NCBI GenBank assembly: GCA_963693365.1
Contig: CAVNZM010000085.1
Span: 1 to 11,492, forward strand
Direction of reading: 5' to 3'
Length of the DNA: 11,492 nt
DNA from: Amoebidium appalachense
Taxonomy: Eukaryota > Protista > Ichthyosporea
Below, piece after piece: positions 1 through 11,492 of the stretch; the stretch's first letter is position 1; each line of letters begins with the position of its first letter. The notes beneath the pieces were generated by a model. The model saw only the letters and a program-made list of their open reading frames with translations, was not told where the DNA came from and did not search any database. The position numbers and the translations under genes are program-made.

Positions 1-136
1 GTTTATTTCGTGCATGAACTTCTCCCGGAAGCACATCAAACAACTTCCAAGCCCTCCCATGCTAACACCATCCCATCAAACCAACCCCCATCTAGCTCAT
101 GCTAACACCCCCATCAACCCCCCCCCCCTCAGCCCC

Positions 137-1007
137 TCACTCAAGCTCCGCAACAACCTTCATCACCCAATCATACCCCTCCCGCAGGCGCTGCTCAATC
201 ATCTCCATGTCCTGAACAAAATAGTGGTTGCCCTCATCCCACCAAACGGGAACCTCCACCGCCCACTCATCGATCGATGCCGCAAGAGCAGAGTCTCTCT
301 CCCTCCGCCCCCCACACATCGTCCGAGTCGATACGTTTCCCGGGAGGGTACTTCGGATCCCTCTGCACTCGATCAAACAGAAATATCTCGCACTGCCGGA
401 GCACGTTGCCACTTGCAAGCTCCCCGGGTGTGAGCGCAAAGGGGACGAGGTTTGGACGGGGAGAACCGGGGGGCGGGGAACGTAGGCGAACTGGCCGGGC
501 CCCCTCCCCGCCCTGGCGGCGGTGGACACGTTCGGCAATCCGATGGCGCAGCGCTTGCTTGTTGCGCTCCACAGCATCCTCCGCCGACCAAAAACCCACA
601 TTATGATACCCGTCCTTAACAGCCCGAGCCGCCTCTGCCATGTCGTGGAGCGCCTGCGCCACCGCCCGTGCCTTAGCCGCGCCCACGACGTTGCGCCCAG
701 GCTGCTGCAGGTACTGGCGCAGACCCGGCACGACGGACTGTGCAGCCACGGCGCACCCCCCGAACTCCGTGACCAACGGACGCACCTTGTCACGCGCGGG
801 CCCGACGGCGTTCTCTGCGGCGACGAGGGCAAGGATGGCGTCCTGGCAGTGGTTTAATTCCCTGCACACCTTCACATGCGAGGGGATCTGGTCGCTGTGC
901 ATGTCAGCGACACAAGCGCGGCACTTGACCATGTATTTGTCCTTGGTGTTCTTAGTGAAAAGGTGATCGGTCAGCCATTTGTAGCTGCGCTTGCCTACTT
1001 GTTCCAT
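137..1007 (-). CDS. Hypothetical protein with N-terminal C2HC zinc finger; probably frameshifted near 308-313 (intact ORF 267..1007, 246 aa; about 289 aa if repaired)
   Basis: ATG at 1007 in ACC-ATG-G context. Contains C-x2-C-x11-H-x3-C (CRAC...HVKVC). Removing one G from the G6 run (C6 at 308-313) joins it to a protein-like tail (RRERDSALAASIDEWAVEVPVWWDEG...VVAELE*) ending at 137. Minus-strand AATAAA at 2-7. Confidence 0.6.
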
Positions 1008-1194
1008 GGTGTGTGTGTGTAGAAATGGGGGTGCAAAGCGAAAAATCAGTAAAAGGCGACCTAACAAGCGACTTCAAAGCCTTTGATGTTGACACTACAG
1101 AAGGTGTGTGAAAGTGACACCCTATCAGCTGTGCCGTGCCCTTAGAAGCCAATTCCCAACTGATGCTGACGAAATGATATCCAGTCACGCGTTT

Positions 1195-1536
1195 GATTGG
1201 GAGAATGCTTTCAGATCCAGATCACCAAACTGCACGATTGGCTGCTGGGGATTGGATCACACCCAATTCAAGAACCAATCAGATCCCGCGAAGAGCAGGC
1301 AATGCCAGTGCTTCAAGATTTTTCAATGACAGCTGATGCCTTTTTCTCTTCTATCCCTTAGAACCAAACATAAGAATAAAATCAAACGTTTTATACCTAA
1401 TTTCATATTCAAGGTAGTTTTATAAACAATTCGGTCACATTTCTAATAGAAATCGCGAAGAAATAGTCCTATCAACGATTACAAACAGATTCTGAAACCT
1501 TGGTCAGGATCTTGAACGCTTTCGACCAATCAGATC
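1195..1536. promoter_or_regulatory. CCAAT-box cluster in divergent intergenic region
   Basis: CCAATCAGATC at 1275-1285 and 1526-1536; reverse GATTGG at 1195, 1236 and 1250; AT-rich tract at about 1320-1480 between divergent genes. Confidence 0.55.
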
Positions 1537-1630
1537 GAATAGCGGGGTAGCCAACTGCGCGCTGCTTTGGCCGTTTATTGGCACACCTGGCGCTGCTTTG
1601 GAACGAAGTTGTGGTTCCGCGTTGCCTGTT

Positions 1631-1705
1631 CCGGGGCCTGGGGGGGGCGCCTGTGGCACACAGACCCGTGAGACCACTGTGCCATCCGTGCCTCGCGTGC
1701 CCCTC
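1631..1705. repeat. Degenerate copy of dispersed G-rich/GTGCCTCGC intergenic repeat
   Basis: ccggggcctggggggggcgcctgtggcacac...ctgtgcc...cgtgcctcgcgtgcc is colinear with 3794-3903. Confidence 0.7.
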
Positions 1706-1766
1706 ATGCCCCCAGACCCCGCTCCTAGGAAAAAGCAATCGGCGAACAGGGTCCACCCCCGGCACC

Positions 1767-1902
1767 TGTTCTCCAAGGATCCGGGAGACATGGTTGGGGA
1801 TGCCATGGTGTTCTCTTGGGTTCCGGGAGACATGGGGGGGACCGGCGATGCTGTTCTCTAGCAAATCACGGGCCAAACGTTCATGGGCACGGCCGTGTTC
1901 TC
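1767..1902. repeat. Degenerate 42-44 bp tandem array
   Basis: TGTTCTC at 1767, 1809, 1852, 1896; TCCGGGAGACATGG at 1780-1793 and 1822-1835. Confidence 0.7.
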
Positions 1903-2057
1903 TCTGGTTTGTGGAGAAATCGGTGGACTGGGTAGGGGGCGGGGGCAGGAGAACAGGGTGGTGAACGCGCAGGTGGATATGGGCCGGGTTGTTGCCGTGT
2001 GACGTAAAGGTCGATTTTGATAGTTTGTGGTACTTTATCTGTCGGTTCAACACCGTG

Positions 2058-2855
2058 ATGTCTCAACTCAGCGAAGGGGCTGTTGTGCGCTGCCTCCACC
2101 TGGTGCGCACGTTTTTGGATAACGATAAGAGCAGCGCTTTGTTCATGCAGGGATACACAACGCACCACCTAGTGTTATACATCAAGCACCTGATGGAATT
2201 GGAAATAAACGAAAAGGTCCCAGTCGAACATATTGAGAGGCTGATCTCCTGCCCCGATGAAACGTCCGAACACACGCGCTCATCGAAGAAACTGAAAAAC
2301 GTCGTTATAGCAGTTCGCGAGCTGTTCCCCACACCGTGGGTTTGGAAGGGGATTGATCCAGGCACGTTTACGGTGGAGCTCGCTAGGGAGGTCCATCGCA
2401 AGGTCATGGACGGGCTGCTCGATAGCGCTGGACGGTATCGGGTGCGCTTTGCGCTTCCCGCAGGCTGCAGTCATCAGTACCTTGCACCGTTCAAGATCGA
2501 AGAGGCTCTCAAGCGTCTGTTCGAAAGGACACGCACCGAACTCCAAGACTGCAATGACGTTCTCGGTGCCATACAGGTGGCCGCCCGTTTCCTCGGGGAG
2601 TTCCTCTATATCCACCCGTTCAGCAACGGCAACGGGCGCGTCGCCCGTCTGTTGGTCAGCGTGCTGATATCGCCCTATATTGCCGTTCCCCTCTCGTTGT
2701 ACACAGACCGCAGCTCCCGCGAGCGCTACCACTCGCTGCTGCTGGCCGCGCAGAGCCAGCCGCCCCCCCACGACTACTCCGAGCTGGCGGCCTTCGTGCT
2801 GGACTGCGCAAGGGCAAACCTGGTCTCGGTGTGCAACGCCCTGGATTTGGAATGA
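2058..2855 (+). CDS. Fic (Fido) domain protein, putative AMP/NMP transferase, 265 aa
   Basis: Signature HPFSNGNGRVAR at 2613-2648, preceded by typical Fic elements (REVHRKVMDGL, AGRYR, FLYIHPF). First in-frame ATG is at 2058. Confidence 0.93.
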   Translation: MSQLSEGAVVRCLHLVRTFLDNDKSSALFMQGYTTHHLVLYIKHLMELEINEKVPVEHIERLISCPDETSEHTRSSKKLKNVVIAVRELFPTPWVWKGIDPGTFTVELAREVHRKVMDGLLDSAGRYRVRFALPAGCSHQYLAPFKIEEALKRLFERTRTELQDCNDVLGAIQVAARFLGEFLYIHPFSNGNGRVARLLVSVLISPYIAVPLSLYTDRSSRERYHSLLLAAQSQPPPHDYSELAAFVLDCARANLVSVCNALDLE

Positions 2856-3763
2856 AGCCGTCGACTCTTATCGCGCCCTACACCAACATGGACACACCCT
2901 CCCAAGCCAGGACACGTGTGCGGATCCTGCTGCCCGGGGGCGGCGTCAAGGGCTGCTTCCAAGTCGGGTTCATGCAGGGGATGCTCGCGTCGGGGCTGTA
3001 CGAGGTCGACAGGGTGTACGGCACGTCCGTCGGCGCGCTGGTGGCGCCGTTCGTGGTTGCCGACCGCCTGGACGACCTGGCGCGCGAGCTGGGGACGCTG
3101 AAGTGCGTGGAGGACATTGTGGAACCGTGGGGCGGCGCAATGGCGCTGCTTCCGAAAAGCTGGAGGACGGTTGTGGGGTCATTGCTGTACGGGGCGGCGT
3201 ACAGCCGCTTCACCCTGCAGGAGCGTGCGGCGGCGCTTCTGGAGGGCATCGACGCGGACATCTACACGCGCTGCCACTGCGTTGCCTGGGACTTCCTCAA
3301 CAAGAAGGAGCGGTGGTTCACAGGGCCCGAGTACCAGGTCGGCATGCGTGCGTCTTCGGCCCTTCCACTCGCGGTCCCCCCCGTCGAGTACGACGGCACC
3401 GTGTTTCTGGACGGCGGGGTCTCTGAGCTGGTGCCCCTCACCAAGGCACTCGAGGATGCCGCAGATGGGTTCGACGGCATCTACGTCACGGTGCTGTGCG
3501 ACTCGCTGGCGCACTGCCCCGCAGAATCCGTGCCAAAAACGGGCATGGAGCTCTGCTATGCTCTGCAGCGTGACTCGGGCACCGAGCTAGCGGCCACCGA
3601 GTTCGCCAACCTCCGCACCCGCCTCGGAGACCGCCTCGTGGTGGTCGCTCCAGAGCGGAGGCTGTTTGCGTCGCCCATGGACGTCGACCCCGGGAAGGTC
3701 GCGCGGGCGCTTGCGGATGGCCGCACGGCGTTTGCTGCCTGGGCCGCCGCGGCACGCCAATAA
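2852..3763 (+). CDS. Patatin-like phospholipase (303 aa; alternative start 2888, 291 aa)
   Basis: Glycine-rich GGGVKG, nucleophile elbow GTSVG (3020-3034), ASSALP and catalytic DGG (3410-3418). Stop TAA lies within AATAAA (3759-3764). Confidence 0.93.
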   Translation: MKPSTLIAPYTNMDTPSQARTRVRILLPGGGVKGCFQVGFMQGMLASGLYEVDRVYGTSVGALVAPFVVADRLDDLARELGTLKCVEDIVEPWGGAMALLPKSWRTVVGSLLYGAAYSRFTLQERAAALLEGIDADIYTRCHCVAWDFLNKKERWFTGPEYQVGMRASSALPLAVPPVEYDGTVFLDGGVSELVPLTKALEDAADGFDGIYVTVLCDSLAHCPAESVPKTGMELCYALQRDSGTELAATEFANLRTRLGDRLVVVAPERRLFASPMDVDPGKVARALADGRTAFAAWAAAARQ

Positions 3764-3800
3764 ACCCGGGTCCAGTCCATATCTGCCACCCATCCGGGCC

Positions 3801-3905
3801 TGGGTGGCTGGGGGTGGCTGGGGGGGGCTGGAGGGGGCTGGGAGGGGCTCCTGTGGCGCACGTGCCACGCGTGCCTCCTGTGCCTCGCGTGCCTCGCGTG
3901 CCTCA
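3801..3905. repeat. Compound minisatellite: about 5 x 10-bp GGGGTGGCTG followed by 5 x 9-bp CGTGCCTCG
   Basis: 10-mers at 3801-3850; 9-mers at 3861, 3870, 3879, 3888, 3897. Lies between convergent stop codons. Confidence 0.9.
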
Positions 3906-3907
3906 CG

Positions 3908-4684
3908 CTAGGTTTGGGTCGGGCTTTCTGGTTCTGTGGTGTGGCGCTGCATACGGGTGTATCGGAGTTTGTAGCAATTCATAACCGATGAACGATCGGA
4001 TTTCCGGGGTGGGTGTCCCGGCCATGTAGTGATTCGCTTCATGCGCACCGATTTCTGCTTTCCGAGGACAGAACTGGCATACACGCCAAAAGTTCGAATC
4101 GGGAGCGAGGCGTTCTGATTGCAGTGGCTTGGCAGCCACAAACTATATAGGTTGAAAAGGCCAGCTGAAGATATGTAGCACCCGGATGTGATGTGACAGC
4201 CCTTGGGCAACCATTCAGGATTTTTGCTCAGCTCATCCAGGAATTCTGAGACGCACTTCCGGGTGCACACGTGTTCGCCATTGACATCGTCCCAGCTGAC
4301 AACCTCGTCCTCGCTCACATCTTGGGATTCTTGCTCCGGTGGCCTCTTGGGCTCTGTTTGGGGGAGAGGCGCCCACACCGTTTGCAGCGTGTCCGATTCG
4401 ACTGTGGCCCTAATTCCCAAAATCGTCATCGTTTCGATCGCCACTTTCAAGCAATCTAGGGACGCAATATCGAACAGATGTACCCGAGGTCGATGGTTCG
4501 GACAGTAGGCTTGATAGCACAGGACCTGCCCAACGGCGGATTTCCATTTAGAAGCGCGCTTGACTTCGATGACTTCCGTGGCCGTCAGCAGGTCGATTCG
4601 TCCTGCGGGCGTGCGTACCTCAATGGTTCCACCTTCGAGCTTGGCCAGCCTATCCCTGACATATGACTCGTCGTAGGTAGCCAT
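3908..4684 (-). CDS. PD-(D/E)XK-family nuclease domain fused to a C-terminal winged-helix-like domain, 258 aa
   Basis: N-terminus E..VRDRLA..EGG.IEV.TPAGRIDLLT..EVIEVK....WK.AVGQVLCY gives a D..ExK catalytic pattern plus QxxxY. An acidic/proline linker follows, then a C-terminus resembling that of the neighbouring helicase. Confidence 0.8.
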   Translation of the reverse strand: MATYDESYVRDRLAKLEGGTIEVRTPAGRIDLLTATEVIEVKRASKWKSAVGQVLCYQAYCPNHRPRVHLFDIASLDCLKVAIETMTILGIRATVESDTLQTVWAPLPQTEPKRPPEQESQDVSEDEVVSWDDVNGEHVCTRKCVSEFLDELSKNPEWLPKGCHITSGCYISSAGLFNLYSLWLPSHCNQNASLPIRTFGVYASSVLGKQKSVRMKRITTWPGHPPRKSDRSSVMNCYKLRYTRMQRHTTEPESPTQT

Positions 4685-4737
4685 CACTTACAACACAAGA
4701 AAATAAAAATCACCCCCAGTCGATTGTTGGTTGCCAG

Positions 4738-4806
4738 TGGGTGGCTGGGGGTGGCTGGGAGGGGCCTGTGTGTACTGGGGGTGGCTGGGAGGGGCCTGCG
4801 GAGGGG
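4738..4806. repeat. G-rich direct repeats (24 bp x2, 30-bp period)
   Basis: CTGGGGGTGGCTGGGAGGGGCCTG at 4745-4768 and 4775-4798; 4738-4759 is identical to 3801-3822. Confidence 0.9.
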
Positions 4807-5030
4807 TCGAAGTCGGTCATATTCACAATACTGGAAGAAAATAAATGTCCGCCCATGGGCCTCTTGTTACAGCTGTATTGCTACGGAATGGGGAGAAAAT
4901 GAGTGCGGGTGTCGCTTAAGTACACGGCGGCCACAATGCTACCGCTGAAGGGCTGTGAGGGGCTGTGGGGCATGCGTGGCTCGCCCGCCCCGTGCCGCCG
5001 GCGTGCCCGCCGCGTCTCGCCGGCCGTGCA

Positions 5031-5067
5031 TGCCTCGCGTGCCCCCTCCCAGCCACCCAAGCCCCCC
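5031..5067. repeat. GTGCCTCGC-type unit plus inverted copy of the G-rich repeat
   Basis: TGCCTCGCGTGCC at 5031-5043; 5043-5058 is the exact reverse complement of GGGTGGCTGGGAGGGG (4749-4764, 4779-4794). Confidence 0.85.
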
Positions 5068-5088
5068 GCGGTGGCCCAGGACGCAAGG

Positions 5089-5097
5089 TATATATAA
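5089..5097 (+). promoter_or_regulatory. TATA box upstream of helicase
   Basis: TATATATAA at the GC-rich to AT-rich transition, 79 nt before ATG 5168. Confidence 0.5.
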
Positions 5098-5167
5098 TCC
5101 CGCATATGCGAAAATGGCTCAGTCTGCCCCCGGTCAGCGCAAAATATTATCTAGGCCACTAGTAACG

Positions 5168-6670
5168 ATGTCGTCTATATTTCACCTGTTGGAGATCCCT
5201 CCCATCTCCGAAGAGACATTGTTTCTGAGATTCGAGGACTGCAGCCCAGAACCACCCTTTGGACTGAGCTTCAAGCCACGCACATGCCAGAGCATTTCAT
5301 GGACTTATGAGAATTGCATCCGTTTTTTGCAGAGCAATGTGGCTTTTGTCGAGTGTGGTTCTCAATACCTGCTCAAGAACTATGACCACAAGACCGGGCG
5401 GCACGTCATTGAGCTGCATACACCCAAAAGCGCAAGAGAATGTCTCTCTAAGTACCTCTTCAGAATGGAATTTTTTGAGCGCAATCGGCCCATCACGCGT
5501 GTCTACAAGGGTACCTGGTTCATGGAGAGTGACCACATACTGCAATATTCGCGCTTTGTGTTTGACCCAGCAGACCCGGATCCACGGACGGGGAAGCGTC
5601 GTGCACAAAATGTCATGAGGCAAGGCCGTCCTTTTAACATTTTTCGTGGACTCAAGATAGTGCACAACCCCACACGCCCTCTCGCGCAATCGGCAACCAG
5701 TATGTTTTTTGACCATCTTCGCATGTTGTGCAACTACGACGAGAAAGCTTACCTCTACACACGTCACTGGTTGGCCCAGCTCTTTCAGTACCCTGACATC
5801 AAACCAGGAGTGGCTCTCGTCTTCCGGTCAGTCCAAGGTGTGGGCAAGAACGTGTTCTTTGATGTCCTGGGTGATATCATCGGACGCGACTACTATGTGT
5901 CCGTCACAAACAAAAAGCACGTTGGTGGGAACTTCAATGCCCATCTCAACAACCGACTGCTCATCGTGTGCGATGAGGTGTTTTGGCATGGTAATGTTGA
6001 TATCATCAACCAGATGAAGGCCCGTGTTACGGAAACCACAAGCCTTATGGAAAAGAAGGGGTGTGACATCATTACTGTGGAGAGTTGTGAACGCTATGTG
6101 ATTCTCAGCAACGAGTCACACCCACTGAATCTAGAGGAGGGTGACCGACGATGGGCCTGTTTTGAATCTTCGTCGGAGAGGAAGGGGCAGTTTGCATACT
6201 TTGCGGAATTCAAGGAACGACACTCCAATCCATCTGTTCTCCAGGCAATTTTGGACGAGCTGATGGCTGAAGTGAATGTCCCCCAGCGTATGCCAACCCC
6301 TCCAACAACCGAACTTCGTTCACGGTTGACAGATCTTGGACGGCCAGACGAACTGCAGTTTCTACGCGACCTTGTGACGGGGGACAACGGATGTGAGGAA
6401 TGGCCCAGACCTGTTGATGGCCAACGGTTCACCAGCACCGACCTGTTTAACTACTTTCGTCTGTGGCACGAGCGGAACGCAACCGGGCGCAGTCAGAGAC
6501 CAAGCCAAAAGCTGTTTGGTAGTGCGCTTCGAGCTATTTTGGGACAACCAGTGGCTACCAAGGTCAATGGAGCATCTCGGTACTGTTATGTTTTGTCGTT
6601 TGAGAGGGTTGGTCTGTCGAAAGATGTTTGTCAGGCCATGGAGCAGGACCGTCTTGGTTCGCTGGAATAG
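5168..6670 (+). CDS. Superfamily 3 (D5-like / DUF5906-type) helicase without a recognisable primase domain, 500 aa (alternative start 5114)
   Basis: FNIFRG pre-motif, WLAQLFQYPDIKPGVALVF, Walker A SVQGVGKN (about 5828-5851), FNAHL, Walker B LLIVCDE, EKKG.D, motif C ILSN, arginine finger DRR, C-terminal wHTH-like region (STDLFNYFRLW...FGSAL). Confidence 0.9.
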   Translation: MSSIFHLLEIPPISEETLFLRFEDCSPEPPFGLSFKPRTCQSISWTYENCIRFLQSNVAFVECGSQYLLKNYDHKTGRHVIELHTPKSARECLSKYLFRMEFFERNRPITRVYKGTWFMESDHILQYSRFVFDPADPDPRTGKRRAQNVMRQGRPFNIFRGLKIVHNPTRPLAQSATSMFFDHLRMLCNYDEKAYLYTRHWLAQLFQYPDIKPGVALVFRSVQGVGKNVFFDVLGDIIGRDYYVSVTNKKHVGGNFNAHLNNRLLIVCDEVFWHGNVDIINQMKARVTETTSLMEKKGCDIITVESCERYVILSNESHPLNLEEGDRRWACFESSSERKGQFAYFAEFKERHSNPSVLQAILDELMAEVNVPQRMPTPPTTELRSRLTDLGRPDELQFLRDLVTGDNGCEEWPRPVDGQRFTSTDLFNYFRLWHERNATGRSQRPSQKLFGSALRAILGQPVATKVNGASRYCYVLSFERVGLSKDVCQAMEQDRLGSLE

Positions 6671-6761
6671 CTGCGGGATCTTACGACAAGTAGCTACCCA
6701 GACACATTCCAAAGTGGTGTTTTATTATAGATTTTGAGTTGGGTTGATGATTTTACTTAGT

Positions 6762-6862
6762 GGTAGTCGGGTCGTTGGGTGGTAACTTACTTTTAGAAAA
6801 AAATAAAAAGGTGAAAAATATTCCCAGTGCAAAGGCTAGCTACTACCGACGACCCGACTACC
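6762..6862. repeat. Inverted repeat around an AT-rich spacer containing AATAAA
   Basis: GGTAGTCGGGTCGT 6762-6775 pairs perfectly with 6849-6862, with imperfect inward extension (to 6787 and 6838). AATAAA at 6802-6807. Confidence 0.8.
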
Positions 6863-6889
6863 GGGTTTCAGTAACCTCTTATTTTTTTG

Positions 6890-7477
6890 ATGCCATACAT
6901 GAATATGCAAGACTATATATGTGCGATATGTAATAAAACATTTGCAACAAAGCAGAACCTCCAACGTCACGCCACATGTCATACCGGTGAAAAACCATTT
7001 TCCTGTACATGGCCTGGTTGTGCAGTACGGTGCACACAGCAGGTTGGCCTGGACGCACACATGACAACTCACACTGGAGTAAAAAAATTTGAATGCAACT
7101 ACACCGGATGCACCTACAGGGCTCCGACATCTGGACGACTTCTGCGACATAAAAGAAGACACACGGGTGAACGCCCATACGCTTGCGAACACGAGGGGTG
7201 TGGCAGGCGCTTTTCATATCGGGGGGCACTTCTTATGCACTTACGAACGCACTATCCAATACAACAGCTAATGTGCAAGGCTATTGGATGTGAAGCAACC
7301 TTCAAAACTGCCAACGCGCTCAAATTTCATAACCGCATCCATACCGGTCAGCGCTCCTACATATGCGCTGAGGAAGGGTGCTCAAAGGCCTTCTCATGGC
7401 GTAGTGGGCTGTGGCGACATCGAAAGGAGGTGCATAAACACAAACAACAAGATCAACCGGGCAACCAACTCGTGTGA
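6890..7477 (+). CDS. C2H2 (Kruppel-type) zinc-finger protein, six fingers, 195 aa
   Basis: Six C-x2/4-C-x12-H-x3/4-H units with HTGEKPF, HTGVKKF, HTGERPY and HTGQRSY linkers. AATAAA at 7500-7505. Confidence 0.95.
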   Translation: MPYMNMQDYICAICNKTFATKQNLQRHATCHTGEKPFSCTWPGCAVRCTQQVGLDAHMTTHTGVKKFECNYTGCTYRAPTSGRLLRHKRRHTGERPYACEHEGCGRRFSYRGALLMHLRTHYPIQQLMCKAIGCEATFKTANALKFHNRIHTGQRSYICAEEGCSKAFSWRSGLWRHRKEVHKHKQQDQPGNQLV

Positions 7478-7515
7478 AGTCCGCCTGGTGCGGCCCAGGA
7501 ATAAAAATTACAAAC

Positions 7516-7519
<4 letters not shown>

Positions 7520-7547
<28 letters not shown>
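7520..7547. repeat. C28 homopolymer
   Basis: 28 consecutive C between convergent gene ends. Confidence 0.9.
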
Positions 7548-7801
7548 TACCACCTGTACACCAGCACGCCGGCGAGCAGCACGAGCAGCACCATGCATGC
7601 AAGCGCTATGCCCCTCCACATCGAAGCCCTCTTGAGCTGTGCATCATGGTCGTCCAATGAAGTGCCCATGTAGAGCATGAAGCGCGTGCTGTTGTCGATG
7701 TTCAGGTGGTACTCGTGCGGGTCGGCGGCAATGTCATCCCTGCGCAACCACGAGTTACTCGGGTTGTCAAATCTCAGGTTTGCAATGTTCGGAGAAGTCA
7801 T
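7547..7801 (-). CDS. Small protein with C-terminal transmembrane helix (84 aa; start uncertain, could be 7870 or 7972)
   Basis: MTSPNIANLRF...WRGIALACMVLLVLLAGVLVYRW*: a hydrophobic segment of about 20 aa at the extreme C-terminus, with G/C-rich third positions. Confidence 0.6.
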
Positions 7802-8098
7802 ACCTTCCGAAGAGATAGTTTGGAGCGCCCCCTCCCCAGCAATCGGGGAGCACACACAGACATTATGCATCGCAGTGCTAATGGAACCTAAAAACCGCTG
7901 GGACGTAGGGCGCGCCAAGACGGAGGACGCACTGCTACAATGATCTTTGGCAACCTTGTTTTTCTTTGTCATATATATGGTCAATTTGATAGCTGTTCGA
8001 TCTTGTGTCCAGACCGGTGGTTGTAAAAGGCAACAACAACAACCCACTGCAAGTGTCACAAAGGGCACGCTGTGGGTGCACTAACACAAACAACAAGA

Positions 8099-8170
8099 CC
8101 CCCCCCCCTGAGCGCCAGCACGCGGCAAGCAGCACGAGCAGCACCATGCATGCAAGCGCTACGGTCCACA
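8099..8170 (-). pseudogene. Duplicated 3' fragment of the transmembrane-protein gene
   Basis: 8115-8161 matches 7561-7608 with one substitution and a 1-bp deletion; both copies are adjacent to a poly-C run. Confidence 0.7.
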
Positions 8171-8204
8171 ACACAGGTGTGGAAGAGGAAGTGGCAATTT
8201 TTAT

Positions 8205-8635
8205 TTACTCCTCGTGTTCAGCCCGGCTGCGCTTCTCGGTGGGCACCGAAGTGTCCTCGGGCGACCGCGCGCGCTTCTTCTCGGGGGGCTTCTTGTGGTG
8301 GCGCTCCTCCTCGGAGCTCAAGATGCGAATGGGGCGCTCCTCGGTGGGGGACTCCTCGGCGGAGGTCTCGGGGTCGCTGAGGTTCTTCAGGCTCCTCCAT
8401 GTCATACGGTACAGGCTCACGCTGGTCTTGAGGCGCTTGTACTTCTTGTGCAGCAACTTGTACTTGAGCTGCATCTCCCGCCGCTGGCGCGCGCACGGTA
8501 GCGGTCACGCTTTGCCTCCTCGTACAGGTACTGCTGCCATTCGGGAGGCCACGTGGCAAATGACCCTGGGGGCCGTGGACTGGCAGGCTGCCCGGCTGGG
8601 TCAGGGCCGGCCTTTGCAGATGGTGTGCCGGACAT
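8205..8635 (-). CDS. Hypothetical protein (basic coiled-coil-like core, charged tail, NLS-like PPEKKRAR) split by a frameshift at (GC)4, 8487-8494; about 142 aa if repaired
   Basis: ORF from ATG 8635 (…WQQYLYEEAKRDRYRAR) joins QRREMQLKYKLLHKKYKRLK… if one GC unit is removed. The TAA stop overlaps a minus-strand AATAAA. Confidence 0.6.
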
Positions 8636-8728
8636 TGTCGGTGAAGAGAAACAGGAAGAGTGAAAAGTGTCAGCATAGCGCTGAGTCGCGGCTTTAATTG
8701 CCTGCCAGGCTGACAGCTATCGCGTTTT

Positions 8729-8959
8729 GATTGGATGGACATGATATATCTGATCGAGTCAAAATTGACCAATTACAAGAGACGATCGGAATTTATATGT
8801 ACTATCCAATCGCGACTGACCATTCAGCGCGTGAGACGTAATCTATCAATAAGATGATCTCCAATCAGATCGCGCCGTGGGCATGCCATACCAGTGCTTT
8901 ACTGACCGGAGAGCCACATATAAAAGCGCTAGGTCGAGGCTGATCCCTGTCACTTTCAC
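8729..8959. promoter_or_regulatory. Divergent promoter region with CCAAT boxes, TATA box and Inr-like element
   Basis: GATTGG 8729, CCAAT 8806, CCAATCAGATC 8861-8871, TATAAAAGCG 8919-8928, and TCACTTT at 8950-8956 about 30 nt downstream of the TATA box. Confidence 0.6.
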
Positions 8960-8995
8960 TATCCTCTCATTCGGGCGCGCGCTCTCACTACAGAA

Positions 8996-10368
8996 ATGTT
9001 CCACACAAGTTTTCGTCCACGCACTGGAATTGACAATCCAGTTAAACGGTGCGGGCTTTTACCATTCGCCGTCCGCCTCCATTACTCGGATGCCAAGGAT
9101 CAGTATGACGCCATTGTCTATGCGCTGAACGACAAATTTCAGCTCGAAAAGACCGTTGTCAGGGCCCACATGCTGGACATTGGAAGAGACGGCGACCTCC
9201 GCATCTTCGACACAAAGGAGCTCTTTGATGATTTCCGTTCAGCCTTTGAGAATGAGATGTCCTTTGTGCCGACACGGTTGCAAACCCTCCTGGGGCAGGA
9301 GGGGCTTGAGGAGGCTGCGCGACACCTCCTGCTTAAGCATAGGCACTCTCTCGCATTCCCGTTCTACACCGCCTTCCAGCGCTACGTCCTAGGGGCGGCG
9401 GACTATGACGCGTTTTATGAGGGCAAAATCTGCGACGGGGTTGGCAGCTTTTTCCTGCTGACGGTGAGGGCGCTGTGCAAGCGGTCCGGTCTGACAGCCC
9501 GTCCCATCGCATACTTCAGCCAACAGCCAGTCGATTCCCCCTTGGGTGTGTTTACATCCAGCGTTGGGGAAGATGCCATGGACGACGTTGTGTTCTGTGA
9601 ATTGGCTGAACGTGCCATCCAGCACTTTGTGGACAAGTTACCGTCCACGTCGTGTCTCGCCAAGGAGCCCCCTACCCACCCCCCCGAGCCGATAGATTCT
9701 TTGTCCAAACACCAGATCGTCGTCCACACCTTCGATGCCCACTTGCATTTGCAATCGGACCCCGCTCTGCGACCTGATGCTGAAAGTTCTCCACGACAGA
9801 GACCTCCGTGTCTTTTCCAACAGGGAGCGCTACATGAAATGGGACGCGGTCCTGGCGGAGGAGGTGCGTATTATAGTTGAACGGACACAGAGGGGGGACC
9901 CAACGGTGACGAGGGCCGACCGCAATAAGGCTGTGTACTTCACGGGGGTCAGGCACTTCGCGGTCTTCCAGCGCTACGTGGTGCGGGGAGCCGGACTACA
10001 CTGCCGCGCACGCAGGCAACCTCAGCAGGGGAGCCGAAACCGTCATGAAGATGGCGATGCGGGTACTGTGCGAGTCTGCCGGCCTCACCCCATGCACCAT
10101 GGACGAAATGGCTCGGCGGCGTGCGAGGATGGCAAGCCCTAACTATTGGCTCGCGCTGGACATCGAGCAACTGTGTCTGATTGACTGGTGCAACCGGGCC
10201 ATCAAGCACTTCGTCGATCAGCTGCCGTCGTCGGTGTGTCTGGCCTGCGGCGCTACCCGTTGCACCAAGAAGTGCTCAGCCTGCAGGCGCGCATACTACT
10301 GCAATGAGGCCTGCCAGATTACGCATTGGCATGAGCACAGGGAGGAATGCCAGAGGCAGGACCATTAG
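8996..10368 (+). pseudogene. Protein with two tandem copies of an unknown domain of roughly 180-200 aa plus a C-terminal MYND zinc finger; two +1 frameshifts (about 9752 and 9981); about 456 aa if repaired
   Basis: MYND motif CLAC...KKCSACRRAYYCNEACQITHWHEHREEC. Internal repeat pairs: RDGDLRIF/HDRDLRVF, FQRYVLGAADY/FQRYV-GEPDY, RALCKRSGLT/RVLCESAGLT, RAIQHFVDKLPSTSCLA/RAIKHFVDQLPSSVCLA, spread over three frames. Confidence 0.8.
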
Positions 10369-10469
10369 AGGATAGAAAACTCATGGGTTGGACTCGTACA
10401 TTGGTGTGATCTCGCAGGACCATTAGAGGATAGAAAACTCATGGGTTGGACTCGTACATTGGTGTGATC
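10356..10469. repeat. Perfect 56-bp direct repeat x2 (58-bp period)
   Basis: 10356-10411 equals 10414-10469 and includes the MYND gene stop codon. Confidence 0.95.
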
Positions 10470-10514
10470 CTGGGTTTTGTTATGCACATTGTTTTGTATT
10501 AAAAAACTTCTATG

Positions 10515-10582
10515 ATAAAATGTGGGGATTTTTGACATCAGGCAAAATAAAATGTGGGGATTTTTCACATCAGAAAAATAAA
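10515..10582. repeat. Imperfect 32-bp tandem repeat x2 carrying polyadenylation signals
   Basis: ATAAAATGTGGGGATTTTT(G/C)ACATCAG at 10515 and 10547; AATAAA at 10546-10551 and 10577-10582. Confidence 0.85.
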
Positions 10583-10590
10583 CATAAACA

Positions 10591-11060
10591 TCAGTGCACC
10601 TTGTGGCGCTTTACTCGCACGCTCTGTCGGAGCACCAGTCTCCGGTATTTCGGCATGAACTCATCGGCATACACGTACTTTTTTATACGCCTCTGACCTC
10701 TCTTTTTCGACCGACCTCTTCGGTGTGACATGCCCCTCCCCCGGAAAATGTCCGCATCCGACTCCAAAAGCACCCTGTCTAGTGAAACCACTTTCTCCGC
10801 TTGCACCCAGCCGCGCACAGGTTGCTGGTCCACGCACCCTCCTCGAGCTCGAGGGACACCTTGCGCCACCCGGATTCTGCGCGCTTGATCTCGCACGCCA
10901 CCACAATGTCTCCCGGTCGCACACCTGCGGTCCACATGCTTGTGCAACAGCGCACGCTCAGCACCTCACACACCGTGTCGGGCCCACGTACACACACGCC
11001 GAAACACGCAAGCGCGCACTCGTGGTCATGCAGCGCCTCGAGAACTGGCACCTTGCGAAT
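10591..11060 (-). pseudogene. Possible frameshifted gene with SH3-like motifs and a basic C-terminal tail; start uncertain
   Basis: One frame gives EALHDHE...VRPGDIVV...SGWRKVSL; the adjacent frame continues PVRGWVQAEKVVSL...RRGRSKKRGQRRIKK. Junction near 10830-10850. Confidence 0.3.
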
Positions 11061-11095
11061 GAGTGTGCGCCGACGCAGGCGGGGACTCTGGAGGG

Positions 11096-11105
11096 TATAA
11101 AAGCG
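11096..11105 (+). promoter_or_regulatory. TATA box
   Basis: TATAAAAGCG, identical to 8919-8928, 59 nt upstream of ATG 11155. Confidence 0.6.
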
Positions 11106-11154
11106 TGTGTCTGACACGGGGAGCTGCCAGTCTGAATCTGCACCAGAACCGACC

Positions 11155-11492
11155 ATGGCTTTTGAGCAGGACCTGAAGCTATTTGTCAATCGGCTGTCGC
11201 TGCTTGTATCCAGCATGACGTTCGACTCGAACGGCGCCGGCAGGGTGGCGAGACGGCCGCTACAGCTCCACGCAAGACTCGGCAAGGGCGACACGATGCT
11301 GTCGGACACGATGCTGCCGCTGCAGTCGGTGGAAACGTCGAACAGGACTGGACTCAACCACCTGGTGTTTTCGACGTGTCCACTGGAGGGGGCCGGGGAT
11401 GCGGTGACCATCGACCTGGATTGGGGCAAGTCGTTTCGGCTGACCTGGGAGCGCTGGGACACCACGCTGTCGCTGCTGCCACCGAGGGATCC
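11155..11492 (+). CDS. Hypothetical protein, truncated by the window edge (not in the ORF track)
   Basis: ACC-ATG-G start after a TATA box; frame stays open for 112 codons to the end (MAFEQDLKLFVNRLSLLVSSMTFDSNG...DWGKSFRLTWERWDTTLSLLPPRD). Confidence 0.7.
   Translation, partial: MAFEQDLKLFVNRLSLLVSSMTFDSNGAGRVARRPLQLHARLGKGDTMLSDTMLPLQSVETSNRTGLNHLVFSTCPLEGAGDAVTIDLDWGKSFRLTWERWDTTLSLLPPRD

Follow-up and report, generated by a model that had tools for sequence, protein, structure and literature searches.

A predicted nuclease with a tail domain homologous to that of its neighbour, a primase-less SF3 helicase, in a probable variable DNA element

Introduction

The winged helix of the SaPI Rep helicase recognises iterons, according to the available part of PMC9371898; the same part does not address the role in origin recognition of the tail of NrS-1, the closest solved helicase to the one described here. 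S3H helicases without a primase domain are present in Mavirus, ALM, YSLV3/4 and some PLVs (PMC3671162, PMC12220804; sections available of both), and nuclease genes are known to lie beside PLV helicases (PMC12220804, same sections). There is precedent for each part of the locus that we describe, that is, for primase-less S3H helicases, for origin-binding winged helices, for nucleases that shuffle DNA-binding domains and for nucleases beside PLV helicases. For the repeated capture of a helicase tail by a separate nuclease, we found no earlier description in the literature covered, mostly open papers.

Results

Gene content of the window

The window, by which we mean the whole stretch of 11,492 nucleotides that was analysed, contains a nuclease gene (4684..3908, minus strand) and a helicase gene (5114..6670, plus strand) that are divergently transcribed:

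3908..4684, minus strand: predicted nuclease-wHTH fusion gene (ORF of 258 aa; 7 of the 150 best relatives have the same two-domain make-up)
5114..6670, plus strand: helicase gene (product of 518 aa, of the primase-less NrS-1/DUF5906 SF3 type, with a Head-like domain, an ATPase and a tail)

Further compact ORFs code for Fic (1989-2855) and patatin (2831-3763) proteins; a C2H2 zinc-finger protein is encoded 3' of the helicase (6887-7477), and the window also has a MYND-finger gene. Searches of 14 ORFs against Pfam and of 12 against PHROGs revealed no capsid, packaging ATPase, pPolB or integrase in the 11.5 kb, which represent part of an element. No polymerase gene was found in the window ORFs with the same two collections, and Rfam gave no match in the window. 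Twenty public runs, with no RNA run listed among them, contain the whole stretch or part of it, and contigs from 4 of the 20 provide many overlapping variant versions. We infer that the stretch is a multi-copy, variable DNA element, the host of which is probably eukaryotic.

The N-terminal domain of the nuclease

Two features make up the N-terminal and central parts of the nuclease:

4388..4672, minus strand: predicted PD-(D/E)XK-type nuclease domain (residues 5-99, with E6, D31, E40-x-K42 and Q53xxxY57)
4256..4387, minus strand: acidic, proline-rich linker

Its first 99 residues place the protein in a large family, of 1548 clusters with an E of 0.001 or less, and no Pfam or PDB family matched the domain. 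In the alignment, the domain shows a conserved E...D-x(8)-E-x-K motif together with a QxxxY helix, which we take to be the pattern of the PD-(D/E)XK superfamily. The catalytic pattern is intact, with E40 and K42 invariant across all 152 rows, and D31, Q53 and Y57 present in 151. Matches to NucS (E 0.0034, in the relative P0033) and to Cas4b (E 0.05, among relatives) were both weak. Profile searches for a restriction-endonuclease fold returned no PDB match, and the single-sequence model, folded without an alignment, was too poor in the nuclease domain (pLDDT 39); a BFVD search with this model gave nothing at E 0.001. The N-terminal domain is, on its conserved residues, predicted to be a PD-(D/E)XK-like nuclease. 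A Pfam DNA-binding domain is present in 25 of the best 150 relatives (KilA-N in 12, HTH types in 9, Bro-N in 2 and Rha in 2), and the other 125 have no Pfam family.

A helicase of the NrS-1 type without a primase domain

The helicase matched DUF5906 with an E of 1e-17 and 65.3 bits, against a curated Pfam cut-off of 27.6. Its alignment contains GKN, DE, SNE and RR motifs, which presumably correspond to Walker A, Walker B, motif C and the arginine finger. The match to NrS-1 had an E of 5e-22 by sequence and, for the C-terminal region of NrS-1, of 3e-15 by fold (Foldseek; mean pLDDT of the model, 64.6). In the model, residues 63-476 match residues 305-698 of NrS-1 (VIA Z 21.8 over 351 residues), which are C-terminal to the primase-polymerase of the latter, and some 60 residues are N-terminal to the Head-like domain of the window protein. 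No N-terminal primase domain was found: PHROG primase profiles matched from position 450 onward only, and in the ESM Atlas the N-terminus met unnamed clusters and D5_N at 0.89, with no primase among them. Because six of the seven close relatives are only 461-521 aa long, with DUF5906 alone, we regard the absence of a primase as a trait of the helicase family; the relative P0187 is longer by about 190 residues. Judged by sequence and fold model, the window helicase is a primase-less NrS-1/DUF5906 SF3 helicase, in agreement with the initial reading of the locus from its letters alone (the sequence-only reading).

Homology of the two tails

The C-terminal parts of the two proteins are encoded as follows:

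3947..4255, minus strand: nuclease tail, homologous to the helicase-family tail and likely a winged helix
6347..6613, plus strand: helicase tail (residues about 412-500), with a wing shorter than that of the nuclease tail

Compared directly, the two tails show a weak similarity (BLASTP E 0.008, with 12 of 43 residues identical), and their Smith-Waterman score of 48 was reached by 1 of 3000 shuffles. An HMM made from four helicase tails gave the nuclease tail 36.7 bits, a value that none of 3000 shuffles attained (best, 6.3), and hhalign gave a probability of 94.8 and an E of 5.4e-8. Moreover, a profile of five tails from outside the window matched both the nuclease tail (E 2.9e-15) and the helicase tail (E 2.7e-15). 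The sequence-only reading had aligned four pairs of motifs by eye; the pairwise alignment recovered the first three, and CYKL/CYVL, the remaining pair, is aligned in the multiple alignment once a gap of some 15 residues is opened in the helicase. By these profile comparisons, the tails of the window nuclease and helicase are homologous, as that reading had proposed.

In the ESM Atlas, the clusters nearest to the nuclease tail were of Pox_D5 (0.95), with 173-184 features in common; Pox_D5 appeared in 20 of 30 hits, the family being assigned to 14-64% of the members. A Pfam winged-helix match was absent from both window proteins and was seen at E 0.039 in one of five relatives. The model of the nuclease tail (pLDDT 39) met many winged-helix rows at Z 4.4-5.8, a commonly met level, and the P4 origin-binding domain at Z 4.5 (rmsd 2.2 over 59 residues, rank 37). 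The common domain is likely, as first suggested, a winged helix of the Pox_D5/P4 type.

Fusions of the nuclease to helicase-family tails

Of the 150 best nuclease relatives, seven matched an HMM built solely from helicase tails (P0030, P0031, P0032, P0033, P0034, P0044 and P0086; E 1.8e-7 or better). The fusion recurs, and in both orders of domains, the tail being N-terminal and the nuclease C-terminal in P0032 and P0086. One fusion cluster member is a hypothetical protein of Daphnia sinensis (KAI9549582.1; NCBI, 183 kb contig); the rest are ENA or Logan records.

For the tail trees, in which P0183 stood in for its shorter cluster mate P0034, the group of all nuclease tails was defined before the tree but after the identities were known. 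A single clade of nuclease tails was rejected in a tree of 17 rows, from which P0086 was absent (p-AU 0.0008), and also in a tree of 13 rows that left out five long branches, P0183, P0006, P0044, P0007 and P0008 (p-AU 2e-69). Most inner branches of the 17-row tree (10 of 14) are unresolved; P0032/P0184 (support 91/92) and P0033/P0187 (94/96), each of a nuclease and a helicase, are sister pairs in it. Tail identity is 65% for P0032/P0184, 50% for P0033/P0187 and 47% for P0031/P0186, and 13-41% among the nuclease tails themselves. In the same three pairs, the putative recognition helix is identical at 11, 10 and 9 of 14 positions, respectively, against a baseline of 2-8 identities that conserved core positions give between unmatched rows. 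This count is noisy, since the helix of P0031 also equals that of the window helicase at 8 of 14 positions.

Helicase tails diverge faster than the cores, as seen for P0004 and P0184 (core 87%, tail 50% identical), and the tail of the P0184 helicase is nearer to that of the nuclease P0032 (65%) than to that of the helicase P0004 (50%). The tails of P0086, P0183 and P0044 have no close known helicase (30% or less). The nuclease domains of P0032 and P0086 are 80% identical, their tails 15%. In a 151-row tree of nuclease domains, the eight fusions cluster (3 changes, compared with 7.9 when shuffled; none of 500 shuffles was as low), and a group of 13 rows contains all eight with an SH-aLRT of 89, from few columns; five members of this group are without such a tail. 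The tails of all eight sampled fusions come from one helicase family, and from at least two of its clades.

Versions of the genes in public runs

A second version of the nuclease gene in the runs X1 and X2, which represent one sample, departs from the window where the nuclease domain ends, at 4389 (residue 99), and continues as a loose end of at least 255 letters; in the same sample, another contig covers 4424-4717 with a single difference from the window, and two C-terminal versions thus occur with a nearly identical nuclease domain. A piece from X5 stops at 4390. The C-terminal part of the second version is less than 80% alike to the window. Read in frame by eye, its first nine codons beyond 4389 are free of stops and six of them match the window linker, and for this reason we consider that the second version has a diverged C-terminal half. 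One contig of X2 joins 3819 to 5022, thereby skipping the nuclease gene between the flanking repeats; the short side of this joint is 24 letters, hence it is weak, and it suggests that copies of the element without the nuclease gene exist. The helicase variants share about 89% identity. Of the 50 variant positions listed for the helicase among the best-supported differences, a subset of the total, 45 are silent; in the helicase tail, 11 of the 12 listed changes are silent.

Taken together, the non-monophyletic tails, the matched nuclease/helicase pairs, the clustered nuclease domains of the fusions, the dissimilar tails of P0032 and P0086 and the second gene version fit one nuclease lineage that changes its tails. 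It is very probable that a PD-(D/E)XK-like nuclease has captured the tail domain of the helicase family, a proposal of the sequence-only reading, and a single resident nuclease lineage appears to have acquired tails from that family more than once.

The window pair and gene adjacency elsewhere

In the multiple alignment the two window tails are 19% identical, which argues against the further proposal of a single module whose nuclease and helicase are directed at the same sites. The putative recognition helices agree at 4 of 14 positions, the helicase tail is without about 15 wing residues that are present in the nuclease tail, and a sister relationship of the two tails was rejected (p-AU 0.016). 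A clade uniting P0001 and P0030 with the window helicase was not rejected (p 0.17) and is compatible with an older common origin with P0030; the mismatch of the window tails may thus be plain drift after an old capture.

The window nuclease tail scored 145 against the helicase P0186 and 48 against the neighbouring helicase. Among ten helicases P0186 was also the best match of P0030 (131 versus 111). The Logan contigs that carry P0030 and P0186 are both 7624 bases long, the one case of equal length among 12 Logan nuclease-helicase pairs, and are probably the same contig, which would make a second linked pair. Conserved adjacency of the two genes, expected on the sequence-only reading, is suggested by this shared length; in scans of viral, metagenome and genome contigs (L001-L046), no locus had both genes, and the scans gave distant helicases (24-37% identity) or loci with the nuclease domain only. 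The nuclease was unmatched in phage records, and plasmids gave distant helicases only.

Candidate DNA sites

Three regions contain repeats that may serve as binding sites:

3802..3904: GC-rich short repeats, with 10-mer and 9-mer arrays, downstream of the nuclease gene
4739..5075: intergenic region with candidate binding sites (10-mer three times on the plus strand, at 4740, 4750 and 4780, and once on the minus strand, at 5048)
6762..6862: candidate origin directly downstream of the helicase gene (a core of 20% GC between two pairs of 9-mers in opposite orientation)

The copies of the 10-mer in 4739..5075 surround an AT-richer stretch. With at most one mismatch, the 10-mer occurs seven times, always at the flanks of the nuclease gene, against 1.4 occurrences expected. 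The layout of 6762..6862 resembles the ori iterons of SaPIs (PMC9371898, available part), and the region could equally be a terminator hairpin. Both the 10-mer and the 6762..6862 pattern were chosen post hoc.

Discussion

The reading that we prefer, with a probability of about 0.4, is that of a retargetable nuclease, in which the copied helicase tail would aim a predicted cutter at the origin repeats of related elements. A predicted PD-(D/E)XK nuclease lineage would reside in a multi-copy family of DNA elements and acquire, likely by repeated copying, the tails of different primase-less SF3 helicases of its own element family. If the helicase tail reads origin repeats, as that of SaPI Rep does, then a nuclease with the tail of helicase X may bind X-type origins and cut the origin-like repeats of related elements. 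A tail kept unlike that of the neighbouring helicase would spare the element's own origin, so that the gene could be a weapon of the interference or homing type in conflicts among sister elements, and the turnover of tails would follow that of origins. In favour of this reading are the spread of the nuclease tails over the tree, the matched pairs with their similar putative recognition helices, the clustering of the fused nuclease domains, the contrast between P0032 and P0086, the fast divergence of helicase tails, the score of the window nuclease tail against P0186, the intact catalytic motif, the KilA-N, HTH, Bro-N and Rha fusions of relatives and the recognition of iterons by SaPI Rep. More speculative, and in our view doubtful, is the idea that each nuclease copy cuts a rival origin type and spares its own, in an arms race involving helicase tails and origin repeats. 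P0186, the best match of P0030, is its probable contig mate, an observation that goes against the aimed cutter; and pairs of the P0032/P0184 type, if neighbours on one element, would favour cooperation between the two proteins.

It is possible, if somewhat unlikely, that the tail is a generic DNA-binding add-on that confers affinity or a regulatory role and no aimed cut. The nuclease family swaps KilA-N, Bro-N, HTH and Rha domains, and would here take the helicase tail because neighbouring genes recombine. The other Pfam DNA-binding domains of 25 of the 150 relatives fit this idea, as do the five members of the 13-row group without such a tail, the 30% or less by which the tails of P0086, P0183 and P0044 resemble known helicases, and the weaker DNA binding of a tail-less NrS-1 mutant (PMC7102993, in the part available). 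Yet all eight sampled fusions draw on one helicase family, through at least two clades, and the putative recognition helix is well conserved in the matched pairs.

We consider rather unlikely a cooperative module in which the nuclease would nick or resolve, and the helicase unwind, the same origin or terminal repeats, gene conversion keeping the tails in step. The window genes are divergent neighbours, short repeats in opposite orientation flank both of them, P0030 and its best match P0186 are both on 7624-base Logan contigs, and the grouping of P0001 and P0030 with the window helicase is not rejected (p 0.17). However, the window tails, with 19% identity, 4 of 14 helix positions in common and wings of different length, are rejected as sisters (p 0.016); the helicase tail is stable in the runs (11 of 12 changes silent), whereas the nuclease has a second C-terminal version less than 80% alike; and the X2 contig that joins 3819 to 5022, weak with its 24 letters, skips the nuclease. 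A chance or convergent likeness of two helical tails is highly improbable: it would suit the weak pairwise score (E 0.008) and the lack of a Pfam winged-helix match in either window protein, but not the independent profile matches at E around 3e-15, nor the identity of up to 65% between nuclease and helicase tails in relatives. Chance likeness is refuted by the shuffles (0 of 3000) together with the non-window profile that matches both tails.

If the retargetable-nuclease reading is true, selfish DNA aims a nuclease without a guide RNA, by copying a rival's origin-finding protein domain. With matched pairs of nuclease and helicase tails, one could ask directly whether the tails of NrS-1/DUF5906 helicases read origins, a point that the available part of PMC9371898 does not decide; the pairs would also be a natural domain-swap series for winged-helix specificity. 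Even under the duller reading, the nuclease domain represents a large protein family without a name.

Comparison with known systems

We found no description of a nuclease fused to a helicase tail in the literature covered, which consists mostly of open papers and lies outside the older domain-shuffling papers; PMC11071308, PMC8502044 and PMC11244446 gave no gene-level match in the portions available. The architecture, which was new to the sequence-only reading, may be new as regards the fusion, but primase-less SF3 helicases are known, for example in Mavirus (PMC3671162, available sections). The C-terminal region of the NrS-1 polymerase (PDB 6K9C, 6LRB) has its Head, SF3 ATPase and tail ordered as in the window helicase; NrS-1, however, has a primase-polymerase domain, which the window helicase is without, and the window tail is common to a separate nuclease, a sharing absent from the description of NrS-1 in the part of PMC7102993 available. 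SaPI Rep, phage P4 alpha and poxvirus D5 combine an SF3 ring with a C-terminal domain, like the window helicase (Z 17-19), but have a fused primase; in SaPIs the origin is just downstream of the gene, and the window has an origin-like layout in the same place (PMC9371898, available part). The helicase-only S3H of Mavirus, ALM, YSLV3/4 and some PLVs is, like the window helicase, without a primase domain, whereas genes for capsid, packaging ATPase, pPolB and integrase were not found in the 11.5 kb window. As in the PLV case (PMC12220804, available sections), the window has a nuclease, possibly optional, beside a replication gene.

Compared with free-standing GIY-YIG or HNH nucleases, the window protein has a predicted PD-(D/E)XK-type domain and a putative targeting domain, likely copied from the helicase. 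Free-standing nucleases can act on relatives, T4 SegF cutting a related genome. The proteins that shuffle nucleases with KilA-N, Bro-N and HTH domains include the same unnamed nuclease domain, in 25 of the 150 relatives; the classic paper on such shuffling, by Iyer et al. in 2002, may mention fusions with D5-type winged helices. Unlike in these shuffled proteins, the partner domain in the window derives from the replicative helicase of the element family itself, from which it appears to have been taken more than once.

Results

The observations below, made in part by comparing the window with contigs from four public sequencing runs that contain the stretch in many variant versions, concern the following features:

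267-1067 (-), ORF possibly broken by indels
1989-3763, Fic and patatin genes, overlapping by four bases, operon-like
7547-7976, ORF
8205-8640 (-), ORF possibly broken by indels
8996-10368, three overlapping ORFs, the last part a MYND finger
11155-11492, ORF

Single-base indels relative to all four runs were found at window positions 301, 467, 500 and 8481. This suggests errors in the window assembly, and thus the ORFs at 267-1067 and 8205-8640 may be intact in the element itself. The reading frame of the primase-less SF3 helicase appears to extend further 5', an extension that is interrupted by a one-base difference at position 5042 in three of the four runs. Separately, P0187, a helicase of this family, carries about 190 additional N-terminal residues and has no second Pfam domain. 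The MYND-region ORFs look like a single gene, broken or misassembled, and are followed by an exact 56-base duplication (10356-10469).

Three joints, each in a single contig and weak because of a short side, skip the Fic-patatin block (1632-3796), the Fic-patatin-nuclease block (1629-4738) and the MYND block (7934-10604). The first two fall at the GC-rich repeats, and these repeats may be the borders between which gene cassettes are gained or lost. The Fic product has the HPFxxGNGR motif. The ORFs at 7547-7976 and 11155-11492, for which family searches gave no match, are joined more directly in one contig and are possibly core genes of the element.

In variant versions the candidate origin is surrounded by different GT-rich and AC-rich arms (6752, 6833), and at one joint (6645-6777) other sequence takes the place of the helicase gene's end. 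The origin repeats may therefore differ from copy to copy of the element.

A 10-base CCAAT-box-like motif, identical at 1275, 1526 and 8861, lies upstream of three gene groups and hints at transcription of host type.
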